Below are positions 1 to 64,000 of a stretch of 64,000 nucleotides of DNA, piece after piece. The notes under the pieces are model-generated. The model did no database searches. It had not been told where the DNA came from and was given only the letters and a program-made list of their open reading frames with translations. A program made the position numbers and the translations under genes. Source of the stretch: Spirochaetales bacterium (GTDB taxonomy: Bacteria > Spirochaetota > Spirochaetia > SZUA-6 > JAFGRV01); assembly GCA_016928415.1 (NCBI GenBank), contig JAFGKU010000097.1, positions 3,229 to 67,228 on the forward strand, given 5' to 3'. Positions within the stretch are counted from its first letter, which is position 1; each line of letters opens with the position of its first letter.

Positions 1-559
1 TCCGTCCCTGGTAAACGAAGTGATTGATCACTTCCTGGCATTTGGAAGGCGGGATACCGGCCCAATGCGCTATGTCTTCCACGTTTGCTTCAATTTCAAC
101 CATGTCGCCATCAAGGGGGTCCCTGGGCATTCTTTCAGACAGCATGATAAACACATCCGCTACCTTGGCATCCGTCTCTTCCAGGGTGAGTATCATGAAC
201 CGCCTTTTCTGGTCGTAAATACGCTTGGTGAAAAGTTTCAGTAGCTTGAGGGCAATCGCCGGGTTGCCCTGCATCAGGATAACGAAATTCTCCCGGTTGA
301 ATTCCAGCAGTTCGACATTTTCATCCGCAATCGCCGTAGCCGACCGGGGGGCCTGTTCCAGGATTGCCATTTCGCCGAAAATTTCACCGGGCTCGAGAAT
401 ATCGATCGTTTTTTCAAGGTTGGCCATTATCTTGACTATTTCCACCTTGCCGGATTGAATCAGGTAGCAAGTATCTCCCGGTTCGAATTCGCAGAAGATT
501 ATTTCGTTCTTTTTGTATCTTTTCCCGAATCTCTCTTCCAGCGATTTGTTCAAATTCAT
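1..559 (-). CDS. Crp/Fnr-family cNMP-binding transcriptional regulator (3' end runs off the window)
   Basis: Not in the ORF track. Manual translation from ATG at 559 gives MNLNKSLEERFGKRYKKNEIIFCEFEPGDTCYLIQSGKVEIVK...GEIFGEMAILEQAPRSATA...EDIAHWAG. This is a canonical phosphate-binding cassette followed by a probable HTH, and the frame is open to the window edge. Confidence 0.9.
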   Translation of the reverse strand, partial: MNLNKSLEERFGKRYKKNEIIFCEFEPGDTCYLIQSGKVEIVKIMANLEKTIDILEPGEIFGEMAILEQAPRSATAIADENVELLEFNRENFVILMQGNPAIALKLLKLFTKRIYDQKRRFMILTLEETDAKVADVFIMLSERMPRDPLDGDMVEIEANVEDIAHWAGIPPSKCQEVINHFVYQGR

Positions 560-622
560 CAATATGTTCCTTTCGCCATCTGACTGGTCTTAAACTTTCC
601 TTTCCCCACCCGCCTGGAAATC

Positions 623-1633
623 TTATCCTTTTTCAAGGTTACGTATTGACCTGTGCACGTTGCTGCAGAGCTGTTCGCTTTCAGCCGTCATTTTAAGAAC
701 CCGCCTGTATATTTCAAGCGCTTTCGGCTTGTCCCCTTTTTTTTCATAGCATTGCCCGATGTAATACAGGGCTTCTTTCATATCGGGGTGCTTCGGGTAA
801 TTCTGCACCAGCGACATGTAGCACTTTATGCAGCTTCCATATTGCTTCAGATTGAAGTAGCATTTGCCCGTTTCAAACAGGGCCTTCAGCTTGTATTCCT
901 CATCCTCGGATTGTTGTGTGATTGCATTGAGCGCTTTCAAGGCCCCGCTGTAATCCGCCTGGCCAATGAGCGTCACGGCATTGTAAAATTTTTGGGCGAT
1001 GGGAGACATGACCTTGGTCTGTTGGGGCTTTTGCACGGCGGTTTCGGTCGGTTTCGCCGTGGTTACGGGCGGCCCTCCGCCTTCCCCGTATTTCGTAACG
1101 TATTCCTGCGCCATTTTTATGTAGCCCGTCACCTTCTTGGAGAATTCTCCCGATGGATAGTACACGAGATATCTCTTTAATGCATATAGCGCCTGGTTGT
1201 ATTTTTTCGCGTTCAGGTAGTATTCCCCGATATTGAACAGGCCTATTTCAGGATTTGTCTGGTTTTCCGCATTGAGGAGATTTTGAACCTGTTTATGAAT
1301 CCTTCTAAGCTGGTTTGAAAAGACCTTGAGCATCTTTAAAATGATGCGTGAATTCGATGAAACAAATTGTTCAAACTCGGGAACGGAGAAGACGATCACC
1401 TTCGAATCCTGTGTTACCATGGCGGTTTCTTCACGGGGATACCTGCCGAACGCCGACCTGACGCCGAAAAATTCCCCGGTTTTGATCAATTCATGAATAT
1501 CCTGCCCGGTTTCGATATTGAGGTAATTGAGAACCACCTTCCCTTCGTTCAGGAGATAAATTTTATCGTTATTGATATCTTCCTTGAAATAGATGATGGA
1601 ATTACTTTTATAAATAACCGTCTTCGGCGACAT
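623..1633 (-). CDS. cNMP-binding domain protein with C-terminal TPRs
   Basis: N-terminal cNMP fold (IYLLNEGKV...GEFFGV...PREETA). The C-terminal part has TPR-like helices (ALFETGKCYF, ALYYIGQCYE). Confidence 0.85.
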   Translation of the reverse strand: MSPKTVIYKSNSIIYFKEDINNDKIYLLNEGKVVLNYLNIETGQDIHELIKTGEFFGVRSAFGRYPREETAMVTQDSKVIVFSVPEFEQFVSSNSRIILKMLKVFSNQLRRIHKQVQNLLNAENQTNPEIGLFNIGEYYLNAKKYNQALYALKRYLVYYPSGEFSKKVTGYIKMAQEYVTKYGEGGGPPVTTAKPTETAVQKPQQTKVMSPIAQKFYNAVTLIGQADYSGALKALNAITQQSEDEEYKLKALFETGKCYFNLKQYGSCIKCYMSLVQNYPKHPDMKEALYYIGQCYEKKGDKPKALEIYRRVLKMTAESEQLCSNVHRSIRNLEKG

Positions 1634-1778
1634 GCTCTTTAAGGTTTCCCTTCAAAAATACCGTTTTATAGAATATAATTATCCACGGTCTGCCTTGCCT
1701 ATTAATTATAAACAATTTTGAACCGTTTTTTCCAATAAAGGCTCCATTAAAAATCGCTAATTTTACAGGTTCCGTGCT

Positions 1779-3014
1779 CTATAGATCCAGAGGGATGAAT
1801 TTAAGATGTTTTTTCTTTCCGGTTGCTTTCCAGATTCTTTTCATTAATCCTGCGGGATCTCCCTTGACGTAGATTTCTTTTTTATTGGCCCTGGTCCTGG
1901 TGAATCCAGAACCGTTTTTTTCGAAGAAATCCTTATAGGCGGACATCCCGTAAATGGGCTTGCCGTCCAAAACGAGCAGTTCTATGTCCTGCATCCGCAT
2001 GTTGACAAAGGCCTCATACGGGTCCCTGCGCCTTGGTTTCAGGACGAGAAAGTCCGCCCGCTTGTCCGGGGCTATACTTCCCAGATCATCCTGAATTCTG
2101 AAGGCCCTGGCCGGATTAATCGTTACCATGTCGAATATCGTTTTCGCATCAAGGTCCTCGGAATAGATCTTCCTGTATGTTTTCCTGGCAAACTGCATCT
2201 CGTCTATGATATTGGCGCTTCCAGAATGGGTCGCGTCCGTACCGATGCTGACATTGATACCGGCTTTGAGGATTTCCCTGATCTTGCACGTCACATTGAA
2301 CATATACATGTTGGAACCCGGGCACCAGACAATCGACGCTCCCGCCCTGCTAACTTTCCTGATGTCCGAATTTGAAAATCCGATGCAGTGGATAAGTACG
2401 TTATGGTCGTCCAGGCAGCCCATTTTTTCCAGTTTGACGAGTGAGTTCTGGGTTTCCCGGTCAAAACCTTCCTCGCAATGAATGATAAAGGGAAAATTTT
2501 TTTCAACAGCCCTTTTATGTTCCGTTTCTATGCCGTCACCCCATTTAAGCGAAAAAGACGCGCAGGAATGCTCGAGCGTGTAGTTTGTGATGATCCTGAT
2601 GGGCAGAACGGAGATGTATTTTTCGTTTTCCGCATGGGGAAAATGGTCGTTCACCGTAATGGCGCCGGAAAAAAGGTTTTTGTACGCGCTCAGCAGATAC
2701 AGGTCCTGAACCGTGTTTTTTTCCCTTTCATCACGAACTTTGGAATGCTGCAGATCATAGTCCCAAACGGACCAGTTCAGGTAAAAATTCCCGTTCTTGG
2801 GGCCCACTTTGGGAAGGTAGTTGCCCCGTAAATGGTCGTGGACATTGATGATGCCCGGATAGAGGTAATATCTATTGTTAAAATCGATATTGTAATCCGC
2901 TTTTTGGCCGCCGATGCCGGCAATTCTATTGTTCCGGATTTTTATCGAGGAATTTTGAATGAATCCATCTTGCGAGATAATTGAAAGTCCACTGAACGAA
3001 TACGAGTTTAGCAT
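1779..3014 (-). CDS. Metal-dependent amidohydrolase (deaminase-like)
   Basis: PGIINVHDH metal motif, IIHCEEG, LIHCIG, WCPGSN, IGTD and TINPARA are typical of the amidohydrolase superfamily. Confidence 0.85.
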   Translation of the reverse strand: MLNSYSFSGLSIISQDGFIQNSSIKIRNNRIAGIGGQKADYNIDFNNRYYLYPGIINVHDHLRGNYLPKVGPKNGNFYLNWSVWDYDLQHSKVRDEREKNTVQDLYLLSAYKNLFSGAITVNDHFPHAENEKYISVLPIRIITNYTLEHSCASFSLKWGDGIETEHKRAVEKNFPFIIHCEEGFDRETQNSLVKLEKMGCLDDHNVLIHCIGFSNSDIRKVSRAGASIVWCPGSNMYMFNVTCKIREILKAGINVSIGTDATHSGSANIIDEMQFARKTYRKIYSEDLDAKTIFDMVTINPARAFRIQDDLGSIAPDKRADFLVLKPRRRDPYEAFVNMRMQDIELLVLDGKPIYGMSAYKDFFEKNGSGFTRTRANKKEIYVKGDPAGLMKRIWKATGKKKHLKFIPLDL

Positions 3015-3407
3015 TTCAAGTCCCTCTTAAATTCCTCTTAACCCTATCTTTCCTTAAATTCCAATCTTTCATCGATATTATCGGTATTAATGACTTAAAT
3101 ATGAAATCAAGATTTTTTCTTTTTCTGATTCATCCTTCGTCAAACCGTTTGTAAATATCCTTTTTAACATTCTAATACAAGACTCCTTCCTTTTTCAAAT
3201 ACACTTGCTTTTGATTTTTTTATTTTCCGCGTTTATCCCTTCTTATACGCGGGGTTAAAGTCCCTGACTTAAGCCGCCTACAAAATAAATGGCTTAAGAA
3301 AACGGGAACGACAGGTTGCGCAAGGGTGAATTAAATGATTAACTCAAAATTTACCGTAAAATACAGGGTTTTTTCGATGTTTTCTACCTTAATCAATTGA
3401 TATTTAC

Positions 3408-3436
3408 TTGACCGTTACCGAATAATATAATAAAAT
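3408..3436 (+). promoter_or_regulatory. Sigma70-like promoter for the HU gene
   Basis: TTGACC-N17-TAAAAT upstream of 3549. Confidence 0.55.
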
Positions 3437-3548
3437 GCAAGTGTAATTTTGTTTTGCCGTAATGAAGGGCATTAAAAAAATGTCCTTACTATTTTTGGTA
3501 TTAATACCCTGTAATGGGTAATATATTTTATTTTAAAAAGGAAGGAAT

Positions 3549-3965
3549 ATGGCAAACTCAAAAGGAAAAACTAAAAAAAAGGTTAAGAAGGCTTCCAAAG
3601 CGAAGGCTTCTGCCAAGTCAACTAAACAAAGCGCACCAAAAAAAGCGCAGCTGCCTGATGTTTACTCCGTTTCCAAAATGGTGAATTATCTTTCAGATAA
3701 ACATGCCGTGACAAAGAAGGAAGCCAAAGAATTTTTTGAGAGCGTTTTTGACCTGATTGGTTCCGGCGTTCTTTCCGGACAGAGAGTTCCAATGGGTAAA
3801 TTGGGAAAGATGTATGTGAGATTGCGGCCAGCAAGAAAGGCGAGAAAAGGGAGAAATCCCATCACCGGCGAAGAAATGACGATTCCCGCCAAAAAAGCAA
3901 CGAAAGTTCCCAAATTTACTTTCAGTAAATCCTTCAAAGAGGCTGCATTAAAGGCTAAAATGTAA
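3549..3965 (+). CDS. hup: HU-family DNA-binding protein with Lys/Ala-rich N-terminal extension
   Basis: GRNPITGEEMTIPAK arm motif, with a basic N-terminal tail of about 35 aa. Confidence 0.9.
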   Translation: MANSKGKTKKKVKKASKAKASAKSTKQSAPKKAQLPDVYSVSKMVNYLSDKHAVTKKEAKEFFESVFDLIGSGVLSGQRVPMGKLGKMYVRLRPARKARKGRNPITGEEMTIPAKKATKVPKFTFSKSFKEAALKAKM

Positions 3966-4004
3966 CGCTTTGTCTACTCTTTTATCTTTAATTTGCCTTG
4001 TGAG

Positions 4005-4045
4005 GTCCGGTTTTTCAATTATTTAATTGGGAAGCCGGACTTTTT
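4005..4045 (+). terminator. Intrinsic terminator after HU
   Basis: GTCCGGTTTTTCAATTA/TAATTGGGAAGCCGGAC stem (with G-U pairs) followed by TTTTT. Confidence 0.65.
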
Positions 4046-4074
4046 ATATTTTCATAGATACACTTGCCGATTTA

Positions 4075-4103
4075 TTGACACTTTTTCCTTCCTGTATTAT
4101 AAA
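4075..4103 (+). promoter_or_regulatory. Sigma70-like promoter for the bactofilin-TPR-mtaB operon
   Basis: TTGACA-N17-TATAAA. Confidence 0.65.
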
Positions 4104-4160
4104 AAAGCGATATGCGATTAATAGCAGGCACACATTTTTTTGCTTTAAGGGAGTCATTGA

Positions 4161-4610
4161 ATGAGTGAAGTAAGAATCAAAAAAAAGGACGAGAGTGAAA
4201 TAGACACCATTTTGGCCTCGGATATAGATTTTGACGGTGTCATTAATTTTGAAAAACCCTTGATGGTCAAGGGAAAAGTCACGGGAGAAATCCTTGCCAG
4301 GGGAGACCTCTATGTGGATGAAAACGCCGCGGTTGAAGCCAAGGTAGAGGCGAATATTGTGTCCGCGCGGGGAAAAATAAAGGGAAACATCAAGGCCAGG
4401 TCCAAGGTGGAGCTTTTTTCCTCGGCCGTAGTGACGGGCGATATCGTCTGCCCTGAAATTGAAATTGAAAGCGGCTGTAAATTCAACGGCTACTGCAATA
4501 TGGGAGGGAAGAAAAGTGATGACGATGGAAATAAAATCAACAACAACGGGAATAACAATCAAAAAAATTATGAATACCAGGACGGGAGTGATTATCAAGA
4601 AGGTGCTTAA
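4161..4610 (+). CDS. Bactofilin (polymer-forming cytoskeletal protein, CcmA family)
   Basis: Beta-helix repeat pattern TILASDIDFDGVINF...LMVKGKVTGEI...VELFSSAVVTGDI...IEIESGCKFNGYCNM. Confidence 0.9.
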   Translation: MSEVRIKKKDESEIDTILASDIDFDGVINFEKPLMVKGKVTGEILARGDLYVDENAAVEAKVEANIVSARGKIKGNIKARSKVELFSSAVVTGDIVCPEIEIESGCKFNGYCNMGGKKSDDDGNKINNNGNNNQKNYEYQDGSDYQEGA

Positions 4611-5238
4611 AAAACCCCCTTTTTTATTCTGTCTTGCCGTCCTGCTGTCTCTTGCGTCGGTTAATGCTTTTGCAGAGGACAAGCCCGATGCACAGGCCCT
4701 CTACAATGACAAAAAATATGATGAGGCCATCAAGGCCTGCCAGCAGATTCTCGTGGAAACGCCGAAAGACATGGACGCTTACAACATTATCGGGATGAGT
4801 TACCTTGAAATGAAAAAGTATGAAGATGCCCTTCGGTATGCCGAGGAAGCCCTGGAAGTTGCCCGGTTTGACAGAAGGATCATCCTGATAGCCGGCGAGG
4901 CAAACTATTTTCTGGGAAGAAACGAGAATGCCCTTAAATACCTGGAGGAATTCGCGAACATTGCCACATCGGATAAACGCATCAAGTATGTCTATTATTA
5001 CATGGGAGAAATTTATTTAAGGTACGGCGAATTCAGCAATGCCGACATATCCTTTTCCACGGCCTGTTACTACGATAAAGAGGTGGCGGAGTGGTGGGCC
5101 AAGGCCGCCTACGCGCGTGAAATGGCAAAGGATTACTTTTTTTCGCTTGATGCCTACAAGAAAGCCCTTGCGCTCAATCCCAATATGGCGGAAGCCAAGC
5201 GCGGTTCGGCACGGGTCAAAAAATTGATGGGTGAATAA
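4603..5238 (+). CDS. Exported TPR protein
   Basis: In the frame of track ORF 4459..5238. The likely GTG start at 4603 overlaps the bactofilin stop and gives a signal peptide (FLFCLAVLLSLASVNAFA) followed by TPR repeats. Confidence 0.8.
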   Translation: MLKKPPFLFCLAVLLSLASVNAFAEDKPDAQALYNDKKYDEAIKACQQILVETPKDMDAYNIIGMSYLEMKKYEDALRYAEEALEVARFDRRIILIAGEANYFLGRNENALKYLEEFANIATSDKRIKYVYYYMGEIYLRYGEFSNADISFSTACYYDKEVAEWWAKAAYAREMAKDYFFSLDAYKKALALNPNMAEAKRGSARVKKLMGE

Positions 5239-6592
5239 GTTCCCGTCTGGTCCCCGAATGTACAAAACAGCCTTTTATACCCTTGGATGCAAACTGAACC
5301 AATTTGAAACGGAATCCCTGGCGGACGCTTTCCGGAGGCAGAAATTTACCCTGGTGGATTACCATGAAAAGGCCGACCTTTATATCATAAATACATGCAC
5401 CGTTACCTCTAAAAGCGAGCAGAAAGCCAGGCGGATGATAAGAAAGGTTTTATCCGAAAATCCCTCCGCCCTGGTCCTTGTGACGGGGTGTTATGCCCAG
5501 CTCAATGCGCAAACCCTCGCCGACCTATCGGACCGTGTGGTGGTGGTGCCGCAGGACAGCAAGGAAAAAATCTTAAGCCTCGCCGGAAGCCTTTCGGATA
5601 TATATTCCCCTTCACCCCTGCACAGGGAAGACCTTGCTGCTTTGCTTGACGGAATCCCCGTCACGGGTAATCGATTTGCGTTTGACCCGGGAGACTACGT
5701 TTTCCATTCACGTGCTTTTGTGAAGATACAGGACGGCTGTGACGGACAATGCGCCTACTGCCGTGTACCATTGGCCAGGGGAAAATCGGTGTCTCTTGAC
5801 GGGAAAAAGATCCTTGAAAGGATTCATCTGGTTCTCGGCAAGGGCTTTCGTGAAATTGTTCTCACGGGAATCAACATATCCTCTTATTCCTGGAAGGGAA
5901 TGAATCTGTCCGGCCTCCTGTCTTCGATTTTACGCATAGACAAACCTTTCAGGCTCAGGCTTTCATCGCTTGAGCCTGAAAAAATCGGGCCTGATCTGAT
6001 AGACGTCGTAAAAAACGACAGGGTCTGCCCGCATTTTCACCTGCCGGTTCAGTCCGGCTCGGATACCGTGCTTTCCGCAATGAAGCGGCGGTACAAAAGT
6101 GAAAAGGTGAGGGAGGCCGCTGCCGCATTACGGCGCGCCAGACCGGACTGCTTCCTGGCCGCCGATGTGATTACCGGCTTTCCCGGCGAAAGCGAAGAGG
6201 ATTTTAATCGGACCCTGGAGCTTGTCCGGGATATCCCCTTTTCGTATCTGCATGTGTTTCCTTTTTCACCCCGTCCCGGCACAACGGCATTCCATTTTAA
6301 ACGGACGACGGCCGCTTCGATCATTAAAAAGCGCACGGAGAAGATGATTGCCTTATCCTCGCGCTTACACGGCCAATACCTTGACCTCTGGCCTGGCAGC
6401 GTGCTGGAAGTGGTTCTGGAAGAGGATTGCACGGAGCCGGGAAGCGAAAATAGAATGTGGAAAGGCCTATCCGCCAATTATTGCCGCTGCTTCGTATCAG
6501 GCATGCCCGAAAAACAGGCCTACAGGCGGAACAGCGTTTCCGTGCTTGTTGAAAAAACCGACGGGCAGGCACTTTATACGAAATATTGTTAA
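5231..6592 (+). CDS. mtaB: tRNA t6A37 methylthiotransferase MtaB
   Basis: TLGCKLNQFET and INTCTVT (UPF0004 domain), radical SAM CDGQCAYC, HFHLPVQSGSD and HVFPFSPRPGT. Confidence 0.9.
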   Translation: MNKFPSGPRMYKTAFYTLGCKLNQFETESLADAFRRQKFTLVDYHEKADLYIINTCTVTSKSEQKARRMIRKVLSENPSALVLVTGCYAQLNAQTLADLSDRVVVVPQDSKEKILSLAGSLSDIYSPSPLHREDLAALLDGIPVTGNRFAFDPGDYVFHSRAFVKIQDGCDGQCAYCRVPLARGKSVSLDGKKILERIHLVLGKGFREIVLTGINISSYSWKGMNLSGLLSSILRIDKPFRLRLSSLEPEKIGPDLIDVVKNDRVCPHFHLPVQSGSDTVLSAMKRRYKSEKVREAAAALRRARPDCFLAADVITGFPGESEEDFNRTLELVRDIPFSYLHVFPFSPRPGTTAFHFKRTTAASIIKKRTEKMIALSSRLHGQYLDLWPGSVLEVVLEEDCTEPGSENRMWKGLSANYCRCFVSGMPEKQAYRRNSVSVLVEKTDGQALYTKYC

Positions 6593-6848
6593 GGTTAACG
6601 GTAATATAAAGCGAAAATGGAAATAGAGGTTGGATTTTAGCCATATTCGATGTATATTTTAAAATGAGGGATATTAATCCTCAACACGTTAAGAAATTAA
6701 AAAAAGTGATGTTTTGATCTCGAGATTTACAAAGGAGAGGTATGAACCGCCTGTCAGTACCGGAAAAATTTATCTTTATCCATTTCTTACCCCTTTATGT
6801 GTACCTTTTAAGGAGAATACGGTGTTATATAAGCGGGGGGAATGAATA

Positions 6849-8030
6849 ATGAAGAAAACCGGCATTTCCGTCATCCTGTTGATTTTGAGCCTTTCCTGCT
6901 TTGCCGCTGAATACAAGGAAGCACCTTTTTTACCGTTAAGCCCCTTTATATTGGGACAGGGCGGCGCGTTTACGGCGGACCCAGGCGGTTATTACTCCCT
7001 TTTTTATAATCCCGCAGGATACGTTAACGAGGAAGGGCAGGGGCTTATCCTGCCTGCCGCAAGTTTCTGGATGTATACCAACCCCGGGGATTCCCTCTGC
7101 ACGAACTGGTCTGATGCCCAGGCGGCCGTTGATTTTTATGACGCCCAGATGAAAAAGGGAGGGTACGGCTATGGGGGATCGATCGGTGCCGCTTTTATAG
7201 ACGGCGGATTCGGATTGGGGGCCACCTTGATGGTTGACTCCCTTTTTCACGGTGACAGGCTGGCCCCGGCCATGGACGGGTATTTGAACGCCACCTTCGG
7301 TTTAACGGCCGGTTATGCCTTTACCCTGGATTTTGAGAATTCCTCCCTGAGCCTCGGATTCAATCTCCGCCCGTTGTACAGGATCAATGCCATCCTGTCC
7401 AGCAGCGATGCGGAGCAGATCATGAATGATTTTATCGATACGGTTTACGATCCCTCCCTCAATTACGATTTTTTTTCAAGCATCAACTCGGTACCCGCCG
7501 TGCACGGCATCAGCGTGGGCTTTGATGCGGGCGCGATTCTCGATTTGGGAAGCCTGAAAATCGGGTTGAGCATCAGGGATATCGGGCGTACCGTCTTTTT
7601 ATATAAAGCAAGCACAATCGGGAACATTCTTTCGGGCTTATCCTCGTTCCAGGCCGACACCGGTTCACCCGTCGCCGGTGACCTGTACTATATTCCCATG
7701 AATGTAAGCATCGGCGCTTCCTGGAATATCGATTTCGGCGTTAAAAAAATATTCGACCCGACGGTGGTCCTGGATATACAGGATATCGTGGAAGCGGCGG
7801 TTGACAATATGTCGTTTTGGACCCTGCTTCATGCCGGGGTCAATTGCCGGTTTTTTGAAGGTACTTTCAACGTTCAGGCAGGCATAAACCAGGGCTACCT
7901 CACCTTCGGCATGGGCGCAAAAGCGTCTTTCGCGGAATTCAACGCAGCGCTGTTTACCCGGGAATTGGGCCGGAATTTCGGCGATATCCCCAATACCGGT
8001 TTGGCGTTTGACCTGATTCTCAGATTTTAG
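6849..8030 (+). CDS. Outer-membrane beta-barrel protein, FadL/TraF/PorV-like
   Basis: Signal peptide, LGQGGAFTA...LFYNPAG N-terminal motif, amphipathic strands and C-terminal Phe. Confidence 0.7.
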   Translation: MKKTGISVILLILSLSCFAAEYKEAPFLPLSPFILGQGGAFTADPGGYYSLFYNPAGYVNEEGQGLILPAASFWMYTNPGDSLCTNWSDAQAAVDFYDAQMKKGGYGYGGSIGAAFIDGGFGLGATLMVDSLFHGDRLAPAMDGYLNATFGLTAGYAFTLDFENSSLSLGFNLRPLYRINAILSSSDAEQIMNDFIDTVYDPSLNYDFFSSINSVPAVHGISVGFDAGAILDLGSLKIGLSIRDIGRTVFLYKASTIGNILSGLSSFQADTGSPVAGDLYYIPMNVSIGASWNIDFGVKKIFDPTVVLDIQDIVEAAVDNMSFWTLLHAGVNCRFFEGTFNVQAGINQGYLTFGMGAKASFAEFNAALFTRELGRNFGDIPNTGLAFDLILRF

Positions 8031-8110
8031 CGGGGGGATTAAGTCCCGTCCGTAATTCAACCGATACAATAAAAGGAGTAATACAAGCCTCATAAAGTGT
8101 CGGGTTGAGT

Positions 8111-8139
8111 TTGAATTTACGATATTTAGGGAGTATAAT
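8111..8139 (+). promoter_or_regulatory. Sigma70-like promoter for the lipoprotein gene
   Basis: TTGAAT-N17-TATAAT. Confidence 0.55.
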
Positions 8140-8159
8140 GGTAGAAAGAGAGGAATTCT

Positions 8160-8942
8160 ATGCGTAAGACAGCTTTTTTAGCCCTGATTTTGGGGCTTGT
8201 AATAACAACACTCACATTTATTGCCGGATGCCAGGACATTTTCACCACCCAATTTTTCAAATCACTCCAACCAGGCCTCGATACGCTTACCAATGACCAA
8301 TTGATCGATTACGCTTTTTCGGCATTACCCTCGAGTACGGACAGTGAAAAGGTTTCTTTATATACAACCCTTAAAGCAAGGCTTGCCGTCCCCCCGAACG
8401 ATACGGACGCCGAGTTGAATTACGTCACGGCAATATACGCAACCGATTTGGCTGATGTGGTTGAAATAGAACCTTTAATTGTGGGTTATTTGTCAGAATT
8501 CAATACGATTGCTACAACAGTTCCGATCCCCACTCCTGATGCTTTGGGATTTATAGAAATTCGTACGGATGAAATTTTCGACCCCACTATAACACCTGTG
8601 AGTGAAGTTGATCATTTTCTGGAAGCCGCTCAATATTTCGGTGATGCGGAGGCAAACGGAAAAGTTTTATCCAAGGCAGAGTATTATATCTCAAAAATTG
8701 ACGACCAAATTGCCTGGTTTGCTGCAAATGATGCTCCGGCTCCTGTAACACTCGGAGAATTAAGTTATAGGGCTTACGTCAGTGCGCCGTTAAATCCGGC
8801 ATTTCCATCATATGCCGCTATACTCACTGATATTGGAAGTTATTCCACTGGCTTACCGTATCCATTATCCGGAATTGTATTATTTGATCTACCACTTTGT
8901 ATGGGTGCCATAATAGATCTGTCAGGATTACCACCACCATAA
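8160..8942 (+). CDS. Lipoprotein of unknown function
   Basis: Lipobox-like FIAGC after a hydrophobic N-terminus. Visibly more AT-rich than the flanking genes. Confidence 0.75.
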   Translation: MRKTAFLALILGLVITTLTFIAGCQDIFTTQFFKSLQPGLDTLTNDQLIDYAFSALPSSTDSEKVSLYTTLKARLAVPPNDTDAELNYVTAIYATDLADVVEIEPLIVGYLSEFNTIATTVPIPTPDALGFIEIRTDEIFDPTITPVSEVDHFLEAAQYFGDAEANGKVLSKAEYYISKIDDQIAWFAANDAPAPVTLGELSYRAYVSAPLNPAFPSYAAILTDIGSYSTGLPYPLSGIVLFDLPLCMGAIIDLSGLPPP

Positions 8943-8955
8943 ATGAGGAGACGGA

Positions 8956-10125
8956 ATGTATTCACGAAGCTTTAAAGTATTTATTTTCCTTTTACTATTT
9001 TCGCTGATTGTCTGCCAGGTATTTCCCCAGGCCAATGAGGATCCGTTTTCTCTCATGAATGCCAGGATCTCCGCTCTGGGCGGGTACCATGCCGCTTATT
9101 CGGAAGATTATACGGCCATATTCACCAATCCCGCCGGCATAAAGTACGTTCCATTTGAATGGCTTGTAGCGGAAATGGCTATTGGCCTGAAAGGGCCGGT
9201 TTTTGATATTGCCACTGCCATCATCAATGTTGCCAATACCGGTGCCGATCCCTTAACCGATCCCGGCTTGAATGCCATGCTCCATAATCTCAATACGGGG
9301 ATCACCATCGTGGGCCCGATTTCCTTTGCCATGCTGATTGACGGTTTTTCCGTCGGCATTTTCAGTTGGACCGAAATTGAATTCAAAACGATCGTCATGG
9401 ACATAGGCCGTTTTTACAGGCAGAACCTGGTAGTGACGGGAGGGTATACCTTCCGTATCCCCCTGCCCCCGGAAGCGGGAACACTGGACATCGGTGCCCA
9501 GCTCAAGGTATTGGGCCGGGGAACGGTTGAAGGTATTTCCACGCGCCTGGCGTTTTTATCATCACTCTATTTTGATCCTTCCGCATTCATCATGGCCGAC
9601 CCCCTTACGATGAGTCTGGGCGGCGGACTGGATGCCGGCATCATGTATAATATAGCTGATATTTTGACAGTCGGTATTGTAGGCCGGGATGTCTTTTCCG
9701 CCACTTACCAGATGATTTTTCCTTCAATGATGGACATGCTAAGCAATTTCACCTTTACAAACCAAATGGGATATGTCCCGGCGGATCTTTCCGCAGGCAT
9801 CAAGGTGACTCCGCCCCTGGGAATAATAGGCCGTGTCATCAGTAAGTTGGATATCTACATCGATTACCAGGACATCCTCGGGTTTGCCACCCATCCTGCC
9901 ACTGATAAACACTGGTTCCTCCACTTGAGTGCCGGTATGGAGGTTTCCCTCCTGGAAATACTCCACCTGAGGGCTGGTTTTGCAGAAGGCCTGTTTGCCG
10001 GCGGTTTCGGGCTTGACCTCACAATCCTGAAAATGAACGTGTCCATGTTCGGTACGGAGGAATCCCTGTGTCCCAGCTTGAATCCCCAGTACAATGTGAT
10101 GATCGATTTCGCGTTCGATTACTGA
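8956..10125 (+). CDS. Outer-membrane beta-barrel protein, paralogue of 6849..8030
   Basis: Signal peptide, ARISALGGYHAAYSEDYTAIFTNPAG, GFDAG/GLDAG shared with the paralogue, and C-terminal Tyr. Confidence 0.7.
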   Translation: MYSRSFKVFIFLLLFSLIVCQVFPQANEDPFSLMNARISALGGYHAAYSEDYTAIFTNPAGIKYVPFEWLVAEMAIGLKGPVFDIATAIINVANTGADPLTDPGLNAMLHNLNTGITIVGPISFAMLIDGFSVGIFSWTEIEFKTIVMDIGRFYRQNLVVTGGYTFRIPLPPEAGTLDIGAQLKVLGRGTVEGISTRLAFLSSLYFDPSAFIMADPLTMSLGGGLDAGIMYNIADILTVGIVGRDVFSATYQMIFPSMMDMLSNFTFTNQMGYVPADLSAGIKVTPPLGIIGRVISKLDIYIDYQDILGFATHPATDKHWFLHLSAGMEVSLLEILHLRAGFAEGLFAGGFGLDLTILKMNVSMFGTEESLCPSLNPQYNVMIDFAFDY

Positions 10126-10221
10126 TACTGGAAATTTACCGAAAAGATGGTTCGAATTCTCATAGTACAGGCGATTTATCTTGAAGTTGGACAAATAAAT
10201 GCAGATTTTTAGCCAGTACGG

Positions 10222-10250
10222 TTGACAGAGTGTTTTCTAATTGTTATAGT
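10222..10250 (+). promoter_or_regulatory. Sigma70-like promoter for tRNA-Lys
   Basis: TTGACA-N17-TATAGT with extended -10 TG. Confidence 0.65.
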
Positions 10251-10342
10251 GCCTTCCGACTTCAAAAAAAAGTAATTTATCGGACTATTGGTGTTTACAT
10301 TAATACGTAGAATTCGATGATTACTTTCCATCATTAATGTAT

Positions 10343-10415
10343 GGGCCGCTAGCTCAGTCGGCAGAGCAACGCCCTTTTAAGGCGTGGGTCGAAGGTTCGA
10401 ATCCTTCGCGGCTCA
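10343..10415 (+). tRNA. tRNA-Lys(UUU), 3' CCA not encoded
   Basis: Acceptor stem GGGCCGC/GCGGCTC, D-arm AGCTCAGTCGGCAGAGC, anticodon stem ACGCC/GGCGT with loop CTTTTAA, T-loop GGTTCGAATCC. Confidence 0.97.
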
Positions 10416-10420
10416 TTTTT

Positions 10421-11368
10421 TTATTCCACAAACCGTTTTCGAATAAAATCCACAATTAATTCCACAACCTGGTCAGTGGTCTGCGGGGAATGGATGTCTC
10501 CTGCCAATACGTGTTCGGCTGCCCCGGTTACCGCTTTGATTTCCTTGTCGGTACTTCCTGTTCTATTAAACGCTTCTTTTATCTGAGGCAGGGAAACGGT
10601 TGCATCGGTATCGGCATATAAAAAGAGGACGGGAATGGTGATGTTTTCTAATGCCGTTTTTCTGCCCAGTTCGACGCTGGCCATCATGGTCAGCAAAGCT
10701 TCCGAGCGGAACCGGTATGTCGCGTATTTTGCATCGCGTTCATTAATTGGTTCGTAATGATAATAATCGCCAACAACTATCTTTGTAATTATATTGCCCC
10801 AGGGAAGAAGCATGAGTTCCGCCGAACCGTCTGCCGGTCCGTAATTGGCGGAAATCAGGATTAATGCCGAAATGGCGGTCATCTGTAAAGACACGTACGC
10901 GGCAAGAGGAGCCCCCGTTGAGAGCGCGACAACAATGACCTTTTCACCGATTTTCTCACCGACAGCCACCGCCTCCACCGTGTCATTCACCCAGTCCTGA
11001 AGGTCCGGTTCGGCCATTGCCTCCGGGCCGCGGCCGTGGCCGGCGTAACGCGTATAGAAAAGATTCGCTTTCAGCCGGGTTGAAACTCTTTCCATTACCG
11101 GAACCATTTCCTGCCTGCTTCCCGAAAATCCGTGAAAAAACACGAGGGAAACAGGCGTTTTCGCCCCGTTATTTGCCCAGACTACCTTTTTCTCCGTTCC
11201 CAGGGTGATGTCCGGATATTTCATTTCGGAGTTACGTAAATATTGCTCCACATCCCCGGTAATTGTCATGTTTTCGAATTTAACATCGGTATTGACCCGC
11301 GGTCCGAGAAAAAAGGCCGCTGCAATGGCTGCCGGAATTAGAAGCCAGAGAAAATTTCGCACCTTCAT
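10421..11368 (-). CDS. Alpha/beta hydrolase (esterase/lysophospholipase-like) with N-terminal anchor
   Basis: FHGFSG oxyanion motif, ALSTGA nucleophile elbow, DATV Asp and EHVL His. Confidence 0.8.
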   Translation of the reverse strand: MKVRNFLWLLIPAAIAAAFFLGPRVNTDVKFENMTITGDVEQYLRNSEMKYPDITLGTEKKVVWANNGAKTPVSLVFFHGFSGSRQEMVPVMERVSTRLKANLFYTRYAGHGRGPEAMAEPDLQDWVNDTVEAVAVGEKIGEKVIVVALSTGAPLAAYVSLQMTAISALILISANYGPADGSAELMLLPWGNIITKIVVGDYYHYEPINERDAKYATYRFRSEALLTMMASVELGRKTALENITIPVLFLYADTDATVSLPQIKEAFNRTGSTDKEIKAVTGAAEHVLAGDIHSPQTTDQVVELIVDFIRKRFVE

Positions 11369-11495
11369 CAGGAATATCCTCCCGTTTGATTATTGCTGAT
11401 GAATAATACAGAAAACCATGCTCTGCTACAAGTATCCTTTTTATAATTATATATACCCTTGATTAATAGGGTTTTTTAATCAATCATGTTGAATT

Positions 11496-12086
11496 ATGGA
11501 TGATATGAACATAAAGGTTAAACTGAATAAAGTAACAGAGAACACGGCGGCCGTTGCTGATTACCGGTTCATCAACAATGCGGGTGCCTTTATTATGGAC
11601 AGTTACATTGTGGCCGCTGATGCCACCATGATACCGCAGGTAGCCGCTGCTTTCCGCAGGGAACTGGAATAACAATACAATCTCCCGGTAAAATATACCC
11701 TTATAAGTCATTCCCGTGATGACCACATGTTCGGGTTGGGTCCGTTCGAGAATACCCTTGCGGGGGACGAAACGTGCCATCCCGAGAAATGGATGAAGGT
11801 TTTGGAAGACTGGCTGGATTGGGACATCGTAAAATGCATCCCTGGGCACGGACCGATAACGGATAAAAAAGCGATCAAGGAACAGCTGGAATTTTTTAAA
11901 CGGCTTAAGAAAAATGTACTTAACGCCTTACAGTCCGGAAAAACGGCGGATGAAATTACCTTTCTCGATTACTACCCCCTCCCGCCCGGTTTTATGAATT
12001 TTATAAAAACGAGTTGCAAGTACAATCAGCATCAAACGATTTATTTACCGGCGGTGGTCTTGACTAAAATGTTCAAATCACTATAA
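11496..12086 (+). pseudogene. Metallo-beta-lactamase-fold (cyclase-like) pseudogene
   Basis: One frame from ATG 11496 reads NNAGAF..VAAD..FRRELE*QYNLPVKYTLISHSRDDHMFG..IPGHGP. There is an in-frame TAA at 11670-11672, the HxHxDH motif is degenerate, and the central part is much shorter than a normal MBL fold. Confidence 0.75.
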
Positions 12087-12126
12087 TGTTCACTATATTA
12101 TGAACATTTGATAAAAGTGAACATTA
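12060..12126 (+). promoter_or_regulatory. Promoter with four-box operator of the AbiE-like TA operon
   Basis: TTGACT-N16-TATAAT overlapped by AATGTTCA (12068, 12085) and the inverse TGAACATT (12101, 12118). Confidence 0.75.
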
Positions 12127-12806
12127 TGCGGTCCCAAAAACGTAAACATAACATTTTTGCCAGTAAATCCTCCTATATCCTGAGGCAGATGCTTCATAAA
12201 CCGGATCGTTCATGGGTTTTAAGGGATTTTACTGTACCAGGAGGGGTTAGTCTCGGATTGGCACAGGCAGTCATTTCAGAGATGGAAAAACAAGGATACG
12301 TGACATGGGTTAAACGAGGTGTCGGCAGCTCCCTTAAAATGTCAGCTAAGGACAATATTTTGTCTGCTTGGGTCCGCGCTTATGATTTTTATCAGAATTT
12401 CATATATACGTATTACAATCCTGACAAGAAGTTTCTTCAAAAATTGAAGTCCGTGCTTAAGCCGGAACAATATGCCTTAACAGTACACTCAGGAGCGAAT
12501 TTATTGACGTCGTATGTAAGATCAGATGATATTCATCTCTACTTAAATGAGAACTTATGGGATAAGGAACTCCTAAAGCTACGGCAAAAACTAGAACTTA
12601 AAGAATTGGCAAACGGAGGGAATGTCCATATTATTAGATCCTATTACAAGTCCAATGTCTTTCTTCATAAACAGATGATTCGTGGGTTCCCGGTTGTCGC
12701 CAATCTTCAACTCTATCTGGATCTCTATAATTTCCAGCCAAGAGGCAGAGAACATGCCGATTTCTTGAAGGAAACCCTTAATGAACGAGGTGATGGCGTT
12801 GGATGA
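12126..12806 (+). CDS. Type IV TA antitoxin, AbiEi-like transcriptional regulator
   Basis: N-terminal wHTH-like region (VSLGLAQAVISEMEKQGYV) and C-terminal QLYLDLY..RGREHAD motif. Likely ATG at 12126. Confidence 0.75.
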   Translation: MRSQKRKHNIFASKSSYILRQMLHKPDRSWVLRDFTVPGGVSLGLAQAVISEMEKQGYVTWVKRGVGSSLKMSAKDNILSAWVRAYDFYQNFIYTYYNPDKKFLQKLKSVLKPEQYALTVHSGANLLTSYVRSDDIHLYLNENLWDKELLKLRQKLELKELANGGNVHIIRSYYKSNVFLHKQMIRGFPVVANLQLYLDLYNFQPRGREHADFLKETLNERGDGVG

Positions 12807-13590
12807 GCAATATGAGATCGAGTTACAGTTTTATAACATACTGACTGATGTTGAAAAACATCTTGATAATTTAATGCTTGTCGGAGGCTGGCTGCCTTTT
12901 GTTTATATGCGTTTTTTATGGAATGATATGCAGGTTCTGCCGGTCACAACCACCGATGTTGATTTCGGTATTTTAAATACCCCAATACAATCAATTCCAG
13001 ACACTATTTATAAAGTATTATCCAACAGAAATTATAAGGAACGTCATATTGAATTTGGTAAAGAAGTCCCCGTTGTTTTATATAAAAATGGCGTAATTCG
13101 TTTGGATTTCATAGCAGAACCGGATTTGGATGTCAAGGTAAGTAATGAGTTGCTTGGTAGGGAAATTTATTTGCACCGTCTGAAGAAATTCGATTTTCTT
13201 CTTTCACATGGTATTAAAATCGAGGTTATAAACAAACAGGATATAAAGAGATACAAATTGAATTGTCCAGTACCATCTGCCTTTCTTTATCATAAGGGAG
13301 CGACAAGTAGAGACAGGGATGAAGAACATAAAAAGGCAAAGGACTTATATTATATGTATTTCATACTAAGATACGCTCCCGAGCCGGATAAAATATTTGA
13401 AGAAATCAGTGAATATTCAAAAGATAGTAGATACACTGAAGATGTTATGCGTCTAAAGGATTTATTTCATGAAAAAAATAGTCCTGGATGTGTCATGGTA
13501 GAGAAGGAAAATGGACCCGATCCATACATTTATGAATTACGAGAAGATATATACACACGTTTTAATGAGTTCTTTAAAATAATTTCTTAA
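12781..13590 (+). CDS. Nucleotidyltransferase toxin (AbiEii/GSU2403-like)
   Basis: LMLVGGW...TTTDVDF Pol-beta-type motif, HKG and KAKDLYY. Overlaps the antitoxin stop; the true start may be 12793 or 12799. Confidence 0.75.
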   Translation: MNEVMALDEQYEIELQFYNILTDVEKHLDNLMLVGGWLPFVYMRFLWNDMQVLPVTTTDVDFGILNTPIQSIPDTIYKVLSNRNYKERHIEFGKEVPVVLYKNGVIRLDFIAEPDLDVKVSNELLGREIYLHRLKKFDFLLSHGIKIEVINKQDIKRYKLNCPVPSAFLYHKGATSRDRDEEHKKAKDLYYMYFILRYAPEPDKIFEEISEYSKDSRYTEDVMRLKDLFHEKNSPGCVMVEKENGPDPYIYELREDIYTRFNEFFKIIS

Positions 13591-13599
13591 ATGTCATTT

Positions 13600-14274
13600 T
13601 TAAGCAGTTTTTAATACCAATTCCAAAAATGCATAACCATCTTTCATTTTAACTTCTTTCGGGGTGAATTTAATCCTGTTGTTAAATAACGGCCCGTCAT
13701 AAACAAACGTGTGATACTCACCGTTTTCACCGGCGGCGTCTACTCCTGTCGAAACGAGTTCGTTGGTGAGCGCCGTCGAGATTTCCCGTCCCAGGTATTT
13801 TTCGCCCATTTTCCCGGTGTTGCAGGAAACGATGATAGCCTTGAATCCTGTGTCAATGAATTCCGCGACCGCCTTTGCCCTGTCGCATTGCCATAACGGT
13901 TCGAAATACTGCAAACCGACCGTCCTGCAGGTATTCGCCACCCAATCCAGGTGTGCCTGGACATCCATGTCGCCGAATATACCGCATTCGATTCCTTTGT
14001 TCTTGAATTCGGCAAGCGCTGAAAGGAAAGTTTTTTCATAATCCGCCCAGGTAGCGGATTTCCTCACCATCGGGATACCAAGAGCTTCCGATTGTGCGTC
14101 CAGAAGCCGGCCGCTGATCCCGTGAGACCGGGAGCGGTCCCCTGTCTCTATCATCATGCAGAGCAGGCACACCGCTTCATACCCCTGTTTCATCGCCTTG
14201 TACAGGGCCAGGCACGAATCCTTCCCCCCGCTCCAGGAGCAAAATGACTTTACCGGCATATTTTTTTCGTCCAT
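13600..14274 (-). CDS. Diphthine--ammonia ligase-like PP-loop ATPase (DUF71 family)
   Basis: SWSGGKDS PP-loop, SRSHG, IFGD and GENGEYHTFVYDGPLF. Confidence 0.88.
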   Translation of the reverse strand: MDEKNMPVKSFCSWSGGKDSCLALYKAMKQGYEAVCLLCMMIETGDRSRSHGISGRLLDAQSEALGIPMVRKSATWADYEKTFLSALAEFKNKGIECGIFGDMDVQAHLDWVANTCRTVGLQYFEPLWQCDRAKAVAEFIDTGFKAIIVSCNTGKMGEKYLGREISTALTNELVSTGVDAAGENGEYHTFVYDGPLFNNRIKFTPKEVKMKDGYAFLELVLKTA

Positions 14275-14295
14275 TCTTCACTGTCTGGATTATTG

Positions 14296-14865
14296 CTATA
14301 TTTCAATTTGGAGATTCTGCCTTGCATTTTCCTTCCTGGTTTTTTCATTAATCAAAACTACGATGTAAATGAAAAATAGATTACTGATAAAAAGAAGTAT
14401 CCTGCCGGTAAGGGTAATAAATTCTGATAATTCAGAATATTTCCAATTATTCATCGTATAAATTAAAAGGGAAGGGAGGAAAAGTATCCACCAGTATTTT
14501 ATAAAAGAACCTTCCTGATGGCCTTTTGTTGTTTCGCATTTTCTATATATTTCCTGTATGAGTTTCGGTATAAAATAGATGTTAATCATGGGTACGATTA
14601 TTCTTATGAAAGCCTGGTATGCAGTATAATCGGAATATTTTATTCTTTTATAGGCCATGGGAAACCATATGAAAAATAGAACGAATGGTAAAAACGAGAT
14701 CAAAACGATTATAGAATGCTGGATTATCAGGTAAGGTCCCATCATTTCGTATGTGATGATATATTTTATTAAATAATAGAGAGGATCGAATTTTATTATA
14801 AGTGAAAAGAGATACATGTTGAAAATGCCAACCGTTAAAAGCATGACTTTGTCAATTAATTTCAT
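14296..14865 (-). CDS. Membrane protein (DUF4328-like)
   Basis: Several hydrophobic helices, IIVPMINIY..P..LIQEIY and WWILF. AT-rich. Confidence 0.6.
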   Translation of the reverse strand: MKLIDKVMLLTVGIFNMYLFSLIIKFDPLYYLIKYIITYEMMGPYLIIQHSIIVLISFLPFVLFFIWFPMAYKRIKYSDYTAYQAFIRIIVPMINIYFIPKLIQEIYRKCETTKGHQEGSFIKYWWILFLPSLLIYTMNNWKYSELSEFITLTGRILLFISNLFFIYIVVLINEKTRKENARQNLQIEI

Positions 14866-15103
14866 AAAAAATCATTCCTTTCTAATCGTATCGATAGTTT
14901 CTATATTCAGGTTCCATTACAATTTAAATTGATTAAGCACATTATCGTACCTTATTTTATTTGTCAACATCAAAATACTCCTCTAATACCCAGGGGCTTC
15001 CCAGCAAAGCCTTCAACCATCCTTCTGTTTCCTGCAGCGGCGTACCCATCTCCTCCGTGCTCTCTATTGCCGTAAACCGAAAAAACCTTTACCTTTTATC
15101 CCG

Positions 15104-16945
15104 ATGAGTAAGTTTTTACCGATCACGAAAGAAGAATTGCAGTCACGCGGCATAGACGAACCTGATTTTATTCTCGTCACGGGAGACGCATACGTGGACC
15201 ATCCGTCGTTCGGGATTGCCGTCATCGGCAGGCTGCTTGAGTCGCGGGGGTATACCGTGGCGGTATTAAGCCGGCCCAATGCGGCAAGCGCGAAGTCATT
15301 CAGGGTGTTCGGCAGGCCAAGACTCGGGTTTCTCGTCACGTCGGGCAATATCGATTCCATGGTGAGCAATTACACCGCGGCAAAGAAAAACCGGTCGGAC
15401 GATCTCTATGCGCCGGGCGGCAGGGGGGGAGGGCGGCCGGACAGGGCCTGCATCACGTATTCCATCCGCATACGGGAAGCGTTCGGCGATGTACCGGTAA
15501 TTCTCGGCGGACTGGAGGCGTCTTTGCGCAGGCTGGCCCATTACGATTACTGGACGGACAAGGTTCGGCGGTCCATTCTTCTCGATTCAAAGGCGGACCT
15601 CGTTGTGTACGGCATGGGGGAGAGGGCGATTCTGGAAATTGCCGCCGCCCTGAAGGAGGGCACCCCTGCCGGGAAACTGACCGGTGTGCGGGGTACGGTA
15701 TGCCGGTGCAATCCGGCCGATGCAGAAGAAACCGTTATCCTTCCTTCCTTTGAGGAAATCACCAAAGATAAACGTAAATACGCGGAAAGCTTCCGGCTGC
15801 AGTATGCCAACAACGACGGCATTTCCGGCAGGGTGCTTGTCGAGCCGTACGCGGATGGGTGTATCAGGCAGAATCCGCCGTCTGAACCGTTAACCACGGA
15901 AGAGCTGGATGAAATCCACGGTCTTCCCTTTCAACGCACGTACCATCCCGCCTATGAGTCCGAAGGCGGGGTGCCGGCAATAAAGGAAGTGCAGTTCAGC
16001 ATCATCAGTACGCGCGGGTGCTACGGAGACTGCGGCTTCTGCTCCCTTACCTTCCACCAGGGAAGGATGGTCCGGTCACGGGGCGATCAATCCATTTTGC
16101 AGGAAGCGGAAATCATCACGAAGATGCCCGGTTTCAAGGGATACATCCATGACGTGGGCGGGCCGACGGCCAATTTCCGTTCCCGTCCCTGCGCTAAGAG
16201 TGAGAAGCGTGGCATCTGTGCGGACAGGGAATGCATCGGGCAGTCTCTCTGTAAAAACCTCGAGGTGGAGCATAAGAAATACCTTGCCCTGCTAAGGAAA
16301 ATAAGGGCCCTCCCGGGTATAAAGAAGGTGTTCATTCGTTCCGGTGTCAGGTTTGATTATCTCATTGCCGATCCGGATACCGCTTTTTTCAACGAGTTAT
16401 GTGAGCATCATGTCAGCGGCCAATTAAAGGTAGCACCCGAGCATATCAGCGATACCGTACTCAAGCTGATGAACAAGCCGTCCCATTCGGTTTACATTGA
16501 ATTCAAGAAACGGTACGACCGCATCAATAAGAAACTCGGTAAGAAGCAGTTCCTTGTTCCCTACTACATTTCGGGTCATCCCGGAAGTGGATTAAAAGAA
16601 GCGATAGAGCTGGCTGAATACTTCAGGGACAACAGATTGTACCCGGAGCAGGTCCAGGATTTTTACCCGACGCCCGGCACGTTGTCCACCTGCATGTATC
16701 ACACCGGCTTGAATCCATTGACAATGGAACCTGTGTATGTGGCCAGGGACATGTCTGAAAAGGCGATGCAACGTGCCCTGCTTCAGTATAAAAATCCCGG
16801 GAACTACGAACTGGTCCGGAAGGCACTGCTGAAGGCCGGCAGGAAAGACCTTATAGGGTATGATAAACGGTGTCTTCTCAGGCCTGTGAGCGGAAGGCAT
16901 CAGAAACTTAGGGGAAAACCACGCCGGAAAGGCGCCTCAGACTAG
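15104..16945 (+). CDS. ygiQ: YgiQ-family (UPF0313) radical SAM protein
   Basis: GDAYVDHPSFG, RGCYGDCGFC, DVGGPTAN, KVAPEH and QVQDFYPTPGT. Confidence 0.92.
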   Translation: MSKFLPITKEELQSRGIDEPDFILVTGDAYVDHPSFGIAVIGRLLESRGYTVAVLSRPNAASAKSFRVFGRPRLGFLVTSGNIDSMVSNYTAAKKNRSDDLYAPGGRGGGRPDRACITYSIRIREAFGDVPVILGGLEASLRRLAHYDYWTDKVRRSILLDSKADLVVYGMGERAILEIAAALKEGTPAGKLTGVRGTVCRCNPADAEETVILPSFEEITKDKRKYAESFRLQYANNDGISGRVLVEPYADGCIRQNPPSEPLTTEELDEIHGLPFQRTYHPAYESEGGVPAIKEVQFSIISTRGCYGDCGFCSLTFHQGRMVRSRGDQSILQEAEIITKMPGFKGYIHDVGGPTANFRSRPCAKSEKRGICADRECIGQSLCKNLEVEHKKYLALLRKIRALPGIKKVFIRSGVRFDYLIADPDTAFFNELCEHHVSGQLKVAPEHISDTVLKLMNKPSHSVYIEFKKRYDRINKKLGKKQFLVPYYISGHPGSGLKEAIELAEYFRDNRLYPEQVQDFYPTPGTLSTCMYHTGLNPLTMEPVYVARDMSEKAMQRALLQYKNPGNYELVRKALLKAGRKDLIGYDKRCLLRPVSGRHQKLRGKPRRKGASD

Positions 16946-18369
16946 TCAGCCAGATGCCTTGCCAGAATATCGGCAAGCTCGCTGCGCTTTATGCAGTTGT
17001 TCAGGTTGAAGGCGGACAGCATCGCGTCGATTTTCTTTTCCGTCAGGTCCTTGAACAGGGTTGCAAAACCGGGCTGCATGAGATTGCTTACATAGCCGGA
17101 TAACGCCTCCTGGGCAAAGAAAGACTGGGACGCCGTTTTGTTGATGGCAGGATCGTCGATGGTTTCAACCATCCTGTTATGGAGATTATCCAGCTGGTTC
17201 CGGATGTTCCCCTTGGGCAGCCACCACATCCAGAAATCAGTCGAGAGATCGATTTTCGTTTTTAGCTGCTGGGCTATCAGCTTCATAAATCCGGAATCGG
17301 GGTCCGTGTAAACCACGCCCATTACCCCTACATCCTTGTATGTCCAGCTCGTCCAGTGCGCCGCGTTTTCGTTGAACACGGCTATCTGGTCGTCCAGCGC
17401 TTTCAGCCTGAACGGGATTTCCTCCTTCAGCCCATTATATACCGAACCGAATTCGCCTATCCACAGGGGAACGGAGTGTTTCTGCGTGAATTTCGTTCCA
17501 TCATGTTTGTTGAAAACTTCGGCCTGTTTCTCCTTGTCCCACTCCTCGTCCCGGATAATCCCGGGATACGGGCCCGGCCCGAACCCGCCCTTATTGTAAT
17601 TATGGCTCGAATAGACCAGGTTGGGTGCGAACGGCGCCTTTAGGCCGCTGAAGTGCTGTGAAAAATGATCGCCTTCAAGGAAGATGATGTGTTCGGGATC
17701 GACGGCGCGGATGGCCTCGACCGTTCGTTGATACACGGCGTTAAGGCTTTTCCAGTTGGTGGCGTACGCGTTCCCGTACTTGCCGAACGGCGCATTGTTA
17801 ACCGGTTCATTCATGATGTTGTACCCGGCCACACCGGCCTTTCCCTTGAACCGCCTGGCTATCTCTTCCCAGAGCGCCACGAACCTGTCCTGGAAATTTT
17901 TTTGTTCCCAGAAAAACGTGTGCCGTGTTGAATTGTCGCAATGCCAGTCCGGGTTCTGGAAACCCTGAACGGAGTGCAGGTCTATGATTGTGTATATGCC
18001 GTGTTTGTTGCCCCATTCAACGGCCTTTGAAAGGCGTGTAAAGCCCTTGCTCAGGTATTGAAAGGGATGGGTATCATCCTCCAGGTGCCTGTAATTTACG
18101 GGAATCCTGATGCAGGTAACCCCGATCGATTTCAGAAACTTGACATCCTCTTCATTGAAAAAATGATCGAGCCATGTATCAAAAAAGAATTCCGCCTTTT
18201 TCTTTCCCATTACCTGTTTAAAGGCGTACCTGAGACCGCGTTCAGCGCCGGGATAGCCATTGATGAAATTTTCCATGTTCATCCAGCCTCCCACGCAGAC
18301 GCCCCTTAAAAAAACGGGATTCCCCTTTTTATCAATTATGTTTTTCCCTTTTACCTGTAAAAGATCCAT
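16942..18369 (-). CDS. Glycoside hydrolase family 5, no signal peptide
   Basis: IRIPVNY, DLHSVQGFQN, YNIMNEP acid/base and LWIGEFG nucleophile. The start at 18369 has an SD (GGGGG). Confidence 0.88.
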   Translation of the reverse strand: MDLLQVKGKNIIDKKGNPVFLRGVCVGGWMNMENFINGYPGAERGLRYAFKQVMGKKKAEFFFDTWLDHFFNEEDVKFLKSIGVTCIRIPVNYRHLEDDTHPFQYLSKGFTRLSKAVEWGNKHGIYTIIDLHSVQGFQNPDWHCDNSTRHTFFWEQKNFQDRFVALWEEIARRFKGKAGVAGYNIMNEPVNNAPFGKYGNAYATNWKSLNAVYQRTVEAIRAVDPEHIIFLEGDHFSQHFSGLKAPFAPNLVYSSHNYNKGGFGPGPYPGIIRDEEWDKEKQAEVFNKHDGTKFTQKHSVPLWIGEFGSVYNGLKEEIPFRLKALDDQIAVFNENAAHWTSWTYKDVGVMGVVYTDPDSGFMKLIAQQLKTKIDLSTDFWMWWLPKGNIRNQLDNLHNRMVETIDDPAINKTASQSFFAQEALSGYVSNLMQPGFATLFKDLTEKKIDAMLSAFNLNNCIKRSELADILARHLAD

Positions 18370-18568
18370 GAATCCCCCTTTAAAATCGCGATTGCCTTTT
18401 TGGATTGCATGCCGGTTTTTCATTCCATGCCGCGAACAGCCGTCGCCTCATTATAATTTATAAAGCTGTTAAACGCAACAAACTTTTCCGGGAAGCGGTA
18501 AAATTCACAGCCGAATTACAGGCAGCGGCAAATCCCGGTATTCATTGAGAAATGTTCTGCGGGCAGGT

Positions 18569-18597
18569 TTGACATTTTAAGGGGAATTCGGTATGGT
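18569..18597 (+). promoter_or_regulatory. Sigma70-like promoter for proS
   Basis: TTGACA-N17-TATGGT. Confidence 0.6.
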
Positions 18598-18615
18598 ACA
18601 GCCGGAGGTTTACAC

Positions 18616-20139
18616 ATGGCGCAGAATAAGAGGACGGCAATCAATCCCACACGTGAAGAGGATTATCCCGAATGGTACCAGCAGGTTATCAAGGCGGCGG
18701 ACTTAGCAGAAAATTCCCCTGTTCGCGGTTGCATGGTAATTAAACCCTGGGGATACACGCTCTGGGAAAATATCCGGAAGGTACTGGACGGTAAGTTCAA
18801 GGAAACGGGGCACAGGAACGCCTACTTCCCCCTGTTCATTCCAAAAAGCTTTCTGGAAAAGGAAGCGGAGCACGTGGAAGGGTTTGCCAAGGAATGCGCC
18901 GTTGTAACGCATCACCGGCTTGAAGCGGGACCGGAGGGAAACCTGGTGCCCGCGGGCGAACTGGAGGAGCCGTTAGTTGTCAGGCCCACGTCGGAGACGA
19001 TCATCGGCGCCATGTTCGCAAGGTGGGTCCAGTCGTACAGGGACCTTCCCCTTCTCATAAACCAATGGGCCAATGTCGTCCGCTGGGAAATGCGCACGCG
19101 GCTGTTCCTGCGCACGGCGGAATTCCTCTGGCAGGAAGGGCACACGGCGCACGCCACGGCGGAGGAGGCGCAGGAGGAAACGATGCGGATGCTCGATGTG
19201 TATGCCGACTTCGCCGAAAAATACATGGCCATCCCCGTAATAAAGGGGGAGAAAACCGAATCGGAACGTTTTCCCGGAGCGGTTTCCACCTACTGCATAG
19301 AAGCGATGATGCAGGACAGGAAGGCCCTTCAGGCCGGGACAAGCCATTTTCTGGGACAGAATTTTGCCCGGGCATCGGAGATAAAATACTTAAGCGACAA
19401 GGGAAGCGAGGAATTTGCCTGGACCACTTCCTGGGGTGTCTCCACACGCCTGATCGGTGCCATGGTTATGACCCACGGGGATGACGACGGCCTCGTTCTT
19501 CCCCCGAAACTTGCCCCCGCCCATGTCGTGATTCTTCCGGTTCTTCACAAGGAGACGGACAGAAAAGAAGTTTTACAATACTGTGATACATTTATAAAAG
19601 AGCTTAAGCAGGTCCAATACAATGGATCCCCCGTTTCTATTGAATTCGATACAAGGGACCTTCGCGGCGGCGAAAAGACCTGGTCCTGGATCAAGAAAGG
19701 CATACCGGTCTGGGTTGAGGTGGGTATGCGTGATATTGAAAAAGGCGAAGTGTTTGTTGCAAGGCGGGATAAGGAAAAGTGGGGTAAGACAGGCATGAAG
19801 CGCCGGGAGTTCCTGGAAAAGCTTCCTTCCATCCTGGATGATATACAGGAAAACCTTTTAAAAAAGGCATTGGATTTCAGGGTAAAAAATACGGTTAACA
19901 TAGACAGCAAAGAGGAATTTTATTCCTATTTTACACCGCGGAACAAAAACAAGCCGGAAATCCACGGCGGTTTTGCCATGTGCCATTTTGCCGGAGATAC
20001 GGCTGTTGAGGAAGCTATAAAAAAGGATTTGAACGTCACGGTACGCTGCATTCCCCTGGATGCCGAGGCGGAAAAAGGCAAATGTTTCTTTACCGGCAAG
20101 GAAAGCAGCAGGAGGATTGTTTTCGGTAAATCTTATTAA
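18616..20139 (+). CDS. proS: Proline--tRNA ligase, archaeal/eukaryote-like type
   Basis: HVEGFAKE, RPTSET, QWANVVRWE, FLWQEGHT, QAGTSHFLGQNF and TSWGVSTRLIG. No INS editing domain. Confidence 0.97.
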   Translation: MAQNKRTAINPTREEDYPEWYQQVIKAADLAENSPVRGCMVIKPWGYTLWENIRKVLDGKFKETGHRNAYFPLFIPKSFLEKEAEHVEGFAKECAVVTHHRLEAGPEGNLVPAGELEEPLVVRPTSETIIGAMFARWVQSYRDLPLLINQWANVVRWEMRTRLFLRTAEFLWQEGHTAHATAEEAQEETMRMLDVYADFAEKYMAIPVIKGEKTESERFPGAVSTYCIEAMMQDRKALQAGTSHFLGQNFARASEIKYLSDKGSEEFAWTTSWGVSTRLIGAMVMTHGDDDGLVLPPKLAPAHVVILPVLHKETDRKEVLQYCDTFIKELKQVQYNGSPVSIEFDTRDLRGGEKTWSWIKKGIPVWVEVGMRDIEKGEVFVARRDKEKWGKTGMKRREFLEKLPSILDDIQENLLKKALDFRVKNTVNIDSKEEFYSYFTPRNKNKPEIHGGFAMCHFAGDTAVEEAIKKDLNVTVRCIPLDAEAEKGKCFFTGKESSRRIVFGKSY

Positions 20140-20203
20140 ATAATCAATACGTAAAAAGACTTGAAAATCGGGCTGATTTTAACGAATATTGTATCTAGGG
20201 TAA

Positions 20204-22150
20204 ATGGAAATGGACACCCAATCGGCAAAAAAGACGCTTTTACTGGTTTCCGTCGGCAATAAGGCACGTACCATAAAATCCACATTAAAAAAGAATGCTG
20301 CCAATCTTTTCTTGATAAATGAAAGCCGCTCCCTGTCGTCCGCCCTGGAGTTTCTTGAAAAAAATCCGTGTCACATCATACTGCTTGATATGAATCTCAA
20401 GGATTCCCCCGGTCTTGAATCGTTGAAGGTTGTTTATGATAAATATCCGCAATTGCCCGTGATCGTCGTTCTCGATGACAGCGAGCAGATTGATTACATG
20501 GAGCTGATTGTCAACGGCGCACAGGAGTGCCTGCCCATGGCCGAATTCAAGGATGAAAATATTGTCAAGTATATTCATTCCGCCATCAAGCGCAAGGAAA
20601 TGGAAATCAACACAATCAATCTGAAGGATGAGTACGAAGGCATCAAGGTGCTTTTAAGCGAATTGAAAAAAAGAAATGAAGAGCTGACCAAAATGGACCA
20701 GCTGAAAACCAATTTTATTTCAATTGTTTCCCATGAATTGAGAACACCTCTTACTTACATAAAGGAAGGAATATCCCAGGTTTTGGAAGGGCTCCATGGT
20801 GAAATTAATGAAGACCAGAGGGAATTCCTCTCTATCTCCCTGGAGGGAGTGGACCGGCTGAAGGAAATCGTCAATAACCTTCTCGATATTTCCAAAATCG
20901 AGGCAGGCAGGATACAATTACGCAAGTCTTTCATGGATATTAATGAAGTTGTTACCAGGGTAGTCAATGATTTTCAAACCGTGTACCGGAAAAAAGGCAT
21001 TGTTCTGGATTTAGACCTGCCGGGGACACCGCTTAACACATATATTGACCGGGAGAAAATTATTCAGGTTATTACCAATCTTCTGTCCAATGCCTATAAA
21101 TTTACCGAACGCGGAAAAGTGACCGTCAAGGTTGAGGATAAGCCGGGTTATGTATTATTGTCGGTCCGGGATACGGGTGTGGGAATTACCGAAGAAAATT
21201 TAAACAAGGTATTCGATAAATTCGTGCAGGTAGGAAGGACGGACGGGCCGGGTATCAAGGGGACCGGCCTGGGTCTGGGTATTGCCCGCGGCCTGGTGGA
21301 GCAGCACCGGGGAAAAATGTGGGCTGAATCCGAATCGGGCAGGGGCAGTGTATTTTTTTTCAGTATTCCCTATCTCGATTCACTGCAGGTAGTGCAGGAA
21401 GTTATCCGGGATTCGATTATTGATGCTGATTTGCACAAGTCGGAATTTGTCATTCTTTTGGTAAAAATTGAAAATATAGACTATTTGGAGCCGGATGTGT
21501 TTCAATTGGGCACGGATACCGTGCTCAATTCCATAGAAGATATTGTGAGAAATGTCCTGAGACGGGGCACGGACCAGATATACCGGTTGTCGCGGGATGA
21601 ATCGATAATCATTCTTCCGGATACGAAATGGGAAGGGGCCCTTTCACTGCGTCACCGGTTTACGGAAAAAACAAGGGCCTACCTGGGTGAATTGGAGAAT
21701 GATTACAGGATAAAGGTTAATATTGATCTCGGGATGTCCGGATTTCCCAGGGATTCGGATAAATCGGATATCCTCCTGGAAAAGGCAAGGGCGAACCGGA
21801 AAGACCTTTACCTGGGTGATGAACGGCGGCACGCAAGCCGGCTGCCCGTGGATATGATCATAATCGGCGCCAATAATGACGGGGAAAAAAAGGAATTCAA
21901 GACCATCAACATCAGTCTCGGCGGGGTTTGTTTCATTTCGCGGAAATATATCAGCCTTCCGGAACATAACGAAATCGAAATATGTTTACCGGAGGAATAC
22001 GGAAATATCCGTGTAAAAACCGTCATATCATGGACGGAAAAACTGGAGGACCTGGATGAGTACCAGATCGGATTGAAATTCATGGATCTTGGAGATAAAG
22101 AAAGGGACAAACTGTTCAGGTTTATTGAATTGTCAAACAGGAAAGCCTGA
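20204..22150 (+). CDS. Hybrid histidine kinase: receiver-like, HisKA, HATPase, degenerate GGDEF, PilZ
   Basis: SHELRTPL H-box, NLLSNAYKFT, DTGVGI and GTGLGL. GGDEF-like segment RRGTDQIYRLSRDES. PilZ motifs RRHASR and NISLGG. Confidence 0.85.
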   Translation: MEMDTQSAKKTLLLVSVGNKARTIKSTLKKNAANLFLINESRSLSSALEFLEKNPCHIILLDMNLKDSPGLESLKVVYDKYPQLPVIVVLDDSEQIDYMELIVNGAQECLPMAEFKDENIVKYIHSAIKRKEMEINTINLKDEYEGIKVLLSELKKRNEELTKMDQLKTNFISIVSHELRTPLTYIKEGISQVLEGLHGEINEDQREFLSISLEGVDRLKEIVNNLLDISKIEAGRIQLRKSFMDINEVVTRVVNDFQTVYRKKGIVLDLDLPGTPLNTYIDREKIIQVITNLLSNAYKFTERGKVTVKVEDKPGYVLLSVRDTGVGITEENLNKVFDKFVQVGRTDGPGIKGTGLGLGIARGLVEQHRGKMWAESESGRGSVFFFSIPYLDSLQVVQEVIRDSIIDADLHKSEFVILLVKIENIDYLEPDVFQLGTDTVLNSIEDIVRNVLRRGTDQIYRLSRDESIIILPDTKWEGALSLRHRFTEKTRAYLGELENDYRIKVNIDLGMSGFPRDSDKSDILLEKARANRKDLYLGDERRHASRLPVDMIIIGANNDGEKKEFKTINISLGGVCFISRKYISLPEHNEIEICLPEEYGNIRVKTVISWTEKLEDLDEYQIGLKFMDLGDKERDKLFRFIELSNRKA

Positions 22151-22176
22151 TTATAAGTTATATATGGAGGCAATAG

Positions 22177-22551
22177 ATGAATGAAAAGATCTTGATAGTG
22201 GACGACGAACCGCATATAGTCAAGATGGTGGCAGCCCGGCTTAAATCGCTGGGGTATACTGTTGAATCGGCCTTTAACGGTGAAGAAGGATTGGAAAAAA
22301 CCCGCCAATGGAAGCCGGATTTGATCATCCTGGATGTCATGATGCCTAAAATGGACGGTCCGACCATGGCCGCGGAGCTGAAGGAAGACCAGTCCATAAA
22401 CCAAATTCCCATTATATTCCTCACGGCACTTATTAAACGCGAAGAGGATGAAGCACAAAACCATATGGTCGGGGGTAATTATTTTCTAGCTAAACCGTTT
22501 GATCCGTTGGAGCTCATCAATATGGTTAAAAGCGTGTTAAAAAATAATTGA
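22177..22551 (+). CDS. Single-domain response regulator
   Basis: ILIVDD, LIILDVMMP, FLTA and LAKPF all intact. Confidence 0.93.
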   Translation: MNEKILIVDDEPHIVKMVAARLKSLGYTVESAFNGEEGLEKTRQWKPDLIILDVMMPKMDGPTMAAELKEDQSINQIPIIFLTALIKREEDEAQNHMVGGNYFLAKPFDPLELINMVKSVLKNN

Positions 22552-22611
22552 TTATGATTTATAGCGGAATATTGATTTTCCGATAATGTTTCTAGAGGTA
22601 CCTTTAACGTT

Positions 22612-24102
22612 ATGGGTAAAAAATACGTATTTTTTTCGCTTTTTCTGGCAATAACCGCATTTTTATTCCCTTTTGACAAGCAAATTCGTCTCGGGAAAGA
22701 ACAGAAATGGACTTCCCTAATCAGCAGGCAGGGCGTGGTATTGGAGAAAGGAAGGTGGGGTCTCTGGGATATCAGGCTCAAGGACCAGGAAAACGCTGAA
22801 GAAAAGACCACGGATTTATTGCTTCATTTTAACAGCATGAATTTCAGTGATGTTTCAGGGCTTTACAGGCTGGAATCGGGTAATCCCCTCATTTCGCTTA
22901 AAACAAAGGTCCTGGGAAAAGGGAGCGCCGCCTTCAGCGGAAGCGACAATGCATTGACTCTTTATCCCTCACGGCAGAGCCTACTGGGTTCGGAATCGGT
23001 TTTAAGGGATTTTACCATCCAGTTCTGGCTCTATCCCGTTACCTTGTCGGATGGTGAAGAAATTTTAACTTTTCACAGCGCTTTGTTCATCAAGGATGAT
23101 CTGAGGGACCAGTCCATTCATTGTTATATCAAGAGCAGGACCCTGGTTTTCGATTTTGTGAATTTTTTCATGCCCGGCGACAAATCAGCTTTTTCAGTCA
23201 GCCTTAAAGGGCTTGTTCCCCTTATCCCCAGGGTCTGGCGCCATCATCTTATCCGGTTTGACTCCGGAACGGGGCTTCTTGAATATTGTGTGGATGGAAG
23301 GCCTGAAGACATCCGTTATGCAACAAAGTCGGGCAAGGAAGAGACAACGGTTTATCCGGCAATGCCGGGCGCCGAAAAGGTAAGTACGTTAGTTTTGGGA
23401 AGCCGTTATACGGGGATGATGGATGAATTTACAATTTCAAGGGAATTCGTCCGGGCTCCTGTCCTCTCGAAATATTCCACCGAACCGGGAAAAGCCTATT
23501 CCAGGGTATTTGACCTGGTTTACACGTCCACACGTGTGAAGAAAATCGACGCGGTTTTTACTAAACCGGAGAATTCCGAAATTTATTTTTATTATAAAGT
23601 CTCCGATTCATTGGAATCTCACGACGCCGTGAATGCTCCCTGGATTCCGTTCAATCCTGGCCAGGTTTTTGAACATGTGACCAAGGGACGTTATATCCAG
23701 GTCCTGTTCGAACTGTACCCTGACGGCACGGGTAATTTAACCCCTTCACTATCCGATGTCGTGATCACGTACGAAGAGGACCTGCCGCCATCACCGCCCG
23801 CGGATGTCGGCGTTGAAGCGGGCGATGAAACGGTTACCCTTTACTGGAAAAGCGTCAAGGAGCAGGATGTAAAGGGATACCTTGTTTTTTACGGTGAGAG
23901 ACCGGGCAATTATAATGGAAGGGGAAGCCTCCAGGGTGATTCTCCCATCGATGTCGGCATGGTGACTTCCTTTAAACTGGAAAATCTGAAAAACGGCCGG
24001 CTGTATTTCTTTACCGTGGTGGCCTATGATTCCTCGGAGCCGCCCCACCAAAGCCTGTTTTCCAGGGAAGTGTCCATAAGGCCTTCTCCCATAGCAGAAT
24101 AA
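22612..24102 (+). CDS. Exported LamG/ConA-like plus fibronectin type III protein
   Basis: Signal peptide, DFTIQFWLYP..W.H..YTGMMDEF (LamG) and C-terminal VTLYWK..GYLVFYG..YFFTVVAYD (FN3). Confidence 0.75.
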   Translation: MGKKYVFFSLFLAITAFLFPFDKQIRLGKEQKWTSLISRQGVVLEKGRWGLWDIRLKDQENAEEKTTDLLLHFNSMNFSDVSGLYRLESGNPLISLKTKVLGKGSAAFSGSDNALTLYPSRQSLLGSESVLRDFTIQFWLYPVTLSDGEEILTFHSALFIKDDLRDQSIHCYIKSRTLVFDFVNFFMPGDKSAFSVSLKGLVPLIPRVWRHHLIRFDSGTGLLEYCVDGRPEDIRYATKSGKEETTVYPAMPGAEKVSTLVLGSRYTGMMDEFTISREFVRAPVLSKYSTEPGKAYSRVFDLVYTSTRVKKIDAVFTKPENSEIYFYYKVSDSLESHDAVNAPWIPFNPGQVFEHVTKGRYIQVLFELYPDGTGNLTPSLSDVVITYEEDLPPSPPADVGVEAGDETVTLYWKSVKEQDVKGYLVFYGERPGNYNGRGSLQGDSPIDVGMVTSFKLENLKNGRLYFFTVVAYDSSEPPHQSLFSREVSIRPSPIAE

Positions 24103-24106
24103 GATT

Positions 24107-27100
24107 ATGAAGGTAGCGGAGCTTTTAACACGAATACGCCATGCCATAAAAATGAGGGATTTCAGGGCCGCTGAAATCCTTCTTTATAAAATTCTTCATC
24201 ATACCCCGCATTTTGTGACCGCCTATCTGTTGCTGGGAATTGTATACCAGAAGAGGGGACAGTACGGCAAGGCGAAAGAGAGCTTCCGCAAGGTTCTCAG
24301 TTACCAGCCGGAAAACCTGGATGCGCTCAACAACCTGGGGATTGTCTACAAGGAAACGGGCAATTACGAAGAGGCATTGACCGTCTACAACAAGGCCCTG
24401 GAAATAGACGCGGAGAGACCCGATGTTCATTTCAACATAGGCAATGTCTTTAAGGCGGTCTCGGACTATGAAACGGCGATGGAGGAGTACAATACCGCCA
24501 TCGATTTAAAACCGGAATACACGCCGCCGTATAACAACCTTGGTGTTATCCTTGAAGCCATGGACAGGAAGGAAGAGGCGGTCAATGCTTACAAAACAGG
24601 GCTCAGGTATGACAGCAACAATCCCAACCTTCTTCTCAACCTGGGACGGCTCATGGAAAACCGGAGAAAGTACGACAGGGCGAAGACGCAGTACGAAATG
24701 GCACTCAAGGCGAAACCGGGATGGATAGACGCGCTTAGCATGTTAGGCGGTTTGCAGGGGAAAATGGGTGACCATAAAAATGCCATCAACACCCTGAACA
24801 GCGTACTCAAGATCAATCCGCAGAATTTCAATGCCCTTTTCAACATAGGGCTGGAGTACGGCCGGCTGAATGACGTGGATAAGGCGGTGGATTATTATAA
24901 GCGCGCCCTGGAAACCAATCCGGAGTACCGGTCCATCATGCTTTCTTTCGGGTCTTTCCTGGAAAGCGAGGGATATTTCGTAGAATCGCTTAAGGAGCTC
25001 GAAGAGCTGATGCGCCGCGACCCTGACAATCCCGAGGCGCGGTTTGCGTATGTCAATGTATTGATCTCCATGGGGCGCTATGTGAGGGCCTTGAAAAGCA
25101 TCCGGGGTATGCTTCGTTTTGACCCCTCCAATGAAAAGGCCCTCCAGCTTTTAATGACCATATACCTCATGCTTAAAAAATACATCAAGGCGGATAAAAT
25201 TTTTGCAACATTGGGTAAAAAAAATGCCGGCAACTACCTTTACGACTTTAAGATTCAGGAAATTATCACTGACAAGGAAAGCCTTAAAACGCATTTTGAA
25301 GATATCAAAAGACTGATAAGTGTCTTTGACGAGGATATTAATTTCATCCTTTTCTGGGGTGAAATTTATTTTAACCATAAATTATACGATCAAGCCCTTG
25401 AATTGTTCCTCCTTGGCTGTGAGATAAAACCCAGGTTCGTAAAATCGCATCATTTTATTGCCCGTATTCTCATCCAGCAAGGAAAAATCAGGGAAGCGAT
25501 GGACATGTTGACAAAGATCATCAATATCCAGGGTACGCGTATTACCAAGCAGGATATGCAGGACCTCATGGGCACCCTGGACCTTTATGAAGGTGTCCTG
25601 GAGAAGTATGACAGGGAAAAAATCGATTCCAAGGGAAAATACTCCATAAAAAATTATTTTGACGAACACGGGGACATGAAGACCGTCATCATCCCCGATA
25701 AATCAATAGAAGAAGATGCATTGGAACCCATCATAGACATCGGCGAACCGGAACCGCTCCTTCAAGTGAATGAGGAGGAGGAACTGCTGCGAATAGATGA
25801 AATGGCAGAGGAGATCGAGGAAGACATCGTGGAAATAAACGACCAGGAGCCTCCCCCCATGATGAACCTTCTCGAAAACCAGGAATTGTATGATGAATCG
25901 ATGATGCTGAAAATTCTCCAGGCTCAGCAGGAATTACTCAATGATATATCCCATAAGTTGAAGAAAGTGGAAAAAGACAGCGGTAATAAACAGGAGTCGT
26001 TACTTGAAGAAATGGCAACCAAAGAGGGCCTCCTTGATTCTATCGATAAAACGAAAGCAATTATTTCCGACGATAATATATCAGGAAAGGCTGAATCGTT
26101 TACCGGCAGCCAGACCGGAATGATGGGTGGCAGCCAGACCGGAATGATGGGTGGCAGTCAGACCGGAATGGGAACGGGCAAGACGGGAATAGCAGGCCAG
26201 AATACCGGGCAGGCGGGAATGATGGCGGGAAACAAGGGCCTGGAGGAAATGGCATCAAACCTGCTAAAGGACGGTACGGACAGAAAAAATTCCGGGGCGG
26301 ACAAGAATCAACCCGCCATGATGGATATTGACAAGGATTCGCTCATGTCCAAAATCATGATGACCCAGCAGGAAATCCTGCTCAATATATCTCAAAAGAT
26401 AAATTCGCTTAAGGACAATTTCCCGCCTGTTGACAGGACGCCGGCCGTTTCCAACAGAATACCCGGCATGCTGGAATCCATTACGCCGGAGCTGTTGAAC
26501 GGCCTGCAGAAGGGCATCAACAAACTGGCCGATTCGATGAAGAATCAATACAAGATCATCCCCATCCCTCTCGGGACGGATGTATCCTTTACACCTGACG
26601 GGAAGGCGGTTGTAAAGCCCCCGGACAGCAACATGGCCAAGATGGTTGAGGAGAAGCTTCAGAAGGCAAGCAATTCGCTGGAATCGCTGGAAGCCAAGGT
26701 GTTGAGGCAGGAAATGCGCGATTATATCAGGAAAATCCGGGACAAGCTTGAAGATACAAAAACCTTTGATGAAAAAACGGGAAAAGCGGTATTTAAACCG
26801 GCAAAGAAGACCGCCGGGAAGGAAGAAAAAGGCCTGCCGGATGATATCCTCAAGGCAAAGCTTGAAGAAGGCAAGGAAAAGCTGGAACACATCCGTGATA
26901 AAATATACAGCGCCATCAACAAAAACAGGATCGAGCACGGGGAAGAACCCCTCCACGTCAAGGGTCAGGGAACCAAAGCGGGGGGAACGGCTTTCGAGGA
27001 GATGGCGGAAGACATTGACGCGGCAGATACCGCTGCTGAACCGGAAAAGACGGCCGAGGTATCAGGAACAAAAACCAGGATACCTTTGAGAAAAAGGTTT

Positions 27101-27211
27101 ACCCTTTCGAACATACTCAACCGGATTATCGACTTTATCCCCGGATCAAAAATAAAACAGAGAATCAGGCGGACGTTCAAACGGCTTTTAAATATCGATT
27201 CCAATAAATAA
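24107..27211 (+). CDS. Large TPR-repeat protein with low-complexity C-terminal half
   Basis: Many canonical TPRs (LNNLGIVY, YNNLGVIL, FNIGLEY) followed by acidic, Gly/Met-rich and coiled-coil segments. Confidence 0.85.
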   Translation: MKVAELLTRIRHAIKMRDFRAAEILLYKILHHTPHFVTAYLLLGIVYQKRGQYGKAKESFRKVLSYQPENLDALNNLGIVYKETGNYEEALTVYNKALEIDAERPDVHFNIGNVFKAVSDYETAMEEYNTAIDLKPEYTPPYNNLGVILEAMDRKEEAVNAYKTGLRYDSNNPNLLLNLGRLMENRRKYDRAKTQYEMALKAKPGWIDALSMLGGLQGKMGDHKNAINTLNSVLKINPQNFNALFNIGLEYGRLNDVDKAVDYYKRALETNPEYRSIMLSFGSFLESEGYFVESLKELEELMRRDPDNPEARFAYVNVLISMGRYVRALKSIRGMLRFDPSNEKALQLLMTIYLMLKKYIKADKIFATLGKKNAGNYLYDFKIQEIITDKESLKTHFEDIKRLISVFDEDINFILFWGEIYFNHKLYDQALELFLLGCEIKPRFVKSHHFIARILIQQGKIREAMDMLTKIINIQGTRITKQDMQDLMGTLDLYEGVLEKYDREKIDSKGKYSIKNYFDEHGDMKTVIIPDKSIEEDALEPIIDIGEPEPLLQVNEEEELLRIDEMAEEIEEDIVEINDQEPPPMMNLLENQELYDESMMLKILQAQQELLNDISHKLKKVEKDSGNKQESLLEEMATKEGLLDSIDKTKAIISDDNISGKAESFTGSQTGMMGGSQTGMMGGSQTGMGTGKTGIAGQNTGQAGMMAGNKGLEEMASNLLKDGTDRKNSGADKNQPAMMDIDKDSLMSKIMMTQQEILLNISQKINSLKDNFPPVDRTPAVSNRIPGMLESITPELLNGLQKGINKLADSMKNQYKIIPIPLGTDVSFTPDGKAVVKPPDSNMAKMVEEKLQKASNSLESLEAKVLRQEMRDYIRKIRDKLEDTKTFDEKTGKAVFKPAKKTAGKEEKGLPDDILKAKLEEGKEKLEHIRDKIYSAINKNRIEHGEEPLHVKGQGTKAGGTAFEEMAEDIDAADTAAEPEKTAEVSGTKTRIPLRKRFTLSNILNRIIDFIPGSKIKQRIRRTFKRLLNIDSNK
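26105..26171 (+). repeat. In-frame 24-bp tandem repeat (about 2.8 copies)
   Basis: GGCAGCCAGACCGGAATGATGGGT twice plus GGCAGTCAGACCGGAATGG, encoding GSQTGMMG repeats. Confidence 0.9.
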
Positions 27212-27280
27212 ATATCAGCCCGTCCCTTGCATTCCAATGAAAATAATAATAAAGTTAAATAATAAGTAAGGGGGATTTCC

Positions 27281-28654
27281 ATGTTGAAAAAAATATTATT
27301 ATCATTCTTTGCCATGATTTTTATCATTTTGTTTTTCGGCTGCGTGAATACGCCCGTGACCGGGCATGACAAAGAATGGCAGCTAGTTTTTTCGGATGAA
27401 TTCAATGACAAGGAATTGAATACAGAATACTGGAGTTACCAGACCGGTACGGGTACGGATGCGTATCCCTTTATAGACGGCTGGGGAAACAAGGAATTAC
27501 AATATTATATGGAGAAAAACGTGACCATCGCGGACGGCAACCTGGTGATAACGGCAATGGACGACGGGCATGGAAGCAAGAAATATACCTCGGGGCGAAT
27601 CACGACAGCCTCCAAAGTAAGCATTAAATTCGGCAAGATAGAGGCGCGGGTGAAATTTCCCTCCGGCAAGGGCCTGTGGGCCGCCGTATGGATGCTTGGC
27701 AACAACCTACCGGATGTGAAATGGCCGGCCTGCGGCGAAATAGACATTTGTGAAATGGTGGGCGGCGAAGGGAGAGGTGATGCCACCGTATATGGTACCG
27801 CCCATTGGAGCGGGGAAAACGATAAATACTCCTCGGCCCAGGGTTCTTTAACCATAAAGGGGGGAATTCTTGCTGACGATTTCCATCTTGTCACTTTTCT
27901 TTGGGACGTGGATAAAATGCAATGGTTCCTGGACGGGGATTTGTTCCATGAGGTGCCCATAAACTCGTATTACCTGTCTGCTTTTCAAAAGGGGTTTTAC
28001 CTGTTGATCAACCTGGCCGTGGGCGGTACCTGGCCCGGTACCCCGGATGATTCAACGGCTTTCCCGCAGTCCCTGTACGTCGATTACGTGAAGGTGTACC
28101 GTGATGTGAACCTGGTGGAGCCCACACCATTCCCTTCACCGATACCCACCAGCACCAGCCCGGAAGACGCAACCCCGGCACCTTACGATGAAGCCATCAA
28201 AGAGGGTTTCCATTATTTTGACGGCGGAAAGGTTGAAGCGTGGGGCCCGGGAGAGCAGATCAATTTCTACGCCACGAAACAGGCCTTTGAAGGGGATGCC
28301 GCCATCGCGATTAAATTCCCAGGCGACAACTGGGGCGGCATTTATTATATGCTGAAATCACCCATAGATGCCTCCCGTTTCAAATACGTGAGTTTCATGA
28401 TTGCTCTGCCGGCATCTATCGCCGACCTGGAAGTAAAGGCGGAAGGACCGCAGGGAACGGGCAATGCGGTGAAGCTGTCGCTGTATGAACCGGTGGCAGA
28501 AAAAAAGGATTACAGGCAGTACAAAATACCCCTTGCCGATTTCGAAATGGACCTGAAGAAGGTGCAAGTGCCGTTTGAACTCTGGAATCCCGTGAATGCC
28601 GATGGCGGGTGGGCCGGCGGAGAGGTCATCTTTGACGGTGTCTGTTACGAATAG
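27281..28654 (+). CDS. GH16 beta-1,3-glucanase-like lipoprotein with C-terminal CBM-like domain
   Basis: Lipobox FFGC, WPACGEIDICE (ExDxxE), LLINLAVGG.WPG and a Pro/Thr linker. Confidence 0.88.
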   Translation: MLKKILLSFFAMIFIILFFGCVNTPVTGHDKEWQLVFSDEFNDKELNTEYWSYQTGTGTDAYPFIDGWGNKELQYYMEKNVTIADGNLVITAMDDGHGSKKYTSGRITTASKVSIKFGKIEARVKFPSGKGLWAAVWMLGNNLPDVKWPACGEIDICEMVGGEGRGDATVYGTAHWSGENDKYSSAQGSLTIKGGILADDFHLVTFLWDVDKMQWFLDGDLFHEVPINSYYLSAFQKGFYLLINLAVGGTWPGTPDDSTAFPQSLYVDYVKVYRDVNLVEPTPFPSPIPTSTSPEDATPAPYDEAIKEGFHYFDGGKVEAWGPGEQINFYATKQAFEGDAAIAIKFPGDNWGGIYYMLKSPIDASRFKYVSFMIALPASIADLEVKAEGPQGTGNAVKLSLYEPVAEKKDYRQYKIPLADFEMDLKKVQVPFELWNPVNADGGWAGGEVIFDGVCYE

Positions 28655-28694
28655 AGGATTGTCAAAGCCTGCAGGTTATTGATTTGAATATAAG

Positions 28695-28730
28695 AGGCAG
28701 CCGTTACTGAGGACGGCTGCCTTTTTCTTT
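28695..28730. terminator. Terminator hairpin between convergent GH16 and DEAD-box genes
   Basis: AGGCAGCCGT/ACGGCTGCCT stem followed by a T-run on the + strand. Confidence 0.75.
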
Positions 28731-28746
28731 AGTTATAAGATTTATA

Positions 28747-29991
28747 TTATGCACGGACCCGTTTTCCGGTCCGTCTTCTCCCGCCGCCGGTTCTTCGTTT
28801 TCCCGGTTTCATTCTGTTACCGAGATTGACCGGTTCCTTGACCTTGAAGAATTCCTCAATATGGTAAGGATGGTCGGTCACTACCGGTATCTGCCTGGAT
28901 ATAAGGCGGGTGATGTCCTTGAGGCACTGCTTTTCCTCTTCAGCGCAGAAAGAAATCGCCGTCCCGCCTAACCCGGCCCTGCCGGTTCTGCCGATCCTGT
29001 GCACGTACATTTCAGGGGTTTCCGGCATTTCAAAGTTGATTACAAGGGCCAACTCTTCAATGTCCAGGCCCCTGGCCGCTACATCGGTGGCAACCAGGAC
29101 GTGCGCCCGCCTTTTTTTAAAGTTCTGCAGGGCCCGTTGTCTTGCCCCCTGGGACTTGTCGCCGTGGATCGATTCGGCAATTATGCCCGCCTTGTTTATA
29201 ACCCGGCTTATATTGTCCGCACCTCGTTTGGTGCGCGTGAATATAAGGGTGCTGTCAACAACCTGGTTCTTCAGGATGTGTATAAGAAGGGGTTTTTTAT
29301 TGGATTTCTCCACGTAGTAGATACCCTGTTCAATGCTTTCCACCGGGGTGGAATCCGGGGTCACAGACACCCTCGCCGGATTGTAAAGTATGGAATCGGC
29401 CAGGTGAGTTATCTCGGCCGGCATGGTGGCGGAAAAAAGCATGGTCTGCCTTTGCCGCGGAAGCCGGGAGATGATCCTTCTTATATCGCGGATGAATCCC
29501 ATGTCGAGCATTCTGTCCGCTTCGTCCAGAACAAAAAGGCTTACATGTTCAAGATTAACATGTTTCTGATTCATAAGGTCCAAAAGCCTTCCCGGAGTCG
29601 CTACCAGTATGTCTATGCCTTTTTTTATGGCTTCCACCTGGGGTCTTTGGGAAACGCCGCCGTATACAACACCGTGCTTGAGTCCGGTATACCTGCCGTA
29701 CGCACGGATACTTTCCTCTATCTGTATGGCCAGTTCGCGCGTCGGTGACAGGATGAGACTCCTGATTACCCGTGAAGGGTTGTTATTATCCCTGTTCGTT
29801 CTGAGAATTTGCAGTATGGGCAGGCAAAACGCCGCCGTTTTACCCGTACCTGTCCGGGCACAACCGATAATGTCCCGGCCATTCAACAGGAGAGGTATCG
29901 CCTGTGCCTGTATAGGCGTGGGCGATGAGTATCCTTCGGCCCTGAGGGCTTTCAGGATCGGTTCAATTAGCTTTAGTTTGTCAAAATTCAT
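28747..29991 (-). CDS. rhlE: DEAD-box RNA helicase, RhlE-like
   Basis: Q motif PTPIQ, TGTGKT, PTRELA, LDEADRMLDMGF, SAT, ARGLD and HRIGRTGRAG. Confidence 0.9.
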   Translation of the reverse strand: MNFDKLKLIEPILKALRAEGYSSPTPIQAQAIPLLLNGRDIIGCARTGTGKTAAFCLPILQILRTNRDNNNPSRVIRSLILSPTRELAIQIEESIRAYGRYTGLKHGVVYGGVSQRPQVEAIKKGIDILVATPGRLLDLMNQKHVNLEHVSLFVLDEADRMLDMGFIRDIRRIISRLPRQRQTMLFSATMPAEITHLADSILYNPARVSVTPDSTPVESIEQGIYYVEKSNKKPLLIHILKNQVVDSTLIFTRTKRGADNISRVINKAGIIAESIHGDKSQGARQRALQNFKKRRAHVLVATDVAARGLDIEELALVINFEMPETPEMYVHRIGRTGRAGLGGTAISFCAEEEKQCLKDITRLISRQIPVVTDHPYHIEEFFKVKEPVNLGNRMKPGKRRTGGGRRRTGKRVRA

Positions 29992-30227
29992 TAAAATCCT
30001 TTTCCGGATTGATCGTTAACCGAACAATCCCTTTTTTTTTCAAGAAAACTTATAATCATATAACCGAGGATAATCATTATGAAGGTAAGAATTTCTCTAT
30101 AAATATATTATCTTTCAGCATGGAAGCACATTAAAAATCATTCATTTAAAGATACTTCAAAGATATTTGACCATAATATAACATATTTTATCATAAAGAT
30201 CAAGTAAAATACGGTTTTTTACGCCCG

Positions 30228-33200
30228 TTAAGGTGCCAGCAGGTCGGGCAGTTTTATGCTTCCCCCCAGTTTTATCGTGGCGGCCCAATACGCGAAATAC
30301 AGGGGATTGTATATTTCTGTAGTGCCATTGAAATTGACGGACAGGTAATAATTTGAGCTTAGTGACTTGTATGTGAGACTGCCTTCTCCTTCGAATTTAT
30401 TGTAATTGGTAGCCCCGGGCAGACCCATTTGATCTATGTATATACCGCCTCCCCCTTTCAATGCGAAACCGAAAGCTTCCTTTGCCTCCTGCGGCGCAAA
30501 CTGCATGGAAAAACCTAACAATCCATATATCTGAAAGACCTGGTTGGGGGACCAGTATCCGGTTGACATGTCGCTTAATGCGTCCTGGTACCCGCCAATG
30601 ACTGTAATTGTAAAAAGCGAGAAGGGGTTATCAAAGCTGAGGAAGGGCAGATTCAACTCGGCGCCCGGTTTGATGACCGTATTTCCGTCAAGCAGAACAT
30701 CTATTGTACCGTATGCCCTGAGACTGGTGTCGCTTAAGGGATAATGGTCTATAAATGAAAAACGGTACGTGATGTTTAATTCGCCGAAAATATCGTACAC
30801 ATCAGATATATTATATGAAAGTGTATCCGGGTACATCCTGAAGCCGCCGTTTCCGTAAATGGACAGGCTGCTAAACAGGGCAAGTGAAAAATCAAGCCGT
30901 ATAAACGGGCTTACGGCGTTATACTTTATGTAATCAATTAAGGGGATGGGGGACTTGGTTGCCACATCTGCGTAAAAAGCATCATTTAAATAAAATGTCC
31001 CTCCACCGTAAGGAGTTAATTTCAAGTTCAGGAAATTCAGGTCCATCTCCAATCCCAGGCCCAGGGTATGCGTCAGGTAAGAATAATTATTACCCCACGT
31101 GTAGTAATATGTATTCTCCATATCATATCCCCCCTTGAGACCGAAAAGGGAGTTTAAAGGTGCCTGGTAGGTGAATCCGGCATGGGTTATAACACGGGAA
31201 GTATCGACAGTACTGTATGTTTCCAGTGAAAGCTTGTCAGCATGCTCCCTTTCCACCTGGTTGTAGAGACTGGCCGCGTTTTCAAAGAAGGGGTCTGCTC
31301 CGTACACCTTCAGGAAATTCTCCCTGGCCTGGAACCAGTCCCTGTTCCACTGGTAGACGGTTCCGAGCCTGTAAATGGCGCTCAGGTTATTGGGATCAAT
31401 TGACAGCACCTGCCTGAACTGGATGATCGCGCTGTCCAATTCCTTCCTTGCCAGGTAAAAGTCACCGAGTTCATTGCGGAGGAGGTAGGTTTCTTCCGCG
31501 TATTCAAAAAAGCTCTTTACCATTTTATTGTACAGTGCGTCATGTAAAAGCTTGAGCTGTTCCCGGCAGTCTTTTTTACGGTTGGCCGCGTCTTTCAGGA
31601 ATTCATTTATACTTTCCACCATGGCTGTTACATCCGCTTCAGGATCATCCCCCAGGTTTCCGGTCTGGGGCTGGGTTCCTATGCTGATGAGTGCAAGCAT
31701 TACCCTGTTCAAGCTGTCCGTATAGGGAGCGATCTTCGTGATTCCCGCGCTGTTGTCCTGAAAGAAATTGGTGGCCTGGACCAGGTCGCCGTTCCATATC
31801 ATGGTTTCATAATACGAGCAGGCGAGCCCGGGATATATTTCACCGGTTGAAAGGTTTTTATAAAGGTTTTTCGCATCCGTTATCTTCTTTTCAATCTGTG
31901 AAATCATGGCGATCACGTGCCCGGCAAGCGGAAGGGAACGGGAAACATTGGTCAGTTCCTCCATCATGACTTTCCTGTCCCAGTTCCATCCCAGTCCGGC
32001 CGCCACCCTGGAAAAAATTTCCTGCTCCTCCCTGGCCGCAACCAGAATGGCGGTAATGGTACTCATCCCTTCGGATAATTTGTCTGTTGCCGCCTTGTAG
32101 TCCGTCAGGGTTTTTTTTACTTCCTCCATAAGGTTGGCCAGTAGTGCTGCTTCTGTATTCCGGATTATTTCCGGGTCCTGGTCCGGCTTGCTGATTTCCT
32201 CGCCTTCTTCGGCGGCTATGGACGCTTCTTTCAGGTAATCCGAATACATCTTTGATGCCCTGGTATAATTTTCTGTCTGCCTTATCAGGTCCTCTCTCTT
32301 TTTTGACAACAGGCCGGAAATTCTGTCAAAGACATTTAAATAGGTATAAAGTTTATCCATGTTCTCAATAAGCTTTCCATTGGCCTGCATCATTTTTTGA
32401 AGCGAATTATAGGCACGGTTGGTGAGTATATTCAGGTATTCGTTTATGGCGGCCTCTTTTTGACCGTTCCAGAAATAGGTCTGCGCCAGTACTTCCCGGA
32501 GTGCCAGGTTGTCCGGTTCCCGTTCAAGCTTCTCCAGGTACTCCCGGATAACCTGCTCCTTGAGGCTCGCCCTTTCCCTGTACATTTCTAGGTACCGGGT
32601 CAACCTGGCAGAAGGCAGATACCGTTTCTCAATGTACCGGCGGATCTGGTCAGCTTTATTCTTCTCGTTGATCCTGTTGTAGGTCTCTTCCAGCCGGAGG
32701 GCCATCTCCAGGTCCCGGGGCGCAGCGGAAAGACCGTGCAGGTAAACGGGAATCGCCCAGTCAGGGTACCCGCTAACGGTGAATTCACCGGCAAGTTTCT
32801 TCATTTTACCGGGATCAGATCCCGCAAGCTTATTGGCCTTCTGTATCGTTTTTTCCGCTTCCGCCATGTTGCTGGACCAGGCATAGGTTAGCGCCATATT
32901 TATAAGGATGCTGACATCATCAGGGAATTCCGAAAGCCCCTGCTTGAAAAAGGCGATCGAATCCTTGTACCGCTGGGTCCAGCCGGCCATTTTCCCCGCC
33001 TCCATCCATACGGCATATTGTTTTGGTTTTTTTTTCAAAATTTCCCTGTATTGGTTCAAACCGGTGGTCAGATCGCCGTTCCAGATGCAGTTCTTGGCAA
33101 TCAATAACTTCACTTCAAGATTTTCGGGGTTCAGGGAAAGCGCTTTCTTCAAATATTTTACGGCATTAAGGTAATCGCTTAACAGGGTGTAGATCATGGA

Positions 33201-33980
33201 TAATTCCACGAGCGGCGCTGTATCCTGCGGATTATCCCTTATTATAATGAGGTAGTCGTCTATGGACTTGAACGGGTAATTGATGGAGCGGTCATTCATG
33301 TTTTCCGGGAACCGGGCCGGCAGCTTGTCTCCTATTATCCTCTTCCCGTTTTCCTTCCTTGCGAAGAACAGGCAATCCAGGTAAAAATAAAATCGCTGGT
33401 CGTACGCCCGTTTGGCGGTTACCTGTATCCGCAGTTTATGCCTTCCCTTTTCAAGGTTTACGTCCTTAACCATATTCCAGTAATAGGAGGGGGCGTAGTT
33501 CGCAACGACCACCGTTTCTTCACGGAATATTTTTACAGGCACCGCCGAATCGTCCAATGTGTACTGGAAAGGGGAGGAATAGGAAGGATAGGAATCATTC
33601 CCGGGACCGGGCGGTGTGCCTCCGTACCAGAATTCGTACGTGCCGGATTCCTCTGCGTAGAAGACGTAATCCGCATAGAATGCCTCTCCCCCCTGAAGGC
33701 CCGTTGTCCGGGAAAGCTGAAGAGCCCTGCTTCCCGAACAGTCGTAGTTCATCGTGGGTTCCCTGTTGAAATTGGTGGAAACCGCGTCTTCACCCTCGAT
33801 GAATACGATGTTGGGATTTTCTTCCGGGAAAACCGGGCTTATTTTTGAACTGACCTCGGGCGGTTTATCCTCCGCCTGTCCTCCATCCGCGTTTTCCGCA
33901 GCAGCAGAGAACACGCTGAAAATAATACATAATACCGCCAAAGCGGCCCGAATGACTGTAAAAATCCTTTTTGTTTCCAT
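30228..33980 (-). CDS. Large exported protein: CBM-like N-terminus, TPR/coiled-coil centre, probable C-terminal beta-barrel
   Basis: Signal peptide, FIEGED beta-sandwich-like domain, TPRs and an aromatic amphipathic C-terminal region of about 300 aa. Alternative start at 34016. Confidence 0.7.
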   Translation of the reverse strand: METKRIFTVIRAALAVLCIIFSVFSAAAENADGGQAEDKPPEVSSKISPVFPEENPNIVFIEGEDAVSTNFNREPTMNYDCSGSRALQLSRTTGLQGGEAFYADYVFYAEESGTYEFWYGGTPPGPGNDSYPSYSSPFQYTLDDSAVPVKIFREETVVVANYAPSYYWNMVKDVNLEKGRHKLRIQVTAKRAYDQRFYFYLDCLFFARKENGKRIIGDKLPARFPENMNDRSINYPFKSIDDYLIIIRDNPQDTAPLVELSMIYTLLSDYLNAVKYLKKALSLNPENLEVKLLIAKNCIWNGDLTTGLNQYREILKKKPKQYAVWMEAGKMAGWTQRYKDSIAFFKQGLSEFPDDVSILINMALTYAWSSNMAEAEKTIQKANKLAGSDPGKMKKLAGEFTVSGYPDWAIPVYLHGLSAAPRDLEMALRLEETYNRINEKNKADQIRRYIEKRYLPSARLTRYLEMYRERASLKEQVIREYLEKLEREPDNLALREVLAQTYFWNGQKEAAINEYLNILTNRAYNSLQKMMQANGKLIENMDKLYTYLNVFDRISGLLSKKREDLIRQTENYTRASKMYSDYLKEASIAAEEGEEISKPDQDPEIIRNTEAALLANLMEEVKKTLTDYKAATDKLSEGMSTITAILVAAREEQEIFSRVAAGLGWNWDRKVMMEELTNVSRSLPLAGHVIAMISQIEKKITDAKNLYKNLSTGEIYPGLACSYYETMIWNGDLVQATNFFQDNSAGITKIAPYTDSLNRVMLALISIGTQPQTGNLGDDPEADVTAMVESINEFLKDAANRKKDCREQLKLLHDALYNKMVKSFFEYAEETYLLRNELGDFYLARKELDSAIIQFRQVLSIDPNNLSAIYRLGTVYQWNRDWFQARENFLKVYGADPFFENAASLYNQVEREHADKLSLETYSTVDTSRVITHAGFTYQAPLNSLFGLKGGYDMENTYYYTWGNNYSYLTHTLGLGLEMDLNFLNLKLTPYGGGTFYLNDAFYADVATKSPIPLIDYIKYNAVSPFIRLDFSLALFSSLSIYGNGGFRMYPDTLSYNISDVYDIFGELNITYRFSFIDHYPLSDTSLRAYGTIDVLLDGNTVIKPGAELNLPFLSFDNPFSLFTITVIGGYQDALSDMSTGYWSPNQVFQIYGLLGFSMQFAPQEAKEAFGFALKGGGGIYIDQMGLPGATNYNKFEGEGSLTYKSLSSNYYLSVNFNGTTEIYNPLYFAYWAATIKLGGSIKLPDLLAP

Positions 33981-34195
33981 ACCTGTTCCTGTGATGAGAG
34001 TTTTTAAAGGCAGCATTTCTTGAAAGCAATCATTCCATGCACATTAATATGATATTGGATCGGTATTTGATTTTCCAGTGAAATTTGATGAATAAAAATA
34101 TGTAAACTGTATTCTTTGGGGAGAAAGAGATATATAACCAGCGTTTTTTAAGGATGAATTAGGTTTATATCCCGTGCTCTTTGGGGTTAAACGGA

Positions 34196-36235
34196 TTAGA
34201 TCCCGCCCTCTTTCGGGGCAAAATGGGAGAATTCCATGGCAAAGGTGGCCCGGCCCTGGGTTGTGCTGCGCAGGCTCGTGGAGTAGCCGAACATGTTGGC
34301 CAAAGGAACCTCCGCCCTGATATGTTCCACCGTCGGTTTGCTTTCATGACTGATGATGATCCCGTTCCTTGCCTTCAGGTTCCCGATCGTGTCACCGACA
34401 AATTCCGAGGGGGTCATGACATCCACCATCATGATCGGCTCAAGGAGAACGGGCGCGGCCTTGTGGCAGGCGGCGTCAAAACCAAGCGCGCCGGCCGCTT
34501 CAAAGGCGATTTCGGTAGATGTATTGATGTTATACACGGCATCTGCCAGCGTTACCCCGATGTCGATTGTCTGATACCCGTACTTGATGCCCGAGGAGAA
34601 AGCGCCGGTAACTCCGTTTTTAACCGCCTCGGCAAGTTCCCGGGGCAGTTTGGCAAAACTTATCCGGTTTTCGAACTGATTTCCCTTCCCCCTGGGTAAA
34701 GGCTCCACCTTGAGTGTAATTTCCGCCGTGTTTTCCTTCTGGCCGATTGTCTTATGGTATTTTTCCGTGTGGGTTACCACTTTGGAGATGGATTCCCTGT
34801 ATGACACCTGCGGTTTACCCACACGTGCTTCCACCTTGAAATCCTTGATAACCCGGGTAACGAGAACATCGAGGTGGAGCTCCCCCATGCCGCTGATAAG
34901 AAGCTGCCCCGTTTCCTCGTTTTCCTTGATCATGAAAGTGGGGTCTTCCCGTTCCAGTATTTCAAGGGTTTCCCTTAGCTTTTTTCTTTCCGAAAGCGTC
35001 CTGGGTTCAATGGCCACGGAGATGACCGGTTCGGGGAAGTGCATTTTTTCCAAAAGGATGGGGTGTTTGTCGCTGCCGATTGAATCCCCTGTCTGGCAGA
35101 GTTTGAATCCTACGACGGCGGCTATCTCTCCGGCCCCGATTTTATCTATCTGCTCGTATTTATTGGCATGCAGCTTGAACAGCCTGTTGATGCGTTCCCT
35201 TTTATTCTTGTTGATATTGTATACTGCCGTTCCATTGTTGATGGAACCGGAGTACATGCGGATAAAATTGATGCTGCCCGCTTCCCTGTCCGCCTGTATT
35301 TTAAATACAAGGCCGAGCGGGTATCCGTCAGGATTGCAGGGTACGGCGGTTTCCTTGCTGGTCTTTGCGTGAAATCCGATCATGGGCGGTACTTCCTTCG
35401 GAGAGGGAAGAAACCGGATAACAGCGTTGATGAGCGGCTGGACTCCCGCGTTTCTTAACGAGGCGCCGCAGAAGGTGGGAATGAGTTCCAGTTTTAAACA
35501 GGCCGTTTTAATGGCCGTTAATATAAGGTCTACAGGTATTTCTTTTCCTTCCACGTATAACTCGGTAATCTCGTCGGAGAAATGGGAAACCTGGTCTATC
35601 AGTTTCTCCCGCCATTCCATTGCCTTGTCAATTCGGGAGGAATCGATATCCGAATGATGCATTGTAGTCCCGGCATCTCCCTTGTCCCATCTGATTTCTT
35701 TCAGATTAATGAGGTCTACGATCCCTTCGAAATCCGATTCCGCCCCGATGGGAAGCTGAAGGACGAGGGGTACGGCATGGAGTTTTTCATCCATTTCCTT
35801 TAAAACATCAAAAAAATCGGCACCGATCCTGTCCATCTTGTTAATGTAGGCAATCCTCGGAACATGGTATCTATCCGCCTGGTGCCAGACCGTTTCGGAC
35901 TGCGGTTCCACCCCTCCTACGGCGCAAAAAATGGCAATGGCCCCGTCGAGTACGCGCAGGGACCTTTCTACTTCCGCCGTGAAGTCCACATGTCCCGGTG
36001 TATCGATGATATTGATTTGATGATCTTCCCAGAAACAGGTGGTTGCCGCGGCGGTAATGGTGATACCCCGCTCCTGTTCCTGCGTCATCCAGTCCATCGT
36101 CGCTTCACCGTCGTCAACCTCGCCTATTTTATAGCTTTTCTTTGTATAGTAAAGAATTCTTTCCGTAGTGGTTGTTTTACCGGCATCAATATGGGCCATG
36201 ATGCCTATGTTTCTGATTTTATCTATTTCTGCCAC
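34196..36235 (-). CDS. fusA: Elongation factor G paralogue (EF-G2-like)
   Basis: [19 protein letters not shown] and NKMD intact. Domain IV loops are divergent and the gene is outside an str operon. Confidence 0.93.
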
Positions 36236-36431
36236 AGGTACCTCTGTAAACCTTTTCCAATTTTACTAAAACTCCGGAGACTGATAGTACCATATCATCG
36301 TTAGCTTTGGAAGAGGTTTTGGTACCAAGCTATCTCAAAAATGTTTTTTAATGTCTTAAATGACAAGTATTAAAATAGAAATGTCTATAATTATGGCTTT
36401 TTGAGATAAGGTTGATTACCATGATATATGT

Positions 36432-36720
36432 TTATTTTTGAAATAGCTTTGTGTTATTTTTTTCCAAATATACGATGTTCACCTTATCGGAAAGTGTTTC
36501 AGTGCGGAAAACCGTGTAGCCTGATTTCTTATACAGGTAAAGATTTTTATCGCTTCTCCCACCCGTAAATAACTCATACCGCACGGCGTCTTTAAAATTA
36601 TTTTTCTTTCATGCGCAGCAGGCTTGATCCGATACCCCTGTTCTGGCATTCCGGCAATACGATTAAACGCCCTATGTGACAGGTATTCCCGTCAAAATGG
36701 GCGCGGACCGATCCTTGATG
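36432..36720 (-). pseudogene. GNAT acetyltransferase remnant (5'-truncated, frameshifted)
   Basis: Manual translation gives GSVRAHFDGNTCHIGRLIVLPECQNRGIGSSLL. After a frameshift near 36600 it continues FKDAVRYELFTGGRSDKNLYLYKKSGYTVFRTE..IVYLEK. Confidence 0.8.
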
Positions 36721-36734
36721 AAAATTTAATCTTG

Positions 36735-36764
36735 TTGACTGGAAACGGGGTTTATCATTATACT
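36735..36764 (+). promoter_or_regulatory. Sigma70-like promoter for clpC
   Basis: TTGACT-N18-TATACT. Confidence 0.55.
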
Positions 36765-36783
36765 TGAAATCAGGAGTGTATTA

Positions 36784-36894
36784 TAGGCACCTCTTAAAAA
36801 CCTCCTTTTGGAGCCGTTTGCCGAATCAAAACCCTTTAAAAATCGGGGTTTTTAGAGGTTGCCCGGGACAAATAAATAGTTTTTAGAGGTGCCC
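36784..36894. mobile_element. Small REP/MITE-like palindromic element in the clpC leader
   Basis: GGCACCTCTTAAAAAC at the left and two inverse copies GTTTTTAGAGG(T)TGCCC at 36848 and 36879, flanked by TTA on both sides. Confidence 0.65.
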
Positions 36895-36896
36895 TT

Positions 36897-39356
36897 ATGT
36901 TTCAAAAATATCCTTACCATTGCACTGAGAAATGCATAAGTGCCTTGAATATAGGCATAAAAGAAATGGTCAACATGCGGAAGAATATTCTGACCCCTGA
37001 ATTCATCCTGGTCGGCCTGATTGAGCAGATCGATTCGTCTGTCATGCGTTTACTGAACGAAATGGACCTGAATGCCGAGGAAGCGCGCGACAAAATGCTT
37101 TCCGAGATATATTCCCGGCAGGAGGTTTCCGAAACAACCGAACCCATAAATCCCATGAACTTCAACATTTCCATATCACCGGAAGTGGAGGCCCTTTTTG
37201 AAAATGCATTGCAGAAAGCGAGGGAACTGGGTGACAAGTATATTACGGCCTCGCTATTGTTCGTAATGATGTTTGATGAAATGGCCGGGGAAGATGTGCA
37301 TAAAATTCTGGCCGCCGGGGGGGTAAACAAGGAGACTGCCTGGAAGGCCTTCCATTCCCTTCGGAGCGGAAGAAAGGTGGAAGACAGGAATGCGGACAGC
37401 AAGGAGGATGTTTTAAGCATCTATACAAAGGATTTAACCGCCCTGGCCAGAAGCGGAAAACTGGACAAGGTGGTCGGCAGGGAAGAGGAGATCATGCAGA
37501 TGATCCGCGTGCTTTCCCGCCGCAATAAAAACAATCCCATCCTGATCGGGCAGCCCGGTGTAGGCAAGACCGTTTTGGTGGAAGCGCTGGCGCAGAGAAT
37601 AGTGGATGCTGAGGTTCCGGAAACCCTGTTTGGTAAAAAAATAGTTTCATTGGAAATGGCGGAGCTCGTCGCAGGCGCCAAATTCAAGGGGGAATTCGAG
37701 GAAAGGCTCAAGGCAATCCGGGAGGAAATTATCGCCGCCTCGGGCCAGATTATACTGTTCATAGACGAATTCCATACCGTAATGTCCTCCTCCGGTCAGG
37801 AATCGGGGGCCGCGTCTGACATGTTGAAGCCGGCATTGGCCAGGGGATTGCTCCAGTGCATAGGCGCCACCACCCTGGACGAGTATAAAAAGCATATAGA
37901 AAAGGATAAAGCCCTGGCCAGAAGGCTGCAGCCCATCATAATTGACGAGCCTACGGTCGAGGAAACCATCGAAATAATAAAAGGCGTTATAGCATACTAC
38001 CAGAGCCACCACTCGATAAAATACACCGAGGAGGCCATCGTTGCGGCCGCCAGATTGTCCGACAGGTATCTGTCGGAGCGTTTCCTTCCGGATAAGGCCA
38101 TTGACCTGATCGATGAAGCGGGGGCAACCAAGCACTTAAGCTATATATACGTTCCCCCTGAAATAAAGGAAGCCGAATCCAAGAGGGCCAAGCTTCTTGA
38201 CGAACAGCAGGCGGCATTCGGCAAAAAGGACTTCAAGCACGTAGCCGAAATACAGCAGAAGATAGTGGCCATGGAAAATGAACTTAAAAAACACAAGCTG
38301 AACTGGCTGAACGATTTATCGGCCAAGGATATCCTCGTTAACGACGCGGATGTTGCCGAAGTCGTATCCCGATGGACCGGTATACCGCTGGCCCGGCTTG
38401 TTGAAAGCGAATCGGAGAAGCTGTCGCACATGGAAGATAAAATTCATCATAGGATAATCGGCCAGGACCAGGCCGTCGCGGCTGTCTGCAATGCCATCCG
38501 GAGGAACAGGGCAGGGGTGAAGGTACATTCACGGCCCATTGGCAGTTTCCTTTTTTTGGGGCCGACCGGGGTAGGCAAAACGGAACTGGCGAAAGCATTG
38601 GCCGAATTTCTCCTTGACGACGAGAACAAGATTATCCGGATAGACATGTCCGAATACCAGGAGCGGCATACCGTCAGCCGGATCATAGGTGCTCCGCCGG
38701 GATACATAGGGTACGGTGAAGGCGGACAGTTGACCGAGAAAGTGAGAAGGAATCCGTATTCGGTTATCCTTCTGGACGAGCTTGAGAAAGCCCATCCCGA
38801 TGTTTTCAATCTCCTGCTCCAGATACTCGATAATGGGAAATTGACCGACGGTGAAGGGCTGGAGGTTTCCTTCAGGAATACTCTCGTCATTGGCACTTCC
38901 AACATTGGAGGCCAGATCCTCTCCCAGGAAGTCAAGCGGATCGGCTTTGTGGAGGCGGAGGGCCTGGAGGGATATGAGGAATCGAAATCAACGGTAATGT
39001 CAGAGGTGAAGCAGTTTTTCAGGCCCGAATTCTTAAACCGGCTTGATGATATAATCGTTTTCCATCCGCTTTCACATGATCATATCAGGCGGATTGTCGA
39101 CCTCGAAGTCGCCAAACTGGTTAAAGGCCTTTTGGAGCAGAACATATCCCTGACAGTGGAGGATGCGGTCAAGGATTTTCTTGCCGAAACAGGCTATTCT
39201 GAAATTTATGGAGCCAGGCCCCTTAAAAGGGAAATTGAGAGGATCATTCAAAATCCCATATCCAGCCAGATAATTGAAAGGAAGATATTGCCCAATTCTC
39301 AAATCAAGGCCGTATTAAAAAAGGACAAGAATGTTGAAATCGTAGCGGAGAAGTAA
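36897..39356 (+). CDS. clpC: ClpC-type AAA+ chaperone/protease subunit
   Basis: Clp N-domain, two NBDs (GQPGVGKT, GPTGVGKT), short UVR-like middle domain and IGF ClpP-docking loop (KRIGFV). Confidence 0.88.
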   Translation: MFQKYPYHCTEKCISALNIGIKEMVNMRKNILTPEFILVGLIEQIDSSVMRLLNEMDLNAEEARDKMLSEIYSRQEVSETTEPINPMNFNISISPEVEALFENALQKARELGDKYITASLLFVMMFDEMAGEDVHKILAAGGVNKETAWKAFHSLRSGRKVEDRNADSKEDVLSIYTKDLTALARSGKLDKVVGREEEIMQMIRVLSRRNKNNPILIGQPGVGKTVLVEALAQRIVDAEVPETLFGKKIVSLEMAELVAGAKFKGEFEERLKAIREEIIAASGQIILFIDEFHTVMSSSGQESGAASDMLKPALARGLLQCIGATTLDEYKKHIEKDKALARRLQPIIIDEPTVEETIEIIKGVIAYYQSHHSIKYTEEAIVAAARLSDRYLSERFLPDKAIDLIDEAGATKHLSYIYVPPEIKEAESKRAKLLDEQQAAFGKKDFKHVAEIQQKIVAMENELKKHKLNWLNDLSAKDILVNDADVAEVVSRWTGIPLARLVESESEKLSHMEDKIHHRIIGQDQAVAAVCNAIRRNRAGVKVHSRPIGSFLFLGPTGVGKTELAKALAEFLLDDENKIIRIDMSEYQERHTVSRIIGAPPGYIGYGEGGQLTEKVRRNPYSVILLDELEKAHPDVFNLLLQILDNGKLTDGEGLEVSFRNTLVIGTSNIGGQILSQEVKRIGFVEAEGLEGYEESKSTVMSEVKQFFRPEFLNRLDDIIVFHPLSHDHIRRIVDLEVAKLVKGLLEQNISLTVEDAVKDFLAETGYSEIYGARPLKREIERIIQNPISSQIIERKILPNSQIKAVLKKDKNVEIVAEK

Positions 39357-39370
39357 AGTTAGGAGGCTTT

Positions 39371-40555
39371 ATGAATTCGAAGAAGAAAGCGATCAAGGAT
39401 CTTTACCATGCCATTGACCGGAACAATCGGAAGATAAGGGAAAAACACAGGTCCCTGGGAGAGCATCTCCTTTCCCTCAAGGATCAGTTCAAGGAGAACT
39501 CCGTTCTATCCGATTTGTTTACCCGGATAGTAAGCCTTCAAAAAGAAAGACAGGAAAAGCAGGATGACATCAGGAACATCATCGAGGCGGAAGACAGAAT
39601 AAAGGAATTGAACGGAAAAATATCGGCGGATAGAAAAAAAATCGAAGACAAGGAAAAGGAATTGGGCAGATTTTACCTTGAAATAGGCAATTTGTCCTTT
39701 GAATATTACAGGCAGGACCGTGTCAAATTCCAGGAGTTTGATTCGATCTTCAACGATCTTGTCAAGCTGCAGGAAAAAACAATTGAGTTGAACAGAACCG
39801 AGGGCGAATTAACCAAAACCAGGCAGGAAGAGAATGTCATCGGCCAGATTTTCAATTCGTTGAAGAAATTTTACAATAACACCCGGATGGACCTCATTCA
39901 GCACCAGTTTATCAAGCTTCTGACTGCTGCAGGCGGAGCATTAATGGATACGGAATTTGTGAAGCAGGCCAATGAACGTGAATTGAACGCCATCACGGCC
40001 TCCCTTGAAGTGGAACTGAAAGAAATAGAAAAAATGAAAAACAGGCAGGTAAACCGTGAAAAGGAAATAGAGAAGGTTCGTGACGAGCTGAATTTAGCCG
40101 GCTTCAAGGGAAGCCTGGCGCAGCGTGTTCATGAGCTGGGTAACAGGGTGAAACGTATTGAAGAAGATTCAGCCGATCATTTTGAGAAGTTGGGACAGGA
40201 ATATATTGTTCATTCCATGCACAAGGAAATTACCAAGCCGGATATCGACACGATTTATTCGGACATCATGTTCATAGGCAAGGAAAACGAGAAAAATGAT
40301 AAAAGTATCCATGACCTGGAAAGACAGATAGCGGTTGAAGAATTGAAGGAAAAAAAGCTGAGAATAGAAAAGCAGATAACATCATTGGCAAACCATGTCC
40401 GCATGAAAGAGCAGGAAATAGAGGAAAAGAAAAAGGATATTTCCGATATTGACGGCCAGATAAATTCGCTGGAAAATATGCAGGTCAAAACAACGGGTGT
40501 GAAAATAAAGAAAAAAAACGATTCTAAAAATTCTTCCGGTGCAAAACCGGATTGA
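39371..40555 (+). CDS. Long coiled-coil protein of unknown function
   Basis: Heptad-rich E/K/Q sequence, SD GGAGG, 14 bp after clpC. Confidence 0.75.
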   Translation: MNSKKKAIKDLYHAIDRNNRKIREKHRSLGEHLLSLKDQFKENSVLSDLFTRIVSLQKERQEKQDDIRNIIEAEDRIKELNGKISADRKKIEDKEKELGRFYLEIGNLSFEYYRQDRVKFQEFDSIFNDLVKLQEKTIELNRTEGELTKTRQEENVIGQIFNSLKKFYNNTRMDLIQHQFIKLLTAAGGALMDTEFVKQANERELNAITASLEVELKEIEKMKNRQVNREKEIEKVRDELNLAGFKGSLAQRVHELGNRVKRIEEDSADHFEKLGQEYIVHSMHKEITKPDIDTIYSDIMFIGKENEKNDKSIHDLERQIAVEELKEKKLRIEKQITSLANHVRMKEQEIEEKKKDISDIDGQINSLENMQVKTTGVKIKKKNDSKNSSGAKPD

Positions 40556-40570
40556 GGAGGATGCCTTCCC

Positions 40571-41368
40571 GTGGCATTGGTGTATATCGGTACCAGCGGG
40601 TATTCGTATTCCGATTGGGTCGGCCCCTTTTATCCGCCCGGTACCCAAAAGAATGAATTCTTTGACCATTACCTGAATGAATTCAATTTCACGGAACTGA
40701 ATTTCTCCTATTATAAACAACCCGATCCCGGCATTATAAAAAAACTTGCTTCAAAAACAGGTGACGGATTTCTTTTCGCCATAAAGGCCCACAAAAGCCT
40801 GACCCATGAAATTGCCGACAGCGTGGAGGAAGACCTGTCCGTTTATAGAAAGGGAATTGCGCCACTGGTTGATGCGGGAAAGCTCGGGGCCGTTCTTTTC
40901 CAGTTCCCCTTCAGTTTTCACTATACCCCCGCCAACAGGAGATACCTGGACTTCCTTTGCTCATCGATTGACGGCATCAAGGGCGTGTTCGAGTTCCGCA
41001 ACAGCGAGTGGGAGAAGCCTGCGGTGTTTGACGGTCTGGAACGGCGCAGCATGGGTACCGTCCTGGTGGACGAACCGGACCTGCCCGGTCTCCTGAAACC
41101 CGGTGAGAGGACGACGAGTGATACGGCCTATATCCGGTTTCACGGACGGAACAAAAAAAACTGGTGGAACGGTACCAATGTTACACGCTACGATTATCTC
41201 TACGAAAAGAGTGAACTTGCAGAATGGCTGCCGCGTATCATGGCGATTCTCGAAAAGGTGAAAATCCTCCTCGTCGCCTTTAACAACCATTACAAGGCCC
41301 AGGCGGTACAGAACGCGCGTCTTTTAAAGGAAATGCTTGAAAGCTCCGGCGTAAAAGATATAAGGTGA
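40571..41368 (+). CDS. DUF72 (YecE-like) protein
   Basis: IGTSGYSYSDW, TELNFSYY, LFQFP, EFRN, YIRFHGRN and YDYLY. Confidence 0.9.
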   Translation: MALVYIGTSGYSYSDWVGPFYPPGTQKNEFFDHYLNEFNFTELNFSYYKQPDPGIIKKLASKTGDGFLFAIKAHKSLTHEIADSVEEDLSVYRKGIAPLVDAGKLGAVLFQFPFSFHYTPANRRYLDFLCSSIDGIKGVFEFRNSEWEKPAVFDGLERRSMGTVLVDEPDLPGLLKPGERTTSDTAYIRFHGRNKKNWWNGTNVTRYDYLYEKSELAEWLPRIMAILEKVKILLVAFNNHYKAQAVQNARLLKEMLESSGVKDIR

Positions 41369-41374
41369 CGGACG

Positions 41375-42607
41375 TCAATCCATCCGTAAGGCATCCACTA
41401 TTTTTTTCATGGCCAGCTGCACGCTTTCGTAGTTATTGAAGGCGCTTATTCTTATGTACCCTTCACCGCATTTACCAAAGCCTGCTCCCGGCGTAACCAC
41501 GACGCCGGCCTTTTTTAAAAGGAGGTTGAAGAATTCCCACGAATCCGTGTTCCCGTTAACCCAGATGTACGGCGCGTTTGTGCCGCCCGTGCATTGAAAG
41601 CCGAGGCCGGTCATTTCCTTAAGGATCAGGGTGGCGTTCCGCAGGTAATAATCGTTCATCGTTTTAACCTGTTTTTGCCCCAGTTCCGAATAAATGGCAC
41701 TCGCCGCCTTTTGAACGGGATACGAGACCCCGTTGAATTTCGTGTTCTGCCGCCTGCCCCAGAGGCTGTGGAGGTTGACCTCGTTCTTTTCCGAGTCATA
41801 GGCCCTGCAGGTGGTGGGAACAACGGTATACGCGCAGCGGGTACCGGTGAAACCGGCCGTTTTGGAAAAGCTTCTCACTTCTATCGCCACTTCCCGCGCG
41901 CCGGGAATTTCATAAATGGAATGGGGGAGTTTGGGATTCCGTATGAACGCCTCGTAAGCGGCGTCGAAAATAATTAATGACTTATGCCTTATGGCATAAT
42001 CAACCCATTTTTTAAGCTGTCTTTTCGTAATGGTCGCGCCTGTGGGATTGTTTGGAAAACAGAGGTAAATAAGGTCCGCCCGTTTCCTCGGCGTGGAGGG
42101 AATGAATTTATTATCGCCCGTGCATTCCAGGTAGATAAGGCCCTCGTACCTGCCGTCCACGTTCGGGCCCGTGCGCCCCGCCATTACATTCGTGTCAACA
42201 TAAACCGGATATACGGGATCCGGCACGGCGATCCGCAGCTTTTTCGTCGCGAAAATTTCCTGGAGGTTGGCGCTGTCGCATTTGGCGCCGTCGCTTACGA
42301 ATATTTCATCCGCATTGATGTCCGCCCCGCGTTTCCGGAAGTCCCATTCCGCTATTTTTTCCCGGAGAAACGCATACCCCTGGTTAGGCCCGTAGCCCTT
42401 GAAGGTTTTTTCATCGGCCATTTCATCAACAGCCTCGTGGAAAGCCTTGAGGCAGACCTCAGGGAGGGGAAGTGTGACATCACCGATGCCTAGCCGGATG
42501 ATCTGTTTATCCGGATTGCCTGCCTGGAATTCATCAACCCTTTTTGATATTTCCGAAAAAAGGTAAGATGCTTTCAATTTCCTGTAATTTTCATTGATCC
42601 GAATCAT
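41375..42607 (-). CDS. dapL: LL-diaminopimelate aminotransferase
   Basis: [42 protein letters not shown] and [10 protein letters not shown]. The start at 42607 has an SD. Confidence 0.93.
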
Positions 42608-42804
42608 ATGGTACTCCCGTCCTGATAAATTTGGAATCGCTGCATTGACATTGAATTCCTGTTTATGTTTATAATGGTTCACGCAACGGTGAAAATCATT
42701 ATACGGCACCCCGGAAAAACACCCTGCAGGTTGTTTCCGACTCTGAACCTCTTTTATTATCGGTGTTTTTAAAGGTCGTCCGTGATAAAACAGAGGTTTC
42801 TAAA

Positions 42805-44013
42805 GTGCTTATAAGAAAATTTGTATTGATTCTACTATATTTATCCATCTTTTGCAAATCTTTTTTAATTGGTGAAAGCTTCCTGGAGCCGGAAATCATG
42901 GGAAAAGCGGCCTGTTCCATAGACGTGGCCACGGGCGAGATCATCTACGCCCGGAGTATGGACAGGATTTTATACCCGGCCAGCATGACAAAACTTATAA
43001 CGGCTGTTCTCCTGGCGGAAAAAGATGAACCGGGAGATATTTTGAACTACAGCCGGGCGGCAAAAAACGTTTACCCCTACAAGCTGGATTTCCCCGTTGG
43101 AGAGCAGGTATCTGCGATGGAGGCCATGTACGGGCTTCTGCTTTTTTCCGGTAATGACATAGCTTACATGATTGCCGAAAACCTGGGCGGTGACATTCCG
43201 GGTTTTGCCCGGATGATGAACGGAAAGGTGAGGGAATGGAACCTGAAGCACACCCGTTTCGTTACCCCCTCGGGCCTTCATGACCCCGGCCACTACAGCT
43301 CCGCCTACGACATGACGATGATCCTGCGCCATGCCGCACGGAATCCCTGGATAGCCTCGGTCATGGAACAGACCAGCCACATCCTCCTCACCGAATCGGG
43401 ACATAAGTATCCCATTACTAACAGGAACAAACTCGTCGGGGTTGACGGCTGCATCGGCGGCAAGACCGGCTGGACACCGGAAGCGGGCCGCTGCCTGGCC
43501 GCCCTCTTTGAACGGAACGGACGCCGGATAGCGGCCGTGGTCATGGATTCGGTGTATGACGCCAAAGACACTGTCGTTTTCAAGGATATGGAGAACCTCA
43601 TTAATTATTCTTATAGTGCCATACGGAAGCAGCTTGTACCTGCGGAAAGAGTCATCAAGCGGGTGCGGGTCAAATACAAGGTAATACCGTTACTCGGCCC
43701 GGAGCGGGAAGCGGTAGTGCCCCTGTACCTGTCCGAACCTGTCATGCTGTATATGACCAGGGATGGCCGGGTGGACCTGGATTTCCGTCCGGATGTATCC
43801 GACCCATGGTCCCTTTCCCGTGAAAAACCGGCCGGTGATCTGCGTGTCATCATGCGGGAGTACGCGCGTTCCTACGCCCTTTACCCCGCCCTCGACGCCG
43901 GTATGCTGTTTAAGGAAAATATTGTCTTCTACATCCTGTTCGGCGGTACCACGTTGTTGATAATATTACTGGCCGTGTTGCTGACTGTGCTGATACGGAG
44001 GAGAAGGGGGTAA
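42805..44013 (+). CDS. D-alanyl-D-alanine carboxypeptidase (peptidase S11) with C-terminal membrane anchor
   Basis: SMTK, SGN and KTG motifs, plus C-terminal TM. Probable GTG start at 42805. Confidence 0.9.
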   Translation: MLIRKFVLILLYLSIFCKSFLIGESFLEPEIMGKAACSIDVATGEIIYARSMDRILYPASMTKLITAVLLAEKDEPGDILNYSRAAKNVYPYKLDFPVGEQVSAMEAMYGLLLFSGNDIAYMIAENLGGDIPGFARMMNGKVREWNLKHTRFVTPSGLHDPGHYSSAYDMTMILRHAARNPWIASVMEQTSHILLTESGHKYPITNRNKLVGVDGCIGGKTGWTPEAGRCLAALFERNGRRIAAVVMDSVYDAKDTVVFKDMENLINYSYSAIRKQLVPAERVIKRVRVKYKVIPLLGPEREAVVPLYLSEPVMLYMTRDGRVDLDFRPDVSDPWSLSREKPAGDLRVIMREYARSYALYPALDAGMLFKENIVFYILFGGTTLLIILLAVLLTVLIRRRRG

Positions 44014-44134
44014 TCACCTTTTCAAGGAGAATCTTCTTGGTGTAATTCTGGATGTAAGTTGAAGACGACTTGATTTCAGCAGCTTTAGGCTGATCGCCTT
44101 TTTTATAGAAGACATCCACTTCGTTTTTATTCAA
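44014..44134 (-). pseudogene. C-terminal remnant of a DUF4143-type nuclease domain
   Basis: NKNEVDVFYKKGDQPKAAEIKSSST matches the EVD..E.K motif of the neighbouring ATPase-nuclease genes. Confidence 0.45.
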
Positions 44135-44210
44135 AACTTAAGTACAACTTAAGATTTGCATAAAAATTAAAATTTATTAAGTCTTTTTCAGTCTGATATG
44201 CCATTACCTT

Positions 44211-45446
44211 TTATGGCAGTACTTCCAGGAACCTGTCTGCTGAGATCACGCACTCGTTTTCAGAAACTTTACGAAAAACCCCTGATGTATGAAGGACTTG
44301 TATTACCGGTATTCCCAAAGAAATTCCGAAGTTCCTGACGGGAGTCGGGATTTTTATATCGGATAACTTGGCTTCAATAATAAGCACAGGTTTTTTGTTC
44401 AGAATCAGAAGAAAATCCGCTTCATTGCCGTCGTAATTACGGATATAGCGCAATTCCGCGTCCCCCAGTCCATTGTCGTTCAGGATTTGACAAAACCGGG
44501 AAAGCATCACACCGATAAAATTTTCAAACCTCTGGCCGGGATTCTCCACATAAATCCAATTGATGAAATAGGCCTTTTTTTCCTTTCTGACGGCCCTGTT
44601 GATCCGTTTGTTCCAGGGATACAGGGACCAGATTAACCATAGCCTTTCCATTTGCGCTAAATGATTGACGACAGTCGGGCTGCTGGTCCCGGCATCTTCA
44701 GCCAATGACTTGACAGACAGGGGATTCCCAACACGGTTGAAAAGAAACATCATTATTCTTTCCGCCGTATCTATTTCATGAATCCGGGTCAGTTCACGTA
44801 AATCTTCGGTCAGGATCAATGAAATGTATTCTTTCTTCCACTTGTTTAAAAACCTGTCTGAATCCCTGGTTAATGGTTCGGGAAAACCTCCGAAATGATA
44901 GAGTTGTTCATAATCACCTGTTGAAAGGGTAATTTGACCCGTCAATCGTGATAATAAATTTTTCCAGGGGTCCTTCCAATCGGATTCGTTTAAAAGCCAT
45001 GCATCCGTAATTTTTTTTCCAAGCAATTCGCCAAGTGAAACCGGAAGCATGTTAAAATGCGTATATCTTCCAACAAGGGAATCACCCGATTTTCTGAAAA
45101 GATTGAGCCGTGCGCTCCCGGTAATAAGAAATCTGCATGCGGGTTCCACGGTATCATACAGGCCTTTTAGAATATCTTTCCATTTTTTTCTTTTATGGAT
45201 CTCATCCATGACCACCAGAAAATCGCTGGTTTTTTTATCGTTGAGAAAAAAAAGAGCATTTTTAATATACTGGCTTCGAATATCGGGATTATCCCAATTG
45301 TAATATCCCCCGGGATTTTTTTTCAGCACTTCCTTTGCATAATATGTCTTGCCGATCTGTCTCGGTCCGGAAAGGAAAATCATTTTGTTGCCGGATAGTT
45401 CCTCAGACCAGATATACTGGTCAATTTGACGTTTTAATAAAGACAT
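44211..45446 (-). CDS. AAA_14-type ATPase with C-terminal DUF4143 (PD-(D/E)xK-like) domain
   Basis: GPRQIGKT Walker A, MDEIH Walker B, ITGSA, GGFPE, FEN and EADF..IEAK. Likely start at 45446. Confidence 0.88.
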   Translation of the reverse strand: MSLLKRQIDQYIWSEELSGNKMIFLSGPRQIGKTYYAKEVLKKNPGGYYNWDNPDIRSQYIKNALFFLNDKKTSDFLVVMDEIHKRKKWKDILKGLYDTVEPACRFLITGSARLNLFRKSGDSLVGRYTHFNMLPVSLGELLGKKITDAWLLNESDWKDPWKNLLSRLTGQITLSTGDYEQLYHFGGFPEPLTRDSDRFLNKWKKEYISLILTEDLRELTRIHEIDTAERIMMFLFNRVGNPLSVKSLAEDAGTSSPTVVNHLAQMERLWLIWSLYPWNKRINRAVRKEKKAYFINWIYVENPGQRFENFIGVMLSRFCQILNDNGLGDAELRYIRNYDGNEADFLLILNKKPVLIIEAKLSDIKIPTPVRNFGISLGIPVIQVLHTSGVFRKVSENECVISADRFLEVLP

Positions 45447-45485
45447 ATTACTAATATATCTCAAAACAGATATCGTGTCAATTAA

Positions 45486-45525
45486 ATATGACTTTAAATT
45501 ACACGCGTGTAAATTAAAGTCATAT
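45486..45525. promoter_or_regulatory. 40-bp near-perfect palindrome, candidate operator
   Basis: ATATGACTTTAAATTACACGCGTGTAAATTAAAGTCATAT, with one mismatched pair. Confidence 0.7.
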
Positions 45526-45550
45526 ATATTATCCACGATTTGAATTCGCC

Positions 45551-45579
45551 TTGACAATTTTAACAAATGTAACTATTAT
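45551..45579 (+). promoter_or_regulatory. Sigma70-like promoter for TA module 1
   Basis: TTGACA-N17-TATTAT. Confidence 0.6.
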
Positions 45580-45592
45580 GTAACCATAATGA

Positions 45593-45892
45593 TTGTATTA
45601 TGAGGTGCAAATGTTCAATATAACGATTCGTAATATTCCTAACGATATAATTGAAAAGATTAAAATTCTTTCCGCCATGGAACGAAGAAGTTTAAACAGT
45701 GAAATTCTCATATTGCTGGAGAGGGGTCTGCTGTATGAAACAAAAAACAGGACCGTTAAATCCGTCACCTCATCCACTCAAATAAGGATCTGGGAAAAAT
45801 TATCCGGTGAGTGGAAAGATGAAAGGAATACCGATGAAATTATCCGGGACATTTATTCAGACCGGAGCCTGGGCAGGGATGTCAATTTATGA
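45593..45892 (+). CDS. FitA/Arc-like ribbon-helix-helix antitoxin
   Basis: ITIRNIP..RRSLNSEI. ATGA overlap with the PIN gene. Confidence 0.82.
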   Translation: MYYEVQMFNITIRNIPNDIIEKIKILSAMERRSLNSEILILLERGLLYETKNRTVKSVTSSTQIRIWEKLSGEWKDERNTDEIIRDIYSDRSLGRDVNL

Positions 45893-46281
45893 TCCTTATT
45901 GATACGGATGTGTGCATTGAAATTCTGCGCGGCAATAGACAAATAATGAATCGAAGAAGGGAATACGGGGGAAATGTGGCCGTATCCTTTATGACGGCAG
46001 GCGAACTGTTTTATGGCGCCGGGAAATCGGGTCACAGTGCCGTTAACCGCCATCTGGTCACTGAATTCCTTCTTGTCACGGAAATCATTGAATCCGATAT
46101 CGACATCATGAGAAGGTTCGGGATTATCAAGGCCGAATTAAAGACGAGGAACGAGATGCTTCCCGACGCGGACATCATCATAGGCGCCACGGCCCTGGAA
46201 AAATGTGAAAAATTGATTACGGGAAATACAGGGCATTTCAACCGTATTCCCGGTTTAAAAGTAGAGAACTGGATCAGGTGA
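45889..46281 (+). CDS. vapC: VapC-type PIN-domain toxin
   Basis: LIDTDV, GEL, DADIIIGATA and TGNTGHF. Confidence 0.88.
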   Translation: MILIDTDVCIEILRGNRQIMNRRREYGGNVAVSFMTAGELFYGAGKSGHSAVNRHLVTEFLLVTEIIESDIDIMRRFGIIKAELKTRNEMLPDADIIIGATALEKCEKLITGNTGHFNRIPGLKVENWIR

Positions 46282-46298
46282 CGGGTTTAAACCCATTT

Positions 46299-47693
46299 TT
46301 ATTTGTCCCCGATTAATATATCACCTTCAAATAAAAATACATTATCCGGTTTTGCCAATTCCATCATTTGCTTTGTAAACCCGGATTTGCTGAAAAGACA
46401 AAAATATTCCGATCGCCTTTCCTTCCCCCATTCCACATGTTCTGCCTTTTCTCTCAATTTTCGATAGATATCCGTTCCCATGGGCTTTTTTGACCATTTA
46501 GCCTCCCCGAATATTATGGCATTTGTTTTTCTGTTGATTCCCACCACATCAATTTCTTCATTCCTGTCCCACCAGCCGCCGACTTCAGCAAATTCCGGAA
46601 AGGAGGGATTGTATGAATTGAAGCTCTTGATTGTTTCGCGGGCTATTTTTTCATACGCGGTCCCGTTCAATACGGGCAGGTTTTCTTTCAACATACCCAG
46701 AACATCATTTATCCGGCCCTGCTCAAGCAATGAACGGTTCCTGAATACAAACCTGAACCAGAAAGCAAAAAAATTATCACTAAAGACATAGAGACCCTTC
46801 CTGCTTTTTTCGGGTATTTTTTCCGTAACGGGTATTTTTTTTTCAGTTATATGCAGACTGTCCAGGATTGAAAGATAGCGTGACACGGTACCTTTTTCCA
46901 AACCGCTCTCATTTATAATTTCCGATAACTTATGTTTTCCCAGGGAAATGGCCTCAAGAATAACAAAATAGTTTCTGGGCTCCTTCAATTCTTCACGAAG
47001 CAGGAAATCCACTTCGGCATATAGGGGCTCTCCTTTTGTGAAGATACTGTTTTTAACGGAGTTAATGTAATTTTTACCGGCAAACTGGTTTAAATAAAGC
47101 GGAGTCCCCCCCACGGAACTGTATATGGAAACAGTTTCCTCGAGAGATTTTTCAGGAAACATGGTTTTTACGGATTTAAAAGAGAAAGGCTTAACCAGTA
47201 ATTGTCCCGTCCGCCTTCCATACAATGGGGCTTTATGATGGAGAACGGTTTTTTCCATCATTGAAATACTGGAACCAAGCAGTATAAGAAAAACGGATGA
47301 TGATTTAAGATGAAGATCCCAAATTTTTTGAAACGCCGTTGGAATGGAGGGATCTGTTTCCGCCAAATAAGGAAATTCATCTATAATGACAAGCAGCTTT
47401 TCATTTCTGGCTGAAATATATTTAAAAGCCTGTTCCCAGTCCCGAAAGCCGCTTTCCGGTATAAATTCATCCTGATAGTATGCGGCTATGCTTTCCGAAA
47501 ATTTCAGTACCTGCTTTTGGGGAGTGATCATTTCGCTGAGATAATAAATATGGGGTTTATCCATGCAAAATTTCAATGAAAGCTCGGTTTTTCCCACCCT
47601 TCTTTTTCCGTAAAGGATAATAAGCTGGGCTCCCTTTTGATTCCACTTTTTGTCGAGAAAATCAAGTTCTTCTTCCCTGTTGACAAATTTCAT
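46299..47693 (-). CDS. Archaeal-type ATPase with C-terminal DUF234 nuclease-like domain
   Basis: FVNREEEL, YGKRRVGKT, IIDEFPYL, GRRTG, GGTP, FSDNFFAFWF and GGWWDRNEEIDVV..GEAKW. Confidence 0.88.
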   Translation of the reverse strand: MKFVNREEELDFLDKKWNQKGAQLIILYGKRRVGKTELSLKFCMDKPHIYYLSEMITPQKQVLKFSESIAAYYQDEFIPESGFRDWEQAFKYISARNEKLLVIIDEFPYLAETDPSIPTAFQKIWDLHLKSSSVFLILLGSSISMMEKTVLHHKAPLYGRRTGQLLVKPFSFKSVKTMFPEKSLEETVSIYSSVGGTPLYLNQFAGKNYINSVKNSIFTKGEPLYAEVDFLLREELKEPRNYFVILEAISLGKHKLSEIINESGLEKGTVSRYLSILDSLHITEKKIPVTEKIPEKSRKGLYVFSDNFFAFWFRFVFRNRSLLEQGRINDVLGMLKENLPVLNGTAYEKIARETIKSFNSYNPSFPEFAEVGGWWDRNEEIDVVGINRKTNAIIFGEAKWSKKPMGTDIYRKLREKAEHVEWGKERRSEYFCLFSKSGFTKQMMELAKPDNVFLFEGDILIGDK

Positions 47694-47703
47694 TATTTTC
47701 TCC

Positions 47704-47741
47704 TTAGTTTAATCAAGATTAGTCTAATCTATTTTAGACTA
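47704..47741. promoter_or_regulatory. Overlapping palindromes upstream of the DUF234 ATPase
   Basis: AGATTAG-T-CTAATCT (47716-47730) and TAGTCTAA-N6-TTAGACTA (47720-47741). Confidence 0.55.
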
Positions 47742-47781
47742 TTTATCAATCCCGGGAATATGGGAATATATTAATTTTGAC

Positions 47782-48984
47782 TTATACAAGACCGCTCAGG
47801 AAAATATCCAGTGACACGAGTTGGACATCCCTGGTGACTACCCGCCTGTCATAATTCTTAATAACCTGATAACAGAACGGAATACCCAGTTTCTCCTTAA
47901 AGTAAATTAAATGCCGGGACGGTTTATCATCGGACATTTTAACCTCAACCGCGAACCACGGTTTCCCTTTCCAGGTAACCAGAAAATCGACCTCCCTTCC
48001 CTCCGTATCCCTGATATAATAAAGCATGACTTCGTGGCCATAGGCATCCACAAGGAAATGGCACATTTTAAGCAGGTGACCGGCGACCATATTCTCCAGT
48101 TTTGCCCCTTCGGATTCAATTTCCGACCAGTCCCATAAATACAGCTTGGCTTCCTTTTTAAGGGATTTTATCCTTGTATTATTAAACGGATACACCCTGT
48201 AGCTGTAATACAGGTTTTCAAAAACATTGAGCCACAAAACCACCGATTTATGGGTGACTTCCAGGTCTTCCCGAAGTGCATTTAACGATAACAGTGAACC
48301 GGCACGGGAAGGCAGCATATCACTCAATATTTCCATGGAACTTAAGTCCCTGATGTGCGTTAGGTCCCGTATATCTTCACGGAACAGCAGTTGTTTCCGG
48401 GCATTATGCCATGGCCTACACACAGGACACTGAATCGCAGTAGCGATTCCTTGACTCCATTCACGTTCATCGGCCTTTAAATAAGGTTCCGGGAAACCGC
48501 CGTATGTCATGAGCCGGTCATTAACATCGTTAGACGGAACTTCCTTGGGAAAAACAACCCCTTTCCTGGTTTAATCGTGTTATTTAAATTATTGAGTTCC
48601 GCATAACTGAAAGGATGGAGACGGTAATAATGGTACCGTCCGAAAAGTGAGTCGCCCCCCTTTTTATACATATCGAGCCTGGCGCTGCCCGTAATGAGGA
48701 AATTATGGTATTCCTTTTTAACGTCATATTCGCCTTTTATAAAAGATTTCCACCGGGAGTATTTATGGATTTCATCAAGAATGACGATTTTATTTTCAGC
48801 CGGCCATGCCGCCTTTAATATATTCTTCCTGTGTTCACGGTTGTCCCAGTTAAAGTAGGAAGCCTTTTTTCCCCCCTATCATTCTGGAAAACGTTGTTTT
48901 ACCGACCTGGCGCGGACCTCCGATAAATACCATTTTCTGCTTTAGATCCGAGGTAATATTGGATGTTAAATAGCGTGTCTTCAT
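47782..48984 (-). pseudogene. AAA_14-DUF4143 ATPase pseudogene (two frameshifts and a 39-bp insertion)
   Basis: ATG 48984 MKTRYL..GGPRQVGKT, then a +1 shift at the G6A6 run (about 48865-48876), then YFNWD..LDEIH..ITGSARLD..GRYH. A second shift occurs near 48560, and track ORF 47782..48510 carries the insert. Confidence 0.88.
48418..48456. other. 39-bp in-frame insertion with an internal hairpin
   Basis: ACACACAGGACACTGAATCGCAGTAGCGATTCCTTGACT. CT is repeated at both ends and the stem is GAATCGC/GCGATTC. Confidence 0.75.
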
Positions 48985-48992
48985 ATCTTGAA

Positions 48993-49046
48993 TTTTACCC
49001 TATAGGGTAAAAAAATGGCAAGAATTTTACCCTCATGGGTAAAATT
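48993..49046. promoter_or_regulatory. Tandem palindromes upstream of the AAA_14 pseudogene
   Basis: TTTTACCCTATAGGGTAAAA (48993-49012) and AATTTTACCC-TCAT-GGGTAAAATT (49023-49046). Confidence 0.72.
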
Positions 49047-49250
49047 TCGGAGTAAATTTAATGGAAATAGGATTGAATTTACCATATTTCTCTGGATTGC
49101 TGTTAAAAATCAGCTTTTCTTTCATTTTTCAGGTTTTTTTGTTCAAATACGCTTCCCTGCCTAAATCCCAAAAAAAGTGTCACTTATGTGGATTTTTTTT
49201 GTTTAAGTTATATAGTTAGAAGAAAGGAAATTATGATTATGGAGAGAAAT

Positions 49251-50225
49251 ATGAGCAAAACGAAGATATTTTTTTCAATACTGGTTTTATTTTTATTGTG
49301 TTCGACGGGTTTGTTTGCAATCGATTATATAGTCAGAATAGAAGCTAATGTAACAGATGCTGATGTTTATATTGATGGCAAATTTGTAGGACAGACCCCT
49401 ATCTCACTCAGTTTAAGTAGAGGCGCACATAATTTAAGACTCTCAAAAGCCGGATTCCAGGATTATAATGTAAGAATTAATGTTACCAGGAAAACTTCTT
49501 ATAAGTATAATATGAAAAAATCAGGCGAAGCTATTAATACACCGGTTCCCATTGAACCGACAAGCGGAGTTTTTACACAGTTTAAGTTAAGAATTGATGC
49601 AAATATCAGAGGTGCTACTGTATTTATTGACAATGTCCAAAGGGGCAGAACACCCTTTACAATGCTCATTCCGGTAGGGACATATAACCTGCGTGTAACG
49701 GCACCGGGCTATACGGATTATAATGAGAGGATTGCGATTTCTGCAGATTCAAATTTTAATATTACACTAGAAGAAAGCGTCAAATATTACACTTTGCAGG
49801 TGACGGCGAATGTAAAGGGTGCCCGACTTTATATTAACGGTCATGATTCTGGTAAGACACCTGTATCTCTTAATCTTGCAGCAGGGGATTACCAGATCAG
49901 GGTAAGCTATAAAAATTTTGCGGATTTTGAACAGGTTATCCGACTTGACCATGATATGAGGATCAATGCCGAGTTGCGGTCCTCACTGGCTCAACTGAAA
50001 ATAATCATACCAAAAGACATATTGGATAATCGGAAGAATGCCATAAGGCAGGTTTACATTTACATCGACGGTAAACGGTATGTCAATAAACTCGACTTTG
50101 ACTTAGAGAGTGGTGTACACAAAATACGCATCCTTTCCGGCGGTTTATCCGTTGAAGCATCTTTCAATTTTGAAGGGGGACAGGTTTATAAGATAACACC
50201 ACGTCTGACATTAGATGTGGAGTAA
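49251..50225 (+). CDS. PEGA-domain exported protein
   Basis: Signal peptide and repeated ANV.GA.V.I.G...G.TP PEGA units. Confidence 0.85.
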   Translation: MSKTKIFFSILVLFLLCSTGLFAIDYIVRIEANVTDADVYIDGKFVGQTPISLSLSRGAHNLRLSKAGFQDYNVRINVTRKTSYKYNMKKSGEAINTPVPIEPTSGVFTQFKLRIDANIRGATVFIDNVQRGRTPFTMLIPVGTYNLRVTAPGYTDYNERIAISADSNFNITLEESVKYYTLQVTANVKGARLYINGHDSGKTPVSLNLAAGDYQIRVSYKNFADFEQVIRLDHDMRINAELRSSLAQLKIIIPKDILDNRKNAIRQVYIYIDGKRYVNKLDFDLESGVHKIRILSGGLSVEASFNFEGGQVYKITPRLTLDVE

Positions 50226-50291
50226 AGATTGGTTTAACAATTTTTTTCATCAGGTAAATAGATGTTATTTTTTTGGCTTAAGGAGGTTTTA

Positions 50292-50813
50292 ATGAAAAAA
50301 ATATTATTAATTGGTGCCGCAGTGGCCATATTGTCGTTGATAGGTGGATGTGTCATTACTATTGAGCCGATTACACCTTATGGCACTCCGTATGTACAAA
50401 ATTATACCGGAACCGGTGAAACAAGTTCCGGGGTTCAAAGAATTTTATCAATCGATAATAATTTAGGACCTAATATTTTTCAGATACGTTTTTTAGATAG
50501 TTCTGACAATTTCAATATTTTGAGTGATAGACTCATTCCTTCAAATAAATATATTGAAGCTGGTACTACTACAGTAGTTGAATTTAAGAATGTACCGGCT
50601 CCTGTCGCTCCCACTCTCGTTGATGTTATGTTTACTTTCAGTGATTATAATTTACCCTGTACTGGGGTGGATTTATCTCCCTCGACTGGAAGCAATAAAA
50701 CCATTATGGTAGAATTAACTGCTAATGAATTAGGTGCCAGTATTTTTTATGATGGAAATGTACAAATAAGAGAGGTTGGTCCGTATAGATTTATCATCAA
50801 AAACACACAGTAA
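50292..50813 (+). CDS. Lipoprotein of unknown function
   Basis: SD AGGAGG, MKKILLIGAAVAILSLIGGC lipobox. Confidence 0.75.
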   Translation: MKKILLIGAAVAILSLIGGCVITIEPITPYGTPYVQNYTGTGETSSGVQRILSIDNNLGPNIFQIRFLDSSDNFNILSDRLIPSNKYIEAGTTTVVEFKNVPAPVAPTLVDVMFTFSDYNLPCTGVDLSPSTGSNKTIMVELTANELGASIFYDGNVQIREVGPYRFIIKNTQ

Positions 50814-50835
50814 TAATTAATAGCATTAAATTTTT

Positions 50836-50864
50836 AATCCCTGTCCATACGGCAGGGGTTTTTT
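50836..50864 (+). terminator. Intrinsic terminator
   Basis: AATCCCTGTC/GGCAGGGGTT stem followed by a T-run. Confidence 0.7.
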
Positions 50865-51121
50865 ATTGAGAGATTGCACTGAGATAAAATCGTTATTGAT
50901 TTTGGGACTAGCGTAATGGTACGAGAGCACAGAGGTTATGTAAAGGATTCAGGTTGTTAATCAATAAGAAACGGGAGTATTCTTCCCTGAGATAGCGGGT
51001 AGAGCATTGTGGGGTAAGGTCAGTACCTTAAACGGCCGCGGATTCTGAATGTATACCTTTCAGTAGTTAAAGCATCAGCAATTCGGCTTCCTAAGCTGCT
51101 GCAAAAGGATGCGGCGATATA

Positions 51122-51514
51122 TTAAAAATTTATTTTCCTCATTCCTCTAACATGTTTAAAATGAGCATCGTTTGTCACGAGAATGGAACCCGTCTCGATG
51201 GCATGCGCGGCAATCCATATATCATTGTTCGGGATGGGATTCCCGCTTTTTCTGAGTTCCAGTTTTATACCGGCATATATCTCCGCCGTCTCGGATCCGG
51301 CCTCTATGATTTTGACCCTGGGCTTCGAGTAAAATACCTTCAACTCATGAAGGTTTTCTTTCTGTTTCCTGCCGAATTTAAATCCATAAAGCAATTCGGC
51401 GAGTACGAATATTGACAGATATACGGCATCGCTTCCGCCAATGATTTCAAAAACCTCCTGATTACCCGCCATGAATTGGCTGTACGCATTGGTGTCCAAA
51501 AGGATCTTTTTCAT
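51122..51514 (-). CDS. vapC: VapC-type PIN-domain toxin
   Basis: LLDTNAY, LAELLYG, IPNNDIWIAAHA and TNDAHF. ATGA overlap with the antitoxin. Confidence 0.9.
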   Translation of the reverse strand: MKKILLDTNAYSQFMAGNQEVFEIIGGSDAVYLSIFVLAELLYGFKFGRKQKENLHELKVFYSKPRVKIIEAGSETAEIYAGIKLELRKSGNPIPNNDIWIAAHAIETGSILVTNDAHFKHVRGMRKINF

Positions 51515-51765
51515 TTCCAATCCTGTTCGTCGATTTGTTCGAAATCCTTTACGGCCTTTTCAAAGTCCTGAAGATCTTTTTTTGACCATTTACCGAATAA
51601 ATCCCTGAAATCGTCCTTGCAGTCATCGGATTTTTTGGACAATCCGAGGGACTGACGCAGCAATTTCTGGATTGTTTTGTTCAGGCTTTCGTGGTTTTCC
51701 TGCGCTTTTCGCCGCAGGGACATTTCCAGATCGCCGTCCAGATTATGTATTGTAATGGAACTCAT
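51511..51765 (-). CDS. FitA-like RHH antitoxin
   Basis: SD AAGGAGG, MSSITIHNLD..SLNKTI. Confidence 0.82.
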   Translation of the reverse strand: MSSITIHNLDGDLEMSLRRKAQENHESLNKTIQKLLRQSLGLSKKSDDCKDDFRDLFGKWSKKDLQDFEKAVKDFEQIDEQDWK

Positions 51766-51774
51766 AAGCCCTCC

Positions 51775-51831
51775 TTGAACCATAATTAACCACTATGGTT
51801 CAATTATAGTTCAAAATTGGTAAGAAATCAA
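51775..51831 (-). promoter_or_regulatory. Promoter and inverted-repeat operator of TA module 2
   Basis: On the minus strand, TTGATT-N17-TATAAT followed by TTGAACCATA-N9-TATGGTTCAA. Confidence 0.7.
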
Positions 51832-51897
51832 TACATACTGGAAAAATATTTTGTCAAAGCTTCCAATATCGTTTAAATTCAGCAATAAATGGGCACT

Positions 51898-52113
51898 CTA
51901 TGGGTACCCTTTAGTGTTGACAAAACGCTTCCATGCCAGGTGAATACCATTAAAATTGAACAGGTAACCAACAGGCAAACGGGTAAGCTTTAAGTAATTA
52001 AGAAGTTGCGCCTCATGAACCGATTCAAGTAATCCGGCCCCCATTTCCCGATGCACCTTAAACGCACACTTCAAAATCTTGTTAGACAATTCTTGATAAA
52101 TAAGCTTGGACAT
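51898..52113 (-). pseudogene. GxxExxY-family gene with an in-frame internal deletion
   Basis: SD GGAGG, MSKLIYQELSNKILKCAFKVHREMGAGLLESV fused directly to HEAQLLNYLK..GYLFNF. The central part with the nuclease-like motif is absent. Confidence 0.82.
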
Positions 52114-52236
52114 ATACACCTCCTGCCGCGGATGCTCCAGGGAGCTACGCGGATTAAATTCAGATGGCCGCGGATGGGCCAACTGTAAAAAATTTTTGGA
52201 AAATCTATACGGTAAATGAATAATACGAGATACCAT

Positions 52237-52383
52237 ATAAACCTCCTGTTTTACTTTTGACAGGACAACCGCGCCGGAGGACCTGTCAAGGCTTCAGCGA
52301 AGCTGAACCCCGACGAAGGAGGGGCTTGGCCTTTACAGGTCCGAGGAGTGGTGTACAATGGAAGAAACAGGCAGGAGGTTTAT
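52237..52383. repeat. Multi-stem palindromic element
   Basis: Outer 12-bp perfect IR ATAAACCTCCTG/CAGGAGGTTTAT and inner GGACCTGTCAAGG/CCTTTACAGGTCC enclosing two hairpins. Confidence 0.75.
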
Positions 52384-52630
52384 TTCTTGTGGAACCCGTA
52401 GGGATAATACGTTTTTCCCCAAGTTTTTCGATTTGTTATCCAACTGACTCTCCCAAACACCCATAGGGGCCAAAAACTTCCAGAACGTAAGTGCGTGTTT
52501 ATCTCACTTAACTACCGGTTTCCCTAGGCAAGAATCCGCGGGCGTGGGCCCGTGCGCAGGGATCCGCTCCTGTCCGCGTAAATCTGCGGTTGAAATCAAA
52601 CCCAAAATCCCCTATCATATATATTAAGAC

Positions 52631-53839
52631 ATGAACAAAATCCTCAGGCTGCTTATTATGCAGGACCAATCCAATATTAATCGTTTTTTCAATGAGGAAA
52701 CGACGAATTTCCGGAAAATATATCCTGACATTGAAATTGACATCGAATACATACCCTGGCACATGGCCTCGGGCAGGATCATCCAATGCATCAAGGAAAA
52801 ATCGGGTCCGGATATCATTCAGATAGGCAGCACCTGGTTCCGGCCGTTACTCCAATTTGACAGCTTCATGGATTTAAACGACGAATTCAAGGATGTCAAT
52901 GAAAAGAATTTCGCTTCCGTGGCCCTTTCCGTATGCCGGCCGGCGAACGAAAACCGTCTCCTGGCCGTACCATGGTTTCTTGATATCCGGGGTTTGAACA
53001 TCTACCGGAAGGCCATGGATGCCGCCGGCATTAACCCGGACCTTCTGAAAGACCATTTGGGATTCATGGAAGCCTGCCGCTTGGCCCAGAAATCTTTCAG
53101 GGCATTGAATTGCGTGCGTTCTATCGGCATCCTGATTCTCCACGATCTATCCCCCTGGATCTGGAATTTCGGCGGGGACTTTTTTACGGAGGACGGAACG
53201 GATATCCTTCTGGATTCCGAGCCGTCTGTGGCGGGAATGGACTATTATTTCAGTCTTATCCATGAATTCGAGGGTAAACAGGAGAACGTACTCGACTCGA
53301 AAAGGCTGGGCCTGTTTTTCAACGATCCCAGGCATGTTTTCTGCAGCGGTGAACTGGGGCCTGCCATTATGTTTTTCAAAAAGGATTCGGACAGGTACAA
53401 TGCCAGGATTGCCGGGGAATACGCTGTTGCCAGCCTGCCGGCCGGACCGGCCGCGTCGTATGTGTTTGCCGGAGGCAGCTGCCTTGCCGTCATGAATTAC
53501 ACGCAGAACAGGGATATGGCGATCGAGTTTCTCCGTTTCCTGCTCAGGAAGGAAACCCAATACAGCCTGACCCTGTGGACGGGGTTTGTACCCTGCCTCA
53601 TTTCCGCCTTCGACGAAGTGTGCCACGTCTGGAAGAGCGGCAAGCAGGTTTTAACGGAATCTCTGGAAAAGGCCCACATGTTCCCATCCCATCATCTCTG
53701 GCCGACGATAGAGGGCCTGATCAGCGGATTCTGCGCCAACGTCATGCGGTATGTGAATACGGGAAGCTATACAAAATCAATCCTGGTGGATGAACTGGAA
53801 ACCGTATCCAGGCAGATCCGCTATATCATAAGGCAATGA
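52631..53839 (+). CDS. Family 1 sugar-type solute-binding protein lacking a signal peptide
   Basis: YPDIEIDIEYIPW, PDIIQIGSTW, AVPWFLDIRGL and FAGGSCLAV. There is no hydrophobic N-terminus, and an in-frame TAA lies two codons before the ATG. Confidence 0.82.
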   Translation: MNKILRLLIMQDQSNINRFFNEETTNFRKIYPDIEIDIEYIPWHMASGRIIQCIKEKSGPDIIQIGSTWFRPLLQFDSFMDLNDEFKDVNEKNFASVALSVCRPANENRLLAVPWFLDIRGLNIYRKAMDAAGINPDLLKDHLGFMEACRLAQKSFRALNCVRSIGILILHDLSPWIWNFGGDFFTEDGTDILLDSEPSVAGMDYYFSLIHEFEGKQENVLDSKRLGLFFNDPRHVFCSGELGPAIMFFKKDSDRYNARIAGEYAVASLPAGPAASYVFAGGSCLAVMNYTQNRDMAIEFLRFLLRKETQYSLTLWTGFVPCLISAFDEVCHVWKSGKQVLTESLEKAHMFPSHHLWPTIEGLISGFCANVMRYVNTGSYTKSILVDELETVSRQIRYIIRQ

Positions 53840-53858
53840 ACGGGAGACATCCATTGAT

Positions 53859-55373
53859 ATGAACGGGGACCGGCTTTTAAACACCATTAACGGCATCATC
53901 ACCTGTTTCAATTACTCAAACACGGATAGTGCGGCAATAAAGGAATCCCTGAGGATGATCTACAACGATTTTCCGTTTATTGTCCTGGTTTATTATTTCT
54001 CTGACGATCATTCCCGGGCTTTTCGTTCGTTCATACGTATGGACCGTTTCGGTATCAGGGAAATGTCCTATTACGGCGGCCAATTACCCGATCACTTATT
54101 CCGAGATATTCAGTCCACCGAATCCTCATACGCCATCGGTGATGACGGCAATCTTTGGCTGAAAGTATCGGCAAAAAACAGGGAACTGGGAATCATGCAC
54201 GCGGCAAACGAGGAAGTGGAGGACATTGCCTATCTGCAGCGAAGAGACGAAATAAGCGAGAGTGACCGTTTGCAGCTGGAATCCGGTAAAATCGTATTTG
54301 ACGATGAGACCATCAATTATTTCAGCCAGATATGCCGAATCCTCGGGACATGCCTCGCCAACAGGTCCGTCCCGGTTGAAGCTGACCGTGGAAGCCAGAC
54401 TGTGACGCGGTTTTCCTCCATCATTTCAGAGATCATAGGCACCTTTGACATAGATAGGATCCTTTCCTTGCTGATCATGCACGCGGTTAAACTCCTTTCC
54501 ATCGACAGGGCCCGCCTTTACCTTGTTGATGCGGGGGAAGGTGTAATCAGGGGAACCTTGCGATATGAATTGCTTTCCGGGCTGACCGGTATTGAGAACC
54601 AGGAATTTCCATTGATGAAGGAAGACAATTCCGTGCTGAATTTCTTTCAGGCCGAACTCGATGCGGTTTTTCCCGGAACCAGCCTATACAGGGATTTGAT
54701 CAGGGTCACGCAGCTGAAGGTCAAACAGAAGATAATCGGCTTTTTTATAGTGGATAATTTTGTCTGCCGCCAGCCGATCAGTGAATCGGATTCCCAATCG
54801 CTCGATGTCCTGCTCCAGCAGGCAAGCGTGGCCATTGAAAACGCGCAGCTTTACGGGGAAATAGAAGTTCTGGCCACACGGGACAGCCTGACCGGGTTAT
54901 TTAATTCCCGTTACTTTAACAGTCAGCTTGAACTGCAACTTAAAAAAACAGAACGGTACGGTGACACGTTTTCTGTTCTGATGATGGATGTCGATTTTTT
55001 CAAGAATTACAATGATGCTTACGGCCACCAGACGGGCGACATGATCCTGCAGGAAATTGGTAAAATTATCAGCAAAGCCGTGCGTGAAACGGACGTAGCC
55101 GCGCGTTACGGCGGAGATGAGTTTATATTGCTGCTCCTGGATGCGGATTTTAAAAAGAACGGTGTGATTGCAGAAAGGATAAGGCAAGCGGTGGAGTCAA
55201 TGAGCATTGTAAATGATGATTCCAACCTGTACCTGACCATAAGTATCGGCGGCATTACCCTCAACGGCGATACGATCCCCTCAGAGCAAATCATCGAACA
55301 GGCCGACAAATGCCTTTATGAGGCTAAAAAGAACGGACGTAACAGATGTGTTGTCAAAAAAATCGTGGCTTGA
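53859..55373 (+). CDS. Soluble diguanylate cyclase (GAF plus GGDEF)
   Basis: DSLTGLFN, DVDFFKNYND, RETD I-site and RYGGDEF. GAF-like segment upstream and no TM. Confidence 0.92.
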   Translation: MNGDRLLNTINGIITCFNYSNTDSAAIKESLRMIYNDFPFIVLVYYFSDDHSRAFRSFIRMDRFGIREMSYYGGQLPDHLFRDIQSTESSYAIGDDGNLWLKVSAKNRELGIMHAANEEVEDIAYLQRRDEISESDRLQLESGKIVFDDETINYFSQICRILGTCLANRSVPVEADRGSQTVTRFSSIISEIIGTFDIDRILSLLIMHAVKLLSIDRARLYLVDAGEGVIRGTLRYELLSGLTGIENQEFPLMKEDNSVLNFFQAELDAVFPGTSLYRDLIRVTQLKVKQKIIGFFIVDNFVCRQPISESDSQSLDVLLQQASVAIENAQLYGEIEVLATRDSLTGLFNSRYFNSQLELQLKKTERYGDTFSVLMMDVDFFKNYNDAYGHQTGDMILQEIGKIISKAVRETDVAARYGGDEFILLLLDADFKKNGVIAERIRQAVESMSIVNDDSNLYLTISIGGITLNGDTIPSEQIIEQADKCLYEAKKNGRNRCVVKKIVA

Positions 55374-55388
55374 TCTACAGGATAATCG

Positions 55389-57353
55389 TTATTCTTTTAT
55401 TTCCGCAATCAAATCGGTGATTTTTTTTGACAATTCGCCAATTTTAAAGGGTTTGGGGATAAATCCTTTCACCCCTATCTGAAGCAGTTCCTGTATTTCA
55501 CTGTCAATACTGTACCCTGAGGCTATAATCACGGGTATACGGGAATTTATTTTTTTCAATTCCAAATAGACCTCTTTTCCTGACATGACGGGCATTATCA
55601 TGTCCAGGATGACGCAGTCTATGTTCTCCTGGTTCTTTTCAAAGAATTTGATTGCCATGTTGCCGTCGGCGAAAATTGTAGACCGGCATCCAATTTTGGT
55701 GAGCATCTCGGATATCACGTTTCGTACCACTTCTTCATCCTCAATGACCAGTACATGGACGGGATTTTTATTTGGTTTGTCCGTTCCCTTTATTATCATA
55801 CTCTCCGGGGTAATCTTGTCTGCGTCTCGTCTGATGGGAAAGTATATACCGAAACTTGTCCCGGCATTGATTCTGCTGGATACCTCGATGCAGCCTTTGT
55901 GGGTTTTTACCGTGCCGTAAACGGCGGCCAGGCCGAGGCCCGTTCCTTTGCCCGGCCCCTTTGTCGTAAAAAAAGGCTCGAAAATATGTTTCAAGAGGTT
56001 TTCTTCCATGCCGGATCCCGTATCATCGACGCCTATCCGGATATAATCCCCTGGTTCGATATTGAATAACGACTTCGAGCAGAAGCTCTCATCCAGATGG
56101 ACATTGGATGTGGAGAAAGTAAGTTCTCCGCCGTCCGGCATGGAATCCCTTGCGTTTAATGCCAGGTTAAGTACCGAGTTTTGTAGCTGGGTCGGGTCTC
56201 CAACCGTGGTATGTTTGCCGGCATTCAGCATTGGCTTGATTCTAATTTTTTTATCAAGGCTGTGGCTGAGTATATTGATCACCTCCCTGATTATCTGGTG
56301 CAGGTCGACGTTCACCGAAGTATATTTACCCTTACGGGAAAAAGCGAGCAATTGGGCGGTTAGGTCCGCCGCCCGCCTTGCCCCCAGTAAAATTTTATCC
56401 GAAAAACGCACCAGTTCCGGATTGCCCTCCGTCGCTTCCTTGAGCAGTTCCGCATATCCCATGATGCCTACCAGTTGATTGTTGAAATCATGCGCTATGC
56501 CTCCCGCCAGCTGTCCAATGGCCTCCATTTTTTCCGTCTGGCGCATTTTTGTTTCCATTTCCTTGATGTCGGTAATATCCCTTATGGTGCCGATCATTTT
56601 CACGGGATTTCCCGAAGCATCGAAATCAAGTTTACCGTGGCCGTGAATCCACCGCTCCTGTTTATCATTGAAACGGATAATTTTGTATTGCTTGTCAAAG
56701 GGTTGTCTTTTCTTTACAACCTGAATACTCAGGTAATCAACCATTATCTCTTTCCAGTCATCCTGAATCAGGGAGACCCATCCTTCAACATTTTTGGGAT
56801 ACTCATCCGTTATCCCGAAAATTTCATCAAGCACTTTGGAGCTTTTCCAGTACCCTGATTCAATATCCAGTACATAGCTGCCTGTCTGGGCTACGGCCTG
56901 AGATTCCAGGAGGGTCCGTTCGCTTTCGCGAAGGGATTTTTCGACATTTTTCAATTCCGTAATATCCCTGGATAATTCACAAAAGCCGATGACTTTTCCC
57001 TCGCGGATGACCGGGTTAAAGGAGAATATTATATGCCTTTCATTGTTTTCACCGAAACTTTGTGTCCATTCCTCGGTGAATTTTTCTCCATCAAGCACGC
57101 GCCTGTGCAGATTGTCCCAAAAGGCGATACCTTCCTTGTCGGGGAGCAGCTTATGCGGTTTGATTCCCGGTTTCATGTCTATACCGAGCGCCTGTTTCAT
57201 GGCCATGGCATAGGCAGTGTTGAAAGCGATGGGGAATCCGTTTTCATCCGCTATCATGATATAATCAGTGGTGTTTTCCATTAATATTTTAAGCAGATCA
57301 GCGGATTCTGTTATTTTTTTGTCCATATTTTTTGCACCTGTTTCAAGTCCCAA
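55389..57353 (-). CDS. Soluble PAS-PAS hybrid histidine kinase with C-terminal receiver
   Basis: LAGGIAHDFNN, NLALNARD, EPFFTTK, GTGLGLA and a REC domain (IED, LDMIMP, ASG, KPF). Confidence 0.92.
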   Translation of the reverse strand: MGLETGAKNMDKKITESADLLKILMENTTDYIMIADENGFPIAFNTAYAMAMKQALGIDMKPGIKPHKLLPDKEGIAFWDNLHRRVLDGEKFTEEWTQSFGENNERHIIFSFNPVIREGKVIGFCELSRDITELKNVEKSLRESERTLLESQAVAQTGSYVLDIESGYWKSSKVLDEIFGITDEYPKNVEGWVSLIQDDWKEIMVDYLSIQVVKKRQPFDKQYKIIRFNDKQERWIHGHGKLDFDASGNPVKMIGTIRDITDIKEMETKMRQTEKMEAIGQLAGGIAHDFNNQLVGIMGYAELLKEATEGNPELVRFSDKILLGARRAADLTAQLLAFSRKGKYTSVNVDLHQIIREVINILSHSLDKKIRIKPMLNAGKHTTVGDPTQLQNSVLNLALNARDSMPDGGELTFSTSNVHLDESFCSKSLFNIEPGDYIRIGVDDTGSGMEENLLKHIFEPFFTTKGPGKGTGLGLAAVYGTVKTHKGCIEVSSRINAGTSFGIYFPIRRDADKITPESMIIKGTDKPNKNPVHVLVIEDEEVVRNVISEMLTKIGCRSTIFADGNMAIKFFEKNQENIDCVILDMIMPVMSGKEVYLELKKINSRIPVIIASGYSIDSEIQELLQIGVKGFIPKPFKIGELSKKITDLIAEIKE

Positions 57354-57428
57354 TAAATTGCGGGTTCAATATAAAATATTAAATAATCCTTAGTATTTAT
57401 GCAACATTTTTATGATCGAAATTGGGCA

Positions 57429-57461
57429 TAAAAAAGGCTCCGGCACTGTGTACCGGAGCCT
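57429..57461 (-). terminator. Intrinsic terminator of chitinase 1
   Basis: AGGCTCCGG/CCGGAGCCT stem with a T-run on the minus strand. Confidence 0.78.
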
Positions 57462-57491
57462 GTAATTTTAACGGTAAATAATTCCGCTTTT

Positions 57492-59939
57492 TTACGGCAA
57501 TGTATTCAGGTAAGCCCTGTTGCTTATAACAAATGAATTGTTGTTCTGGTAGCTGTCCCAGTTTATGGACCAGGCCATGATACCGCGCAATCCTGAATAC
57601 GAATTATTGATTGTCGTGAATGCGGACTGCAGTTCCGAATTGGAGACCTGTCCGCTGCCCGCCGCGCTTGCCGAAGCGGGTACGCCGATCACTACCTGAT
57701 CCGCACGCAATCCGGGGAAGAAATGGCTGGCGTCCTGGTTCACGTTGAATCCCGTGATCACCATCTTACACATCGCCACGATGGAAGCGGCGTTCCCCAT
57801 TGTGTAGTACTGGCCGTCCGTTCCGAGAATGGCGCCTGAATTGTACAATTGCGCATGGACATAGGTTGTTCTGCTTCTTAAGGCATGGATCATGGGAATC
57901 CAGACACCGGCCCTGGTATCAACATAAGGATTCAAACCGCCGTAGTATTGATAGCCTAACTGGAGATAGAATGTTTCCGGCGCCCAGGACAGGATAAAGT
58001 TGGAACTGTAGGAATTGACGATCTGGCTGATGGCCGAAATCATGTTTACGACCTTGGGAGAGGTGGGATTCGCGAAATCGGGGTCCGCACCGGAATTGAA
58101 CTGGACGGATGACTGTTCCAGATCGATGTCGATACCGTCAAACCCGTATGAGCTGATGTAACCTTTTATCGCATTGACGAATGTCGATACGGCGCTTGAT
58201 GATGTGAGCGAGAAATAACCTTCGTATCCGCCTATGGACAGCACGATTTTTTTGCCCCTGCTCTGCATGGTCCGGATATCCGCCCTGAATTCCGCGTCAC
58301 CGTATGACGCATCCCCGGAGGAGATGGAGAAGGTCATCTGGCCATTCGTGCTTCCGGCTGAAACCGGTACGGCAAAGGCGATGTTGATGACGTCCCAGTT
58401 CGAATTGACCTGTGCCAGCGGTATAAACGGATTACCGCTGTCCCATGTATGCCAGTACCCCACCATGATGCGTTTGGGCAGTCCCGTGTTGGGAATGGTG
58501 GGGACGGGGGTAGCCGTAGGGGTCCTTGTCGCGGTTGCCGTGGCCTGGACGGGAGTGGGCGTCCTGGTTGGCGTTGATGTAGATGTAGCCTGTTGCTGCG
58601 TGGGTGTTGCCGTGGCCGTGTTATTTACGACCCCGAAAATTTCCCATTCGGACAACTGCAGTATGGTGCCCGAGTTGTTTGTCATGTTCAGCCTGTAATA
58701 GGAATAAGAGTTGCCGTTATTGAAAGAGAATGTCCTGGTCTGGAACCTGTTGGGAAAATCCTCTCCCGATCGGGAATCAAGTGTAATCCATGTAGAGCCG
58801 TTGGTGGAACCCTGCAGGGTCCATGTGTACGGGTCCCTTTCCGCCGCATCATTGGCAGAAGAGATGGTATACTGAGTGACTACGGCATTTGATCCTGCGA
58901 ACTGTACCCAACCTGATGCATGGAAAGTTAAATATTTTGTAGATGTCGAATTGTCGATCAATTTATCAATTTCTTCGTTCGTAGGTGAATCATAGTATTG
59001 TGCGCTCACTGTTCCCGTTAAATTGGTGATGTCCTGAAGGTTTACCGGGGTCGTCGGTGTCGATGTGTAGGACGGACTGGTGGGTGAGGGCGTTGATGTC
59101 CGCGTTGGGGTGGCCGTATTCGTGGTGCCTGTGGTTCCGAAGATTTCCCATTCGGACAGCTGCAATATGGTGCCCGAATTATTTGTCATGTTCAGCCTGT
59201 AATAGGAATATGAGGTGCCGTTACTGAAAGAGAATGTCCTGGTCTGGAACCTGTTGGGAAAATCCTCTCCCGACCGTGAATCGAGGGTAACCCATGTGGA
59301 ACCGTTGGTGGAACCTTGAAGTGTCCAGGTATAAGGGTCCCTCTCGGCCGCGTCATTGGCCGAGGAAATGGTATACTGAGTGACTACGGCGCTTGGTCCC
59401 TGGAACTGTACCCAGCCGGATGCATGGAAGGTCAGGTATTTTGTGGAAGTGGTGTTGTCAATTAATTTATCAATTTCTTCGTTCGCAGGTGAGTCATAGT
59501 ACTGGGCGGTGATCGTGCCCGCCAGGTTAGTGATATCCTGGAGAGTTGCAGGCGATGATGGGGTAGGTGTTGATGTCCGTGTTGGGGTTGCTGTGGCCGC
59601 ATTGGTATTTGTTCCTGTGGCTGTGGCCGCCATGGTATTTGTGGCGGTCGCTGTTGCCGCCGCGGTATTTGTGGGTGTGGCTGTCGATGTGGCTGTTGGG
59701 GCTACCGTAACCCCGCTGACAGGTTTCCATAAAGTCGGTGTGTCTGCCGGATTCCAGTTTGCCCCGCACCAGGCGGTGTGGGTGATTATGGCTTCGTAGC
59801 TGCTTCCCAGGTAGGTCACAACGGTACCGGCCGTATAGGTTACGCCGCATACCCATTCCGCAGCATTAATGAAAGAAGCAAAAGCCAAGCTGAAGACAAT
59901 AAATAAAACGAGTAGTTTTTTCCTTTTTGTGATAATCAT
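57492..59939 (-). CDS. Secreted GH18 chitinase: CBM5/12, Thr-rich linker, two discoidin/F5-8-like modules, catalytic domain
   Basis: Signal peptide, W...Y.AG..VTY.G..Y (CBM5/12), two copies of DNxTSTKYLTF..SANDAAERDP, SIGG and FDGIDIDLE. Confidence 0.92.
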   Translation of the reverse strand: MIITKRKKLLVLFIVFSLAFASFINAAEWVCGVTYTAGTVVTYLGSSYEAIITHTAWCGANWNPADTPTLWKPVSGVTVAPTATSTATPTNTAAATATATNTMAATATGTNTNAATATPTRTSTPTPSSPATLQDITNLAGTITAQYYDSPANEEIDKLIDNTTSTKYLTFHASGWVQFQGPSAVVTQYTISSANDAAERDPYTWTLQGSTNGSTWVTLDSRSGEDFPNRFQTRTFSFSNGTSYSYYRLNMTNNSGTILQLSEWEIFGTTGTTNTATPTRTSTPSPTSPSYTSTPTTPVNLQDITNLTGTVSAQYYDSPTNEEIDKLIDNSTSTKYLTFHASGWVQFAGSNAVVTQYTISSANDAAERDPYTWTLQGSTNGSTWITLDSRSGEDFPNRFQTRTFSFNNGNSYSYYRLNMTNNSGTILQLSEWEIFGVVNNTATATPTQQQATSTSTPTRTPTPVQATATATRTPTATPVPTIPNTGLPKRIMVGYWHTWDSGNPFIPLAQVNSNWDVINIAFAVPVSAGSTNGQMTFSISSGDASYGDAEFRADIRTMQSRGKKIVLSIGGYEGYFSLTSSSAVSTFVNAIKGYISSYGFDGIDIDLEQSSVQFNSGADPDFANPTSPKVVNMISAISQIVNSYSSNFILSWAPETFYLQLGYQYYGGLNPYVDTRAGVWIPMIHALRSRTTYVHAQLYNSGAILGTDGQYYTMGNAASIVAMCKMVITGFNVNQDASHFFPGLRADQVVIGVPASASAAGSGQVSNSELQSAFTTINNSYSGLRGIMAWSINWDSYQNNNSFVISNRAYLNTLP

Positions 59940-60014
59940 TTTTTTCTCCTTTAGTTTTTTCCCTAAATGTTATTTTGGTTTTTACCTCCAAAATAGAGTT
60001 TTTAAACACATTTT

Positions 60015-60080
60015 GTTGGTTGATTGCAAAAACCAACTAACATATATATTAATTATACAATGCAATGGTTGAAAACACAA
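60015..60080 (-). promoter_or_regulatory. Chitinase 1 promoter with a downstream inverted repeat
   Basis: On the minus strand, TTGTGT-N17-TATAAT (60080-60052), then GTTGGTT-N9-AACCAAC at 60015-60037. Confidence 0.5.
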
Positions 60081-60108
60081 GCTAAAATTGAAACTGGATT
60101 TCATGTGA

Positions 60109-60257
60109 CGTGACTTTCTATGCCTTTACACGGGCTGCGAAGGAAGCACGGCTCTACTTCGCTTGCCTTCGCACAGGACCCGGATCGCAGGAGCGATCTT
60201 GCGCTCAGATGCCGCCCTGCTTCCTTCTCCGCCCGCTAAGCAGAAAGGCGCGTCACG
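60109..60257. repeat. GC-rich multi-hairpin element
   Basis: Pairs CGTGAC/GTCACG, GCCTTT/AAAGGC, TGCGAAGG/CCTTCGCA, GATCGC/GCGATC and CTGCTT/AAGCAG. Confidence 0.65.
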
Positions 60258-60340
60258 GAAAACTTTGGGAGAGGGTAGGTGACAGGGAATGACTGCTTTT
60301 AGCTTGTTTGTATTTTCTAAATCCTTATTATGTAAAATTA

Positions 60341-61450
60341 TTATCTAGTTACAGTCACAATTCCCCGCGGTCCCGTTCCGGTTGCATAAGGAGAATCCGG
60401 GATTTCCGTAAGTGTTCCGTTTGATCCTATGGAGAAAGCGGATACATTGTTTCCACCGGTATTGGCAACATACAGAAAAGCGCCGTCCGAGCTTACGGTA
60501 ATTTCTCGAGGTGCTGTACCGACATTATAAGTTGAGATTGATGTAAGCGCTCCGGTCACACCTATAGAAAAGGCAGAAACACTACCAGCGTAGCTGGGGC
60601 CGACACCATTATTTACAGCATACAGATAAGAGCCATTAGGCGTTATAACCATGCCAATGGGAGCGTTGCCTGTATTATAAGCAGTACCCGATAAAGAAAG
60701 TGCACCTGTTGAGGGATTTATTGTAAAGAACCTAACATTATTGTCGGCATTGCTGGTTGCATAAAGGAAAAGGCCATTAGGAGCAATAGCCATTCCTGCA
60801 AAAGTTCCGGCTGCATTAGGAATAGCCGTACTCGTACCTAAATATGAAAGTCCACCTCCCGATAGGATTGTAAATTCCGTAATAGTATCTCCATAAAAAT
60901 TTCCAACGTATAGATAAGAATTATTGGGAGTAGCGGCAACCCTGAATGGATAATCCCCAGTGCTATATGGAGAGCCGGATATTTCTGTTAATACACCATT
61001 CTCACCGATAGAATATGCGGAAACAGTATCGTCTAATTCATTTGTAACATAAAGATAAGATCCATTGGCCGTAATAGTAATGCCGGCGGGAAGAGAACCG
61101 GTAGCAATGGGTGGATTCTGGATAGCTGAAAGATCTCCGTATGGACCTATTGAATAAGCGGATATGTTGTTTGAAACACTATTAGTAACGTATAGAAAAG
61201 ATCCATTAGGGGTTACTGCTGACAGGTACGGACTTGTTTTTGTATCAAAATCTCGGCTTGAATTTCCAATAAGTGTTCCATTATCTAAAATTGTAAAAGA
61301 TGAAACCTTGTTGATCCCGTAATTCACAACAAAAGCAAGCGGATTCTTCAATCCTGCTAACTGAAAGGGATTAAACGGGTTGCAGGAGAATAACAGTAAA
61401 GCTGACAAAGCAACAATGATAATAGCAATAGTTTTCATAATGTTTTTCAT
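60341..61450 (-). CDS. Lactonase-family beta-propeller lipoprotein
   Basis: Lipobox LFSC and repeated TPNGSxLYVxN blades. AT-rich. Confidence 0.85.
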   Translation of the reverse strand: MKNIMKTIAIIIVALSALLLFSCNPFNPFQLAGLKNPLAFVVNYGINKVSSFTILDNGTLIGNSSRDFDTKTSPYLSAVTPNGSFLYVTNSVSNNISAYSIGPYGDLSAIQNPPIATGSLPAGITITANGSYLYVTNELDDTVSAYSIGENGVLTEISGSPYSTGDYPFRVAATPNNSYLYVGNFYGDTITEFTILSGGGLSYLGTSTAIPNAAGTFAGMAIAPNGLFLYATSNADNNVRFFTINPSTGALSLSGTAYNTGNAPIGMVITPNGSYLYAVNNGVGPSYAGSVSAFSIGVTGALTSISTYNVGTAPREITVSSDGAFLYVANTGGNNVSAFSIGSNGTLTEIPDSPYATGTGPRGIVTVTR

Positions 61451-61474
61451 ATCCGAAGTCTCCCTTTAAAACAT

Positions 61475-62467
61475 TTAAAAGTAAAAGCCGGCGCGTATAG
61501 CCGGGGTAATGTCGATATACGTGGCGCTGTCCATGATTATCAGGTTGCAGGTTCCCGAGAGGGAAATGTTAAAGTTGGGCGTTATGCGGTATCCAGCGCC
61601 GATGCCGGCTGAAACAAGTGGCTTGAGTGCCGGGGTCTGGGTTATTCCGTAGCTGCCCTTGTAGTTTACTGTAAGTACGGTGATACCGGCGCAGAGTTCG
61701 CCGAATCCGAAAAGAGGTGTATCAAAATTGGTTTCATAGCGCACTATAGCGGCAAGAGGAATGGCGAGGGTGTCGAATTGGTAGGCAATGAGCGGATTTT
61801 CGAACAGGATGACGGCACCCGTGACAGCACCGAATCCCAGGATACCCCATTCGAAGGTCATGTTATACGCCCCGTAGACAAGCGGTGATGTGCCTATGCC
61901 CCAAACCTGGGCGATATCTCCAAGAGGAAAATTAACCCCGAATCCTGCGCCGGTAGATATAAAATTTCTGATGATGGCATGTCCCTCTCCGTATAGCGAA
62001 TTGAAATCAAAGTCCAGCAGGTATTCAACCGCTTCTTTGGTCAGACTCTCAATATTTTTAAATGAATCGGTGTCTTTAATGGAAGTGCGGACGACATTGG
62101 CCGTCTGGACGGAAATGATGCGCATGGAAAGGTAATATGTTTTCTCTTCGAGAATGAGGGATGGAAGAAGTATATAAGCTGCACCGGATATTCTTCCCAC
62201 CTGAACCGCCGTTTTTTCATCGACAATGGAAGACAGGGAAAGTTCAAGTTCCTCCAGCGCCTTGTCAAGTTCCTTCCGTTCCACCAGGGTAAATCCGCCC
62301 GTGCGGTTCACCATATCCACGATGTACTCGAATATGAGCTCTGTTTTGGATTTTTCCACCCCTTCACCCTTTACATTAAGGATGGCGAGAGTCGGCTTTG
62401 CTTCCTGACTAAAAAGTGCCATACCGTAAAAGATGAGTAAAAACAGGATTACACATTTTTTAATCAT
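61475..62467 (-). CDS. CsgG/TolB-N-like domain fused to a small outer-membrane beta-barrel
   Basis: Signal peptide, FTLVERKELDKALEE..AVQVGRISGA (CsgG-like), amphipathic strands ending in GFYF. Confidence 0.7.
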   Translation of the reverse strand: MIKKCVILFLLIFYGMALFSQEAKPTLAILNVKGEGVEKSKTELIFEYIVDMVNRTGGFTLVERKELDKALEELELSLSSIVDEKTAVQVGRISGAAYILLPSLILEEKTYYLSMRIISVQTANVVRTSIKDTDSFKNIESLTKEAVEYLLDFDFNSLYGEGHAIIRNFISTGAGFGVNFPLGDIAQVWGIGTSPLVYGAYNMTFEWGILGFGAVTGAVILFENPLIAYQFDTLAIPLAAIVRYETNFDTPLFGFGELCAGITVLTVNYKGSYGITQTPALKPLVSAGIGAGYRITPNFNISLSGTCNLIIMDSATYIDITPAIRAGFYF

Positions 62468-62689
62468 TTCTTGATTCCTCTTTGAGATTATTTACAATTA
62501 ATATTCTCAATCATATCCCAATTTTATACATGCATCAAGTTTTTTTACAAATTTGTGATTGTTTTGGATTTTTTTTCTGCCACGACCATTGTTGAAATAC
62601 ATATTAATGAATTAATGGTCCGGAATTAATGGAAATTTAACACAAAATGATTGGATTATTCAGGTTTCAACAATGTTCATGGCAGTACT

Positions 62690-62724
62690 TACAAAAAAGC
62701 CCCGGCTGTTAAAACCGGGGCTTT
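62690..62724 (-). terminator. Intrinsic terminator of chitinase 2
   Basis: AAAGCCCCGG/CCGGGGCTTT stem with a T-run on the minus strand. Confidence 0.78.
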
Positions 62725-62749
62725 GTTCAAAACAGGTTAGGCCGCTACG

Positions 62750-64000
62750 TTACGGCAATGTATTCAGGTAAGCCCTGTTGCTGATGACAAATGAGTTGTT
62801 GTTCTGGAAGCTGTCCCAGTTGATGGACCAGGCCATTATACCGCGCAGTCCGGGATGAGCGTTGTTGATTGTCGAAAAGGCGGATTGAAGCGCTGAATTG
62901 GAGATCTGGCCGCTGCCTGCCGCGCTTGCGGAGGCTGGAACGCCGATCACGACCTGGTCTGCCCGCAACCCGGGGAAGAAATAGCTGGAATTCTGGTTTA
63001 CATTGAATCCCGTGATGACCATGTTGCACATGGCTACAACAGCGGCTGAATTGCCCATTGTGTAATAGACGCCGTCCGTGCCGAGTATGGCGCCCGAATT
63101 ATACAATTGCGCATGTACGTATGTTGTTCTGCTTCGCAGGGCGTGGATCATGGGAATCCAGACACCTGCCCTTGAGTCAACGGCTGCGTTCAGTCCTCCG
63201 TAGAACTGGTAACCCAACTGGAAGTAGAACGTTTCAGGTGCCCAGGACAGGATAAAATCCGAGCTGTAGGAATTGACGATCTGGCTGATGGCCGAAATCA
63301 TGTTCACGACCTTGGGAGATGTGGGGCTCTGGAAATTGGGGTCCGCACCGGGGTTGAACTGGACGGAAGATTGTTCCAGATCTATGTCGATGCCGTTAAA
63401 CCCGTACGAACTGATGAAACCCTTGATGCCGTTCACGAATGTGGAGACGGCGCTCGAGGAGGTGAGGGAGAAATAACCCTCGTATCCGCCTATGGATAAT
63501 ACGATTTTTTTGCCCCTGCTCTGCATTGTCCGGATGTCGGCTCGGAATTCCGCGTCCCCGTAGGAGGCATCTCCGGAAGCAATGGAGAAGGTCATTTGAC
63601 CGTTTGTGCTTCCCGCGGATGCCGGTACGGCAAAAGCGATATTGATGACGTCCCAGTTCGAGTTCACCTGTGCCAGCGGAATGAACGGATTACCGCTGTT
63701 CCATGTATGCCAGTAGCCGACCATGATCCGTTTGGGCAGCCCGGTATTCGGGACGGATCCCGGTGTGGGGGTTCTTGTCGGTGTGGCCGTGGACTGGGCC
63801 GGGGTCGATGTGTTTGCGGGCGGGGATGAAGGTGTGGGAGTGTTCGTGGCAACGGTGCCGCCGCCGCCGCCGCTGGATAAGGTCCATAATGTCGGCGTGT
63901 CAGCAGGATTCCAGTTTGCACCGCAGTATGCAGTATGACTTACCAATGCCACATAAGTATTCCCCAGATAGGTTACTACTGTGCCTGCCGCATAATAAAC
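62750..64000 (-). CDS. GH18 chitinase paralogue (CBM5/12, short linker, catalytic domain); 5' end outside the window
   Basis: The frame is open from 64000 (VYYAAGTVVTYLGNTYVALVSH). The catalytic domain is nearly identical to chitinase 1 and has FNGIDIDLE. Confidence 0.92.
   Translation of the reverse strand, partial: VYYAAGTVVTYLGNTYVALVSHTAYCGANWNPADTPTLWTLSSGGGGGTVATNTPTPSSPPANTSTPAQSTATPTRTPTPGSVPNTGLPKRIMVGYWHTWNSGNPFIPLAQVNSNWDVINIAFAVPASAGSTNGQMTFSIASGDASYGDAEFRADIRTMQSRGKKIVLSIGGYEGYFSLTSSSAVSTFVNGIKGFISSYGFNGIDIDLEQSSVQFNPGADPNFQSPTSPKVVNMISAISQIVNSYSSDFILSWAPETFYFQLGYQFYGGLNAAVDSRAGVWIPMIHALRSRTTYVHAQLYNSGAILGTDGVYYTMGNSAAVVAMCNMVITGFNVNQNSSYFFPGLRADQVVIGVPASASAAGSGQISNSALQSAFSTINNAHPGLRGIMAWSINWDSFQNNNSFVISNRAYLNTLP

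Follow-up and report, generated by a model that had tools for sequence, protein, structure and literature searches.

Two adjoining genes on the forward strand of the window, by which we mean the whole 64,000-nucleotide stretch of DNA that was analysed, are predicted to encode an all-cytoplasmic two-protein signalling module. The upstream gene (52631..53839, 402 aa) specifies an SBP_bac_1 substrate-binding protein (SBP) related to CbpB and betaGlyBP but without an export signal, and the downstream gene (53859..55373, 504 aa) a putative diguanylate cyclase. With a probability of roughly 70%, we propose that the SBP stays in the cytoplasm, senses a ligand that is probably an oligosaccharide, and regulates the neighbouring cyclase by touching it directly; contact, ligand and sign of the effect are all inferred.

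The SBP matches Pfam SBP_bac_1 (2.7e-15, 57.6 bits against a cut-off of 26) and SBP_bac_8 (1.9e-09), while an NCBIfam search assigned it to no family, and its AF2 monomer model (pLDDT 89.4, pTM 0.89) has the two-lobe SBP_bac_1 fold. An in-frame TAA (52625..52627), read directly from the sequence two codons before the ATG, excludes a longer N-terminus, and in the model beta-strand 1 already occupies residues 3-11, leaving no room for a signal peptide. A hydrophobic N-terminus was looked for by hydropathy and not found, the highest 19-residue value (1.29) falling at an internal position. Signal-less status, here and in the relatives described below, was called from hydropathy and alignment offset without a dedicated signal-peptide predictor. 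The best reading of sequence and model is that the protein is located in the cytoplasm. The gene caller set an even later start (P0001, 393 aa), and a GC-rich repeat or structured element (52237-52630) adjoins the gene. A consensus scan also picked out a promoter-like TTGAAA-17-TATCAT (52590..52618, 10/12 matches) ending 12 nt before the ATG, which would give the transcript a very short leader or none; this is weak evidence, since six such sites were seen in the region scanned against 4.3 expected.

The nearest PDB relatives of the SBP are CbpB (7x0i, E 4e-33) and betaGlyBP (7c63, E 1e-30), with whose structures it aligns in Foldseek at TM 0.83-0.86. Three of the five pocket residues checked are kept, W43, W69 and D118 corresponding to betaGlyBP W41, W67 and E117 (W43 also aligns with CbpB W90), and all three are retained across the signal-less clade. 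The remaining two are replaced, betaGlyBP W177 by Ile167 and CbpB W296 by Leu; these correspondences come from alignment of the sequences alone, without structural superposition. Homology to these binders of cello-, laminari- and sophoro-oligosaccharides fits the proposed ligand class, and the ligand is probably an oligosaccharide, with binding itself inferred in the absence of binding data. Because two stacking tryptophans have been lost, the ligand may be something other than a beta-glucan oligosaccharide, or even a non-sugar.

The cyclase gene follows after a 19-nt spacer (53840..53858) that carries a Shine-Dalgarno GGGAG (53842-53846) 12 nt before the cyclase ATG. Secondary structure in its AF2 monomer model (pLDDT 82) delineates two GAF-like alpha/beta units, the N-terminal GAF-A (residues 1-118, 53859..54212) and GAF-B (residues 198-300, 54450..54758), with a helical insert and long connecting helix between them (residues 120-193, 54216..54437; helices at 120-128, 134-142 and 149-193), and a signalling helix (residues 309-340, 54783..54878) leading into the catalytic GGDEF domain (residues 345-501, 54891..55361). 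The catalytic domain was recognised by Pfam (3e-48, 164.1 bits, cut-off 23.8), TIGR00254 (3.5e-54) and its motif positions; Pfam GAF_3 scored above cut-off only in the paralogue DGC3 (32.7 bits) and was weak or below cut-off in the others. The site reads RETD-x5-GGDEF (residues 409-422), comprising the RxxD I-site (55083-55094; RETDVAARYGGDEF at residue 409, five residues before GGDEF) and the GGDEF motif (residues 418-422, 55110-55124). Both motifs are intact and equally spaced in all four paralogues, and conservation among 15 orthologues reaches at least 90% at R409, D412, R416, Y417, G419, D420 and E421. Pfam and NCBIfam gave GGDEF as the only output domain, with no EAL domain, and no TM segment was found in the protein. 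The best Foldseek matches of the full-length cyclase were PAS-GAF-PHY-GGDEF cyclases at a TM of only 0.3-0.36, and its long-helix-to-GGDEF layout recurs in the phytochrome cyclase 5llw/6et7 and in SiaD (7e6g). An HMM of its N-terminal 330 aa matched only SBP-adjacent cyclases. Given the intact motifs, the protein is predicted to be a soluble GAF-GAF-GGDEF diguanylate cyclase, c-di-GMP synthesis being inferred from sequence and model.

The genome encodes 51 BPD_transp_1 and 72 ABC_tran genes, none of which lies on the 69-kb contig that contains the window. The four SBP-cyclase pairs of this genome and a related SBP-GAF-histidine-kinase fusion are all on contigs without an ABC permease or ATPase gene, PF00528 and PF00005 having no match on C166, C102, C117, C106 or C175, the contig of the fusion, and 51 and 72 matches in the rest of the genome. 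The conventional SBP paralogues (on C237 and C172) have a signal or lipobox and two adjoining permease genes each. These observations bear out the original prediction in its descriptive parts: a signal-less SBP with nine cysteines and an in-frame stop just 5' of it, no ABC permease or ATPase genes nearby, and, 19 bp downstream, a TM-less GAF-GGDEF protein with intact GGDEF and RxxD motifs. Glycan genes are found near many of the pairs, namely GH18 in the window and, elsewhere, GH16, CE2 and GH35/42, a GH2/72-like gene, and a glycoamylase-like gene accompanied by a MalK-like ATPase. At one orthologous locus a MalK-like ATPase gene stands alone immediately upstream. A chitin-specific reading, prompted by the neighbouring GH18 genes, is unsupported because the glycan genes near other pairs differ, and no single metabolic neighbour is conserved among the pairs. 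An Rfam scan of the window returned one tRNA only and no c-di-GMP riboswitch.

Homologues of the SBP were recovered by an exhaustive HMM search; a word-indexed protein search had yielded just one paralogue besides the query itself. In a 99-representative tree the SBP falls within a 29-member clade, all signal-less, and the signal-less label requires two changes against a shuffled mean of 33, from which an ancient loss of the export signal in this lineage is inferred. N-terminal extensions measure just 0-10 residues across about 29 cluster representatives and some 25 loci. A 5' end lost to the repeat cassette can be discounted since the relatives are equally signal-less and the upstream DNA is different at each locus. 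The module is patchy in distribution, as 40 genomes of the same family and order contain no close orthologue, their best match scoring 145 bits against about 460 bits for the genome's own paralogues.

SBP and cyclase genes travel together. The four paralogous pairs of this genome have diverged in parallel (100/100, 49/41, 36/34 and 30/27% identity), the paralogous counterparts of the window pair having intergenic gaps of 19, -4 and 13 nt, and a further 17 pairs were found outside it, in Omnitrophota, Elusimicrobiota, Caldisericota, Spirochaetota and Clostridia MAGs, spanning at least five named phyla. Gaps in the orthologous pairs range from -23 to +120 nt with many overlaps of 1-8 nt, and stop and start codons frequently overlap. 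Maximum likelihood trees of the two proteins are congruent. In 14 other genomes there is a single full-length cyclase with this N-terminal module, and it is always the SBP-adjacent one. An unpaired cyclase homologue was seen in a single case, L264, and its active site is degenerate. Counting only homologues with readable downstream DNA, a GGDEF gene with the module lies directly downstream at 16 of 22 signal-less loci and at none of about 95 signal-bearing ones (Fisher p = 4e-15), so the pairing exceeds chance by far. The six signal-less relatives without a cyclase neighbour comprise two tandem arrays (L046, L047) and L053, L064, L201 and L202. A single operon is the best explanation of the gene arrangement. 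The search for signal-less SBP plus GGDEF gene pairs in other genomes that the original prediction suggested did find such pairs, and neither sequence-level finding named as a refutation, signal peptides in the orthologues or a pair that is not conserved, materialised: orthologues and paralogues have no signal, and the pair recurs within the genome and beyond it. The all-cytoplasmic version of an SBP-controlled cyclase is supported to that extent.

Three other accounts of the locus were weighed. That the SBP gene is a 5'-truncated or mis-started copy of a normal, exported SBP that merely happens to lie next to an unrelated cyclase might be suspected from the GC-rich element next to it and from the still shorter start chosen by the gene caller, yet the stop two codons upstream and the clade-wide signal-less state rule it out for practical purposes; three paralogues share the same N-terminus, as do about 25 other loci whose upstream DNA is unrelated, and the pairing statistics leave almost no place for chance. 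A purely metabolic partnership, in which the SBP carries or buffers sugars in the cytoplasm, or acts there like an enzyme of oligosaccharide metabolism, and is in an operon with the cyclase merely so that the two are co-expressed, without ever touching it, would also fit adjacency and co-divergence. A second signal-less clade adjoins cytoplasmic GH3 and GH94 phosphorylase genes without a cyclase, tandem arrays of signal-less SBPs exist that have none either, and cytosolic single-domain proteins carrying SBP Pfam signatures are known that have other functions (PMC9602780). We nevertheless regard this account as unlikely, because the pairing is one to one with a cyclase family that a distinctive N-terminal module defines, tree congruence survives four intragenomic duplications and extends across phyla, and the pairs share no one metabolic neighbour; co-expression alone would not maintain matched partners.

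The direction of signalling could also be reversed, the SBP being a receiver, a local effector that binds the c-di-GMP produced by the adjoining cyclase and then acts on another target, for example a transporter ATPase or sugar metabolism. Adjacency, co-divergence and translational coupling suit an enzyme and its effector as well as a sensor and its enzyme, and the lone MalK-like ATPase at one orthologous locus is in keeping with this account. Weighing on the other side are the preservation across the clade of W43, W69 and D118, the residues for sugar stacking and hydrogen bonding, and the lack of any SBP_bac_1 c-di-GMP receptor in the literature searched. The window genome moreover encodes one signal-less SBP-GAF-HisKA-HATPase fusion, in which the SBP takes the N-terminal sensor position at the input end of a kinase that does not produce c-di-GMP; by analogy, this argues for an input role of the stand-alone SBP, and we consider the effector account improbable.

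In the receptor reading that we prefer, the SBP would be a CUT1-type sugar-binding protein of the CbpB/betaGlyBP lineage, retained in the cytoplasm because its lineage lost the export signal and now serving as a stand-alone receptor, most probably for an imported or internally produced oligosaccharide. The cyclase would be a soluble dimeric enzyme with the order GAF-A, GAF-B, S-helix and GGDEF. Whether the SBP is open or closed may determine its docking on the N-terminal sensory part of the cyclase, where GAF-A, unique to the SBP-adjacent family, is inferred to be the likely contact site; docking would then shift the stalk helices in register and thereby set the rate of c-di-GMP synthesis, with product feedback contributed by the RxxD I-site. 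If AmiC-AmiR and NasS-NasT are a guide, the ligand-free SBP may keep the cyclase inactive until ligand releases it, but the opposite sign is about equally likely. The four diverged pairs could represent four parallel, insulated inputs to a large c-di-GMP network.

A wider generalisation is possible but remains tentative, and we would sooner doubt than assert it: stand-alone cytoplasmic SBPs may be a general, unrecognised class of intracellular receptors that dock on GAF transmitters, the transmitter being a diguanylate cyclase where there are two separate genes and a histidine kinase where the proteins are fused. The matched pair would have been duplicated four times, each insulated channel informing the c-di-GMP network about an imported glycan of its own. 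Fibrobacter genomes contain a signal-peptide SBP of the same lineage followed by a two-TM GGDEF protein, an arrangement that looks like a periplasmic layout, and because this periplasmic counterpart is kept, the receptor-enzyme logic would have moved between compartments.

The inputs of most diguanylate cyclases are unknown. In the present family the proposed input is a protein in its own right, easy to purify and with a fold whose ligand binding is very well understood, so the signal should be findable by simple binding screens. If the receptor reading is correct, c-di-GMP would become a third output for cytoplasmic SBP-type sensors, a short list currently made up of AmiC and NasS, and the control of a GGDEF enzyme by an SBP, familiar from the periplasm of Vibrio, would exist inside the cell as well. 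Four co-diverged pairs in one genome offer a natural test set for partner specificity after duplication, and the module could find use as a sugar-responsive c-di-GMP switch in synthetic biology. The current annotation of the signal-less genes as 'ABC transporter substrate-binding protein' is misleading. Our literature search, which did not extend to subscription journals, found nothing relevant on a cytoplasmic SBP with a cyclase; since AmiC-AmiR and NasS-NasT provide precedents for cytoplasmic SBP sensors, 'undescribed variant' is a more apt term than 'undescribed system'.

By both sequence and fold, the closest solved relatives of the SBP are CbpB of Clostridium thermocellum (7x0i-n) and betaGlyBP of Thermus thermophilus (7c63-7c71), which are ABC binding proteins for cellodextrins and beta-glucosides. 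Both are exported lipoproteins feeding ABC permeases, whereas the window SBP is signal-less, shares its contig with neither a permease nor an ATPase gene, and is missing two of the stacking tryptophans. SiaC-SiaD of Pseudomonas aeruginosa (7e6g) resembles the proposed arrangement in that a soluble, stalked GGDEF cyclase is switched by a separate small cytoplasmic protein that attaches to the stalk, and SiaD is among the best structural matches in Foldseek to the stalk and GGDEF domain of the window cyclase; SiaC, however, does not belong to the SBPs and responds to phosphorylation state rather than to a ligand, and SiaD has no GAF domains. NspS-MbaA of Vibrio cholerae and ScrB-ScrC of V. parahaemolyticus are SBP-controlled c-di-GMP enzymes in which, as here, a transporter-independent SBP homologue is encoded beside a GGDEF enzyme whose activity it is thought to set (PMC8050422). 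Their SBPs are periplasmic and their enzymes are membrane GGDEF-EAL proteins with a periplasmic sensor domain, whereas both window proteins are predicted to be cytoplasmic and the cyclase has two GAF-like domains in its model but neither a TM segment nor an EAL domain. AmiC-AmiR of Pseudomonas aeruginosa and NasS-NasT of Paracoccus denitrificans share the compartment: AmiC and NasS are signal-less SBP-fold sensors that bind a small ligand in the cytoplasm and control a separate, co-encoded regulator through a ligand-sensitive complex (PMC3795266), and the window SBP is likewise a signal-less SBP-fold protein co-encoded with its proposed target. The two precedents are LivJ-like and NrtA-like proteins that bind amides or nitrate and act on ANTAR RNA-binding antiterminators, whereas the window SBP is of the CUT1 sugar-binding type and its proposed target is a predicted GAF-GAF-GGDEF protein.

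The SBP gene of the window (52631-53839, 402 aa; Pfam SBP_bac_1 at 2.7e-15, also SBP_bac_8) cannot encode a longer N-terminus, because an in-frame TAA at 52625-52627 lies two codons 5' of its first ATG. In an AlphaFold2 model built from 21 homologues (pLDDT 89.4, pTM 0.89) beta-strand 1 occupies residues 3-11, and the start therefore coincides with that of mature exported SBPs. The call on signal peptides rests on hydropathy and on offset in the alignments rather than on a dedicated predictor; the protein has no hydrophobic stretch, its maximum 19-residue hydropathy (1.29) being internal, and contains nine Cys. The co-directional cyclase gene (53859-55373, 504 aa, GGDEF match 3e-48) follows after 19 nt, with GGGAG 12 nt 5' of its ATG, and its product, which is without TM segments, carries RETD-x5-GGDEF at residues 409-422. 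No BPD_transp_1 or ABC_tran gene is present anywhere on the window's 69-kb contig; the genome as a whole has 51 and 72, respectively. Every element of the original observation is confirmed: a signal-less, nine-Cys SBP behind an in-frame stop, 19 nt ahead of a TM-less cyclase with intact GGDEF and RxxD motifs, and no ABC permease or ATPase genes. The sole promoter-like site 5' of the SBP gene (within 52590-52631) stops 12 nt from the ATG, with no Shine-Dalgarno in the same interval, and the transcript may have little or no leader. As its start, the gene caller picked Met10 (P0001, 393 aa).

Five parts were read from an AF2 model of the cyclase (pLDDT 82): a GAF-like domain (GAF-A, residues 1-118), a helical insert with a long helix (120-193), a second GAF-like domain (GAF-B, 198-300), a signalling helix (309-340) and the GGDEF domain (345-501). 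Over the full length, Foldseek ranks 5llw and 6et7, both phytochrome-activated cyclases, highest; the stalk together with the GGDEF domain resembles SiaD bound to its activator SiaC (7e6g). Convergent with the cyclase gene, with 15 nt and no terminator-like site between the stops, is a hybrid PAS-PAS-HisKA-HATPase-receiver kinase gene (55389-57353, minus strand), followed by a GH18 chitinase gene with a CBM5/12 and two discoidin modules (57492-59939, minus strand). A 648-aa ORF at 20204-22150 (plus strand) has a PilZ domain match. About 50 GGDEF-like and 25 PilZ matches in the genome point to a large c-di-GMP network.

The assembly holds four SBP-cyclase pairs, on contigs C166 (the window), C102, C117 and C106. 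Identity to the window SBP is 100, 49, 36 and 30%, paralleled by 100, 41, 34 and 27% for the adjacent cyclases; the intergenic gaps are 19, 19, -4 and 13 nt, and GGDEF and RxxD are intact in each of the four cyclases. The stop-to-stop frames of the four SBPs, at only 403-424 codons, leave no room for a leader. The same search returned ordinary SBP paralogues on contigs C237 and C172, which have hydrophobic signal or lipobox N-termini and are each adjoined by two permease genes. Outside the window, C175:8648-11074 encodes an 808-aa signal-less SBP_bac_1-GAF-HisKA-HATPase_c fusion without a TM segment, and an SBP domain of the same kind therefore forms the input end of a kinase in the cytoplasm. 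Its sequence predicts a cytoplasmic histidine kinase that senses through the SBP domain, and this natural fusion offers a clue to the two-gene module. A further binding-protein-fold sensor joined to c-di-GMP parts is encoded 1.5 kb from the third pair (C117:7005-9653). This cytoplasmic protein of 882 aa combines a sugar-binding domain of the LacI type (Peripla_BP_3) with a partial GGDEF match and an AraC HTH.

An exhaustive HMM search over 1.84 billion cluster representatives gave 58 matches below 1e-30. The top ~27 are 400-436 aa without any N-terminal extension, and the remoter ones carry 17-110 additional residues including a strongly hydrophobic segment. Two changes suffice to explain the signal-less state on a tree of 99 representatives, where shuffled labels need 33 on average; the window SBP falls within a 29-member signal-less clade apart from a 42-member signal-bearing one. 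Genomic context was taken from the representatives and 145 loci of a species-level genome collection, and an HMM was built from the N-terminal 330 residues of the four window-genome cyclases (the N-module). In paired loci (L-numbers; other genomes or metagenome contigs) the gene directly after the signal-less SBP encodes a 454-546-aa GGDEF protein matching this HMM. A search for such pairs elsewhere, proposed with the original prediction, recovered them across several phyla: Omnitrophota (L199, L042, L044, L045, and L029, near-identical to L199), Elusimicrobiota (L037, L040, L041), a Clostridia MAG (L033/L043), Caldisericota (L075), Spirochaetia (L094) and further MAGs (L034, L035, L036, L039, L203); L028 has only a cyclase start at a contig end. 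Six signal-less loci lack the cyclase (the tandem SBP arrays L046 and L047; L053, L064, L201, L202), and none of ~95 signal-bearing relatives has such a neighbour (Fisher p = 4e-15).

Gaps across orthologous pairs range from -23 to +120 nt, with frequent 1-8 nt overlaps, and 14 pair-carrying genomes each have exactly one full-length N-module cyclase, adjacent to the SBP. Maximum-likelihood trees of the two proteins are congruent: both place the window genome's copies as ((own1,own2),own3,own4) with L029 as sister, and both contain an Omnitrophota clade (L035,(L042,(L044,L045))), an Elusimicrobia-rich clade with (L040,L041), and L033/L043. The pairing data, operon junctions and congruent trees therefore indicate that the pair is inherited, transferred and duplicated as a unit.

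Several other arrangements were seen. In Elusimicrobiota-type MAGs, four or five signal-less SBP genes stand in tandem (L046 48-6266; L047 4962-6709; JGI 3300075153 contig), with no cyclase beside them. The genome of L053 encodes an unpaired N-module homologue (L264 2969-4402) with EGDG in place of GGDEF, the single case in which pairing is lost, and the catalytic motif with it. A conserved ~280-325-aa lipoprotein ending in '...DIDGVRWE', without a Pfam match, lies 5' of the pair in Elusimicrobia-type loci (L036 4125-4967; L038 3995-4888; L040 3972-4949; L041 4018-4932), and a similar one near the unpaired cyclase (L264 5332-6186). A second signal-less clade (about 398 aa, 17 cluster representatives; metagenome contigs L117 5001-6197 and L116 1668-2864) has an N-terminus resembling the C175 fusion domain; one member follows GH3 and GH94 phosphorylase genes and another a PAS-GAF-GGDEF gene.

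The nearest solved relatives of the SBP are C. thermocellum CbpB (7x0i; E = 4e-33), which binds cellodextrins G2-G5, and the T. thermophilus beta-glycoside-binding protein betaGlyBP (7c63-7c71; 1e-30), which binds cello-, laminari-, sophoro- and gentio-oligosaccharides; fold TM scores are 0.83-0.86 (PMC9601137). Pocket residues were mapped by position counting in sequence alignments only. Three betaGlyBP residues named in the titles of PDB mutant entries, W41, W67 and E117, align with W43, W69 and D118, the two Trp being invariant and D118 nearly so in signal-less alignments. The W177 equivalent is Ile167. At the position of CbpB W296 the window SBP and its C102 paralogue have Leu, and most of the remaining clade has Trp ('SGxWP'). 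Conservation of the cleft is therefore partial, and it varies from one paralogue to another. Without binding data, the predicted ligand is likely a glycan, of unidentified kind.

In the reading we favour, the SBP would be a cytoplasmic ligand receptor whose ligand-dependent conformation would control its docking on the N-terminal sensory part of the matching cyclase, and thereby c-di-GMP synthesis. The C175 fusion supports the input role and the comparative pairing data support the coupling, with neither an experiment nor a multimer model; GAF-A as docking site and the sign of regulation rest on inference alone. Were the SBP instead a c-di-GMP effector, its kept sugar-contact residues and the N-terminal position of the SBP in the kinase fusion would be left unexplained. 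A purely metabolic SBP with a merely co-expressed cyclase fails to account for the 1:1 matched co-divergence. Truncation of the 5' end of the SBP gene is excluded by the four pairs, all without leader room and with cyclases diverging in parallel. With the SBP as cytoplasmic receptor, four insulated sugar inputs feeding the large c-di-GMP network are plausible.

In the searched literature we found no description of a cyclase partnered by a cytoplasmic SBP_bac_1 protein, and no NCBIfam model for the signal-less SBP. The only cases in a review of signalling through SBPs are periplasmic SBPs acting on membrane GGDEF-EAL proteins, NspS-MbaA and ScrB-ScrC (PMC8050422), and a survey of SBP repertoires puts about 1% of SBP-signature proteins in the cytosol, with 'alternative functions' (PMC9602780). 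SBPs of this lineage in Fibrobacter genomes (L091, L092, L100, L102, L103, L107, L115) do have signal peptides, and the gene after each encodes a 558-605-aa GGDEF protein whose two TM helices, near residues 8 and 280, flank an outer domain of ~270 aa. This looks like the periplasmic layout of NspS-MbaA, with cellodextrin as a possible ligand. F. succinogenes FSU_1047, which is 31% identical to CbpB and up on cellulose (PMC6851124), may be an SBP gene of this layout, although this is unverified. In NasS-NasT and AmiC-AmiR, a cytoplasmic signal-less SBP homologue detects a ligand and regulates a second protein (PMC3795266), but the output there is an ANTAR antiterminator whereas the window partner is a cyclase. 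Because each has defining features that the pair, when tested, lacks, the pair is not a member of the NspS-MbaA or AmiC-AmiR family; it is a variation on known kinds of SBP signalling.
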